From contig OX597828.1 in NCBI GenBank assembly GCA_951406725.2, forward strand, positions 20,770,001 to 20,834,000: DNA of 64,000 nucleotides. The letters are read 5' to 3'. Made by a program: the position numbers and the translations under genes. The notes beneath the pieces were generated by a model that worked only from the letters and a program-made list of their open reading frames with translations, was not told the DNA's origin and did no database searches. This document shows, piece after piece, positions 1 through 64,000 of the stretch. Each line of letters begins with the position of its first letter. The first letter of the stretch is position 1. The stretch is from Octopus vulgaris. Lineage: Eukaryota.

Positions 1-875
1 CATTAACAGTGGGTGGTGGTCTTGGTTGGATAAGGGAGGTGTTCAGGTAGGGAGAACTTGGGTAGGGATGTTAGTGGGGATAGTTAGATCATAGAAAGAG
101 GTGCTGGGAGAAGGAAATCAGGCAAGGAGGTGGTGGTGATCAGTAATTGTGGTGGGTTGAGTGGGATGGGGGAATTGGAGAGGAGAGGGGTTGGGAGGGG
201 AGGTGATTGGGGAAAGGACAGTTGAGTTAGAAAAGGGGTAATTAGGGAGGAGAGTGGGTAGGAAGGGAGTGACCAGTGATTGTTGTTGGTAGTGGCCATG
301 GATGGGTAGGGAGAGAGAGCAGATGACGCAGGCAGAAAGGGAGAGAAAAATTTGGAAGATACAACAATTAAAAAATAAATAAATAGATAATTTTTTTAAA
401 AAAACGGTGTTTGAAGAGGAGTCAGTAGCTTAGGGTAAACAATAACGAGGGGTTGATAAGTGTCGGGGGGGGGGTATGCAGAAATAGTAATAAGTGGGTA
501 TGTGGGTGGGTAATTGGTTAAATTAGAGTAAATCACCCAGGGTATTGATTAAAGACTTCTTTTTTTTATTTAAAAGCAATAAAACCAAAAAAACTAAAAA
601 TTTAAAATAATTAACTATTTTTTTCCAGTATTGAATACAATGGCAGAGAAAGCCTCACCACAAAAACAAATAATTTTTTTTTTTAATTAAGCTAAGCAAT
701 TAAGTGATCTATTGTTGCATAAATTAAGGCAGCAGATGTAGAGGGCTGAATACAACAGGTAATGAAAAGCACTAGAAATGCTATGTTCTGGTGCTCCAGC
801 AGGGACTTAAGCCAGGGATGATTGATTAAAAATGATTCAGCTATAGTTGAAGAATTTAACGAAATACAAATACAC

Positions 876-919
<44 letters not shown>

Positions 920-1037
920 CGTGATATCTCGTGACCGACCAGGCTATCAGATGTTACTACACATCGCTGGTCACAATGCGGTTTGCATTGTTTTTTTAGC
1001 CTTCAGATGACGCCACCCCGCTGGCTAAGCGAGCAGG

Positions 1038-1087
<50 letters not shown>

Positions 1088-1277
1088 TATATATACATAT
1101 ATATATACATATATATATCCATCTAACTTTTCTGCACCCTATTCCTGAAGGGTTATGGGAAAAGAGTCCCTAGGCACCCACTTCATAGGGTTCAATCAGA
1201 AGCGACCATCAGCAGGCTTTCCAATTGGATTCTTACACACAACTGACTCCAGGCATCTCGCTTGTCATCTACCCCTA

Positions 1278-1321
<44 letters not shown>

Positions 1322-2497
1322 GGTATGATGGGTAAACTGTTGCCATTTTATCGTTTTAATTTCGCGCATGCGCACATTGTTTGATTAACAATGGGAAAAC
1401 CCAAAAATTTGGGTGGGGAGGGTAAAGGATTCATTTTATAGACAAAGCAACAAATTTAGCTCTGCCACCTATAGAAAGAACAAACGGGAAGGAAAGGCTG
1501 ACGGAGTTGAAAACAGAGGAAAATAAAAGGAGGGTTGAACCATGTGAACACACACTAAAGATGTGAAAGAAGAACAAAAAAAGCTTTCCACCTCTCGCTC
1601 TTTTTATTGTGGGGTAAGAAAAAGGGTGAGGATTTATCATGCAGCAATCAATGATCACAAAAAGCATTACCTTATTTATCTGAGGTTGTCAACAGTTAAG
1701 ATAAATACTCAAAGATATGTAGTTATTTCATCAAATTTTTATTTTCAATGATTTTAGTAAATTTTTTTGATATTTTTTTCAAAATCGAATTTTTTTTTTT
1801 TTTGTAAATAATTCTGCGAGATTAAAGGTTCAAATGATTAAGAGAACAATTAATTTAGTCATGATTTTTTTGCTCTTTTCATTTTGTTATAATTCTATTT
1901 TATTTTATTTTCGTATTATTTTTCTTGCTTCACCTATATATCAACATACATCCTTATACGTCCATCATTTTGGCTTACCCAATAGGGGATAAAAAGGACA
2001 CAAAGAGGAAGATAATAAAATTCCTACTTTTATCTCTCCCTGTATAGAAACACAGAAAAAGAGAGAGATAGCTTATACCATTCCATTCAAGAATTTAGAG
2101 AGGCCTAATAATATAACAAAGAATTTTCTTCTTTTTTGTAATCATAAAATTCATGCTCAGAACATAACAAAGGCCATTTACATAAAACTATGACGTAAGA
2201 ATTCAATTTAAATATAAAACACCTTAATTAAAGCAGAACTCTTTGTACCAAAGAGCCATAACTGTTCTAAAGCAGGGGTTTGGTTCCAAAAGGGTTATTG
2301 GAAAAGTTTCCATTATTAACTGGCTCCCATTCATATTGCTAATGAAATACACTGTTTATGTATTTTGGGAGTTTAATTAATTTTTAAAATAATCAAGAAT
2401 TTGGAATGATTAACAATAGGTTCTTACATGAACAGTTCTGATTTATATTTACCATTCCATCAGGCTAATAAAAGAATATTAAACAGGAGTCAACAAA

Positions 2498-2916
2498 GCG
2501 CAGGAGTGGCTGTGCGGTAAGTAGGCTCAGGAATGGCTGTGTGGTAAGTAGCTTGCTTGCAAACCACCTGGTTCTGGGTTCAGTCCCACTGCCTGGCACC
2601 TTGGGCAAGTGTCTTCTACTATAGCCTTGAGCCAACCAAAGCCTTGTGAGTGGATTTGGTAGATGGAAACTGAAAGAAGCCTGTCATATATATGTATATG
2701 TGTGTGTGTTTGTGTGTCTGTGTTTGTCCCCCCAACATCGCTTGACAACCAATGCTGATGTCTTTACATCCCCGTAACTTAGCTGTTCAGCAAAACAGAC
2801 CGATGGAATAAGTACTAGGCTTACAAAGAATAAGTCCTGCAGGTTGATTTGCTCAACTAAAGGTGGTGCTCCAGCATGGCCGCAGTCAAATGACTGAAAC
2901 AAGTAAAAGAGTAAAA
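2498..2916 (+). mobile_element. tRNA-derived SINE family A, full length, 5' head partly duplicated
   Basis: GGAGTGGCTGTGTGGTAAG..GGTTCAGTCCC head, internal (TA/TG)n, GAAACAAGTAAAAGAG tail; more than ten copies in window. Confidence 0.9.
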
Positions 2917-3114
2917 TAGTAAAGCAGCAAGTATGCAGTCACTTCTTACTAGAAATGGCTACCTAATTACCCTTAAATGCCACCTTAATGACTTAGAAAA
3001 ATAAGGATACATAGGAAAAGGGATTACTTATTAATTACTTGTACCCATGGCATTCACCCAGGGTGGACAAGCTGGCACTGACCAATGAGTAATGTTTGGA
3101 GTTTCAATGGGAAT

Positions 3115-3624
3115 AACTATTTCCAATTTTGGCATAAGAGGCCAGAAACCTTTTAGTGGGAGGGAGTAAAGGTAATTACATTGACTAAGTACTTCACCTG
3201 TACTTTATTTTATCAATCTCCAAACCTGATCTCAGTGAATTTCACTGGTACTTAATTTATCGACGCTAAAAGGATAAAAGGCAAAGTTGACCTCGGCAGA
3301 ATTTGAACTCAGAATATGTAAGGATGGCTGAAATACTGCCAAGTATTTCACCCGGCATGCTAACAACTCTGCCAGTTTGCCACCTTAATAATAATAATTT
3401 TAATAACAATTGTTTCTACTAAAGGCACACGGCCTGAAATTTCGGGTAAGGAGCTAGTCGATTATATTGACCCCAGTGCATAACTGGTACTTATTTCATT
3501 GACCCTGAAAGTATAAATGACAGAGTCAACCTTGGCGGGATTTGAACTCAGAATGTAGAGGCAGACAAAATGCCATTGAGCACTTTGCCCAGCATGCTAA
3601 TGATTCTGTCACCTCACCACCATT

Positions 3625-3662
<38 letters not shown>

Positions 3663-4145
3663 TATAATAATAATAATGATAATCCTTTCTACTATAGGCA
3701 CAAAGCCTGAAATCTTGGGAGGAGGAAACTAGTCAATTACATCCATCCCAGTGTTTCACTGGTACTTAAATTAACAGCCCCGAAAGGATAAAAAGTAAAG
3801 TCGACCTCAGCGGAATTTGAACCCAGAACGTAGCGACAGGTGAAGTACTGCTAAGCATTTTGTCCACCATGCTGACAATTCTGCCAGCTCACCACCTTCA
3901 TAATAATAAGAGTAGTAATAACAATCTCAAATTTTGCCACAAGGGCAGCCATTTTTTTGGGGGGGGAGGGGGGTAAGATGATCACATCAATCCCAGTGTT
4001 CTTACTGGTACTTAATTTATCGAAACCGAAAGGATGAAAGGCGTAGTCGACCTCGACGGAATTTGAACTTAGAATGTAGCGACGGGCGAAATACCGCAAA
4101 GCATTTCGCCCAGCATGCTAACGATTCAGCTGGCTCACTGCCTTA
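3115..4145 (-). mobile_element. Head-to-tail cluster of about four tRNA-derived family B SINEs separated by (AAT)n
   Basis: Repeated minus-strand AAGGCGGTGAGCTGGCAGAATCGTTAG..GAGTTCAAATTCC..CCTTTCATCCTTTCGGGGTCGATAAATTAAGTACCAG unit. Confidence 0.9.
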
Positions 4146-4146
4146 C

Positions 4147-4195
<49 letters not shown>

Positions 4196-4308
4196 TGAAG
4201 ATGATGATGATGATGAATAACTTCTTTATAATATTAATATTCATTGTTGGCAACCTCAAGATAATTTATTAAACAGCAGACAACATAAAGACAAAATCAT
4301 GATATTAT

Positions 4309-4339
<31 letters not shown>

Positions 4340-4453
4340 GTATAAATATATATATATATATACATATGTATATATGGTAGATGTAGAGCAGATGTAAGAG
4401 ATATATATGTTATGTATATACAAAAGAATGAGATGAAATAAGATGGAACAAAC

Positions 4454-4465
4454 CTGGAGAGAGTC
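4454..4465 (-). CDS. EndoA: Candidate 12-nt microexon of endophilin A (GLSP), or 21 nt (4454-4474) from an upstream AAG
   Basis: Pyrimidine tract, CTAAT branch-like site, tctcaccag|GACTCTCTCCAG|gtttgt; phase 1-1. Confidence 0.4.
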
Positions 4466-6424
4466 CTGGTGAGACTTGATTAGGAAAAGAAGAGAAAGAA
4501 ATGATCGTTTATTGATGGCTTAATTATACATGCATGCACACACACACACACATATACACACATACGCATACATATGTAGAAATGTATATATGCATGTATA
4601 TACATAAACACACACACGTGTGCGCGCGCGTGTATATGTGTGTGTGTGTGTGTAATTCATGAACAGCAACAATAAATGGCAATATACATTCATGGCATTG
4701 CAAGGAAATCTTCATAAACAGTTATTTAGCAATTGTCAAAGAACCAGCAATTTACGATGCTCATGTGAAAGAATGAATATTATTATGATAGTGATGATGA
4801 TAATATTAATGATAATAATAATAATAATAACAATGGCAAATAATGATTCGGTTTGTTTTGTTTTTTCTTTTGTTTATCTTTTCGTTTACCATAGGCACAA
4901 GGTGACAAATTAGTAGGTACAGGAGTTAGTTGACTATCGAACCTCTAGTACTAAACTTGTATTTTATTTAACACCACCTGCCTTTTCACCAGATGAATGA
5001 CACGAAAAGTTGACCTTCACAAGATCTGGACTGTAAAGTGTTGAGTTTGAATACTGTAATGTGTTTGATCCCATGCAAATGACTTTGACAATTCTCAGCC
5101 CTCACTATTAATAATAATGGTCCCTAATATAGGCACATGGTTACAAATATGGAAGCATAGGACGTGGTTAATCGTACAATTCCAGTACTTGACTGGTACT
5201 TTATCAACCCCAGGGAAGATGAAAGGCAAATTTGACCTCAGCATGATTTGAACTCGGAGCTACAAGATTACAAATATGGAGGCAGAAGGTGTTGTCAATT
5301 ATACCAACTCTAGGTGTTTTAAGGTAAGTAACTAAATACTGCACATCATTTTATATATTGCTGTATTCTTTCTGCAATAATGAAGGTCACCAACTTTGGT
5401 AAAAATGACATACATTTTTACAGAAAATGCATGTGACAATTTAAATTAACCCCAATTAAGTGTATGAAAGATCTTTATTTTAGCCTCCATGGATGGCTGA
5501 AAAAGCAAATTTTCAGTCTGCACAGAAATATACATGAAAAAGATTCAGTAGATCTATTTAACATCCTAGTATATGACCAGGGTTTTATTTTACTGATCCT
5601 GGAAGAATGAAAAACAAGGACAATTGAAGTGGGGTTTAAAAGCAGAAAGGAAAACAATCAGACCCATACACCACAAGGCATTTTGTCTCACACTGGAAAA
5701 AACCTGCCAATTCACAGCCATTGGTTCATCAGTGATATTAACAGCTCTTTCTAATTTTGGCACAAGCTAGCAATTTTGAGGGGATAGCAAAGTCAATTAC
5801 TCTGAGCCTAGTACTTGACCTGTTCTTTATTTTATCAACCCCCAAAAGGATGAAATGCAAAGCTGACCTCAATGGCATTTGAACTCATAAGAAATGCCAC
5901 TAAGCGTTTGGTCCGGTGCAGTAACAATTTTACCAACTCACTGTCTTAATGAAGCTATTAATAATAAAATGTTCTTCGATTTCTTACAGAAACATAACAT
6001 GGTAGAAGGGTGGGTTGCAACATGACTGGTGTAATCTCCAAGAGAAGAGACCATGATAGATTACTACAGAGAATACTTTTAATAAATGAGAAATCACACA
6101 TGCAAATATTAATCCTACCAATTCATCACACATTATAGAAATGACAAAGGACCGAGGTACCTAGCACATTGCTGTACTCAAGTGGACCCATCTGCCAATA
6201 CAGAACTGATGTCGGTGCTGGGACCACATAAAAAGCACCCAGTACACTTTGTGGAGTGGTTGGCATTGGGAAGGGCATCCAGCTGTAGAAACAAACCATG
6301 CCACAACAGACGATGGAGCCTGTTTCAGCCCCTGGCCTTACCAGATACGGTCAAACCGTCCAACCCATGGTAGTATGGGAAACAGACATTAAATGATGAT
6401 GATGATATCATTATATGAGTGTTC

Positions 6425-6497
<73 letters not shown>

Positions 6498-6667
6498 TAT
6501 GTATGTACAGATAAACACATACACAAAAATGGTTGGTGTTAGAAAGCGCATCCAGCCAAAGAAACCATGCTAAAGCAGAGAGCAGGGCTTTGTATAATCT
6601 GATTTGCCAGTTCTTCTGTTAAACCATCCAATCCATGCCAGCATAGAAAACAGACGTTAAATGATGA

Positions 6668-6712
<45 letters not shown>

Positions 6713-7312
6713 ATTTAAACAGTATTATTTTTCGCATGGGCATAGTCTCATGCCATTGTAATTTTTCAAATGTGTGGTAGCAAGTCTTGCACAACCCTTC
6801 TCCCCTGAAAACAAATAATGTGTGAGTAGTCTACCAATGTGCTGTTAGACCCTCAAACATCAAAGCTAATGGGAGAATCTACTATATATGTTTATAATCA
6901 ATGTGGTAAGATGCTGGCTTTTTTTAAAATTTTCTTCTTATGCAAAATACCAAAATGCTCAATAAAAACTCACAGAATCTCAAAGAGTATCTCATATTTA
7001 GTACTCATAACTACTTCCATAGCATGGCTACATGCTATTGTCCTGTACCTTAGTCACTGAAATTTTCAGTGGAATCTGTTGTAATTGTTGAAGCAAAAGA
7101 CAAAAATGCAACATGTCATGTGCCACCCTATAATGAAAAGAAATACAGAGTTAATTTCGACCTGCATACACAGAATGAAATCGTTGTTAACTCCCTTGAT
7201 GGCAACTACAGGCAGAGAATCAATGATATCACACATCATATGACATGCTGCTATCTTCTTCTTTCCTTCAGCAACTATGACAGAATTCACTGACGATATG
7301 ATGATGAATATG

Positions 7313-7369
<57 letters not shown>

Positions 7370-7650
7370 GTAATTTATAATGAAGTTATAGAGCAATATT
7401 TATTTTTATCAATTTGTTTATTAACGTTTCTTTCTTTATCATTTATTACTATTTTTATTTAGCAGCTAATTAATATCTGAAATAAGATGATCAAAGGATA
7501 ATTAACGATGATGACAACAACTGCAACTACGACAACAACAACCAAGAACTAGAGACACTACTACTGGTACTGCTACAAGAACAACAACATCAATTATGTA
7601 ACATCAACAACATCACTTGCAGCAAACTGCAAGAAATTATAAACAATTAC

Positions 7651-7693
<43 letters not shown>

Positions 7694-8494
7694 TGTGATA
7701 ATGTTTACTATTCTACACAAGTTTTACAGCTACAATACTACTACTACAACTACTACTGGTGATAATGATTTTTCGTTCATTTATTTTTGCATCTGCAATT
7801 TCCATGCTTGCATGGGTTAGATGAGTATGTTACCAAGTCAGTGTTTTACAACGGGATGCTCTTCCTGTCACTTACCCTAACCTGTTCCCTGAATAAAGGG
7901 ATGTCTACTTCAAACACAAAATGCAGGCAGAGGATTAGTTGAAGGCAGAAATGACAACACCATTACTGCTTGCAACTCAGTGACCTAAAGAGAAGCACAA
8001 GTGTAAACCATATGTACACATTGCCAACCCCGAAAGGATGATAGACAAAGTCGACCTCAGCGGAATTTGAACTCAGGACATAGAAGACGGATGAAATACC
8101 ACTAAACATTTTACCCGGAATTATCTTTCATGACTTCACTCCAAGCCCTATATTTCTGGGTTTCCAAGAGTGGCTGGAGGATTGGAGGAGAGGGAGAGAA
8201 AGAAAGAAATCACTCTCAGGCTAATGAATGGACCTCCTTTAAGTCACAAATGACCATGGGATTGCACCTAGAAAGTTCCCTCCAAGGCACAAATCAAGAC
8301 AAGGTGATTTATGGAAGACTGGCAGTCGCCCATGCATACCAGCCTCCCCTCTGAATGCCAACAATATTATCCAAGTGAAAGGCAAAGGGGTCGATACAGC
8401 TTGGCACCAGTGACATTGCAACTCATTTCTACAGCTGAGTGAACTGGATCAACATGAAATAAAGTGTCTTGCTCAAGAACACATTATAATAATA

Positions 8495-8920
8495 ATCATA
8501 AAGGCACACGGCCTGAAATTTGGTGGGAGGGGACTAGCTGATTACATTGACCCCAGAACACAACTGGTACTTAATTTACCAATCCTGAAAGGATGAAAGG
8601 CAAAGTTGACCTTGGCAGAATTTGAATTCGGAACACAGCGATGGGCGAAACACTGTTAAGCATTTCATCCAGAATGCTAACAACTCTGATGGCTCCACTA
8701 CCTCGATAATAATAATAATCCTTTCTACTATAGGCACAAGGCCTGAAGTTTTGGGGGAGGGGGCCAGTCGATTCGATCGACCCCAGTATGCAACTGGTAC
8801 TTAATTTCTCGACTCCGAAAGGATGAAAGGCAAAGTCGACCTCAGCGGAATTTGAACTCAGAACGTAATGACGGCGAAATACTGTTAAGCATGCTAACAA
8901 TTTTGCCGGCTCACCGCCTT
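8495..8920 (-). mobile_element. Two tandem family B SINEs
   Basis: Matches the family B consensus. Confidence 0.88.
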
Positions 8921-8921
8921 G

Positions 8922-8952
<31 letters not shown>

Positions 8953-9949
8953 AATATTATTTCTAATTTTGGTACAAGAGTAGCAATTTTGAGGAGAAGG
9001 GCCAAGTTGGTTACATGGTCTCCTCAGTACTTTGGCTAATTGTTTTAGGTGCTACTATAACTGGGAGCAAACATAGACATTCTCTCTTTTGGTTCTCCCA
9101 CATTTGGTCCCTATGTTGCAATGGAACATTCAGGATCTGGCAGCTGGAGTGAGAAAGAGAGAGAGAGACCAGCAGTCAGTGGCTGCTCATTTCCAGCTGA
9201 GTGAATTGGAGTAATGTGAAATGATGAATCTTGCTCTCAAGGGCACAAAAACACTACCCTGTCGAAGAACTGAACCCACGACATTATGACGATGAGGTCA
9301 ACAGCCTAAATCACAAGGCCACATGCCTCCTCATTGAAGCAGTCAAGAGATATTGAGAGCTGGTTCCTCTGGTCACTTCATTGTAAAGACAGCAGAGAAG
9401 CTATGGAGGGAGATAAAACCAGGATATAAAGCAGGGTACATGAATAACTAGAGGGGAAGAGGCGTTTGTGGATTTTCATTAGGGGCCTTGATGGCGCTAA
9501 GTTTAGAGTCTTCATAGGGACATCCGCAGGCAAAGATCACTGCTTCAGTCGAGCAAGAAGAAAATATCTGCAGCAGAGTGAACAGGAGAGAGAAAGAGAG
9601 CATAATGTACAGTGTGTGTGTGCATGTGTAGTGTGTGTGTGTGCATGTGTAGTGTGTGTGTGTGCATGTGTAGTGTGTGTGTGTGCATGTGTAGTGTGTG
9701 TGTGTGCATGTGTAGTGTGTGTGTGGCTTTGTATACAGATGAGTGAGTGCATGTATATGCATGGTAATATGATGCGCTTGAATGTGTGTGTATGTGTATT
9801 CAGACAAGCTTTGTTTAACTTGGTCTCTGTGTGTGTATGCATGCATATACACATCTATACTTCTACATCTACATATATATATATATAAATATAAATATAT
9901 ATGTTTATATAAATATAAATATATATGTTTATATAAATATAAATGTGTA

Positions 9950-10005
<56 letters not shown>

Positions 10006-10219
10006 TGAATGTGTTTGGGTACATGTCTGTATGTGCTTGTGTGCAGGTATACCATGCATTAGACACTGTGCGCATAAAGTGCAGTCATCAGATTTCTAAA
10101 TAATCTGTATCTGTTCAAAGTTGCATCAATGCACCATGTATATACCTATATAGCTATGGACAGAATATACACAAATATATATATATAATATTATACATAT
10201 ATATATATAATATATAAGC

Positions 10220-10271
<52 letters not shown>

Positions 10272-10650
10272 TTATACATATACTTATACATATACTTATA
10301 CATATATATATTTATATTTATATATATATATATATACATATATATATTTATATATGCATATATATTTATATATATTATATATGTACTTATATATAATATA
10401 TATACATGTATATATAATATGTAATATATATGTATATGTATATAAATATATAATACATAATATATATAATATATATGTATAATATGTATATATATATAAT
10501 ACATAATATAAATATAATATATATATATGTATAATATGTATATATATATAAATATATATATATTATATGGAGCATATATATAATATATATACATATGTAT
10601 ATACATATAAAATATATATAAAATATAATATATTTACATATATATATGAA

Positions 10651-10692
<42 letters not shown>

Positions 10693-12751
10693 ATATTTAT
10701 ATAGGTAAAAATATAATATATATGTATACATATATATAATATACACATGCATCACATACAATACTGAAATATGAAAAAGTATAAACACATATACTATATA
10801 TATGTATTTATATATATATGTATATATACACATACACACATACACGAATACACATATACATATATATACATATTCACATATCCACATATAGTAAAACATT
10901 TCGGCTCACCCACGGACATGTACTTGCTGATATGAGTTAGTAAAAGAGGGAGGAAGGGCTATAATGGGTTTCTCAGGGGTTAAGGGTTTTGGGGCATAAG
11001 GGTTAGCAGATGGTGGGGGCCATTCGGGGGTGAATGGCAAGGGTGGTTGATTGCAGCATTACTTTGTGGGAGGGTTGATGGAGTGGATAGGAGGAGATTC
11101 AAGACAGCAAGAGACAGAGGGTTGAAAGGAAGGGTGTAAGCATCAAAATGAAGGGTGTGTGGATTTGGGGAGGGGGTTCCTCATGGTGGCGGTGGTGGCA
11201 GTAGTGGTGGTGGTGGTGGTGTTAGCAGAGGAGGTGATATTGATAGTGGTAGAGGTGGTGCTGTTACTGATGTAGCTGATGGTGGTGGTGGTGGTGGTGG
11301 TGGTGGTGGTAGTAGTAGTGTTAGTAATTGAGGTGGTGGTGGTGTCGTTAGTAGGTGGAGGTGTTAGTGCTAGTAGTAAGAATAGAGGCTTTAGTGGTTG
11401 TACTGTTACTGAGGGGCGGGTGGTAATGGTGGTGTTGGAGGGGGCTGCAAGGTAATCATAGTGGTGACAGTGGTGCTGGAGTGGGGTGCAACACAATCAT
11501 AGTGGTGATGGTGGTGATAAAAATGATTGTGGGAGTGTTGATGATGATAGTGATGGTGGTGGTGGTGGTGGTGGTGGTGAGACAGTAGTCAGTGATGGTG
11601 TGTGTATTAATCATCACCATCATCATCATTTAACATCAATGTCCCACACTGGCACAGATTGGATGGTTTGACAAGATATGACGGACCCAAATACTGCATT
11701 GTGCTCCAGTGTCTACTTTAGCATCTTTTCTACAGCTGGATACTCTTTCTAATGCCAAGACTCTTTACAGCATGGCCTGGGTGCTATTTTTTTCCCCATG
11801 CCACCAGTAATAGTGGTCCCCACGCAGCAAACAAGACTACAAACCCCCAAGGAATAAGGAGCAGTTTTATGCTAGGAGATGAGCAGGGAACAGAGGGGTT
11901 TATCTTTACATACATTTGGGTGTATGTTTAGCAAAAGGAAATTAAAGGGATTTTTTTTTTAGCTCTCGGACAGCTCTGATCCAACAGAAGACCCATGATA
12001 AAGACAATTTAATTATGACCATTCCATCTATTTCTTTTCATACAATGTCATCATCATCATCATCATCACCATTATAACTTAATGATCGTTTTCCCTGCTG
12101 GCATGGATTGTATGGTTTGACAGGAGCTGGTGAGCCAGAGAACTGTACCAAGCTCTACTGTCTAATTCAATATGGTTTCTATGGCTAGATGCCTTTCCTA
12201 ATGCCAAACATTTTAAAGAGTATACTGGGTGCTTTTTAGATGGCACCAGCACCAGCAAGGTCACTAAGTAACTTGAAAGACAAAGACCCTTCGACTAAGA
12301 GGGTAAGTAGTATTGAGGGAAGTAGCTTTTGTACAGGTGTTGAGAGATTAACTCTTTTGATACCAACCCTCCTGAAACTGCCTCTGGTTCCATAGTACAA
12401 ATGTTCTGTTTTCAAAAGTTTATCATTACATCATCATCTTTTAATGTCTGCTTTCCATGCTGACATAGGTTGGGCAGTTTGACAGAGGACTGGCAAGCCA
12501 GGCGGTTGCACCACGCTGCAATCTGATCTGGCAAGGTTTCAACAGCTGGATGCCCTTCCTAATACCAACCGCTCTGAAAGTTCTGAATTACAATCTTCCA
12601 CCAAACCTTAGTCATAATTTATGTCCCTAACACTAGCTTAATAACGAAGTTATTTTACTAAATTCTTTGTTGTATTTAAAATTAATTGAAAGAAACATGG
12701 AGCATCTCAAGGAAATGTGGTGAGAAAAGGGCTAGCAAATAATTAATTTAA

Positions 12752-12973
12752 CCCTTTTGATACCAACCCGGCTGAAACCGCCTCTGGCTCTGAGTACAAA
12801 TGTCTTGTTTCCATAAGTTTTGAATTAAAATCTTCCACCAAACCTTAGTCATAATTTATGTTCTTAACACTAGGTTAATGATAACAAAGTTATTTTACTA
12901 AATTTCTTTGTTACATTTAAAATTAATTGAAAGAAACACAGAGCATCTCAACAGAAATATGGTAACAAAAGGG
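12752..12973. mobile_element. piggyBac-like MITE; a second, interrupted copy lies at 12348-12735
   Basis: TTAA on both sides; TIRs CCCTTTTGATACCA / TGGTAACAAAAGGG. Confidence 0.85.
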
Positions 12974-13789
12974 TTAAAGTATGTTAGGGGGATGGAAATA
13001 GGTGTCTTGCTGTAGAGCAGGTACAGGGCTGCCTATATCTTGAATGATAATATCCAATAGGCCCTTCTTGTTACGAAATGATAGGGTTTAGGTTTGATGT
13101 GATGACCAGTTGGTTGTTATTTCTAGCAAGTAGAATGATGCCCATAAAGCTTCTCCTTGTCAATGCCTAATGCTATTGTTGCTTAGTCCTGGTGTAGCAG
13201 ACTTGTGATGATCAAAGACATTCCAATCTCGACCATCCAGTCTTTTTGTCAGACACGACATATATCTAGGACTACAATATCTAGTGTATCCTTCCATTTT
13301 TAAAAAAATAAAACTTGCATAATATGATTTGAGAAAGATTTGGTCACTGCTTCTAGGAAGTCAGTTGATCACAAAGAGGGCTACCTCATTCTCTATTTGG
13401 TGGTAAGGTAAGGGTGATAGTGATGAGGTGGTAACAGTAGTGGAGGTGCTGGTGCTGATTTGATGGTGGTAGTGGTTGTGATGGTGATGGTGGTAGTGCA
13501 GAGGGATGAGGTGGGGTGCATTGTAGTGATAGTAGTGAAGATGATGTCATGGTGGAGGTGGTGATGACGATGAAAATGTTGGTAGTCATGATGGTTTGAA
13601 AAAGGTGGTGGTGTTGGTGATGATGCAGGTAGCGGTGATAAATGAGGTAGTGACGATGGTGATGGTGAAGATGACGAAGGTGGTGCTGGCAGTAAAAATG
13701 ACCATCAAAACGATAATAATGGCAATGATAGTGGGAACGAAGACAGTGATGGTCATATCAATATACATGTTTTATTTTCTAGGGACTGG

Positions 13790-14500
13790 ATAAATTAAGT
13801 ACCAGTACGCAACTGGTACTTAATTTATCGACCCTGAAAGGATGAAAGGCAAAGCTGACCTCGGTGGAATTTGAACTCAGAACGTAATGACAGACGAAAT
13901 ACCTATTTCTTATTTCTTTATTACCCACAAGGGGCTAAACACAGAGAGGACAAACAAGGACAGACATAGGTATTAAGTCGATTACATCGACCCCAGTGCG
14001 TAACTGGTGCTTAATTTATCGACCCCGAAAGGATGAAAGGCAAAGCTGACCTCGGTGGAATTTGAACTCAGAATGTAATGAGAGACGAAATACCGCCAAG
14101 CATTTCTCCCAGCGTGCTAACGTTTCTGCCAGTCCGCCTTCATTGGTGCTTAATTCATGAAACCACGAAAGGATAAAAGGCAAAGTTGACCTCGACGGAA
14201 TTTGAACCCAGAACGTAGCTACGGGCAAAATACTGCTAAGCATTTTGTCCAGCATGCTAACAATTCTGCCAGCTCACCACAGCTTTTAATAATAACAATA
14301 ATGGTTTCAAGTTTTGGCACAAGGCCAGCAATATCAGGGCAAGGGTTAAGTTGATTTCATTGAGCCCAGTATTCAACTGGTACTTATTTTGTCAGCCCCA
14401 ATAGGATGAAAGGCAAAATCGGCCTTAATGGAATTTGAACACAGAATTAAAGGCTAAGCTTTTTGCCCACCATGCTAACAAGTCAGCTAGTTCACCACCT
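13790..14500 (-). mobile_element. Cluster of nested or tandem family B SINEs
   Basis: About four partial or complete units. Confidence 0.88.
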
Positions 14501-15447
14501 TATCTTTTATGACTTCCCCTCCTCCCCACCAAACCCTATATCCCAGGGTTTCCAAGACTGGCTGGGGAAGTGGAGGTAGGGAAGGCGGGAGGAAGAAGGA
14601 AATTACTCTCAGAGCAATGACTTGGTTCCAATGCTTCCTCCAACAGAGTGAACTCTTCTGAGGGAACCCAAAGGGCAGGTGATGGTGGTGGTGGTGGTGG
14701 TGTGGTGGTGGTGGTGATGGTTGAGGTGATGGTGATAGTGCAGGTGCTGATGGTGTCGGTTGTGGTGGTGACAGGAGGGTTGTGGTTGTGGCGAAGATCG
14801 TGGTGCTGCTGCTGCTGGTGATGGTGATGGTTGTGGTGGTGATAGCAGTGGTGGTAGTAGTATTGGTGATGGTGATGGTTGTTGTTGTGGTGGTGGTGGT
14901 TGTAATGGTGATGGTGCTGGTTGTGATGGTGTTGTGGCTGTGGTGGTGGCAGTGGTGGAGGTGGTTGTTGTGATGGTAATGGTGGTGGTGGTGGTGGTGG
15001 TAGTAGTAGTAGCAGTGATGGTGGCAGTGGTTGTAGTGATAGTGGTAGTGATTGCTCAATTAAGTCTTCAGCCACACCTAAATCAAGTGCCATTGTGAAC
15101 ATGCATATGTGTGCGTGTATGCATGTGTAGAAAGATGCATCTGTATGTATGTGTGTGTGTAAGTATGTGTGAATGTGATGTGTGTATATGTATATATGTA
15201 TGTATGTGATACCATACATACATATGTATACAGCAACAGAAAAATAAGCAAAACAAAAAATATTAAGTAAACGAAAATAAAGAAACAAATAAAATAAACT
15301 TGGAAAAAAAAATTAAACCACAAATTTCAGATTGAAATTGATAAGTGAATAATTGGAAATTAAATAACCTAGACGCGGAATGTAAAATATAATTTGCCAC
15401 AAGATACCAAATGACAGAAAGTATATAGAAACGGGTACGTATATATG

Positions 15448-15449
<2 letters not shown>

Positions 15450-15523
<74 letters not shown>

Positions 15524-15563
15524 TATACATACATATATACATATATATACATACATATATATA

Positions 15564-15641
<78 letters not shown>

Positions 15642-15797
15642 CATACATATATATATATATATATATACATATATATATACATATATATACATACATATAT
15701 ATATACATACATATACATACATATATATATACATACATATACATACATATATATATATATACATACATATATATATACATATATATATACATACATA

Positions 15798-15861
<64 letters not shown>

Positions 15862-16172
15862 TATACATACATATATACATATATATACATACATATATAT
15901 ATGCATATATATATACATATATATATACATACATATACATACATATATATATACATATATATATATATATACATATGTATATATATATATATATATACAT
16001 ACATATACATACATATATATATACATACATATACATACATATATATATACATACATATACATACATATATATATACATACATATACATACATATATATAT
16101 ACATACATATACATACATATATATATATACATACATATATATATACATATATATATACATACATATACATAC

Positions 16173-16243
<71 letters not shown>

Positions 16244-16410
16244 CATATATACATACATATATATATATATATACATATATATACATACATACATATATAT
16301 ATATATACATACATATACATACCTACATACATACATACATATATATATCTATATCTATGGTCATAAGTACATATATATAAATATACATATATGATGATAT
16401 ATACATATAC
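15450..16410. repeat. Compound (TA)n/(TACA)n microsatellite; similar fields at 10170-10890, 27260-27750, 35372-36570, 42050-42630, 62260-62910
   Basis: Directly visible; source of the long YI/YT/YV ORFs. Confidence 0.97.
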
Positions 16411-16454
16411 ATTTCTTAATTTGCCAGAAGCAGACACATTTATAGGGATCACAA

Positions 16455-16910
16455 TGAACTCCCTACTGTCTAATATAGGGAACCAAAAACAAACTGCTTA
16501 TTGTTTAGAAAAATGAGTCAAAACAATCTCTGGAATATCTAAAAATAGGGAGGTAAAACAACTACCATACTGTCTAAAAAATAGGGACGAAAACATACTC
16601 CCTACTGTCCTAAATAGGAAGTAAAACAACCTCTCCACTGTCTTACACAGGGGCTAAAACAAACGATCTACTGTCTAAAATAGGGACCAATACAACTGCC
16701 TTATTGTCTAAAATAGGCACAAAAACATTCCCTACTGTCCTAAATAGGGGTGAAAACAAATTCCCCTTCTGTGCAACATAGAGGTCAATACAAACTACCT
16801 TCTGTCTAAAATAGGGACCAAAGCAACGGCCTTACTGTCTAAAATGGGGACAAAAACACACTCCCTACTGTCCTAAATAAGGATAAAAAAAAAAAAACTT
16901 CCCTACTGAA
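16455..16910. repeat. Diverged ~32-bp minisatellite, ~14 copies
   Basis: Unit approximately CTCCCTACTGTCTAAAATAGGGACCAAAACAA. Confidence 0.85.
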
Positions 16911-17174
16911 TTGTAAATGTGGGGCCTACACAAACTTGTAGTTGGAATTCAGAATAGTTACTTGAAGCTCTTAATGTCTCCCTCAACAAACTATCAAGTA
17001 TTTATGAAATGGGAACTAAATGAGCCACCACTCAATGAGTAGGAAGTGAACAGTTTAGATTCTTTGGTAAAAGGGCCTTCTGCTATAATTTCAGTAAAAT
17101 GGCTGCCACTGTTAATAAAAATCCAGAAGCGGACAACAGCTCTGCACATAGTGCTCACCAATATGTATACATAG

Positions 17175-17399
17175 CCATTTAGCATTTAAACCAGCCGTAT
17201 CAGGATCAAATATTCTACCTGTTTGTGTTCAAACCAACCAGATGTGGCCTCTTACACCTACCCTACAACGTTACTCTCAGAATAAGCAATCACTTCGCCA
17301 AAATCTCGAAGCAATGAGATAATGTTCATGCATTAATTTAAAAGCATTGGTGAATAAATAACCATGACATTTGACAGAGTAATCTGATTGCTAAAGGGG
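17175..17399. mobile_element. Diverged MITE, possibly piggyBac-like
   Basis: Imperfect TIRs CCATTTAGCA / TGCTAAAGG. Confidence 0.5.
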
Positions 17400-17600
17400 T
17401 ACACTGCACGACCAAAAGCACAGATGCAAACAAAGAACTCACAAATGCACACACAGATGAAAGCATTAGACATTCTCACATATACCTATGCAAACATGTC
17501 AGACATAAACGCACTCAGACAGACAGTAAGGTGCCTATATGACCAATGACCAATCAGTAGAGAACAACACAGAATATATCCCAAAACCTATATATAAATC

Positions 17601-17993
17601 TCTATATATATATAAAGCTGAAGTTGTCTGTGTATGGCAGGTTTGGTAGCCTTCAACTAACACTATCTCCTCCGAGACCATGAGTAGCAAGTTGACCAAA
17701 ATTGAGAGTATGATAGAAGAAGGCTTGCTTTTCCTTCCGTAGAAGAAAAAATTCAAATCGGACCATGTTAACACCAAAAATTATTTACGTCAAAAAGGTG
17801 CTTTTTTTCTATGAAAATCCCTATTTTTTAATGATTTTTTGACTGCTGTGTCGCCATTTTTCAGTGTATTTCAACCAGAAAAATGTTCACTTAAAGAGAA
17901 TAACAGGCTACATAATACAAAATGTTTACTTTTTAAAAATTCCAATTCTAAAGGGTCAAAACAAACCCGAGCAATGCTAGGCGATACTGCTAG
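17601..17993 (+). mobile_element. Non-autonomous Helitron
   Basis: 5' TCTATATATATATAAAG; 3' imperfect hairpin CCCGAGCAATGCTAGG then CTAG|T. Confidence 0.8.
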
Positions 17994-18045
17994 TATATCT
18001 ATATCTACCTATCTATCTATCTATATATATATATATATATATATA

Positions 18046-19090
18046 TCATCATCATCATCATCATCGTTTAACGTCCGCTTTCCATGCTAGCATGGGTTGG
18101 ACGGTTCAACTGGGGTCTGGGAAGCCCGAAGGCTGCACCAGGCCAGTCAGATGTGGCAGTGTTTCTACAGCTGGATGCCCTTCCTAACGCCAACCACTCC
18201 GAGTGTAGTGGGTGATTTTATGTGCCACCGACACAGGTGCCAGACGAGGCTGGCAGACGGCCACGCTCGGATGGTGTTTTTTATGTGCCACCGACACAGG
18301 TGCCAGACGAGGCTGGCAGACGGCCACGCTCGGATGGTGTTTTCTTATGTGTCACCGACACAGGTGCCAGACGAGGCTGGCGGACGGCCACGCTCGGATG
18401 GTGTTTGTTACGTGCCCTCAGCACGGAGGCCAGTCATTGCGGTACTGGCTACGGTCACGTTCGGATATGTATCCACAAGGATACAAATTCCATTGATGTT
18501 CATCTATTTTGATTTGGTTCGATTTGATTCGATACGATTCGATTCTCACTTGCCTCAACAGGTCTTCACAAGTGTCACAAGAAGGAAGGTATGCACAGGT
18601 GGACTGACTACGTCCCAGGTAGGGGCCACGGATTATGGCTTCACTAGTCTTGCCGGGTCTTCTCACGCACAGCATACTTCCATAGGTCTCGGTCTCTAGT
18701 CATTTCCATGGTGAGACCTAACGTCCGAAGGTCGTGCTTCACCACCTCGTCCCAGGTTTTCCTGGGTCTACCTCTTCCACGGGTTCCCTCAACTGCTAGG
18801 GATTGGCACTTTCTCACACACCTATCTTCATCCATTCTCGCCACATGACCATACCAGCGCAATCGTCTCTCTTGCACACAACAACTGATTGCTTCTTAGG
18901 TACAACATTTCTCTCAAGGTACTAACGCTCTGTCGAGTAAGTACACTGACATTACACATCCATCGGAGCATACTGGCTTCGTTCCTCACGAGCTTACGCA
19001 TGTCCTCAGCAGTCACGGCCCATGTTTCACTGCCATGTAGCATAGCTGTTCGTACACATGCATCATACAGTCTGCCTTTTACTCTGAGCG
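18046..19090 (-). mobile_element. 5'-truncated RTE-clade LINE: C-terminus of the RT ORF (frameshifted near 18885), 3' UTR with three ~60-bp repeats, (GAT)n tail
   Basis: KGRLYDACVRTAMLHGSETW..RRLRWYGHVARM..RGRGRPRKTW are RTE C-terminal motifs. Confidence 0.92.
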
Positions 19091-19149
19091 AATATATATA
19101 TATATATATATATAACAAAGTAAAGTTGTAAGGTACCACACAAGTGAAA

Positions 19150-19585
19150 ATATATATGAAAGAAGGTTTGAAAAAACAATGGACTTTTAAAAATGTTTAT
19201 TGACTTGACCGGTTTCACTTTTTTAGAAAAAAAATTGTCAAAAGTAAGATGTAAAGCTTTGTATGAGATTTGTTGTGTTACGTACTGGTTATCACAAAAG
19301 TATTAAAATACATATATACATTCTTTGATAATAATAAAAAAAATTTTAAAAACAGTATACAAGAAAGTACTTATTGTAGTCTTGTCCTCGAATACTTTCT
19401 TGTAAACTGCTTTTAAAGAAGGTGTAACTGTATTTTAATACTTTTGTACTAACCTGTATTTAACACAACAACTCTCATACAAAGCTTTACATTTTACTTT
19501 TGACAATCTTTTTCTAAAAAAGTGAAACCAGTCAAGTCAATAAACATTTCTAAACGTCCATTGCCTTTTCAAACCTTCTTTCATA
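19150..19585. repeat. Foldback element with ~200-bp inverted arms; a single-arm copy lies at 34020-34290
   Basis: Left arm is the reverse complement of the right arm; each carries a hammerhead-like motif. Confidence 0.85.
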
Positions 19586-19599
19586 CACACACATATATA

Positions 19600-19649
<50 letters not shown>

Positions 19650-19925
19650 CTTTGATTATCTAACCCTTGTCGTTCTATGTTACTATTAGTTTCAAAATTT
19701 CCCACACAAGAATTGACATCTCACTGACAGTAATCTTCAACTAAATAAGGGATTTAAATTTTAAAAATTAAGTACTTCTTCAGTTTTTAAATCAGCTCTT
19801 ACATTCATTGAATTGAGCACTTTTCCTTGTGGTACATGCAACTTGCTTGTTCCTTTTACAAGTGTAAATTCCCCAATTTTCCAACCACTCTGCACAAGAC
19901 TAATACAAAGAGAGGTTCTGTTTAA

Positions 19926-21101
<1,176 letters not shown>

Positions 21102-21220
21102 TTGAAAGGTAAAAAAATTATATGAGCGTTTGCATGTGTATGCATTGTGTGTGTGTATATATATGTAGATATATATATGCATGCATGTGTGTGTTTATGT
21201 ATGTGTGTGTATATACATAT

Positions 21221-21265
<45 letters not shown>

Positions 21266-21274
21266 TATATATAT

Positions 21275-21305
<31 letters not shown>

Positions 21306-21522
21306 CATGCACACACAAATAGTCATACATGTTTGCACATAATGCGTGTGTATGTGTGTGTAAATATATCTATATACATACTATATACATACACCTGATG
21401 TGCAAGTATATGAAGAATATACAGATAAATATATATACACACATATATATATATATATATAATATAATATATATATATAAACAGATGTATATGTATATAT
21501 GTACATAATGTGCACATGTATG

Positions 21523-21564
<42 letters not shown>

Positions 21565-21806
21565 TATACATACATATATATATATATATGCATGGGTGTA
21601 TGTTTGTGTGCATGTGTCACACTTGCAGGTGCTCAGACATTCAGTGCATACTGTCACACATTAGCCAGCCACATTTAGAAAACCAGTGGGGTCGGGCATG
21701 GGCCAAACAATTGGAAATTATGGCGGTGGTGGCAATGGTGGTGGTAGTGGTATGAGAAGGAAGTACATGTATGAGGTGCAGCCTTTCTTTGTATAGAATA
21801 GCTTAC

Positions 21807-21878
21807 CAGCCCTCATCCTGGAGGGACTCTTCAGAGGACTGCCTTGTGCCTGGTCACCAAAACCCTGGTCTCCTGCGG
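21807..21878 (-). CDS. EndoA: Probable alternative cassette exon of endophilin A (72 nt, phase 1-1): AAGDQGFGDQAQGSPLKSPSRMRA
   Basis: cccctctcttaaacag acceptor, CTG|gtaagc donor, frame-preserving, shares FGD..SPxxSPxRMR with the exon at 25122-25199. Confidence 0.75.
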
Positions 21879-22468
21879 CTGTTTAAGAGAGGGGCCGCAC
21901 CAGCGGAAAATGCATTATCATCATCATCATCATCATTATTATAACAGACAGAGACAGGAAAGAGAGTAAAAGGAAAGGAACAGGAAAAAGGAAACAAAAA
22001 GCGAGAAAGACAGACAGACAAAAGTAGAGGAAGGAAGGAAAAGCAAGAAAAAAGGAGAAAGAAAGAAAGAAGGAAAGAAACAGGGTGAATGAAGGAAAAA
22101 AGGAGAAAGAAAGAAAAGGAAGGAAGGAAGAAAGAAAGAGAGAGAAGGAAAGGAGGAAAGAAAAGCAGGAAGGCACACAACAATGAAGAAAGCAAGGAAG
22201 AGAGAAAGAGTGAAAGACAGAATTAAATGAAAGCATAAAAGGAAGAAAGAATGAATGAATGAGAGAGAGAGAAACTGACCTGTGTGTGTGTGTGTGTGTG
22301 TATGTCAACGACAGTATGTATACATCTATGTATGTGTATATGAATGGATAGCTGGGTGTGTGTATATGTGTGTGAGTGCGTGTGTGCTTGAATTGTATAT
22401 ATATTTATTTTTTACATGTGCAATATGTGAGGGTGTGCCAATGCAGGTGGGTGTGAAGGTGTGTGTGA

Positions 22469-22507
<39 letters not shown>

Positions 22508-23959
22508 TAAGTACATATATATATATATATGTGTGTGTGTATGCAAGTGTGTACATAAACACACCTTTGCCAGGTATGTTTGTGATTTTGCAAGTGATGA
22601 ATAACATTAATTTACTCGAAAGTGGAGGCAGGTGGAAAGAAATATAAGGTTGTAATAATCAAAAACAGTAATTAATGTAATGTATTAACTACTACACTAC
22701 ACATAAAATTTACAGGTGTAACATGTATAATCAGGCCATACCAAGGTTTCACATGGAAAACTCAACGGTATGACACTGATATTTATAGATGGCAATTAAG
22801 ATGCTGATAAGAAACACAATATGGATTTAATCCTCAAATTTCCTACACACATATATACATAGTTATACATGTACATATGTATTTTGGTATACGCATACAA
22901 ACATATATGTACACATACATACAAAATATATTTACATATATTAACAAATACATGTAGATACAGTCACAAAAATTACAAGAAAATACGTGTACAAAGTACA
23001 AGTATACGTAGCCAGACAGATACATACACACAAAAAAAATACATGTACATATAAACATACAAATATAATAGATACCAACATGAATATATAGATATATGCA
23101 CATATGCACAGATATGGATACATATATACATATATACATATATACATAATTATATGCAGAAGAAAAATTTAGAAAAGAAACAACAGAGAAGATAAAATGT
23201 GACCCATTAAAATCATATTGGTATGCAATATATATATTTATGTGCATTTAAGAGTATGTATATGTATATATACTACTTTCTCAGTTATACAACTAAAGCC
23301 TCTAATTACATGACTGAAAGTTGTCAGGGTCTCCTTGGTGTTGTGATTTTCAAGATTCTCCAGCAATAAGAAGACTTGTGGGTCAATTCCTGCAGGAAAT
23401 TTTCATCTACTTTCTTTTCCATCTAAAGGGTATTTTTATCTGATATTATGAGCTATTATTTAGCACTTCATTTCAGTAGAATCTCACAAAGTCTAATACT
23501 TTAATTTCTCAGAGCTTCAAATGAATCCAAATGTGTGTGTGTGGATGGAGAGGAGGAGTGCGACGTCCACTTCCCAACCACGGGGTTTCAAGTTGTAGCA
23601 CCTTGGGCAAATGTCATCTAGGCAGAAGCCCCAGACTGACCACAGCTTGGGGAGCAGGTTTGGTAGACAGAAACTGTCTTATATGTATGTATGTGTGTGT
23701 GAGTGCATGCACATGTTTGTGTGTATGTGTTTGTCTTCTTGCATTGACATTGTATGATAGTTGTAAGCGAGCATCATCATCATCATCATACAAGTGGTAC
23801 CAATCATTCCAAATCTTCCATGGAAACACTCCAAGCTAAGTGGGAACATTCACTGGCTTGGAAACAGGTGGTGGATCACTGAGGTACGGAAGAACCTGCC
23901 TTGCCTAATCCTTTCACAGCTGTATAAGAACGGAAAAATGTACATTGACCATCCTGGTC

Positions 23960-24140
23960 CTGCATTAGTTGTGTTCAGATGACCTGCTCAAAAACAGCCA
24001 TTCTTTGATAACCATAGCAGTAGATCACTGGCCAGCTCTTGTTAAACCCACTGGTAATGTCCCACGTAGCGTAAGTACCTTTGCCTTATGATGTTGGGAA
24101 CAGGCAGGAAATCTCCATACAGCCGTTTCTTGATTCCATA
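23960..24140 (-). mobile_element. Decayed non-LTR retrotransposon RT C-terminal remnant
   Basis: LYGDFLPVPNIIRQRYLRYVGH..*QELASDLLLW resembles IRERRLRFAGH..DLLLW motifs. Confidence 0.65.
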
Positions 24141-24348
24141 CAGTTGTTTAAGGATGAGGAAAAACTGAAGGCTACTAGGGGAGATATATATATATTTTTT
24201 TTTATCTAGTTTCATCTCATGAGCTGAGGCCATGCTGGGGCACCGCCATTGAAAAAGTGTGTAAGACAGTGCCAGTGGTTTCAAGGTAGGAAATCTTCGA
24301 TGAGAGTTCAGAGTGAGCGAAGTAACCACGCGGCTAAGCCAACATTAT

Positions 24349-24654
24349 TTACATTATTGTATTATTTACATTTGATGAATATTTGTCCTCATTCTTGTTT
24401 GTTGTTACAACAACGTTTCGGCTGATAGGCAGTGACCTGAATAATAATGATAATAATAATAATATTAATAATATTAATAACATTGAAAAATACCTTGGTA
24501 ATGAGAACCCAGGTTCGAAATTTCCCCCAAGACACCTGATGAAGGCTGGAGGGTGTCTCAGCCGAAACATTGTGTTAACAACTAACAAGATGAGGACAAA
24601 TATCCATCAAATGTAAATAATGTACATAATTCTTCATCTCTTAAATATAGAACT
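24349..24654 (+). mobile_element. Family F copy, 5'-truncated, preceded by an inverted copy of its own 3' tail
   Basis: 24349-24426 is the reverse complement of about 24556-24628; hammerhead motif at 24531-24576. Confidence 0.75.
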
Positions 24655-25121
24655 ATATTAGTGGAGATATGTTATCCACTACCACAACACAAGGAAACAT
24701 TGTCAGTGATCAGTCTCAGTACTGCGTGGTTTGTCCAGTAGGTCCAAGACATTGTCAAATATGACTCCCAATGAATTGTCAAAGGCCATCAATGCACAGC
24801 TCATGTAACTGAAAACAAATTCGTTAAAATGCCAGACCCTTTTTGTGACTTTTGGCCTGTTTTATGGGATGAGTTCTCCAAGATGTGTTTAAGACTGCTT
24901 TTAACATTCAAGTGTAAGGAGGGGAATAAAACAACAAATACATCTAGTTATCTACAAACAACTACATCTATTTGGAGGTTAAGTGAAGGTGCACTCAGCC
25001 AAATGAGATCAGAATGGGAAACATATAATGGGTTTTGTTGGGTTTTTTTTTCCGCCCCCAGTGGTTGGGGGGGAGAGTGCAATTCTGCAGTGCTTTTTGC
25101 AGTGCTTTTGCAGGATCTTAC

Positions 25122-25199
25122 CAGGCCTCATTCGTGTGGGACTTCGCGATGGGCTACTGGTGGCGGACGAAAAATCTCCGAAATCACCGATACCGTCGA
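25122..25199 (-). CDS. EndoA: Probable alternative cassette exon of endophilin A (78 nt, or 84 nt from an AG giving a start at 25205; phase 1-1): VDGIGDFGDFSSATSSPSRSPTRMRP
   Basis: GC/CpG-rich island in AT-rich intron; CTG|gtaaga donor; length divisible by 3 in the required phase; peptide similar to the exon at 21807-21878. Confidence 0.75.
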
Positions 25200-25454
25200 C
25201 TACAACTGGTGTCACAATGTGACAGGAAGAAAATAAAACAAACATGTTCATGAATATGATTACATAACCAATTCAATGTCCATAAGTCAGTGGGGGGGGT
25301 GAAAAACACATAGGCTCTATCTGAACAATAGAGCAGTTACATATTTTATATATATATATCAGTTGGTCAGTATGTTACTGGTTATGACGAATAACAGGTT
25401 AAAATGTTACCATCAGTTTCACATGGACTATTACACTTGGCAATATTCTTTTCT

Positions 25455-26073
25455 TTTCTAGATACAGAGCTCCAAATTTTTAGGAATGGGGCCAGTCGAT
25501 TAGATTGACTTTAGTACTTGACTGGTACTTAATTTCTCAACCCCAAAAGGATGAAAGTCAAAGTCCCTCGGCGGAATCTGAACTCAGAACATAAAGACAG
25601 ACGAAATACCTATTTCTTTATTACCCACAAGGGGCTAAACATAGAGGGGACAAACAAGGACAGACATAGGTATTAAGTCGATTACATCGACTCCCAGTGC
25701 GTAACTGGTACTTAATTTATCGACCCCGAAAGGATGAAAGGTAAAGTCGAACTCGGCGGAATTTGAACTCACAACGTAACGGCAGACGAAATACTGCTAA
25801 GCATTTCGCCAGTCTTTCTAAAATTTCTGTCAACTCGCTGCCTTACACTTGGCAATATTCCTTCCTACTCTAGGCAGCAGGGCCTGAAATTTTGGGGAAG
25901 GAGGCCAGTCGATTAAATCGACCCCAGTATGCAACTGGTACTTAATTTATCGATCCCGAAAGGACGAAAGGCAAAGTCAACTTCGGCGGAATTTGAACTC
26001 AGAACGTAAAGATAGAGGAAATACTGCTAAGCATTTCGCCCGCCGTCATAACGATTCTGCCAGCTCACCGCCT
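25455..26073 (-). mobile_element. Family B SINE cluster with a triplicated target site
   Basis: TTACACTTGGCAATATT at 25431, 25843 and 26073. Confidence 0.88.
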
Positions 26074-26215
26074 TACACTTGGCAATATTGAAGATTAGCT
26101 GCTCATAAATATTACCAAGTACAAAAATCCATGTAAAACCGTCGGTAACGTTTTGACCAGTGATATGTCATAACCAGTAAATGCACTGCTCACAGATATA
26201 TAAAACCAACACACA

Positions 26216-26260
<45 letters not shown>

Positions 26261-26516
26261 ACCCCTACACACACTGATATTTGTATTTACTTATAGTCTG
26301 TACTTATTTATGCTTTGTTTTACACTAGTGTGAAAATTTTCTCTATAGAGCAAACTTATTTTACTTTATGAATATGTAGAGCCTAAAGTACGTGTGTGTG
26401 ATTATATGCTTGTGTGTGTACATGTGAATATACGTAGGTGCGCCATGTTGATTCGCTAGCTTCTGCACGCATTTTTTTTTCTCTCCTTGTTTCTTTCCGT
26501 GTTTCTTTTCTGTGTA

Positions 26517-26554
26517 TCTTTCTGTTGAAGAGCGTAGGCTCGAAACGTAAAAGA
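26517..26554 (+). ncRNA. Minimal hammerhead motif (A6U core variant) in a dispersed Penelope-like repeat
   Basis: TCTTT-CTGTTGA-A-GAGC(gtag)GCTC-GAAACGTA^AAAGA; related copies near 31640, 33860, 42700 (+) and 41290 (-). Confidence 0.7.
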
Positions 26555-27276
26555 CTTGTTTTATTTATATTCCTGAGCACCATACTAATACAATTGTTTG
26601 TTTGTATTTCACTTGCCTTCGTCTTTTGTTTATTTTCATAAAGCTTCCCGTTATATTTATGTAAGTATATGTCTACATACACGTATGGTTACTTTGTATC
26701 AATGTGTGCATGCAGATATGTGTATATCTACGAGTGCATGTGTGTTAATGTATATATATATATATATATATATGTTAGAAGGATAAAATGATTGATAGTG
26801 AAAGAATTATCTCCCTTGGATACTATGTCATGAACAAGCACCAAACTGTAGAAGATTGACAAAGATTTCCTGATATACATAGATGTGTGTGTGTGTGTGC
26901 ATGTGTGTACGCGCGCATGTGTATGTGTGCGCATATATAGGCTAACAATTATATACGTACATTTTCATGTACTTATAATATACACACATATACATATATA
27001 GACATGTGTGTGTGTGTGTGTGTGTAGACATATGCATACATGCACATATTCATACATATACATATACAAATGCACAAATATACATATACACACACAAACT
27101 ATATATATTTGTACACACACACATATATGTACGCATACATATATACATACACATATAAACACATATACATATATATACACACATATACTCATAAACATAT
27201 TTATATAAATATACACACACACAACTGTACATACATACATATTACACACACACATATATACAAATATATGTATATA

Positions 27277-27307
<31 letters not shown>

Positions 27308-27314
27308 GTATATA

Positions 27315-27599
<285 letters not shown>

Positions 27600-27643
27600 C
27601 ATATATATTATATATACATACATATATATTATATATACATACA

Positions 27644-27736
<93 letters not shown>

Positions 27737-28797
27737 TATATATATACACATGTACATATGTACGCACACATATAATTAGACACACACATATATAGACATG
27801 TACATACATATACAAAAGTTGCACGTATGTAAATATACTCAGTTGACAAAAAAAAACTTGAATTAAGTGAGAATATCCTTGCAATTAGTACACAAAACTC
27901 CCTCTAGTTGGGTTGAGTATCTAAAAAGAAATTAAATGACAGGTGAGGGAAGTAACTCCAACAGATTCATTTCAGTGGAAATTCTGGAAAATAGAGAAAA
28001 ATACAGTAACGGGAGCGAAGTTGGTTTGTGGGTTTATTGGTAGAAATATACCATGTTTGGTTGAACTGACGAAGATGTGCTTGTGTGTGTGTGTGCATAT
28101 GTATATGTGTGTGTGTGCATATGTATATGTGTGTGTGTGTGCATATGTATATGTGTGTGTGCATGTGTGTGTGTGTGTGTGTGTGTACACATGCCTGTCT
28201 ATATGTCAGGTGATGGTTTGTTCACTGAGACAACTCATCAAGGCCTTTGTCCACCATGTTCCAACATAAACACTCAGACACCTATCTTGCATACATGGAC
28301 ATGTAGTTAAAGAAGTGCACTTCGTAAGCTAAGCAAATCCTACATTCAAACCCACCATGTGGCACCATAGACAATCGGTTCTTGCCATAACAACTGCACT
28401 GACTCAAACCTTGTGAGTGAAGCTGGATAGACAGAAACAGTGTTGAAGTTATCATACACACACACACACACACACACAAACACATTCACACACACACACA
28501 AATATCATCATCATCATTTAATGTCCATTTTCTATGCATGCATGGGTAGGTAGAAAAACTACCCTAGGCTACTGTGTCTATTTTGGCAGGGATTTTACAA
28601 CTGGATGCCCTTCCTAACACCAACCACTCTGCAGAGTCAACTCAGTGCTTTCACGTGGCACTAGCACAGGTGAAATTAGTTTTGACAAGATTTTCACAGC
28701 TAAACAGACGCTAAACACATTGCAAGCACTGGCAGGGTAACCAAGTAACTAACAAGGAATTACATATACATATAGATAGATAGATAGATAGATAGAT

Positions 28798-28835
<38 letters not shown>

Positions 28836-28836
28836 C

Positions 28837-28874
<38 letters not shown>

Positions 28875-29106
28875 TTATACATAATTGCTAAAAAGGACAA
28901 AAAACTTGGAGCCCTAGTAATCTGTTACAACACTTATCTAGCGTATCTAATCATTTAGATCATGTGTGAACTAAACACCTATATTTCATATATATACACA
29001 TATATATGTGTGTGTGTGTGTATGTACATAAATATATATATATATATATTACGGAGATGTACTTGCATAGCAAGTAACTTGATATGAGATCGTGTGCTGG
29101 AACAAA

Positions 29107-29373
29107 AACAATTGCAGCATGGAAGATGTTTATAAGCCATTTCAGAAACCCACAAAAACCATTAGATTCACTTCAACACATAAATTTAATTTGCCAAAAT
29201 ATTTTCATCGCTTTGGGACTCCGACCTGTTCACTGACAAAATTCAATGAACAGGCTGTGGTCTCAAAGCGACGAAAACATTTTGGCAAATTAAATTTAAA
29301 TGTTGAAGTGAATCTAATGGTTTTTGTGGGTTTCTGAAATGGCTTATAAACATCTTCCATGCTGCAATTGTTT
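29107..29373. repeat. Near-perfect long palindrome, ~125-bp arms
   Basis: AACAATTGCAGCATGGAAGATG... / ...CATCTTCCATGCTGCAATTGTT. Confidence 0.9.
29190..29240 (-). ncRNA. Minimal hammerhead motif (G3-C8 core variant) in a foldback element
   Basis: Minus strand TTTGTCA-GTGAACA-G-GTCG..CGAT-GAAAATATTT^TGGCAAA; palindromic stem III AATATT. Confidence 0.6.
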
Positions 29374-29539
29374 ATATATATATATATCTTATTTTGATTT
29401 TATTCATCCTACTTCGAGCTGTGCGGATAATACCAGACTGACTTGGTGCTTCAACTTAATTACCAAATTCAACTGAATCCTAATTACTTCTTATCTACAT
29501 ATATATATATATATACATATATATACATATGTATACATA

Positions 29540-29575
<36 letters not shown>

Positions 29576-29617
29576 CATACACACATATATATATACACAT
29601 ATATAAATATATATATG

Positions 29618-29658
<41 letters not shown>

Positions 29659-29685
29659 GTACACATATATACACGTGTGTGTATA

Positions 29686-29727
<42 letters not shown>

Positions 29728-31403
29728 TGTATGTGTGTGTGTCTTTGCGTATGTGTTAGTTCCCTCACACCATTTGACAACCTGTGTTAGTTTGTTTACA
29801 TTCCTGCCACTTGACACCTCAGCAAAATAGATCCGATGAAACAAATACCACACTTAAAAACATAGGCATGGAGGTTGATTTATTTGCCTATAATCCTTAA
29901 AGGCAGTGCACCAAAGACCGAATCAAGTTAAAAAAAAAAAAGAAACAAAAGGTAGATTAATTCAGCTACCCCTTCGTGCCCTCATTCAAGATTCCTGGCT
30001 TTGAACCAAGGGTAAAAAAATTTGATGATCATTATTTAAAATTAACAGGTGTATGAATAGCAATATAATGTTACCTCTCTAATGTACACTGAATTGTTGG
30101 CATGTGGCCTAACTGAGTGCTAATTGGAGCACGTGTAACCTTTGCAAATTATAAAATACACTAAACGGTCCTTAATTTCTGATCTAACAACAGCTATGAT
30201 TCAGCACTAAGTAATTATTACAAACAAAACTCGTTAAATGCATTAATTAATGCTTTCTATTTAATGATATTTTCATACCAATGTCAATGAAGAAATATCT
30301 TGCATTTTTTTGCTTTTTTTTTTCTTTTCTTTTATGTTCTGCTTTTGAATTCTGCAAAGGTCATTTTTGCCTTAAGCCCTCAATGGTATAAGGGCAGAAA
30401 TTATTTTTAAGTGTATAAGGGCTTGGCTGATTAGAGTAAGTCTAGCATTTTGCTTTATGGACACCTCTTTTCTTGATTTCCAAAAGGTTAAAAGAAAAAT
30501 TTTGACTAGCAGCAGAAATTGAACTCTGAACAATGTAGAATCTAACTAACCACCACCGCCATAAAACACGCTAGAAAGAACAGCTAGGTTCTATAACCAC
30601 AAAATTAGGGATAAAATCAGAAACCAACTTGTTCAGGAAACTACATGGTAAAATGTTTTTATTTTTTCATTTCGTTCCTGTTGGATTTTATCTCTAATTT
30701 TGTGGTTATAGAACCTAGCTGTTCTTTCTAGCGCGTTGAATCCCATGAGTGCATTCTTTATGTGTTTAAATGTACACTGTATTTTATGAGTAATACATAG
30801 TCTTTGGACTTAATTTTTACATGCTAGGCCACTGGAAGTGAAAATTTCTATTAATTTCCATTTCCCTTTGATATGATATATATATATATACTTCTAATAT
30901 AAGGATAGAATTTTATTAAAATATTTTATCAGTGGCCAGTATATGTAAAACATGTTTTAAGGTGAAATTTTAAATACAATTATAAATAAGGGCAAAAAAA
31001 AAATTCTCTTTGCCAATATGCTGAGAAACAGATGCTAATTTGGCACGTGGTGTAAGAATGCAAATGAAAATATTTTATGTGGTTACACGATTTAGCATCT
31101 ATTTTTCAGCATATTGGCAAAGAAAGTTTTTTGCCTTCATTTCTATACACACACACTCATATATCATAAATGAGTTTAAGGGGAAAAACTATCCTGGTGG
31201 TTACTGGATTTCCTGTCAACTCGTTTTCAGATGCCGGCTAACCACAATGGTCTGTATATCATATATGAGCTAACAATGAGTTGTTTGGCCCTAGTAACTT
31301 CTCTCGCTGGGTAATCCCATATGTCCTGTTCAAGACTGCACATGTTCCATTGAGTAATTAATAACATTATCAATTATTCCTTATCATTATTAATGTTTTA
31401 TTT

Positions 31404-31434
<31 letters not shown>

Positions 31435-32327
31435 ATTATATTAAGGCCATTACTATACATAAATGCCTCATGCTACGAGGGACTCTTAAAGTCAAAACTA
31501 CCATAATAAATAAACACGCTAACTACTTGATAAATTCTTATAAAGATTTTATCCTATTTTTCAATTGTATATATATGCCATGATAGATCGTTAGCTCCTA
31601 CATGCATTTTTTTCTCTCTTTGTTTTTTTCTGTGTATCTTTCTGTCGAAGAGCATAGGCTCGAAATGTAAATGACTTGTTCTATTTCTATTCCTGAGCGC
31701 CATACTAATACATTTGTTTGTTTGTACTCCACCTGCCTTCGTCTTTTGTTTATTTTCGTAAACCTTCCCGTTATATATATATGTAGAGGGTTTGTTGGAC
31801 ACAGCGTGAGATGACTGTTGTTATCGCTAGGCCTAACTCATCGTAAAGTCAATACCACCATGACTGATATCCAATCTACAGTGGAGAAGGCTAGCCTCTG
31901 GATTTGGTTAAAAAGAGACGATGAGCGATGGCTAGAAGGATATTGAGTTTAACTTTATAACCAGCTGATCTAGCAAGCGGGGCCTCATATCAGTGAGGTG
32001 GGGGGGGCGCATTGATGTCGTCGAGAGGTAGGCCCCGAAACGGAGCGCATTCTCTCCTGATGACCCCATACACTTGCTGGCTTCCGGTATGCGGAGCTTT
32101 TGACTGGTAGCACTTGCATGTGCAAGTTGTTTGCAAGACATATATATATACACACACACACACACACAGACACACACACACGTATATACATGTATATATA
32201 CACTCACACATAAGCACACTCATACACCATGGTGCCTGACTCAGAAGGAGTTTGGAAAAGACTTAGGCTTTCATTAATCAGATGTTGTTTAATATGGCTG
32301 CTCTCTTGTGATTGCAGTCAATAGTCT

Positions 32328-32369
<42 letters not shown>

Positions 32370-32438
32370 AAATATGCAGGAAATATGTGTATTGCTGCAT
32401 ATGTAATTAATATAGGAAAGACTATGTGTGTATATGCA

Positions 32439-32476
<38 letters not shown>

Positions 32477-32808
32477 TATTACCATCCTTTACATGTGTGT
32501 GTGTGTGTGTGTCTGCGCATGTTCATTTATGTAGGAGTGTATGTATATAAATATATCGCTGTCCTTTACTTACTGTGTGCATATGTTAGTATATGTAAGA
32601 CTGTACATGTATATACACATAAACACACGTATCTATATATACCCACTAACACACCTTAAAAGTGTGAATGGGTGCAGATAGATATGTGTGCTTATGTTGT
32701 ATGTTTATGTGTATATGTATGTTTATACTTTTATGTTTGTGCTTGTGTGAGTGTGTATGTATGTGTATGTGCATGTATGTGTGCCAGTGCATTTGTGTCT
32801 GTGTGCAC

Positions 32809-32865
<57 letters not shown>

Positions 32866-33023
32866 AAATGAGGGTGAGAAATTTGATATTAATTTAATTA
32901 ACATCAATTTCACACCAGTGGTCTAGCATATAAAAAAACTGAAGGTTCAGTTAAATTGTATTATTGTATTTTATATATATTTTAAAATATATATAAAATT
33001 GTACTTTATATATATATATACAT

Positions 33024-33073
<50 letters not shown>

Positions 33074-33239
33074 CATGTATATATATGTTTGTGTATGTAT
33101 GTATGTATGTATGCATGTATGTATGAATGCGTGCATGTATGTATGTATGTGTATATATATATATATGCACACATATATACACACACCTACACATGCCCCC
33201 ACATGTATATCCTCAAGCTGTGCTGGAGGACAAGCTCAC

Positions 33240-33306
33240 CTTTCTCCTTCTTCCTTCGCTTGCAGTCATAGTCTAGTCGTCTTCCCGAGAGCTTTTTTCG
33301 ATGGTG
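33240..33306 (-). CDS. EndoA: Endophilin A internal exon (67 nt, phase 0-1): HHRKKLSGRRLDYDCKRRKKEK, basic BAR tip
   Basis: tttctttgcag acceptor, AAG|gtgagc donor; matches HHLKKLEGRRLDFDYKKK of endophilin A; too short for the ORF track. Confidence 0.96.
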
Positions 33307-33772
33307 CTGCAAAGAAACACAAAAAAAAATAATAAATAAATAAAATTAAAACAAAGGATACAGAATCTAATGTAAAACTATTAAGAAAACGAAAGTTTTA
33401 CGGGTAAGATTACAGAAACAGAAGACATGATGTTCTCGTTGTTGTCTTACTCTAGGTCAGCCCTGATCTAAACAATTCAATCATGACTGACCCATTGAGT
33501 TTTTTTTGTTTTTTTTTTTACATTTAGTTAGATGTGTAGGGGCCATCAGTCAAACTTGACCATACCCCTGTACATGAATGCCTAGGTTTGGGCAAGATAT
33601 TTTGAGGAAGTCTAGCAGTTGCAATCCATCCATTTTCATTGACCACTATTCCATTAAGTCTAAGAATGAATAAAATGTTTAATCCATAATCATGAATCTG
33701 AAGAAATATATTTTGTTTCACCTATGGCCCTTCGGGGACAAAAAAAGCAATACTTAGAGTAGCTAATTTATA

Positions 33773-33826
<54 letters not shown>

Positions 33827-33979
33827 CCTTGTTTCTCTCTTTGTTTTTTCTGTGTCCCTTTCTGTAGAAGAGCATAGGCTCGAAACATAAAAGACTTTTT
33901 CTATTCCTGAGTGTTATACTAATACATCTGTTTGTTTTGTACACCACCTGTCTTCGTCTTTTGTTTTTTCATAAACTCT

Positions 33980-34017
<38 letters not shown>

Positions 34018-34097
34018 CAAAGCGAAGTTGTAAGGTACCGCACGAGTGGAAATATATACGAAAGAAGGTTTGAAAATGCAATTTTAAGAGGTGTTTA

Positions 34098-34145
34098 TTC
34101 ACTTGACCGGTTTCACTTTTTTAGGAAAATATTGTCAAAAGTAAA
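34098..34145 (-). ncRNA. Minimal hammerhead motif (U3-A8 core variant)
   Basis: Minus strand TTTACTT-TTGACAA-T-ATTTT(cctaaa)AAAGT-GAAACCGGTC^AAGTGAA; palindromic stem III ACCGGT. Confidence 0.6.
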
Positions 34146-34544
34146 ATGTAAAGCTTTGTATGAGAATTGTTGTGTTAAGTACTGGTTGTCACAAAAGTAT
34201 TAAAATACATATATACATTCTTTGATAATAATAAGAAAATATTAAAACCAGTTTACAAGAAAGTATTTATGAAAATATACAATAAAGTATTAGGAGTTCA
34301 ATAAAAATCATGTTTGTTTGGTAGTATCTATATACACAGAAGGAGATATATTTAAGAGTTTACTAAGAATTTGAGATGAACCAACCTATTCTCTTAGCAT
34401 TTTTTTAATTTTATTTTTTTGATGGAACAGAGCACGAAACGAATCAGTCAAGTAATGAACAACAGGAATGAAAGTCAAAAGTCCATGCACAGTAAACAGA
34501 AAACACAAAAAGATAGAAAAATGAACAGTAAAAGTGCCATAAAA

Positions 34545-34963
34545 GGCACAGGAGTGGCTGTGTGGTAAGTAGCTTGCTAACCAACCACATGTTTCCAGGT
34601 TCAGTCCCACTGCGTGGCATCTTGGGCAAGTGTCTTCTGCTATAGCCCCAGGCCGACCAATGCCTTGTGAGTGGATTTGGTAGATGGAAACTGAAAGAAG
34701 CCTGTCGTATATATGTATATATATATATGTATGTGTGTGTGTTCCTGTGTCTGTGTTTGTTCCCCTAGCATTGCTTGACAACCGATGCTGGTGTGTTTAC
34801 GTCCCGTCACTTAGCGGTTCGGCAAAAAGAGACCGATAGAATAAGTACTGGGCTTACAAAAAGAATAAGTCCCGGGGTCGAGTTGCTCAACTAAAGGCGG
34901 TGCTTCAGCATGGCCGCAGTCAAATGACTGAAACAAGTAAAAGAGTAAAAAGAGAGTAAAAAG
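34545..34963 (+). mobile_element. SINE family A, full length
   Basis: Matches the family A consensus. Confidence 0.9.
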
Positions 34964-35367
34964 TAAATTGAGAAAGGTACATAGACATGCCAAGAGTAGT
35001 GTTGACGAATGTAGGAAAACATGGAATTTTCCAAGGATGCAGTGTCGTGGGAATTCTGACCATGAAATAAATGGTGTCAAAAGTCTTGGTTGCTATGCTG
35101 TTTTTTTGACTTGGAGACAGATTTGGCTGCTGTTTCTTGAAGGCTGAATAACCAAATACATTTTGTGCATTATATGTGTAGTGAAGAGGTCATTGGGTGG
35201 TGCTGTACAAACCCCCCACCACCATCCCCGAGTCAGCCACGACTGGGTTGGGCCTATCGTCAAAGTTATCCCTCTGTGGGAATGTATTTCTGTTGCATTT
35301 TCTGTGTTGTCTAATCCATTAATCACTCTGCATTTGATATATTCCAGACAGCTGCTCTCTCTCTCCC

Positions 35368-35412
<45 letters not shown>

Positions 35413-35479
35413 TATTTATACATATATATATATATAAATATATATACATATATATATATATACAACTATTTATACATAT

Positions 35480-35515
<36 letters not shown>

Positions 35516-35734
35516 CAACTATTTATACATATATATATATATAAATATATATACATATATATATATATACAACTATTTATATATATATATACACACACAT
35601 ACACATATATACACACACACATACACACACATACATACATATATATATACATACATATATATATATATATACTTACATACATATATATATATATACATAC
35701 ATATATATATATACAAACATATATACATACATAA

Positions 35735-35777
<43 letters not shown>

Positions 35778-35778
35778 A

Positions 35779-35814
<36 letters not shown>

Positions 35815-35933
35815 ATACATACATATATATATACATATATATATATACATATATATACATATATATATATACATACATATATATATGTATATATATATAC
35901 ATATATATATACATACATATATATATACATACA

Positions 35934-36134
<201 letters not shown>

Positions 36135-36283
36135 ATATATATACATACATACATATATATATATATACATACATACATATATATATATATACATACATAA
36201 ATATATACATACATATATATATATATACATACATATATATATACATACATATATATATATATACATACATATATATAATACAT

Positions 36284-36318
<35 letters not shown>

Positions 36319-36384
36319 CACTATTTATACATATATATATATATAAATATATATACATATATATATACATACATATATAAACAT

Positions 36385-36424
<40 letters not shown>

Positions 36425-36460
36425 CTATTTATACATATATATATATATATATAAATATAT

Positions 36461-36492
<32 letters not shown>

Positions 36493-36571
36493 ATGTATGT
36501 GTGTATGTATGTATGTATATATGTATATATGTGTATGTATATATATAGATATAGATATATATATATGTACA

Positions 36572-36603
<32 letters not shown>

Positions 36604-36984
36604 TGTGTGATATATATCTCTAAAAGAAAAATCTTTTGGAAAAAAATAAAAACAAAATTAGCAATATAAATAGAACAAAATATATTATTTTTGATTTTGC
36701 TTCGTTAAATTATGGTTGATAAGTATTGATCTGGCAGTTTCTGTATCGTCTGATCTATCAGAACAGATGGGAGGACAGACAGCGACATATGACTATCATT
36801 GATCCAATTTCCTTGTATCGCTGGCGCAGGCGACATCAAAGTGAAGAACACAGAGACAGTAATGCATCCTATCTTCTGTAGTTCCCGAAATACCAAAGTG
36901 AAGGATCCTAAACAACCAGGACTACATCCTTGCCTCAAAATTTTCTTAGATGTCAGAATGAAGGCTCCTGAAGTACAAATATTG

Positions 36985-37207
36985 ATTTCTTTATTGCCCA
37001 CAGGGGGCTTAATATAGAAGGGACAAACAAACGGATTAAGTCGATTACATCGACCCCAGTACACAACTGGTACTTATTTAATCGACCCCGAAAAGGATGA
37101 AAGCCAAAGTCAGCCTTGGTGGAATTTAAACTCAGAACATAGCGGTTGACGAAATACTGCTAAGCATTTCGCCTGGTGTGTTAATGATTCTGCCAGCTTG
37201 CCGCCTT
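36985..37207 (-). mobile_element. Family B SINE with target-site duplication (further copies at 39455-39669, 51675-51806, 58860-58975, 59250-59464)
   Basis: AAGTACA(A)ATATTGAT on both flanks. Confidence 0.85.
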
Positions 37208-37304
37208 AAGTACAATATTGATGTGGCCCAAAGTACAAGTGCTAATGGCCTAGATTCAGGGATAAAAATAAAGTACATTAAAGTACAAGTGTAGATGAAT
37301 CTTA

Positions 37305-37487
37305 TTTACATTTTACAAATATTTGTCCTCATCTTGTTTGTTGTTAACACAACGTTTCGGCTGATATACACTCCAGCCTTCATCAAGTGTCTTGGGGAAA
37401 ATTTCATACCTGGGTTCTCATTCCTAAGGTATTTTTCGATGTTATTATAATTATTATTATTGTTGTTGTTGGTGTTGTTGGTGGTGG

Positions 37488-37518
<31 letters not shown>

Positions 37519-37533
37519 ATTCAGGCCGCTGCC
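37305..37533 (-). mobile_element. Family F copy, 5'-truncated; hammerhead at 37346-37391 with C3U
   Basis: Reverse complement of the family F body and tail. Confidence 0.75.
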
Positions 37534-37586
37534 TCGGTCAACCAAAGCCTTGTGAGTGGATTTGGTAAACGGAAACTGAAAGAAGC

Positions 37587-37633
<47 letters not shown>

Positions 37634-37883
37634 TTGTGTGTCTGTGTTTGTCCCCCCAACATCGCTTGGCAACCAATGCTGGTGTGTTTACGTCCCCGTA
37701 ACTTAGCGGTTCGCCAAAAGAGACCGATAGAATAGGCACTAGGCTTACAAAGAATAAGTCCTGGGGTCGATGTGCTTGACTAAAGGCGGTGCCCCAGCAT
37801 GGCTGCAGTCAAGTGACTGAAACAAGTAAAGGAATAAAGGAAAAGGAATAATCAAAATAAGCAACAAGGATATCCAAGGTAGA

Positions 37884-37969
37884 GTAGTACAATTGTTTCA
37901 TGCTACTTCATTTTATTAAACGCTGTAAGTATTACATTAGTTTTAAAATGTTGAGTAATCTTCAGCCAC
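37884..37969 (-). ncRNA. Degenerate hammerhead motif with long loop II
   Basis: Minus strand GTGG-CTGAAGA-TTACT...AGTAGCAT-GAAACAATTGTA^CTAC; palindromic stem III, base of stem II disrupted. Confidence 0.45.
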
Positions 37970-38258
37970 ATATAGAATTTTTCAATTAAATGGACAATGC
38001 ACATTCTTATACTTATTTCATTTGCCAATATATATATATAATACACAGTGGGCTTCTTTCAGTTTCCATCAACCAAATCTACTTAAAAGGCTTTTGCTGA
38101 TAATGAGCTATAGTAGAAAACAGTTCCCCAAGTAGTAGGACTGAACTAGAAACCATGTGGTAGGGAAACCAGCTTCTTAACCACACAGCCATACCTGCAC
38201 CTACTGTACATAGGTGTGTATATGTTTGTGTGTATACATATATGTATATGTGGGTGTG

Positions 38259-38290
<32 letters not shown>

Positions 38291-38294
<4 letters not shown>

Positions 38295-38692
38295 TGGCTG
38301 TGTGGTAAGTAGCTTGCTTACAAACCACATGGTTCCGGGTTCAGTCCCACTGTGTGGCACCTTGAGCAAGTGTCTTCTACTATAACCTCAGTCCGCCCAA
38401 AGCCTTGTGAGAGGATTTGGTAGATGGAAACTTAAAGAAGCCTGTTGTGTATATGTACATATAAGTGTGTGTGTGTGTGTGTGTATACGTTAGTGCGTCT
38501 GTTTTTGTCCCCCTAACATCGCTTCACAACCAATTCTGGTGTGTCTACGTCCCCATAACTTAGCAGTTCAGCAAAAGAGACCAATAGAATAAGTACTAGG
38601 CTTACAAAGAATAAGTCCTGGGATCGAATTGCTCGACTAAAGGAGCTGCTCCAGCATGGCCACAGTCAAATGACTGAAATAAGTAAAAGAGT
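38291..38692 (+). mobile_element. SINE family A (partial copies at 37535-37845 + and 38049-38201 -)
   Basis: Matches the family A consensus. Confidence 0.88.
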
Positions 38693-38843
38693 ATATGCAC
38701 ACACACACATATCTATACAAATATATGCACACACACATACACATATATATACCAATATATCAATATATATATATATATATATAGACATACACATATAGAT
38801 AGAAAGATAGATTAATAGATATGCATACACATATATGCATACA

Positions 38844-38874
<31 letters not shown>

Positions 38875-39370
38875 CTGAATACACACACATACGCATGTAT
38901 AAATTGAGAGCTTGACCCATTTCTCTTCCTATTCCATTTCAGGGAGGAACAAAAGATTATTGTTGTTCTTTATTCACAGACCAGTTTATTACAGTTCTTT
39001 TGTATCAACCTCCAAGACATAATACTGGCCATATACACACACACACACATTCTTATGCAAATTATACACACCAGACACAAATCATTATGTACCATAAATG
39101 CTACAGGTATACACACACACACACACATACACACGTACACATGTCCTTATTTTTGATCTATATTGCAGACATGCACAAATCCTTATGTACAACAAACATT
39201 GCAGACACACACAAACACACGCACGCACACACACAGATGTAGACACATGCACGCACACACACCCAGATACAGACACACGCACACATACATGTAGAAGCTC
39301 ACATCATAGTGTATGCTTAATGTAGACCATACAGACATGCACACATCCTTATGTATAATATACATTGCAA

Positions 39371-39401
<31 letters not shown>

Positions 39402-39820
39402 CACACACACACATACACACACACACACACACGTCATAGTGTATGTATAATCTTAGTTTTTCTACTCAAAGCACAAGGCCCAAAATTTTGGGGGAAGAGG
39501 CCATTCAATTAAATCAACCCCAGTACGCAACAGGTACTTAATTTATCGACCCCAAAAGGATGAAATGCTAAGACAACCTTGGCAGAATTTTGAACTCAGA
39601 ACATAAAGGCACAAAGTACCACTAAGCATTTCACCAGACGTGCTAACATTTCTGCCAGCTCTCTGCCTTTATACATAGTGTATGTATAATGTAGACCATA
39701 CACATATCCTATATCCAATATACACTGCTCACACATCATCCTGTAGGGAATACACACCATATACACACATGTAGACACATGTGCCAATAAACACTCTTGA
39801 TATTGTACATATAATATATA

Positions 39821-40204
39821 CTCTTTTACTTGTCTCAGTCATTTGACTGCGGCCATGCTGGAGCACCGCCTTTAATCGAGCAAACTCGACCCCGGGACTT
39901 ATTCTTTTGTAAGCCCAGTACTTATTCTATCGGTCTCTTTTTGCCGAACCGCTAAGTAACGGGGACATAAACACACCAGCATCGGTTGTCAAACAATGCT
40001 AGGGGGACAAACACAGACACACATATACATATACATATATACGACAGGCTTCTTTCAGTTTCCGTCTACCAAATCCACTCACAAGGCTTTGGTCGGCCCG
40101 AGGCTATAGTAGAAGGCACTTGCCCAAGGTGCCACGCAGTGGGACTGAACCCGGAACCATGTGGTTAGTAAACAAGCTACTTACCACACAGCCACTCCTG
40201 CGCC
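39821..40204 (-). mobile_element. SINE family A, full length
   Basis: Reverse complement of the family A consensus. Confidence 0.9.
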
Positions 40205-40472
40205 ATATATATATATATATATATATGGTGTGTGTGGTTGTAAGAAAAAGAAGGTGGCTTACACACACTTCTACATACAGCAAAGTATATTGCAATAGGT
40301 TGTATATTGCATCTCATGCCACATAGCTGCTTTTCCTGGTGGGGCACTCTACATAGCCACCAAAGCTTCATCACATAGTATACATTTATTACAATGGAAT
40401 TGTATGTCCTACGATAATCAACAAAGAATATCCCAACTCCATCAGTATCAGGCAATCATATTTCATTCCATA

Positions 40473-40568
40473 ATGGCTACCTCTGAAGAGCACAGGATTA
40501 CATAACCGGACTGTTAGCTGACACTCCATTGAACTCCTAGTGTGAAACCGATTCGTAAGATCAGCCAT
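40473..40568 (+). ncRNA. Hammerhead motif with extended stem II
   Basis: ATGGCTACCT-CTGAAGA-GCACAGGA...TCCTAGTGT-GAAAC(cgattc)GTA^AGATCAGCCAT; imperfect stem I. Confidence 0.6.
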
Positions 40569-40620
40569 AATGGATTATATAATAATGTAAACCTCTATTA
40601 ATACATACATAAATATATAT

Positions 40621-40845
40621 CATCATCATCATCATCATCGTTTAGCGTCCGTTTTCCATGCTAGCACAGGTTGGACGGTTCTACTGGGGTCTGTGAAGCC
40701 AGAAGGCTTCATCAGGCCCAGTCAAATCTGGCAGTGTTTCTACGGCTGGATGCCCTTCCTAACGCCAACCACTCCGTAAGTGTAGTGGGTGCTTTTTATG
40801 TGCCACCCGCACAGGTGCCAGACAGAGCTGGCAAACCAGACAGAG
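40621..40845 (-). mobile_element. Short element with the RTE 3' tail (family C); other copies near 6190-6405, 6530-6670 and 49750-50090 (+), and 11620-11800, 12050-12280, 12430-12578, 28505-28680 and 60470-60640 (-)
   Basis: Shared (CAT)n-TTTAACGTCC..CCATGC..CAGCTGGATGCCCTTCCTAACGCCAACCAC consensus. Confidence 0.8.
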
Positions 40846-40926
40846 CTATATATATATATATATTTCATTTTATCATTTTTCATTTTATCTAGTTTCAGCT
40901 CACAAGCTGTGGCCATGCTGGGGCAC

Positions 40927-40965
<39 letters not shown>

Positions 40966-41845
40966 GGTTAAAAATGTTACTCAGTCTCATGTTCCTGTTC
41001 ATTGGACAGGTGTGATCACTAATGTCCAATGACAAAGTGAGACAATGATGATGTGAGACTCTGAGTAACAGTTTGCAAAGATTTTTTTCAGTTTTAATAA
41101 AAGCATATGACTCTACCTTTGGTATTCAAGTACTATTTTTTCCACCTTACTTTGTATTTATGTGCTTACTCAGGTATATATGTGGTTAAAAATTATAGAA
41201 AACACAAAAAAAAATAAAAGACAGAAACAGGTGAGAGAACAACGAGTAAGGTTGTATTGGTTTGACTTTCAAGGAGATGGAAAAAAGTCTTTGATGTTTC
41301 AAGCCTATGCTCTTGTACAGGAAGGAATGAAGAAAGAAAACAGATGGAGAGAAGAAAAGAACATGGAGAGAGAGGGAGAGAGAGAGAGAGGGGGAGGCAA
41401 AGAGATAGAGAGAGAGAAAGAGAGAAAGAGAGAAAAAGAGAGAGAGAGGAAAAACCTGTTGCACATGTTGCATACACCGGAAGGAAGGAAGTGGTTGGAG
41501 ACAGAGGTGGCAAGGGGGACAACAGTGACTTGGTTAAAGTGTGTGTGAGTGCAAGAGTGTGTATGTGAGGATAATGTGTGCATGGGTATATGTGTGTATG
41601 GTCAAGTGAGTGTGTATATGGGTGTGGACAAGTGTGTGTGTGCATATGACGATTATGTATGTGTACATATGAGAGCACGCATGTGAATGCAAGAGTATGT
41701 GTGAGTATGTATATATACATATATATACATACATATACATATATATATATATATCCACACATATATAAGTATATTTGTATACATACATACACACACACAC
41801 ATATATATATATATACACACATACATATATATATATAAGTATATT

Positions 41846-41889
<44 letters not shown>

Positions 41890-43254
41890 TTCACTCTCAC
41901 CTTTCTTAGGTAATTTAATAATGGCTTCCTAGCACAAAAGACACACTTCTTATTGTTATTTTTCCTTCATTTTCTTATCATCTATATATACACTTTTACA
42001 CACACACATATAGGCATATCTTAGTATATTTGTATACATATATATACATATATTCATACATATATATATATACATATATATATTCGTATATATACATACA
42101 CATATATATACACACACATATATATAAACATATATATATACACATATATACATATATATACATATACATAAACATATATATGCATATATACACATATACA
42201 TAAACATATATATGCATATATATACATATACATACACATACATACATATATATACATATACATACACATACATACATATATATACATATACATACACATA
42301 CATACATATATATATATATCATCGTATATATACATACACATACATATATATATACATACCATCGTATATATACATACACATACATATATATACATACACA
42401 TGTATATATATACACATGTATATATATACATACACATACATACATATATATATATATCATTGTATATATATATACATGTATATAAATATATACACACACT
42501 CACACATATATATATATACATACATATATATATATATATAAACATACACATATATATATAAATATACCCACATATATATAAATATACACAGCATATCTAC
42601 ATATATACACATATATCTACACATATATATAGGCCATGATTGACTGCTAAATTCACAAGTTTTTTTTTATTCTCTCTCTGGTTATTTCCTTGTGTTCCTT
42701 TCTGTTGAAGAGCATAGGCTCGAAACATAAAAGACTTTCTCACTTTCCCAAGCATCAAACTAATACACCTGCTTGTTGTTCATACACCTGTCTTTGTCTT
42801 TTGTTTTTCTGCAAATTTCAACTATATATATGTATGTATACATATATATACATATGTATATGTATATATACACACATAAATATAAATATACACACATATA
42901 TATACATAAACATATACATACACACACATTCACTCAAACAAGCACTGTCAATCTAAATACCGAAATAAGAAATCAGTGGAGCTCAGATAGTAGAGAGGTG
43001 GGGAAGAAGGATTGGCAAGAAAAGCATAAATGCTCAAATAAAGAAACAAATTATTGTTGTAGTGGTTGTTGTTGTTGCTGATGCTGTTATCTTAAGTAGT
43101 AATTACCACAGAACATTATTATGATTTTAAACATAAAGTAGTAATTAATAACAAATATGCATCGCAAACAATCTGGGGGAGCGAGTATGGAGTGGGAGGG
43201 GGGTACAGTGGGGGTGTATATCGAGGAGTGGAGAGAGGAAGAAATTGTGTGTGC

Positions 43255-43285
<31 letters not shown>

Positions 43286-43858
43286 GGATGCTAGGATGTG
43301 TCTTTATGTGTGTGAGTGAGTGTGTGGGTATGTGTGTATGAATCCATGTGTGTATGTCATGATGATCACTGAGGTGAGTCAAAGACTGGTATTTAGGTCA
43401 AGTGTGTGTGTGTATCTGAATAGGTGTGTGTGTATCTGAATAGGTGCGTGAGTGAGTGAGGAGAAGGGTGTGTGGGTGCTATGTCAGTATTGACAAGAAC
43501 TTTGTGGCAGCCTCCAGTGAAGTCAGTGCAAGAAAGGCCAGTCCGGTAGGAATGGGGAGTGAAAGGGAGAGGTGGGATAACAACAAGGGCTAATTAATAC
43601 AAACTGTTAATTCAATCTAAATAGAAAGCCAGCAAAACAGCATTGTCATCAGAACATTAGACTAGAAATGCCTCGTTGTGTTTGCTCTGGTTCCAGGAAA
43701 ACTGAGTTCAAGTCCAGCCTAGGTCAACTTCACCATTTATCCCTTTGAGGGCCGATGAGTAATATACCAGTCCAGAGCGACGAATGGCAAATTTGCCAGT
43801 GTCAGATGAAATGTCTTGTAGTATTTGTCTGAACTCTTTGCCTTCTGACTAGAATGCC

Positions 43859-44045
43859 TGTGATGACATTGGTGCCAATCTGTGCAACAGGCAAGATGAT
43901 TACTGGAGCTAAGCTATGGAACACTTGTGAGGACATTGGTGCCAAGCTATGCAAGATTTGCCAGGACATTGGTGCCAAATTATGCAACATTTGCAAAGAC
44001 ACTGGTGCCAAGCTGTGTAATACTTGTTTTGACTCTGGCACCAGG
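43859..44045 (+). repeat. Diverged 33-bp tandem repeat, 5-6 copies
   Basis: Unit approximately TGC NAG GAC ATT GGT GCC AAG CTA TGC AAC ATT. Confidence 0.85.
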
Positions 44046-44084
44046 ACTGTGTAAGCCTGTCGTTTCCTTCAACAACACAGACAT

Positions 44085-44241
44085 AGGAGTGGCTGTGTAG
44101 TAAGTAGCTTGCTTACCAACCACATGGTTCCGGGTTCATTCCCACTGCGTGGCACCTTGGGCAAGTGTCTTCAACTATAGCTTTGGACTGACCAAAGCCT
44201 TGTGAGTGGATTTGGTAGACAGAAACTGAAAGAATCTCACC

Positions 44242-44292
<51 letters not shown>

Positions 44293-44540
44293 TGTATGTA
44301 TGTATGTGTGTATGTATATGTATATGTCTGTGTGTCTGTTTGTCACCCCACCCAACATTGCTTGACAACCGATGGTGGTATGTTTACGTACCCCGTAACT
44401 TAGCAATTCAGCAAATGAGACCGATAGAATAAGTACTAGGCTTCTAAAGAATAAATCCTGGGGTCGATTTGCTCAACTAAAGGTGGTGCTGCAGCATGGC
44501 CACAGTCAAATGACCGAAACAAGTTGAAGAGATAAAAGAG
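44085..44540 (+). mobile_element. SINE family A, full length
   Basis: Matches the family A consensus. Confidence 0.9.
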
Positions 44541-46256
44541 AACAAAAGAGAACACAAATGACATTGGCTTAAGCAAATGCAAGTCTTCTGCAATAAATTC
44601 TTGCCCATCACTACTTTGGAGAGGAACTTACTTGTGCAGATCAAAGGTCTCATGTGACATAAGGGAACCTCAGATATGATAATCTATTGTAATGAGTACT
44701 AAAAGCCTAATTAGCTAATTAATAATAATTATGTGATGAGGTCAAGAAGTATAATATTAGTCTATGACTTATATTATTTCTGAATATGTTTTGTGTCAAG
44801 TAAGGGTAACAACACCAGCTGTGTTTCATTCTTATTCTTGTCTCATCAGCAAGACATATATTTCACTGAGCCTGTTGAAGCAGTGGTGAGAAAATTACAA
44901 GGTAAATGTATGCTACTGTACACACGTTTGTCATTAAACAGTAATTATTTCGAGAAAAAAATAATAACTCAGAGACACCATCCTTACGGATAAACAATAG
45001 CTAAGTTAAAGTATTTTACACAGTGCACATTAAAAAAAAGACCAAATTAGAAATAATTAGTGACAAAAACAATGATATTAGTCACAGACTATAATTATTA
45101 TTTTCTCTGTTAATTTATTCTGACAAGTAAAGAAGACAGTTCTGGATATGGTTCGTTCTTATCACGACCTCATCAGCAAGGCAGGAACTTAACTGTACTT
45201 GCCACAATAGTGATGACAGAATCATTAATTAAAGATGCAAGATAATACCAGTTCAGACCCAATAGATAGGTAGGTGAGTGAATGTGAGGGGGTGTCAGTT
45301 TGTTGGCATAGAAGATTGAGAAGAAAAGGCATAGTAGATGAGAATATGGTAGTCACATCTCATCTTCTTTGCCCACTTATTCATGGTTGGACCATGGGGG
45401 CAGAGTCCTCAAGCACGCCTTCCATTAGGTCCTATCAGAAACAATCTTTTCACCCCAAAAAAGGGTCCAGAAGGCAACAAAATTTAGTAATATTTAAAAA
45501 AATTAACGAAAAGTTTATAAGAATTATCTTCTTACAGATTTTCTCTGTCAATAAAAACTAAAGTTTTATAGCAAAAGAAAGTTTGAAGATCCAGAAAAGT
45601 TTAAGAAATAAGAAAAACTGAAATTTGAAGTTATTTTCAAAGAATAACAGGAAAAACAGTCACAGAAATGTTTGTGTAATAAAATGTTGAAGTTGTTTTA
45701 GGTGAAAATTTGTTTTCCTTTAAAAAATCTGTGGAATCAAAATGAAAATTAATTTAGAAGAAATACCTTTTGGAAATAATAAAAATGGTAAGAATAAAAA
45801 CCAGAGACTGTACAAAACTGAAAATTTTAAAGATGCCAGAGCTTATGGAAACGAAAAAAAAAAAGGGGCAAAAGTGATTTTAGAAAATAGAAAAATGATG
45901 GCAAGAAAATGGGTCAAGAACAAATCAGGCTCATGCATGAAATCTTAGAAAATTAATTTTTGCTGCTTATACAGAATTGGTTGTTGGAAACAGCTGACCA
46001 CTTTCAGTCACAATGTCTTTTATTTTTTTTTTTATATATTTTGACATTAATGAAACAAACAAAAAAACTAACAAAGAGTAATAAACAAACAAACAAACAC
46101 AGAAAGAAAATTGGTGATTAACCCAAAAAAAAAAAGAAAACACGGACACAAGGGCCATAAAATCTGTAAAGTAAAAGAACAAAACAAAGAATATAAAACA
46201 GAAAAAAGCAAAAAAAAACCAAAAAACAAACAACCCAACTTGGTTAATTTACTCAC

Positions 46257-46390
46257 ATTGACTTCTTTCAAATCTTTATTGGCAAGCTGATTCAAGGGAT
46301 CCAAGAAATTCTGTTTAACATTGTCCTCGAGGGCATATTTGATGTCTGCAAGATCTTTGAAGGCTTCCCCAGCTTCACCTAAGCAGGCTC
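46257..46390 (-). CDS. EndoA: Endophilin A internal exon (134 nt, phase 1-0): GACLGEAGEAFKDLADIKYALEDNVKQNFLDPLNQLANKDLKEVN
   Basis: attattag acceptor, gtgagt donor; VKQNFLDPL..KDLKE is BAR helix 2 of endophilin A. Confidence 0.97.
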
Positions 46391-46585
46391 CTAATAATGG
46401 ATAGGAGATTGAATTAAAAAAAAAGAAAAGAAAGAAAGCAAAGAGTTTATTCCGTTTCAGGGTTGGGCTTAGAAAAAGTGATTTCTTAGCAGAGAAAAAG
46501 CACATAAGAACTCTCTTAAAACATTCTGCTACTGAAATGATTAATTCAAAGAACCACCACCAGCCAACCATCACCACTATTACTA

Positions 46586-46938
46586 TTTCCAATATTAGGG
46601 TTACCATATTTGATTTCCAATATTAGGGTACCATATTTGATTTCCAATATTAGGGTACCATATCTGATTTCCAATATTAGGGTACCATATTTGATTTCCA
46701 ATATTAGGGTACCATATTTGATTTCCAGTATTAGGGTACCATATTTGATTTCCAATATTAGGGTACCATATTTGATTTCCAATATTAGGGTACCATATTT
46801 GATTTCCAATATTAGGGTACCATATTTGATTTCCAATATTAGGGTACCATATTTGATTTCCAATATTAGGGTACCATATTTGATTTCCAATATTAGGGTA
46901 CCATATTTGATTTCCAATATTAGGGTTACCATATTTGA
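46586..46938. repeat. Homogeneous 27-bp minisatellite, ~13 copies
   Basis: Unit TTTCCAATATTAGGGTACCATATTTGA. Confidence 0.95.
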
Positions 46939-47478
46939 TTTTCAAATAATGACAGCGGAGTGCACAACAAACATCTGTCACCTGTACTTTTGATAAGAGA
47001 TGCCAGTTCGTCTTTTACACCTACCAGACTCGTTCATATTAGCCCGATTTGCTGGATAATTTTCCAAGAATTTTGTAGAACAGAAACTTTCCGTAGATTG
47101 GAATTTAAATCCTAATCTTTATAGAAATTTATTGTTTCAAGAAAACATTGTATTTGTATTACTTTAAATTTTTACGATTACAGATAACAACTCAGGCTGT
47201 AACTTCTGAGCCCAAGTCAGGCATATGTGAATGATGTTGAAAGAATGTCTGCTACGAATGATATTTTTTGATACAGAGCATCTTTAAGACGACAACCAGA
47301 TGCTGAACGAAAATAAATTAACTGCGACCAGGCTCAATAAAAGGAGACCAAGTTATTGGCTACAATTACATACTTGAAGTCAGTGTAGGCAGAAATTAAA
47401 TCACCTTACAAATACACGTTCATTTTACTAAATTTATATTTGGGCTAAGCCCAAACAGCCCGAGTGCTGGAGTCGCCA

Positions 47479-47524
<46 letters not shown>

Positions 47525-47531
<7 letters not shown>

Positions 47532-47852
47532 ACAAATTTGGGAATTTTACCAATAGAACCGCAACACCTTTTCCAGGATAACCTTATTGTATGGAATACA
47601 CATAGAAAGTTATATCCAATAAAATAATATAGCACATGTAGTATTGATTAAAATATCTTCTTTCCCCACAGAGTAATAACAGGTAAGTTATATAGATTTT
47701 TTCAAATACTTTTATTGTATTTTATAGTAGGTTTTTTAAACGCTTATATCATTTTATTGGATATAACTTTCTATGTGTATTCCATACAATAAGGTTATCC
47801 TGAAATAGGAGTTGCGGTTCTATTGGTAAAATCCCAAAATTTCAATAATATT
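47525..47852. repeat. Inverted repeat, ~110-bp arms, ~105-bp spacer
   Basis: CAGGATAACCTTATTGTATGGAATACACATAGAAAGTTATATCCAATAAAAT and its exact reverse complement. Confidence 0.9.
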
Positions 47853-47939
47853 ATAAATGATATCGTTTACATTGCATTAGTAAAGTGTAAAATAGTAAAT
47901 GTCCTGATAACCTTGAATACTTATTATTCCCTTAGATTT

Positions 47940-47971
<32 letters not shown>

Positions 47972-49461
47972 TCAAACCAGTCAGAATGTTATCATCAATA
48001 CTGCATAGGTATAATTGTTGGCATGAAACCTATGGTAGCATTCTAACTAATTATATAGCATGAGTTTGACAGTAGACAGACAGACAGACAGGTAGATAGA
48101 TAGATAGATAGATAAGTAGATTGGTAGGTAGGTGGGTAGATAAATAGATAGATAGATAGATTCTTTTATTTTTGTTTGTTTTACTTGTTTGTCATTTGAC
48201 TGCAGCCATATACACATGTACACACACACACACACACACACATTTTAAAATTTCAATTTCTAACACATTTTAAAAATATGTTTGCCTCCCCAAGGTCTGT
48301 GATGGGGTTGGGACAGAGTGTAAAAGTGTGTGTGTGTGTGTGCATGTGTGTGTGCATATGTGTGTGTATAAAACATGAGTGTAGTATCTCAATGCAAATA
48401 TGTGTACCAAAGAATGTGTGTGAGTGCATGTGTTAGTGTGTGTGTTTGTGTGCGTGTGTGTGTGTGTGTGTGTGTGCATGCGTGTGTGTGTATGTTTAAG
48501 TACCAGAGTAACTGCAATGTGTATACAAAGCAAATGAAAGCATGCAAGTAGACATAACTATCAAACAGCTGCCCTGCTCACATGTCTCCTCTCCCGTCCA
48601 CCTCACCCCTTAGAACAGCACCTTTGACACTCATCTTCTGACCGCCACCACCACCACTAACACCTGCATACTGTTCCACTGTCACTGCGATCACCACCAC
48701 CACCACCACCACCACCACAATGTCACTGTCTCTCTCTCTCTCTCCAGGACACACACACAGAGCTTCTGTTGTGTCTGTCTAACTCCTGTGCTAATCCACA
48801 TATGTTAACAATGAATCATAGACAAAAACTAAACTCGACCATAGAAACAACAAAACCACCTTCTGGTATGCAGTTCTTTCTTGCCCTATAAGCGTCACAC
48901 ATCTTTATTGTTCATATTCATTTGAACCTATGTGCACAGGTGTGGCTTGGCTGACAGGTAAGAAGATTGATACCTAACCGCATAGTTTTGGGTTCAGTCT
49001 AACTGTGTGGTGTCTTGTGCCAGGTCCATTTAATACACTACCATCAATTCACAGCAGGGAAAGTCCACTATCATCAATTCACCATTTTTGGGGAGTTTTT
49101 CTGCAATAAAATAATCTTTAATTATTACTGGTGAGATACTATGTATACATTTTCTTGGTCAATTTTCCTCATAGTGAACTTTCTTCACGGTGAACTGACG
49201 GCAGAGAACTTTTCCTGCAGTGAATTGATGGTGACAAAGGTACCTGTGACTGTCTTGTGCAAATATCTTCTATTACAGTGACTTCTGGACACTTCAGGTA
49301 TGTAACCACACATGTGCTTTCTTTGGAGTTTTTTCCTTCTCTCCTCTTTCTGATGAAGAGCCCATGCTCAAAACATTATACACACACTCATTTATCCATC
49401 TTGTATACTGAGTGTCAACCTAATACATTCCATGACTTTTGTTGTTTTGTTATTTCTAAAT

Positions 49462-49523
<62 letters not shown>

Positions 49524-50131
49524 TATAATGAGTGACTGCTGGTCTTCCAGAAACAATCTTGCCCACACTTGTGCCTCGAGGATAACTTTCTAGGTGCAAT
49601 CCCATGGTCATTCATGACCGAAGGGGGTCATTACCCTTTACCCTATCTCAGTCAACTTAGCTGTCAAAAGGGCCAGTTAGGCACTAGGCCAGCTGGAAAT
49701 GCTAACTTAGACTGGTGTCCTTCTTGATACAGAAGGTCTGAGGTCTGGCACATAAAAAGCACCATTCGAGCATGATTGTTACCAGCATCACCTTACTGGC
49801 ACCTGTGCCAGAGGTACGTGAAGAACAACATTCAAGCGAGGGCGTTGCCAGTGCCGCTGGACTGGCTCACATGCAGGTGACATGTAAAAACACCATTTGA
49901 GTGAGGCCATTGCCAGTACCGCCTGACTGGCACATAAAAGCACCCACTACACTTTCGGAGTGGTTGGCGTTAGGAAGGGTATCCAGCTGTAGAAACTCTG
50001 CCATATCAGATTGGAGCCTGGTGCAGCCATCTGGCTCACCAGTCCCCAGTCAAACCTTCAAACCCATGCCATTAAACGATGATGATGATAATAATATATA
50101 TATATATATATATATATGCTTTAAAGCAACC

Positions 50132-50273
50132 TACCTGATGAAGTACCAGCACAGAGATATTGCTGCAAAATATTTATTTACGTAATTCTTTATAAAATGA
50201 TTTTATGTAATGGTATGAGAATGAAAGCTCAGTAACTTGCAACTATTGTCACAGCACTGAAACAAATGTTGTA
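50132..50273 (+). ncRNA. Degenerate hammerhead motif with long loop II
   Basis: TAC-CTGATGA-AGTAC...GCACT-GAAACA(aa)TGTT^GTA; short stems, one mismatch in stem II. Confidence 0.4.
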
Positions 50274-50351
50274 ATTTGTAATTAAAACCTATTTATTCCA
50301 TCTTGTATAAATTCTTTTATGAGTGTGCATGTATATGTGTATTGTACTTAC

Positions 50352-50492
50352 CAAATCTATCTTCTCCTAAATCTTTTCCATATTTAATCATGGTTTCTCC
50401 TAATGTTCCTTCTGGTTGAGGATAAACTGAACTCTTTGCTTGGCCCCGAATTTTCGAAAAGGAGTTAAAAGCCATCAGTTTTGCTCTTGAAG
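50352..50492 (-). CDS. EndoA: Endophilin A internal exon (141 nt, phase 1-1): ASRAKLMAFNSFSKIRGQAKSSVYPQPEGTLGETMIKYGKDLGEDRF
   Basis: ttctatag acceptor, G|gtaagt donor; ASRAKL..SKIRGQ..YPQPE matches the endophilin A H1-insert region. Confidence 0.97.
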
Positions 50493-50662
50493 CTATAGAA
50501 AGAGAAAACAAGGAATAGAAAGAGAAAACAAGGAATAAAAAGAAAAAAAAGTGTAAACAAAGAAGGAAAATGGTAATGATAGAATGAGAAGAAGACAGAT
50601 TTGAACTCATGACTTTAGAACTGGTAGTTCAATAAATACCCCTATCTACCTGGTTATTTTGA

Positions 50663-50990
50663 GAAGGCGCATGGCTCAGTTGTTAGAGCATCAGGCCCAC
50701 AATTATGAAGCAGTGAGTTTGATTCCCAGACTGGGTTGTGTGTTGTGTTCTTGAACAAGACACTTTATTTTACTTTGCCCCAGTTCACTCAAATGTAGAA
50801 ATGAGTTGCAATGTTACTGGTACCAAGCTGTATCAGCCTCTTTGCCTGTCCCTTGAATAACATCAGTGGCATGGAGATGAGAGGCTGGTATGCATGGGCG
50901 ACTGCTGGTCTTCCAGAAACAATCTGTGCCTCAGAGGGTAACTTTCTAGGTGCAATCCCATGGTCATTCATGACCAGAGGTGGTCTTTAC
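50663..50990 (+). mobile_element. tRNA-derived SINE family D (also 52896-53180 and 53203-53348 +, 8232-8483 -)
   Basis: GGCGCATGGCTCAGTGGTTAGAGC head, TTGTGTTCTTGAGCAAGACAC central domain; multicopy. Confidence 0.85.
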
Positions 50991-51059
50991 CCTTTACCGG
51001 ATCTCAGTCCAGGCACTAGGCCAGCTGGAAATGTTAACTTAGACTGGTGTCCTTGTTGA

Positions 51060-51495
51060 TTCAGAAGCTCTGTGGCCTGCCAGTGTGCCCAGTTTATTTG
51101 CTAGTCTCAAACAAATCCAGCTACTTTGGAATGGTCATGTTATCAGAATGGCCAGTCTCAAGACTGCCAAATGCAATCCTCTATTCAAAGCTTGCAAATG
51201 AAGGCTGCAATGTTATTGCACATCATAAAAGATTCTAAGATCCACTGAAAGCAACCTTTGAAAACAAACAAGTTTCACCCAAATTCATGAGAGTATCTTC
51301 CTCCGGACCTCCCACAAATAAGGAAAATAGCTCCAATGGTTCTAAGGTGATTCCATATTCACAGACCTGTGTAATAAAAGGCCAAAAAGGGAAGCTTACA
51401 AATCAGGTCCAAACAAATGCTCTGTTGTCTGTGGAAAATTCTTCTCTATCTGCCAAAATAGGACTTTTAGAGGTCAAATCACAACACACTATTAA
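51060..51495 (+). mobile_element. Old decayed RTE/BovB-like LINE 3' coding remnant
   Basis: Broken frames give QLLWNGHVIRM / RLPNAILYSKL / KRF*DPLKA and SAKIGLL, resembling the RTE C-terminus and zinc-finger region. Confidence 0.7.
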
Positions 51496-52119
51496 GCAAT
51501 CCTTTTCTGTATACACTTTTTCTTATTCTTTGCAGTCGCTAGGTCATCACCAAATTTGACAGACAAACTGTCAGCATCATCTTCATCATCATCGTCATCG
51601 TCATCATGGAAGAATGGACAGCTGGACAGACAAGTGGATGAACAGACAGACAGACAGGAATATATATATATTTTTTTTCTACTCTAGGTACGAGCCCCAA
51701 AATTTTGGGGGAGGAGGCTAGTCGATTAGACCGACCCCAGTATGCAACTGGTACTCAATTTATCGACCCTGAGAGGATGAAAGACAAAGTTGACTCCCGG
51801 CAGAATTGGATGAGGATGAGGATGATATACATACAATTCCTCTTCAAACGATGTCAAATTATTCGCCCAGAAGAGATCACACCAATACTGCATAAATCAC
51901 TGCATATGAATATGCAACAATATGCAACTAGTGCAATCGGAACGTGTGTCAGACTTTTATTCTAACTGGAAATTAAGTTTCAATGTTCAAATTCTTCAGT
52001 CTCCTCAATTTAATATTGTTCTTTACTCTCTAAGTAGCCAAGAAATAAACAGGAACATCGGAGGAGAGCTGAAGGAACAAATTCCATATCTGCCTGTATA
52101 CTATATCCCTCCTCTTACT

Positions 52120-52763
52120 ATCATCATCATCATCATCATCATCGTTTAACGTCCGCTTTCCATGCTAGCATGGGTTGGACGGTTCAACTGGGGTCTGGGA
52201 AGCCCGAAGGCTGCACCAGGCCAGTCAGATGTGGCAGTGTTTCTACAGCTGGATGCCCTTCCTAACGCCAACCACTCCGAGAGTGTAGTGGGTGATTTTA
52301 TGTGCCACCGACACAGGTGCCAGACGAGGCTGGCAGACGGCCACGCTCGGATGGTGTTTTTTATGTGCCACCGACACAGGTGCCAGACGAGGCTGGCAGA
52401 CGGCCACGCTCGGATGGTGTTTTCTTATGTGTCACCGACACAGGTGCCAGACGAGGCTGGCGGACGGCCACGCTCGGATGGTGTTTGTTACGTGCCCTCA
52501 GCACGGAGGCCAGTCATTGCGGTACTGGCTACGGTCACGTTCGGATGGTTTTCTTATGTGCCACCGGCACTGGTACCACAAGGATACAAATTCCATTGAT
52601 GTTCATCTATTTTGATTTGGTTCGATTTGATTCGATACGATTCGATTCTCACTTGCCTCAACGGGTCTTCACAAGTGTCACAAGAAGGAAGGTATGCACA
52701 GGTGGACTGACTACGTCCCAGGTAGGGGCCACGGATTATGACTACGTCCCAGGTAGGGGCCAC
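52120..52763 (-). mobile_element. 3' UTR-only copy of the same RTE LINE
   Basis: Near-identical to 18046-18638, including the three internal repeats. Confidence 0.9.
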
Positions 52764-52775
52764 TATATATATGAG

Positions 52776-52893
<118 letters not shown>

Positions 52894-53451
52894 GTGAAGG
52901 CGCATGGCTCAGTGGTTAGAGTGCCGAGCTTACGATTGTGAGGTTTTGAGTTTGAAATCCCAGACCAGGTTGCATGTTGTGTTCTTGAGCAAGACACTTT
53001 ATTTCATGTTGCTCCAGTTCACTCAGCTGTAGAAATGAGTTGCGACATCACAGGTGCCAAGCTGTATCGGCTGCTGCCTTTTCCTTGGATAACACTGGTG
53101 GCATGGAGAGGGGAGACTTGTGCCTGGGAGGGTAACTCTCTAAGTGCAATTCCACGGTCATTCATAACCGAAGGGGGTCTCAGCATATATATATATATAT
53201 AGTGAAGGTGCATGGCTCAGTGGCTAGAACATCGAGCTTATGATCGTGAGGTTGTGAGTTCAAATCCCAGACAAGGTTGCATGTTGTGTTCTTGAGCAAG
53301 ACACTTTATTTCACGTTGCTCCAGTCCACTCAGGTGTAGTAATGAGTTATATATATATATACACACACACACACCCAGATAGATACAGATAGGTAGATAG
53401 ATAGACAGACAGATAGACAAATAGAGACAGACAGACATAGATAGAACTTAC

Positions 53452-53524
53452 CAGGATTAGGTTGCAGGAATTCGTGAGTTTTATTCATGAGATCTGTAAC
53501 CATCATCCCGAAAACATCCACTTT
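53452..53524 (-). CDS. EndoA: Endophilin A internal exon (73 nt, phase 0-1), N-BAR helix 1: KVDVFGMMVTDLMNKTHEFLQPNP
   Basis: ttttccag acceptor and G|gtaagt donor; contains the endophilin LQPNP motif; splices in frame to the next exon. Confidence 0.96.
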
Positions 53525-53855
53525 CTGGAAAACACCAAAAAAAAAAAAATTGAAAATTAAAATTACATAATTTCAAATGAAGAAAAATCTGTTCATTTTG
53601 AATTCAAAATTTCGAAAATGAAAACATAAAAAGATGAACATTTTTTTTAATATTCATAAAACAAAAAAATTGTAAAAATTAAATAAAAATTTAACTCAAA
53701 ATGTAACTAAAATTTAAAGCTGAAATTCACTTTGAGGCACACAATTAATAAAGACTAATTATATACTAATTCAAATATGTTGATTGTAAAGTGAAAAATT
53801 AATTGTGGTTGTTGAGTTGGGTGCTACTACTACTGCTGCTGCTGGGGAGGATGAG

Positions 53856-53886
<31 letters not shown>

Positions 53887-54049
53887 TTGATTGCTATAAT
53901 GATGATGATGATGATGATATCCTAGATGTGGTTGCTTTGCTATTGTATTGTAATTGTTGCTGTTACTGTCGTTACAGCTATTTAGCCAACCTAGATCAGC
54001 AGCCCTGATTGAGCGGACCAATGATCAAAACCGTTCCAGACATGACCTC

Positions 54050-54207
54050 AAAAGAAAGAAAGAAAGAAAGGCAGGAACAAATGAATGAATGAACACAGGA
54101 ATGAACAAAGGAAAGAACAAACAAAGGAAGGAAGGAAGGAAGGAAGGAAGGAAGACAGAAAAAAGATGGATGGATGGATAGATAGATAGATAGATAGATA
54201 GACAGAT

Positions 54208-54262
<55 letters not shown>

Positions 54263-54365
54263 CAGATAGAAAGATAGATAGATAGACAGATAGATAGATA
54301 GACGGACGGACGGACGGACGGACGGACGGACGGACGGACGGATAGATAGATAGATAGATAGATAG
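54050..54365. repeat. Compound GAAA/GGAA/GATA/GACG tetranucleotide microsatellite
   Basis: Directly visible. Confidence 0.95.
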
Positions 54366-54828
54366 ACTAAGGTTCATAACTCCCAGCAAAATGGGGGTAT
54401 GTCAGCAACAATAGCAACAACAACAAATTTAGTCACTGTCAAGGATAATACCATTATTGTTCCTTGCTTTGTTTCTTGATCACCAATTTTGGTAATTCAG
54501 ATTGATTCGGTTTGTATGTCAGTGAATGAGTTTTCTCTCAGTTACATTTCCTTTTTGGCTACCACGCTCCTGAACTCGCACTCAACTCTCTAGCAGCAGC
54601 ATCACACAATTCTTTCTGTTTTTCAAGTTCACAACCTCTTTGACTTGTGTATGCACACAACCACCTTGAAGTGTGTGTGCGTGTGTATCTACATATAGTG
54701 TCCATTGCTGCGACATCTGTATGAAAGAATCAATGGCCAAACCTGAACTGAAAGGCCACATCTGTGGTGCTCATGTTTACGAGAACAATTGATCGCATTA
54801 CTCAAAATCGTTCAGTAACCATTGCATC

Positions 54829-54888
<60 letters not shown>

Positions 54889-55178
54889 TGTGTACAGATA
54901 TAAATAAATAAATAAATGAATAAATACATATATCGTTGCTTTTATGCAAAAGTGACATAAGTCCAAAACATTGCTTTTTCAGAAAACAAAAGAATAGTTT
55001 CACCATTCCATAGCAAAACTGTTGTACTACACTTTGGCAACTTTTGATATCTTGGCATCTGAAGCAGCCAGAGATACAATAGTTTGACCAAAAGAACCGA
55101 CTATTGCAAGCAAAAATAAATATTCGAAAAAACACATTTGGCCAAATTCGGACATATGACAGTTTAATATAATAGCAA

Positions 55179-55209
<31 letters not shown>

Positions 55210-55374
55210 ACAACAAATCACTTGTTATGCAAGTACATCTCCGTAATATATATATATATCAATCATAAACAAGAATTTTTCTCCACAATAACTGCAGTGG
55301 GTTTGTCTTTAGAAGTTAAAATAGGTCACAAAACATATCTTAACTGACTTAATGTTTGTTCCTGCATATAGATA

Positions 55375-55407
<33 letters not shown>

Positions 55408-55928
55408 CTAGCAATGCATCCCGGCATTGCCCAGGTGTTATGACCTCCAGTCCCATTGTATTATTTGTTCCTTTCTTATGGGCAAAATCAGCACAGCTGA
55501 TATATAGTGAAGTGGATTACTAGCATAACAGAAATTATTGTTTGTTTAAAAGTGAGAGGGGAGGGGGTAGAGTAAAATTTGCATGGGTTTGCATGAAAGT
55601 GCATTCTGTTCTTAAGAAGGGTCACAGGTTATGTATTGTTTCAACATATAAAAGGGGATTAATACAATTTTGCCCAGAAATCACATTTCCAAAATTTTAA
55701 TTTCCCCCATTCTCACCACCATTTCTTAATTTGTAAGTTTTTTTTTTACTATTTTTTTTACCCACATTACAAATCTGGGAAATATATATATTTTTTTAAG
55801 TTTAATTATTCATAAAGAAACACTCCCTACCCCTTCCCCCACATTGCCCATTCATCACCTACCCGCTTTCAAAAACCTAAAACCTCTCAATGTTTCACTT
55901 TCATCTGATGTCTCATGTATGCCCACGG

Positions 55929-56175
55929 GACTATGGCTTAGTGGTTAAGAGCGCAGGCTACTAACCCCAAGATTCCGAGTTCGATTCCAGGCAGTGACCT
56001 TAATAATAATGATAATAATAACAATATCAAAAAATACCTTAGGAATGAGAACCCAGGTTCGAAATTTCCCCAAGACACCTGATGAAGCCTGGAGGGCATA
56101 TCAGCTGAAACGCTATGTTAACAACAAACAAGATGAGGGGAAATATCTGCCAAATGTAAATAAAGTAAATAATGT
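55929..56175 (+). mobile_element. tRNA-headed SINE (family F) with hammerhead-bearing tail
   Basis: A box TGGCTTAGTGG, B box GTTCGATTCC, (AAT)n linker, then GACAC-CTGATGA..GAAAC; other copies at 24349-24654 and 37305-37533. Confidence 0.75.
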
Positions 56176-57144
56176 ATGCATAGAATTGTACTGAAATAGC
56201 AGATGTAAAAAATACCAGACCACCACCAGAAAACCTGACATGCTAGAAACAACAGGCTTTTTTTGAAAGTGGTGAGGTGATGGGTGGATGTTTGGGAAGG
56301 AGATTTTAGTGTTTCTTTAAGAAAAAAGGAAGAAGAAAATTCTTAAAGATTCGTACTCTCTGCTTTCCTCTTTGTGGATTATCAAGAGAAAAATTGGGGT
56401 AAGGAGGGAAAAAATTAAAATATTGAGAATGTGTTTTGGGGTGAAATCCCAAGTTATTTTATAGCTTTCTTTCGTTTGAAGCAGCAAAGTTGTCAACTTG
56501 ATCATATGGTCGATCATATGGGATCATGATTGTTAATTTCTGTAACAAAGTTTTTTATTTCTTTATGCTTTGAAGAGAGCAGAAATTGAAAGGGAGGAGA
56601 AAGTGAAAAGGCGACATTTACTTTGAAGTGAGAGTAGAAAAGTGTGTGGGTGTGTGTGTGCATGAGAGAGAGAGAGTGAATGAGTGAAGATGTGTTATCA
56701 TGTATGTATTTTTTTTAATGTATGTGTAAGTGGTACACACCCGCTCCCTCTCTCTCTCACACACACATGCATTATCTTTCATATACATGTTCATAAATAC
56801 ATATGTAGGCATCTTTTTTGTATGTATGTAAACATGTGCATGTGAGAGAGAGGGTGAGTGACTGTATTTCCTCATAACATATAGAGAAATGGGTATCTTT
56901 TAATGACTTTTTTGAGTTGTGGCTTATTTTAATACAATACATATGTGTATATTTTCATAACTGTTTGTCTAGGTAGAATTCTACACATGCATGAAACATT
57001 GGACAAAAGTGAAACATTAGAAACACATTGAAGTATTACCTGAAAATGACTTCAAAATTGTGCGACCCAACGTCATTTCTGAGATTATTTTAGTAGTAAA
57101 AAAGGGTTGTTGTGCCAAAAACATAGTTTATTTGATAGCCTTTA

Positions 57145-58064
57145 TATTGGGTCATCCCATAAATAATGTAGTAGTTTTGTACTTCTTTCATTTTTCAAAA
57201 TTAAGAAAAACTTCTTTTTTAATCTAAAATATACTTTCTTTCATCTTCTATAATGCTCTTCCATCTATCTAGTAAACTTGCAAGGCCCCACTTCCATAAT
57301 TTACTAGCCATGATGAAAAATACTCCTCCACTACTGTTCTGACCTCATCTACAGAATTCAAATTTTTCCATCCAAATGATTTTGAAGACTGGAATACGTG
57401 ACAATCAGACAGGGCAATGTCCAGCGAATATGGTGGGTGGAGCATTGTTTCCCATTTAAACTGCTCCAGCCTTTGAAATGTCATCCTCACTGTATGTGAC
57501 CAAGTATCATTCTGAGCAAAGAACACCTTTCATCTTGAAATCAAAGATGGTCATTTTTCTTTTAGTGCTGACTTGAATGAGTGTTTGCATGACCAAATCC
57601 AAGCTTCTCTACAACTTTCTCAACAGTTATAATGAGATTTTGCTCTACCAGGGTTTGCAGGATGTCCTGGTTGAGCTCTACAGATCTTCCAGGATGTGGC
57701 TCATCATCTAGGCTGTAGTTTCCGGCTCAGAATTTCTGGAACCACAGTTGAGACTGGCTTACGCTTATTGTCCGATCCCCATATACTGCACTGATATTCC
57801 TCACACTTTCCATTGCATTGTTGCCTTTATTGAACTCATAAAGCAAAATATGCCAAATATGCTCCTTTGTCACTTCCATTATAGCTTTGAAAAAATAACT
57901 GTTAAAATCAAACTACACTCTTCAAAATTTTCATGAAGAATAAGTACAAGGTAAAATTACTACCGGCTTTTATAGCAAGTTGATGCAGGTAGTTTATCCC
58001 ATTCCTCTCTGATTTTTGATTCATGCAATTGGAAAATCCACATTACTTATGGGATGATACAATA
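57145..58064 (-). mobile_element. Internally deleted mariner element with transposase pseudogene
   Basis: TA flanks; TIRs TATTGGGTCATCCCATAA / TTATGGGATGATACAATA; HPPYSLDIALSD resembles the YSPDLAPSD motif. Confidence 0.9.
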
Positions 58065-59185
58065 TATATAGATAGATGATAAGCAGCTTTCTTTGTTATA
58101 GTATAGATGTGACTAATTCGGGGAAACATTACTTTCATTATTCATACATCGTCACTCTTGTAATGCAACACTTTGTAATTTCGGTTCAAATTGCAAGTGT
58201 GAAACTTTTTGCACTTTCTAATGAAACCTGGTCAGTGTAGAGCAGTGTCTTTCCAATAACCAATGCTGGTTGTTGAGATAATGAAGAAAATATGTAAATG
58301 AAAATGAAGTTTATTTCGTAACCGAAAGATTACTGGATCTTTTGATACCCCATACGTCAAAATCGGCAACACAGTTATTACACACACACACACATACACA
58401 CACAAACTCTCTTTTATATATATATATATATATATATAAAGATGTGTGTTTGTGCGTGTGTATGCGTGTGTTTGTGTGTGTGTAATAAGTGTATACATAT
58501 ATATCTTAGAAAACGGATATAACAACAATAATGACAATAATAATAATAGAAATGTGTCAGTTTTAATCCAACTGAAGTACCTACTTATTGAATTAATGTG
58601 CAAGTGGCTGAGTATTCCACAGAACTGTGTAACCCTTAGCACAAATCTCAGGTTACATCAACAGCATCTATAATATGTGTGTGTCAAGGTCAGATCTTTG
58701 TGTTACAGACACCTGCAATCTATCCCACGCAAGATTCTCCAGACAGGTAGATCATCCCACTTTTTCTGCACCAGTCATCCATAAATACAGGCTTATCCTT
58801 CACAGGGGCCGGTGCCACATAAAATGCACTCATGTCAGTGCTGCATATTTGTGAGTTAATTACACTGATCCCCCACTCCGGTGCTCAATTATTGACCCCG
58901 AAAGGATGAAGAGCAAATCTGACCTCGGTGGAATTTGAACTCAGTATGTAAAGACAGACAACGTGCCGCTAATTTTGAGATTTGAAATATAGTACTTAGG
59001 CGTTAAGTATTTTCTACAATACTTTATATCTAATTACCAAGTCTAATAATTTCTGGAACAAGACCCTGTGAGACCCTGGACAACAGGTTGTTGTCTTCTC
59101 TCACAGAATTAACAAGAGCAAGGAAGACAGAGCTCCAGGACAGAGCTCGGTAGTGAAGTGAAAGTACGATATAAAACTAAAACTA

Positions 59186-59237
<52 letters not shown>

Positions 59238-59777
59238 TTAATAATAATAATCTTTTCTACTATAGGCACAAGGCTGAAATTTTAGGTGGGAGGGCTAGTT
59301 GATTACATCAACCCCATTGCATAACTGGTACTTATTTCACTGACCCCAAAAGAATGATAGGCAAAGTCAACCTTGGAGGAATTTGAACTCATATCATGAG
59401 GACGGATGATATGCCATCAAGCGTGTTGCCCGGCCTGCTAACGATTCTATCATTTTGCCGCCTTAATAGTAATATTAATAATAATAAATATTAAAAATCT
59501 TTAAAAAGTAGCCAATTCATAAATGGCCACATTTATTATGAGTGAGTGTAGGAAGTGGGAGTTGGAGTGTAAGTGGAGCATGAGTGGAAGTGGAAGACTG
59601 AAGTTGATTAGATTGACCTCGTTAGTAATTTGATATTGCTACTTGAGAAAACGGACTCTGGAATGATAACGAGGCAATTGTAAATCATGTCCTGCTCTCA
59701 CCCACAACAGGATTAGAAGATGCTGCTTAAAGAGAACTTGAAGCTAACTATTAACCCGATCCATTTCACCATCATTC

Positions 59778-59956
59778 TCTCTTTTACTCTTCTACTCTTT
59801 TACTTGTTTCAGTCATTTGACTGCGGCCATGCTGGAGCACCGCCTTTAGTCGAATCAATTCGACCCCAGGACTTATTCTTTGTAAGCCCAGTACTTATTC
59901 TATCGTTTTTTTTTTGCCGAACCGCTAAGTTACGGGGACGTAAACACACCAGCAAA

Positions 59957-59987
<31 letters not shown>

Positions 59988-60197
59988 TACGTCAAGCAAC
60001 ATACATATATATATATATATATATACATATATACGACGGGCTTCTTTCAGTTTCCGTCTACCAAATCCACTCACAAGGCATTGGTCGGCCTGGGGCTATA
60101 GCAGAAGACACTTGCCCAAGATGCCATGCAGTGGGACTGAACCCGGAACCATGTGGTTGGTTAGCAAGCTACTTACCACACAGCCACTCCTGCGCCT
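59778..60197 (-). mobile_element. SINE family A
   Basis: Reverse complement of the consensus, with an internal deletion. Confidence 0.88.
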
Positions 60198-60257
60198 ATA
60201 TAGCCACTCCTGCGCCTATATAGCCACTCCTGCGCCTATATAGCCACTCCTGCGCCC
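60182..60257. repeat. 20-bp tandem repeat x4 derived from a SINE A 5' end
   Basis: (AGCCACTCCTGCGCCTATAT)n. Confidence 0.9.
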
Positions 60258-60742
60258 ATTGTTGTTGCTGTTGCTATTGAGATAGCAACAACAATAGCAA
60301 CAATAACAACAACAGCAACCACTGCTGCTGAGAAGGCTGCTCGAAAGGGAGGCAAACAGTCGCAGCAAACACTACCGTTACCACCATCACCATCACATAT
60401 TACAAATACAGGTGTGTGTGTGTGTGTGTGTATGTAGAGGTATGCATGTATATGTGTGTTATATATCATTATCCTCATCCTCATTTAAAGTCCGTTGTCC
60501 ATGCTGGCATGGGTTGGACAGTTTGACCAGAACTGGCAAGCCAGGGAGTTGCACCAGACTCCAGTCTGATTTGGCATGGATTCTACATCTGAATGCCCTT
60601 CCTAATGCCTAAGACTTTAGAGAGTGTGTGCTGGGCGCTTTTACATGGAGTCGCCACATATGTGTGCATGTGTGTGTGTGCATATATATGTGTATGGGTA
60701 TGTCTGTGTGTGTGTGTGTGTGCGTGTGTATATATATATATA

Positions 60743-60787
<45 letters not shown>

Positions 60788-61049
60788 TGGCGCAATGGCC
60801 CAGTGGTTAGGGCAGCGGACTCGCAGTTGTAGGATCGCGGTTTCGATTCCCAGACCGGGTGTTGTGAGTGTTTACTGAGCGAAAACACCTAAAGCTGTAC
60901 ACTTTCGCCACAACTTTTTCTCACTCTTTCTTCTGTTGGCCTGCTCGCTTAGCCAGCGGGGTGGCGTCATTTGAAGGCTAAAACAATGCGAAGCGCATTG
61001 TGACCAGTGATCTGTAGCAACATCAGATAGCCTGGTTGGTCACAGTGAT
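60788..61049 (+). mobile_element. tRNA-derived SINE family E (3' part also at 919-1041 -)
   Basis: TGGCCCAGTGGTTAG A box and GTTTCGATTCCC B-box-like motif; tail shared with 919-1041. Confidence 0.8.
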
Positions 61050-61096
61050 GTATGTATGTATGTATGTATGCATGCATGCATATATGTATGTATGTA

Positions 61097-61378
61097 TACA
61101 GGGTATAGTGAATAAACTATCATCTAAATTACACAAGAATGAAAATAACACTGACATCTCATTTTAACAGATATATTTACCAAAATTACTTAAAGATATC
61201 CTGAAAAACTAAGGAGTAAATTTATTCAACCATGGCCTCCAGACGACTTCAGAATCTCCTGCAACTCTTCTGGACGGTCTCCTTGTTTAAGTTGGTGAAT
61301 TCTATCATAAACCTTTTCTTCAGTTCATCTTTGCTGTTACAAGGAGTTTTCTTGGTCTCTTGCTCAACTGCCCCCCAC
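61097..61378 (-). mobile_element. Tc1/mariner (maT-like) transposase 3' remnant
   Basis: WGAVEQETKKTPCNSKDELK..CRRF*SRLEAMVE; TA|CAGGGT terminus. Confidence 0.7.
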
Positions 61379-61701
61379 TTAAAGATCAGTTGTGTTCTCA
61401 GGGTTGCTTTATTTTTACCCTTAACTTAGAAACAGAGGATGACATAGTGCTAGATATAAAAAATAAGCCATTTGGGGGCTAGAGATATTGCAGAAAACGT
61501 GAAATTCTTCGAGCAGGCATGTGTCTCATGTAAAATAAGTGCAAGCAATGTAATCTGTAATGACCCCATGTGATGCTGATGACCTGGAGTTGCCTCTAAT
61601 ATATATAGATGTATGTGCATGCATGTATATATATGAGTGTGTGTGTGTGTGTTTGTATATATATATATATTAATATATGCATTTCACGTACATGACATCA
61701 G

Positions 61702-61748
61702 GCGCCTGATGAACATACTTCTCATGTATGTGAAACTATTAGTAGCGC
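61702..61748 (+). ncRNA. Type I hammerhead ribozyme, canonical core
   Basis: GCGC-CTGATGA-ACATAC(ttctcat)GTATGT-GAAA-CT(att)AG-TA^GCGC: all three stems and every core base present. Confidence 0.85.
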
Positions 61749-61854
61749 ATGTAATACATGTGAAGTGAGACACATATATTAATAGTAGACTCTTATTAGA
61801 TGAAGTACTCTTCTTGTTGACCTTTCTATGCAGATCAATTTAGATTCTTTTAGT

Positions 61855-62258
61855 CTTTTACTTGTTTCAGTCATTTGACTGTGGCCATGCTGGAGCACAG
61901 CCTTTAGTCGAGCACATCAACCCCAGGACTTATTCTTTGTAAGCCTAGTACTTATTCTATCAGTCTCTTTTGCCGAACCGCTAAGTTACGGGGACATAAA
62001 CACACCAGCATCGGTTGTCAAGCAAAGTTGGGGGGACAAACAAAGACACAAACATATACATACACATACGTATATATATATATATACATATATACGACGG
62101 GCTTCTTTCAGTTTTCATCTACCAAATCCACTCACAAGGCTTTGGTTGGCCCGAGGCTACAGTAGAAGACACTTGCTCAAGGTGCCACGCAGTGGGAATG
62201 AACCTGAAACCATGTAAGTTCGTAAGCAAGCTACTTACCACACGGCCACTCTTATGCC
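61855..62258 (-). mobile_element. SINE family A, full length
   Basis: Reverse complement of the consensus. Confidence 0.9.
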
Positions 62259-62448
62259 CATATATATATATATATATATACATACATATATAATTATATA
62301 TATTCATATATATGCATGCATACATGTATATATACATACATATACATATATATATTCATATATATGCATGCATACATATATATATATATACATACATATA
62401 TATATACATACATATATATATATACATGCATACATACATATATACATG

Positions 62449-62489
<41 letters not shown>

Positions 62490-62492
62490 GCA

Positions 62493-62524
<32 letters not shown>

Positions 62525-62563
62525 CATGCATACATACATACATATATATATATATATACATGC

Positions 62564-62595
<32 letters not shown>

Positions 62596-62596
62596 G

Positions 62597-62678
<82 letters not shown>

Positions 62679-62721
62679 CACACATATATATATATATACA
62701 TATATATACATATATATACAT

Positions 62722-62767
<46 letters not shown>

Positions 62768-62837
62768 ACATATATATATACATATATATATATACTTACA
62801 TACATATATACATACATACACACATATATACATACAT

Positions 62838-62871
<34 letters not shown>

Positions 62872-63357
62872 ACATACATATATATATATACATACATGCA
62901 TATATACACACACACAAACACAGATGTGTATGTGTGTGTGTGTGTGTATGTAAATGATGGGAAGAAGAAGGCCTCAGGAAGGACAAATAGCTACTTACAC
63001 ACACACACTCACACACACACACACACACATATAGTTGCCAACTCAATGCAGACACCCTTTGCTTTTTCTCCATGGTTACTAAGGAGTAAGTCAATGAATA
63101 GCGACAATATACAACACTGCCGCCACCACCACCACTAGGTACTAACAGAACTACTATTATGCCATGCGCATTTCTACTACAACTACCATCACATCACCAC
63201 CATCACTATCTCTTCTACTAATACCACACCCCTCCATCACCACCACCATCACCAGTACTGCTAAGGAGCCTTTACGTGGTAACTCAACTTGTTAGAAATC
63301 ACAGCCAAATCCCCCTTAAATTACACCCAACCATCTTTAAAAATTAAAATAGTTGTA

Positions 63358-64000
63358 GGCGTGGCTGTGTGGTAAGATGTTTGCTTCCCAACCATGATTC
63401 CAGGTTCAGTCCTACAGTGTGGCACCTTGAGCGGGTGTCTTCTACTATAGCCCTGGGCCAACCAAAGACTTGTGAGTGGATTTGGAAGATGGAAACTGAA
63501 AAAAGCCTGTCAGACATCTGTGTGTTTGTGTGTGTGTGCGTCTTTGCTTCTGTGTCTTTCCCCCATCACTGCTTAACGACCGATGTAGGTTTGTTTACAT
63601 ACCCCCATAACTTAGCAGTTTTTGAAATGAAATCGACAGAATAAGTACCAGGCTTTGAAAAAATACAATAAATAAATAAATAAGGTGCAGGAGTGGCTGT
63701 GTGGTAAGTAGCTTGCTAACCAACCACATGATTCCGGGTTCAGTCCCACTGCGTGGCATCTTGGGCAAGTGTCTTCTGCTATAGTCCCGGGCCGACCAAT
63801 GCCTTGTGAGTGGATTTGGTAGACGGAAACTGAAAGAAGCCTGTCGTATATATGTAGATATATATATGTGTTTGTGTGTCTGTATTTGTCTCCCTAGCAT
63901 TGCTTGACAACCGATGCTGGTGTGTTTACGTCCCCGTTACTTAGCGGTTCGGCAAAAGAGACCGATAGAATAAGTACTGGGCTTACAAAGAATAGGTCCC
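63358..64000 (+). mobile_element. Two tandem family A SINEs (diverged 63358-63660; young 63684 to window end)
   Basis: Both match the family A consensus. Confidence 0.88.

What the first reader, a model, noticed from the sequence alone, without database searches (positions are those of the whole stretch)
21807..25205. Pair of paralogous cassette exons inserting SPxxSPxRMR into the endophilin A BAR tip
Seen: VDGIGDFGDFSSATSSPSRSPTRMRP and AAGDQGFGDQAQGSPLKSPSRMRA. Both are phase 1-1, both end ATG AGG xCT G|gtaag, and they share FGD and SPxxSPxRMR while differing at many codon positions. Established: the insertion point follows the basic membrane-binding tip between BAR helices 2 and 3; neural tip-region inserts are known in endophilin B1 and BIN1; SPx(K/R) matches proline-directed kinase (CDK-type) sites. 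Inference: old duplicated, possibly mutually exclusive exons adding a phospho-switch to a synaptic-vesicle endocytosis protein.
Basis: partly seen in the sequence, partly recalled or inferred. Interest (0 to 1): 0.75.

Follow-up and report, generated by a model that had tools for sequence, protein, structure and literature searches.

The report
Mix-and-match exons in octopus endophilin tip
An octopus gene for the membrane-bending protein endophilin A splices two related optional exons, a third short one and a 3-base one in varying combinations into one spot, which is predicted to be a floppy loop at the protein's tip where the added serine-proline pairs likely let kinases tune vesicle uptake.

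Summary
Exon A (25205-25122, 84 nt) and exon B (21878-21807, 72 nt) are spliced, phase 1-1, paralogous cassette exons of octopus endophilin A (0 of 5000 peptide shuffles reach their score). They are not mutually exclusive: contigs of runs from three studies join A to B, and other runs show B without A, A without B, or neither. AlphaFold places the insert as a low-confidence loop between BAR helices 2 and 3, behind the basic RRKKEK tip. A, B and C each carry SPxxSP, the +4 spacing of primed GSK3 sites; A and B add CDK5-type basic residues. Other molluscs splice unrelated, SP-poor inserts at this spot; a beetle has SPxxSPxK there. Phosphorylation, neural specificity and function are untested. 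The isoforms are already in public gene models, and BAR-tip cassettes are known in endophilin B1, BIN1 and SNX2. New variant of a known kind.

The parts
53452..53524 (-). Constitutive endophilin A exon (KVDVFG...LQPNP), BAR helix 1
50352..50492 (-). Constitutive exon with the H1 insert (ASRAKL...EDRF); borders read from the context printed
46257..46390 (-). Constitutive exon, BAR helix 2 (ACLGEA...KEVN)
33240..33306 (-). Constitutive exon 'E6' ending in the basic tip RRKKEK; its phase-1 donor opens the 57,669-nt cassette intron. The next constitutive exon 'E7' starts outside the window at G000:C15:20745570
25122..25205 (-). Cassette exon A, 84 nt, 28 aa, with DFGDF and SSPSRSPTRMR
   Evidence: spliced borders in 4 of 4 runs laid; models P0015, P0016
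21807..21878 (-). Cassette exon B, 72 nt, 24 aa, with GSPLKSPSRMR; paralog of A
   Evidence: loose ends and contig lengths; models P0002, P0003, P0004, P0015; B-like P0028, P0031
4454..4474 (-). Cassette microexon C, 21 nt, VSPGLSP (weak donor gtttgt). A fourth cassette, the 3-nt microexon TCG, lies outside the window at G000:C15:20764780-20764778
   Evidence: absent from models P0002 and P0024

Best explanation
Exons A and B are paralogous cassette exons that are spliced independently, along with a 21-nt and a 3-nt exon, into the spot between BAR helices 2 and 3 of octopus endophilin A, where they are predicted to form a disordered tip loop whose serine-proline pairs likely act as a kinase-controlled brake on membrane binding. 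Shown: exon borders, the joins A-B, A-C, E6-B and E6-C, paralogy, and the position against solved endophilin structures. Predicted: disorder of the loop. Inferred: a proline-directed kinase (CDK5 the best fit, SPxR with further basic residues) phosphorylates the second Ser of each SPxxSP and primes GSK3 four residues upstream (in A a third Ser lies at -8). The basic halves of A and B would first add positive charge next to RRKKEK; phosphorylation would reverse it and hinder tip-membrane or tip-to-tip contacts. Splicing would set how many such pairs (0 to 3) each subunit carries. Neural inclusion is inferred only from paralogs.
For: Joins: A-B in X1, X3, X9; A-C-micro-E7 in X15; unbranched E6-C-micro-E7 in X22, X23; E6-B and E6-C side by side in X21, X24 (decoded). 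Position: alignment to mouse/human endophilin A1 breaks exactly at the tip; helices 92-165 and 225-250 flank residues 166-220 with pLDDT under 50. Motifs: 6 of the 8 SP sites of P0015 lie in the insert, as three SPxxSP pairs. What A and B kept since duplication is S-P-x-x-S-P-x-R-M-R, with intervening codons changed. C is the same 7 residues in Octopus, Argonauta and Sepia; B is 23 of 23 identical in Argonauta. A beetle endophilin A has SPYSSPAK at the same spot. Literature: GSK3 needs a priming phosphate 4 residues C-terminal (PMC13229842, passages); CDK5 needs basic residues at +3/+4, CRMP4 site SARGSPTRP (PMC4640224, passages); Cdk5/GSK3 act on dynamin-1 S778/S774 and restrain endophilin-mediated endocytosis (PMC8065113, passages); a tip phosphosite in pacsin blocks tubulation, and endophilin dimers pack tip-to-tip (PMC5487894, passages and section 36).
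Against: No phosphorylation data were seen; SP motifs are common in disordered segments. One of the 2 decapodiform-type B-like exons (P0031, SSPTLRSP) breaks the +4 spacing. Only 1 of 19 distinct tip inserts of other molluscs has an SP/TP, none SPxxSP, so tip cassettes work without the motif. In SNX2 the effect of a near-tip microexon did not depend on its residues (PMC13759335, passages). Exon A differs at 5 of 86 letters in run X15, and the two listed changes alter residues. B's 23 of 23 identity with Argonauta is not unusual against 356 of 381 overall. Tissues of the runs are not given, so neural inclusion is unshown.
Confidence: 0.45

Rival explanations
1. Steric tuning: the exons matter as spacers. 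A longer or shorter flexible loop at the tip changes lattice packing and tube diameter whatever its residues; the SP motifs are incidental or secondary.
For: Bivalves and snails insert unrelated G/S/K/D-rich peptides of 1-18 aa at the same spot (31 of 47 parsed proteins, 19 distinct inserts); a starfish has an optional AG there; 1-residue cassettes exist; SNX2 precedent (PMC13759335).
Against: A spacer need not keep SPxxSPxRMR in both duplicates, VSPGLSP unchanged from octopus to cuttlefish, or the same motif in a beetle.
Confidence: 0.25
2. Partner-binding insert: the loop points away from the membrane and recruits proteins. Exon A carries DFGDF, like the gamma-adaptin-ear ligand of p56 (DFGGF), and could couple endophilin A to AP-1/GGA; or the loop binds dynamin as BIN1 exon 7 does.
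For: DFGDF in A; p56 DFGGF binds GAE domains (PMC13581114, passages); in run X15 the two listed changes give DFGGY, keeping D-F-G-x-aromatic; FG[DE] is kept in A, B and both B-like exons; BIN1 exon 7 enables dynamin-2 binding (PMC7389646, passages).
Against: B and the B-like exons lack the last hydrophobic residue (FGDQ, FGEH); the acidic run that usually precedes such motifs (recalled) is weak; a five-residue match arises easily; no binding was tested.
Confidence: 0.2
3. Tolerated variation: the tip loop accepts any in-frame insert, and these exons drift with little effect.
For: Rapid turnover of tip inserts between mollusc classes; A seen only in Octopus records and coded runs, and changing at amino-acid level.
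Against: B-like and C exons persist in both octopod and decapodiform-type proteins; inclusion differs between samples of one study (X1 against X22 and X23); B-containing paths are as deep as B-less ones in X21 and X24.
Confidence: 0.1

Closest known systems
Endophilin B1 (Bif-1, SH3GLB1) neuron-specific exons 6S/6L and 7
   Same: Several optional exons inside the N-BAR domain, used in combination (none, 6S+7, 6L+7, 7 alone) (PMC10269655, passages); an EndoB exon at the same position in fly and mouse is eMIC/Srrm3-4 regulated (PMC8797185, passages). That these lie at the helix 2-3 tip is recalled.
   Different: Other gene (endophilin B). In this genome the endophilin B tip intron is phase 0, the endophilin A one phase 1, so the exons are not positional homologs. 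Neural specificity is known for B1 and untested here.
BIN1 / amphiphysin 2 exon 7
   Same: Optional exon in the N-BAR domain that changes endocytic function (PMC7389646, passages).
   Different: Single exon, amphiphysin family, binds dynamin 2; no SP pairs reported in the passages seen.
Dynamin-1 phospho-box S774/S778 and CRMP S522 (Cdk5-primed GSK3 sites)
   Same: Same +4 spacing and SPx(R/K) context; same pathway (PMC8065113, PMC13229842, PMC4640224; passages).
   Different: In vertebrates the sites lie on endophilin's partners; the known endophilin A sites are T14, T73/S75, Y315 and Ciona S263 (PMC12457278, passages), none described at the tip.
Pacsin-1 T181 tip phosphosite; SNX2 near-tip microexon
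   Same: Regulation of a BAR protein at or near its tip by phosphate (PMC5487894) or by splicing (PMC13759335).
   Different: F-BAR and SNX-BAR; one site or one 4-aa helical insert, not a combinatorial disordered loop.

Membership tests
Endophilin A (SH3GL1-3/EndoA) | N-BAR domain with H1 insert, closer to endophilin A than B | tested here: met
   PF03114 over cut-off; phmmer 5e-72 to endophilin A1 BAR; Foldseek 1zww rmsd 1.5, endophilin B1 ranks lower
Endophilin A (SH3GL1-3/EndoA) | C-terminal SH3 domain | tested here: met
   exon at G000:C15:20737681-20737872; best SH3 matches are endophilin A
Cassette (skippable) exons | AG/GT borders used in transcripts; included in some, skipped in others; frame kept | tested here: met
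   lengths 84, 72, 21, 3 nt
Tandem duplicated exons | Sequence likeness beyond chance, same phase, same intron | tested here: met
Mutually exclusive exons | Exactly one of the pair per transcript | tested here: not met
   A joined to B in X1, X3, X9; neither in X22, X23; 3,243-nt intron between them
Neural (eMIC/SRRM4-type) exons | Inclusion restricted to neurons | not testable with these tools
   sample tissues are coded
Neural (eMIC/SRRM4-type) exons | UGC near the acceptor and a long AG-free zone | tested here: inconclusive
   no AG in 98 nt before A, B and the 3-nt exon; TGC at -21 only before B; none within 50 nt of A, C or the 3-nt exon; no background was computed
CDK5-primed GSK3 substrates | S/T-x-x-x-S/T-P with basic residue at +3 of the priming site | tested here: met
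   A and B meet both; C has the spacing but no basic residue; P0031 breaks the spacing
CDK5-primed GSK3 substrates | Phosphorylation by these kinases | not testable with these tools
   needs kinase assay or phosphoproteomics
GAE (gamma-ear) ligands | DFGx-hydrophobic motif that binds AP-1/GGA ears | tested here: inconclusive
   DFGDF in A only against p56 DFGGF; binding not tested

The most novel reading that the evidence does not exclude
Coleoid neurons use splicing as a dial (0 to 3 SPxxSP pairs per subunit) to put the Cdk5/GSK3 endocytosis brake, which vertebrates place on dynamin and CRMP, directly on the endophilin A tip; and an SP-bearing tip cassette recurs in, or is inherited by, distant protostomes (beetle SPYSSPAK; an ostracod model with QGSP like exon B), so that the endophilin A tip is an overlooked regulatory site lost or unused in vertebrates.
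Probability: 0.25. Interest if true: 0.65.

Novelty: new variant of a known kind. Interest (0 to 1): 0.42.

Why it matters
Endophilin A is a core synaptic-vesicle recycling protein whose described regulation acts on the amphipathic helices, the linker and the SH3 domain. A natural series of tip-loop isoforms (0 to about 60 residues, 0 to 6 SP sites) gives a ready test of what the BAR tip does in lattice assembly and whether phosphate there switches tubulation. It also adds a concrete case of exon duplication in a cephalopod trafficking gene. The importance is limited: the isoforms already stand in automatic gene models, the principle is known from endophilin B1, BIN1 and SNX2, and no function is shown.

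Tried and rejected
Mutual exclusion: rejected. A NAGNAG acceptor as source of the extra Val before E7: rejected, the E7 acceptor has no AG at -3 and a separate ag|TCG|gtaagc exon exists. Second in-frame acceptors 6 nt inside A and B: present in the sequence, not used in the contigs laid. A third A/B-like copy: none in the window, in 24,430 nt of the intron beyond it (best 33 of 2,193 stretches) or in the genome search. A retrocopy as source of the joined contigs: no intronless copy among 48 matches. Search for short A-bearing fragments in other species: 1 hit of 7 candidates, an O. bimaculoides piece; weak, says nothing on absence. ESM Atlas on residues 140-245: best score 0.81, a lead at most. 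Homology of the beetle insert with A, B or C: not shown (47-78 of 3000 shuffles reach the score). Earlier scan findings: none. Two primary papers on endophilin tip residues were not held, so the membrane role of the basic tip is recalled. No complex prediction was sent: a disordered loop with no named partner.

Full report
Gene. The window holds the middle of an endophilin A gene on the minus strand. A 44-aa exon matches Octopus vulgaris and O. sinensis endophilin A at 100%, and contig C15 has the length given for the O. vulgaris records. Constitutive exons lie at 53524-53452, 50492-50352, 46390-46257 and 33306-33240 (E6); the rest lie beyond the window, E7 at G000:C15:20745570 and the SH3 exon near 20737800. 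The E6-E7 intron is 57,669 nt and phase 1. The protein matches solved endophilin A1 BAR domains by sequence (E 5e-72) and by fold (rmsd 1.5 to 1zww).

Observation. Their likeness is beyond chance: 0 of 5000 peptide shuffles and 0 of 3000 codon shuffles reach the score, and B is the best non-self match to A among 11,716 stretches of the window. The flanks are unalike (14 of 40 on each side), so the duplication is not recent; its date is open.

Splicing. A search with exon A listed 24 runs; 11 of the 19 guessed to be RNA hold all 6 sampled words, in 6 studies; none is on record as RNA. I laid 8 of the 24. On exon A, 4 of 4 runs gave one contig covering exactly the exon, with E6 letters on one side (27 loose plus 2 shared, under the tool's 31-letter bar for a bridge) and, on the other, the start of B in X1 (29 letters), X3 (101) and X9 (122), or C plus TCG plus E7 in X15 (29). 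Only 30 loose letters are shown; the lengths fit B+29 and B+C+29. On E6, with the 4 runs that lack A words, X22 and X23 (same study as X1) gave unbranched contigs of 1,107 and 1,322 nt running E6-C-TCG-E7. X21 and X24 each gave two branches with 30 letters on E6; their mixed consensus is reproduced letter for letter as B-start plus C-start, and lengths fit B+C and C. Public models agree: A+B+C (P0015), A+C (P0016), B+C (P0003, P0020), B alone (P0002); these are annotations of the same genome and not independent. So both, either and neither occur, and mutual exclusion is refuted. Contigs give no inclusion levels, and tissues are coded.

Two more cassettes. C (4474-4454, 21 nt, VSPGLSP) came from the protein records. 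The 3-nt exon TCG lies at G000:C15:20764780 behind a long pyrimidine tract and before gtaagc; it was 1 of 3 candidates in the intron scan and the only TCG. It accompanies C in B-less contigs (X15, X21, X22, X23) and is absent by length from the B-containing contigs of X9 and X21, but an O. sinensis model (P0019) has B, C and the extra Val together, so the coupling is loose at best.

Position. In P0015, A, B and C are residues 161-188, 189-212 and 213-219. The alignment to endophilin A1 breaks at this point, with the target continuous. AlphaFold2 on a 40-row alignment gives helices 92-165 and 225-250 and pLDDT under 50 for 166-220; low confidence is read as disorder, which is a prediction. That the basic residues before the break bind membrane is recalled; the primary papers were not held.

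Relatives. Argonauta has B (23 of 23 identical) and C (P0004). Two unnamed proteins, P0028 and P0031, carry a B-like exon and C; their BAR parts group with Sepia, P0028 being identical to it. P0028's exon scores 76 against B and 68 against A and shares SSPSRSP with A, which fits one ancestral exon. A itself was seen only in Octopus records and coded runs; one search among short fragments found nothing more. Of 85 proteins then held, 68 were parsed: 21 cephalopod-type and 47 others; 31 of the 47 have a tip insert, 19 distinct, 1 with TP and none with SPxxSP (13 fragments and 4 proteins with a variant flank were dropped, the 4 show no SP). Among the best 150 cluster representatives for P0003, 63 were parsed; 61 have a tip of 14 residues or fewer and 1 has SPxxSP. 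That one is a beetle, Dendroctonus ponderosae endophilin A, with ALKGLSPYSSPAKVQ at the same spot in 3 of 3 cluster members. A truncated ostracod model has AWSGSPGFFASLQGSPVH there; it scores against B in 1 of 3000 shuffles, but this is the best of 8 comparisons picked after looking. A starfish has an optional AG at the site. The tip is therefore a widespread splicing hotspot of invertebrate endophilin A, and SP-rich versions are not confined to cephalopods.

Mechanism. Six of the eight SP sites of P0015 lie in the insert, as three SPxxSP pairs; A and B add SPxR with RMR behind it. GSK3 phosphorylates four residues upstream of a primed site (PMC13229842, passages); CDK5 needs basic residues at +3/+4 (PMC4640224, passages); the two kinases act on dynamin-1 S778/S774 and restrain endophilin-mediated endocytosis (PMC8065113, passages). 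Phosphate at the tip of pacsin blocks tubulation, and endophilin dimers pack partly tip-to-tip (PMC5487894, passages and section 36). I therefore favour a phosphorylation-tuned tip loop (0.45). Against it: no phosphate is shown, P0031 breaks the spacing, most other mollusc inserts lack SP, and in SNX2 the insertion and not its residues mattered (PMC13759335, passages). Rivals are a steric spacer (0.25), a partner-binding insert such as DFGDF for gamma-adaptin ears (0.2; p56 DFGGF in PMC13581114, passages), and tolerated variation (0.1).

Known kin and novelty. Endophilin B1 has neuron-specific combinatorial exons in its N-BAR (PMC10269655, passages), with a matching eMIC exon in flies (PMC8797185, passages) and a developmentally switched erp-1 exon in worms (10.64898/2026.09.14.751627, passages); BIN1 exon 7 enables dynamin-2 binding (PMC7389646, passages). 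A 2025 endophilin A review lists phosphosites at T14, T73/S75, Y315 and Ciona S263, and the words 'tip' and 'distal' do not occur in it (PMC12457278, passages). Searches for endophilin with alternative splicing, cephalopod, squid, mollusc or microexon terms (listings only) showed no paper on these exons; subscription journals and bioRxiv supplements were not covered. Verdict: a real, well-supported new variant of a known kind, already present in automatic gene models, with an untested mechanism. Interest 0.42.

Noticed in passing
G000:C2:130705155-130729760 (L010-L012), minus strand: The endophilin B gene has a 24.6-kb phase-0 intron at its BAR tip, with candidate microexons by splice-site scan only: 18 nt (DDAVAK, UGC just upstream) at C2:130708223 and 3 nt at C2:130722767; possibly the counterpart of the conserved neural EndoB exon.
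   Followed up: partly
protein P0031 against P0028: 8 of 12 differences outside the insert are of the kind A-to-G changes give, as expected of a heavily edited cephalopod transcript; no DNA to confirm.
   Followed up: partly
window 25175 and 25172: Run X15 (organism C) reads DFGGY for DFGDF in exon A; one change is A-to-G on the coding strand (editing or species difference unknown).
   Followed up: partly
protein P0102 (Dendroctonus ponderosae) and P0120 (Darwinula stevensoni): SP-bearing inserts at the same endophilin A tip in a beetle and an ostracod; homology or convergence unresolved.
   Followed up: partly
protein P0034 (Bradybaena similaris): An 18-aa tip insert, GVQRIETTGFRRIWNALF, that looks like an amphipathic helix rather than a disordered linker; impression only.
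   Followed up: no
junction of exons A and C (protein P0016): Joining A to C creates RPVSP, which fits the DYRK consensus RPxSP as recalled; B to C gives RAVSP.
   Followed up: no
window 25199-25205 and 21872-21878: Both A and B have a second in-frame AG six bases inside the exon; not used in the contigs laid.
   Followed up: partly
G000:C15:20741120-20741305 (linker exon): The constitutive linker holds DDDGFGDATSSSS, faintly like the FGD...S-rich part of A and B; not tested against chance.
   Followed up: no
window, e.g. 2659, 34680, 40069, 44215, 60061, 62122, 63819: Many copies of an interspersed repeat on both strands of the introns (shared translated stretch), probably an octopus SINE.
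   Followed up: no

Follow-up and report, generated by a model that had tools for sequence, protein, structure and literature searches.

Results

A tRNA-headed repeat with a minimal hammerhead in the window

The window, by which we mean the whole stretch of 64,000 nucleotides of Octopus vulgaris DNA that was analysed, holds three copies of a short repeat, shown below to be the terminal repeat (pLTR) of a Penelope-like element (PLE). The minus strand also holds an exon at 46071-46622 with a match to the BAR domain (PF03114, E 3e-08), presumably of an endophilin-like gene, and the three copies may lie in introns of this BAR-domain gene. Other abundant tRNA-type SINEs and a second short repeat are found at 37534-37700, 38120-38200, 40100-40200, 63680-63760 and 37040-37230, and one of these abuts the third copy head-to-head. 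The features of the three copies are as follows.

55921..55926, plus strand: 6-nt leader before tRNA position 1 (from the sequence, the survey of 5' ends and the fold)
55927..55999, plus strand: tRNA-derived head, with A box at 55934-55944 and B box at 55977-55988; acceptor and T stems decayed
56002..56022, plus strand: (AAT)n linker, its length varying between copies
Between the (AAT)n linker and the hammerhead of the 55.9-kb copy, plus strand: spacer
56045..56047, plus strand: ATG that opens an 838-codon ORF where the unit precedes the body in a tandem copy; no body lies 3' of the window copy
56074..56119, plus strand: minimal type I hammerhead, decayed in this copy, overlapping N-terminal codons of the ORF; predicted cut after 56114
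56120..56176, plus strand: part of the pLTR 3' of the ribozyme, 57 bases, ending at the short end class (unit ~250)
24428..24654, plus strand: second copy, 5'-truncated in the last head bases, with the long 3' end (~280)
24344..24427, minus strand: inverted arm of the second copy, unit 173-256, with the short end; a Penelope-type inverted 5' piece
37302..37533, minus strand: third copy, 5'-truncated in the last head bases, with the short 3' end (~237), abutting another SINE

The A/B-box head, the (AAT)n linker and the minimal hammerhead of the 55.9-kb copy were all present as the earlier note had described them, and so were the lesions of the individual ribozymes: a stem II mismatch, C11.1U, U16.1C and a stem I change at 56074, G16.2A at 24531 and C3U at 37346. 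The three tail copies are likewise real, but the head is found only at 55.9 kb, with the last 11-14 head bases retained in the other two. The 37.3-kb copy, which had been called the sense-strand copy, lies on the minus strand, and the inverted second arm of the 24.4-kb copy (24344-24427) had been missed. The start of the 55.9-kb copy, previously placed at 55929, lies 6-8 bases further upstream, at 55921. The G at this position is the first base of the leader, which forms a small hairpin with the next bases, and it is the hard upstream limit of short copies in the survey of 5' ends; it would be the transcription start. The hammerhead was also taken for the 3' end of the repeat, when in fact the unit extends 94 nt beyond the cut (cut after unit position 188, end at 282). 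A tail of ~35 nt is optional and absent from the 55.9-kb copy; the short end class, at unit ~250, would mark the first RT start site.

The hammerhead core motif occurs five times in the window against 1.0 expected, a number reached by none of 100 shuffles, and three of the five matches are the family copies. Singly, the three copies fold no better than shuffles (z -0.8, -1.6 and -2.2), as expected because they are decayed minimal motifs that need a dimer. Neither the head nor the ribozyme was called by Rfam and ARAGORN: ARAGORN found no tRNA in the 64-kb window, and the head scored merely 13.9 bits with Rfam, below threshold. The head is, therefore, a degenerate tRNA derivative and not a gene.

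Family size and head-tail linkage

In a genome search, each of the 40 scored candidates contained the unit almost in full; identity was 89-92%, leaving aside the copy in the window, and the unit length of 282 nt was derived from 30 of the candidates. Exact CpG-free 20-mers were counted 5148 times for the head (+30), 6569 times for the ribozyme (+152) and 11811 times for the tail (+197), with controls at 0. Per-copy match rates of these 20-mers were about 0.2-0.6 and of similar size across probes. Corrected accordingly, the counts give ~18,000 head, ~20,000 ribozyme and ~28,000 tail segments in the 2.8-Gb genome. A blind sample of 37 stretches (370 kb) held four loci, equivalent to ~30,000 genome-wide (range 8,000-78,000). 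The family is old, with copies ~5-6% diverged.

Linkage was followed in 69 head-anchored loci. They were taken from the top of the matches listed for one contig, all within the initial 48 Mb of a single chromosome, after removal of a duplicate and of a neighbouring match. The tail lies on the same strand in 57 of them (53 flagged by script plus four ORF-linked) and on an inverted arm in five, which bears out the linkage of head and tail beyond the window. It is absent from the remaining seven, which end in expanded (AAT)n or in flank and have no other shared body.

The unit is the terminal repeat of a Penelope-like element

Three of the 30 best full-unit loci have GIY-YIG-like C-terminal coding sequence directly upstream of the unit. 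In BLAST, 27 of 30 loci picked by this GIY-YIG coding stretch, one of them the query, extend into the head, whose first 9-16 bases follow the ORF end in the remaining three. Long copies have a 2.38-kb body. The pLTR stands directly before the ORF start in six of 21 long loci; in one of these, L153, it begins at head position 4. The majority body is one open frame; counted from an ATG at unit position 119, it has 838 codons and crosses both the ribozyme and the tandem junction. The ATG and the first ~55 codons, which span the hammerhead, come from the upstream pLTR. The unit thus follows the ORF stop and also precedes the ORF and supplies its ATG; therefore, it is the element's own pLTR, and the 55.9-kb copy is a decayed solo pLTR. 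Family members were also seen in the contigs of four runs, and the listed pieces bridge the body-head junction in three of these (X19, X20 and X9).

The RT part of the protein (P0001) matched RVT_1 with E 5.5e-10. The endonuclease part (P0002) matched no Pfam family, and Pfam GIY-YIG was weak on one of nine relatives, but P0002 resembles GIY-YIG clusters, with Atlas look-alike scores of 0.95-0.96. Together these indicate an RT with a putative C-terminal GIY-YIG endonuclease, the latter called from the motif and from Atlas look-alikes. The structure database gave matches to distant RTs only, including telomerase RT. The protein has the DKG motif and lacks the Neptune-type Cys linker, which is present in a control family (L037); by the DKG and Neptune-Nematis Cys linker criteria of PMC8557442, this points to the Penelope/Poseidon clade. 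Among 51 longer protein relatives, P0005 (847 aa, 53% identical) has the same ribozyme-overlapping N-terminus, and the tail is, therefore, native to the PLE lineage. The residue changes of P0005, when back-translated, would fit a compensated stem II. The N-termini of P0005 and of another relative, P0037, read like a translated hammerhead core, and the start codon of P0037, as judged from the protein, may be the AUG inside CUGAUGA, similar to that of the anole Poseidon element PAc.

A genome search with Pfam GIY-YIG returned other elements, mainly Neptune-type PLEs, and none of its 30 loci match the unit. This second PLE family (L037, L042 and others) has the Neptune-type Cys linker and intact 781-aa frames in many copies and is apparently young. 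No canonical hammerhead was found by a simple pattern in 30 loci from the Neptune-type search.

The earlier note had proposed a SINE that parasitises a separate Penelope-like element. An autonomous partner with RT, GIY-YIG and the shared Penelope-type tail does exist, as a Penelope/Poseidon-type ORF, but the complete unit, with its head, is the partner's own terminal repeat, and copies of both lengths are alike in age and variants. The parasite could still be upheld if an independent tRNA SINE had taken a Penelope tail and spread from solo masters, the ORF-linked head being a later capture. This would account for the ~9 in 10 heads without an ORF, and the linkage of head and tail (57 of 69 loci on the same strand plus five via an inverted arm), the A and B boxes, the lack of a T4 run and the target-site duplications of some copies are all compatible with it; solo copies could act as secondary masters. 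However, every ORF end examined leads into the same head. With a distant Poseidon-type protein as the query (a first look was stricter), all 30 loci belonged to the tRNA-headed family, and neither a headless partner nor a second Poseidon-type family was among those 30. Solo and ORF-linked copies are also of similar age, with non-CpG divergence of 5.0% (n = 49) and 6.5% (n = 19), respectively. In the small sample of 61 solo and 30 ORF-linked loci, no diagnostic site was found outside the anchor region and two deletion columns, and the N7 core variant is common to solo and ORF-linked units. The seven tail-less heads, moreover, share no other body. We regard an independent SINE as unlikely; the short copies are most likely mobilised by Penelope enzymes.

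The head is the start of most copies

The family head was aligned with 35 tRNA sequences of the same genome, among which only six isotypes were sampled in number, and the best alignment was to tRNA-Arg(TCG), with 49/75 identical positions (z 9.4). The head of another abundant SINE in the window matches about equally well (47-48/73). Divergence is 7.0% in the A box and 4.5% in the B box compared to 3.5-5.1% in the rest of the unit; the boxes are, thus, not better conserved, although a selection signal is not expected in the boxes of dead copies anyway. Both boxes are intact in 28 of the 69 head-anchored copies.

Counts of CpG-free 20-mers are flat in the body (794 at -150 and 850 at -30), rise sixfold to 5148 at +30 and then increase just 1.3-fold, to 6569 at +152. 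Eight of the 69 head-anchored loci come from longer templates, six being ORF-linked and two having 19-25 nt of body. The other 61 start at -6 to +6 (45 loci) or at +8 to +30 (16 loci, some of which are indel artefacts), and none start at -7 to -18. The base at the 5' limit is a G preceded by pyrimidines, and it lies 13 nt upstream of the A box. A purine start at this distance is the usual Pol III geometry. This arrangement suggests that transcription starts at this G, probably by Pol III.

Another possible explanation is that the head is an inert relic in RNA made by Pol II or by read-through transcription, and that 5' ends pile up because RT stalls or folds back at the junction of body and head. 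In the last 900 nt, no other local 40-nt fold is as strong as the hairpin at this junction (-11.6 to -13.4 kcal/mol), a short palindrome made of the first head bases persists at many junctions, and the only mapped Penelope promoter, that of D. virilis, is internal, TATA-less and LINE-like (PMC2377424). Stalling or fold-back could, indeed, make part of the count step. Nevertheless, the ends accumulate beyond the loop and have a sharp limit at the leader G, a purine at the distance from the A box given above, and the gap at -7 to -18 remains. In the 24 of the 69 loci that have no adjoining inverted arm, the short copies mostly begin at this head edge as well. Stalling would also require ~85% of templates to stop within 12 nt, yet counts are nearly flat over the 120 nt upstream. 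An inert head, thus, seems improbable to us, and we favour a Pol III start at the head edge. Where body and head meet (loci L061-L090), the final body bases and the first ten bases of the head make up an imperfect palindrome, possibly a relic of head capture.

The majority sense strand has no run of at least four T in 2377 + 282 nt, while the antisense strand has 31. Synonymous shuffling predicts 2.6 such runs (P 0.048) and base shuffling 3.95 (P 0.015), values that come from several run types examined; runs of at least five T are too rare to be informative (0.43 expected). A PLE family of equal T content has seven T4 runs in 1.8 kb, although it is Neptune-type and not of the same clade, and single copies of the octopus family have 0.49 T4 runs per kb. 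Since a TTTT terminator is absent from all 2.66 kb, Pol III could transcribe the element from end to end, and the T-run deficit is suggestive of this. It is conceivable, if rather doubtful, that the autonomous element is run wholly from its captured tRNA promoter, and that one uncapped RNA with the 838-codon ORF yields both full elements and the SINE-like family.

3' ends and insertion pattern

An inverted arm adjoins 45 of the 69 head-anchored loci, and 31 of 37 arm pairs combine one long with one short end. When all the family loci read were pooled (225 segments), 91 3' ends fell at 280-282, 106 at 230-259 and three at 180-199. The short ends lie within the loop of a 9-bp stem in the tail. 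At ~235-255 the tail also has a 9-nt repeat, whose number varies between copies with the ORF frame kept. PLE insertions have been described as having an inverted 5'-truncated copy and a one-sided tail of 30-40 nt (PMC8557442), and the inverted arms and one-sided ~35-nt tail of the octopus copies are these Penelope signatures. The octopus ends also agree with the behaviour of an anole Poseidon protein, which starts RT at two internal sites with a preference for ATT (PMC11167929). The short copies may derive either from the upstream pLTR of tandem copies or from other solo copies; past position 282 their match to the ORF start is weak, and AT-rich targets confound it. Three of five non-inverted copies with a script-located 3' end (10 printed) are flanked by direct repeats of 8-11 bp. 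At one locus (L159:760-1900), the upstream pLTR is itself preceded by endonuclease-coding sequence, joined in the same orientation, which may mean that the template was longer than the unit or was switched.

Hammerhead cleavage does not set the copy ends

The majority over ~225 segments is an intact minimal hammerhead, so the fold anticipated for the consensus is present. It has the features of the PLE minimal type described in PMC4209133, namely, a CUGANGA/GAAA core with an extra base after A9, a G10.1-C11.1 pair, a palindromic 15.2-16.2, a stem I of 4-5 bp and no helix III. The core is intact in 13 of the 69 head-anchored loci, the window copy not being one of them. Among non-CpG variants of the core, one alone is common, that at the free position N7 (36/226 segments).

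The earlier note had suggested that self-cleavage defines the RNA end. The 3' ends of copies, however, lie 40-95 nt beyond the cut, and ribozyme cleavage sets neither end of the copies; uncut RNA would then be the template. Some signs of cleavage are present, but they are weak. Internal 5' starts are somewhat enriched just past the cut, with eight of 70 at 190-199 compared to 2-5 in neighbouring bins. Across the cut site (unit 185-195), 32 of 185 copies are shorter, with mixed alleles, while shortening affects 1-6% of copies in windows away from the cut and 9-12% in neighbouring AAC-rich windows. These deletions could be due to slippage or could be cleavage scars, the two being confounded by short repeats.

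That the hammerhead processes the RNA, by a cut or by a cut and circularisation as in retrozymes, and so defines the inserted unit is very improbable: the intact family core with its variation at N7, the starts at 190-199, the frequent deletions around the cut site, the body sequence upstream of the upstream pLTR in L159 and a model in which a circle closed at the ribozyme would hold the whole ORF (PMC4209133) can be cited for it, but merely three of 225 3' ends fall at 180-199, the loci read contain inverted pairs and singles instead of head-to-tail arrays of the short unit, a cut at 188 would remove the head, which most copies keep, from a short RNA, and cleavage is dispensable for PAc in vitro (PMC11167929).

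Discussion

We think it likely that the repeat is the solo pLTR of a Penelope/Poseidon-type element with a tRNA-derived head, made by RT copying the first ~250-290 bases of an RNA that was probably started at the head by Pol III. The unit follows the ORF stop, precedes the ORF in tandems and gives it the ATG and the first ~55 codons, and the head is the start of most copies; the head edge would be a Pol III start 13 nt before the A box. By analogy with anole Poseidon, the protein would nick AT-rich DNA and RT would start internally on the RNA, from two positions (unit ~245 and 282) separated by ~35 nt. A start in the first pLTR would produce a short SINE-like copy, and one in the downstream pLTR a long 5'-truncated copy. 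The 3' end of the cDNA may then fold back or re-prime at microhomology, resulting in the inverted arm. Hammerhead cleavage sets neither end in this scheme, in which uncut RNA would serve as the template.

Ordinary tRNA SINEs consist of a tRNA head and a LINE-derived tail. The octopus family resembles them in its tRNA head, its length of ~280 nt and its tens of thousands of dispersed copies. It differs in having a partner that also holds the head, where a tRNA SINE would share just the 3' tail with a separate element, as well as in the lack of a 3' simple-repeat end and in the PLE insertion pattern.

Penelope/Poseidon PLEs (PMC11167929, PMC2377424, PMC8557442, PMC4209133) share with the octopus element an ORF of ~840 aa for RT and C-terminal GIY-YIG, pLTR-ORF-pLTR tandems, a pLTR whose minimal hammerhead lies at or close to the ORF start, inverted 5' copies, a one-sided tail of 30-40 nt and ends downstream of the cut. 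Unlike theirs, the octopus pLTR opens with an A/B-box head of tRNA origin and (AAT)n, solo copies account for ~9 in 10 heads, most of these copies start at the head, and the sense strand is without T4; the mapped Penelope promoter is, in contrast, TATA-less and LINE-like (PMC2377424).

Three other systems combine some of these parts. SMalpha and Sjalpha of Schistosoma (PMC6765202) are also short and non-coding, with a Pol III-type promoter followed by a hammerhead. SMalpha is, however, often tandem, its ribozyme frees monomers from multimers, and the review, in the part available to us, names no partner (PMC6765202). The octopus copies are dispersed or head-to-head, with a minimal PLE ribozyme that does not set their ends and a unit that belongs to an autonomous element. 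Animal non-LTR retrozymes (bioRxiv 10.64898/2026.07.22.740005, PMC7761336) are, likewise, non-coding derivatives of PLE pLTRs with type I hammerheads and have been proposed to be moved by PLE enzymes. They are defined by tandem units and circular RNA, with no mention of a tRNA head in the available text of these sources; in the octopus loci read, no head-to-tail arrays with a ribozyme-set unit like those of SMalpha and the retrozymes were found, and the ends lie 40-95 nt beyond the cut. The TRIMp3 elements Helenus, Ajax and Cassandra (PMC10886601) also have a small-RNA-derived Pol III promoter captured in the terminal repeat, a capture proposed to have occurred via SINE insertion. They are non-autonomous LTR elements with PBS and PPT, whereas the octopus PLE encodes its own RT and endonuclease and inserts in a PLE-like manner.

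The earlier note knew of no described class with this arrangement. This holds for a tRNA-headed pLTR, which was not found described for PLEs, but a Pol III promoter with a hammerhead is already known from SMalpha/Sjalpha (PMC6765202). In the accessible parts of the literature, neither a PLE with a tRNA-derived promoter in its pLTR nor a Penelope-mobilised tRNA SINE was found; the supplements of PMC13282606 and bioRxiv 10.64898/2026.07.22.740005 may hold the family. A recent octopus repeat annotation lists Penelope and SINE families, and the passages available from it do not mention ribozymes. What seems new here is a PLE terminal repeat with a tRNA-derived promoter that accounts for a SINE-like family; a Pol III promoter with a hammerhead, retrozymes derived from pLTRs and tRNA promoters in TRIMp3 repeats were known before.

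Repeat libraries may split this family into "SINE" and "Penelope" entries. Its ~18,000 head-bearing copies record the RNA 5' end and both RT start sites, and they make several PLE questions testable, such as the polymerase involved, the role of the ribozyme and the origin of the inverted arms. If Pol III reads the whole ORF, one may also ask how an uncapped retroelement RNA is translated. If the element is indeed run wholly from its tRNA promoter, a Penelope element would be its own SINE factory, with the short family arising via internal priming in the first repeat. Internal RT initiation by a PLE, together with a Pol III promoter in the terminal repeat, would provide a route to SINE-like families without a separate parasite.
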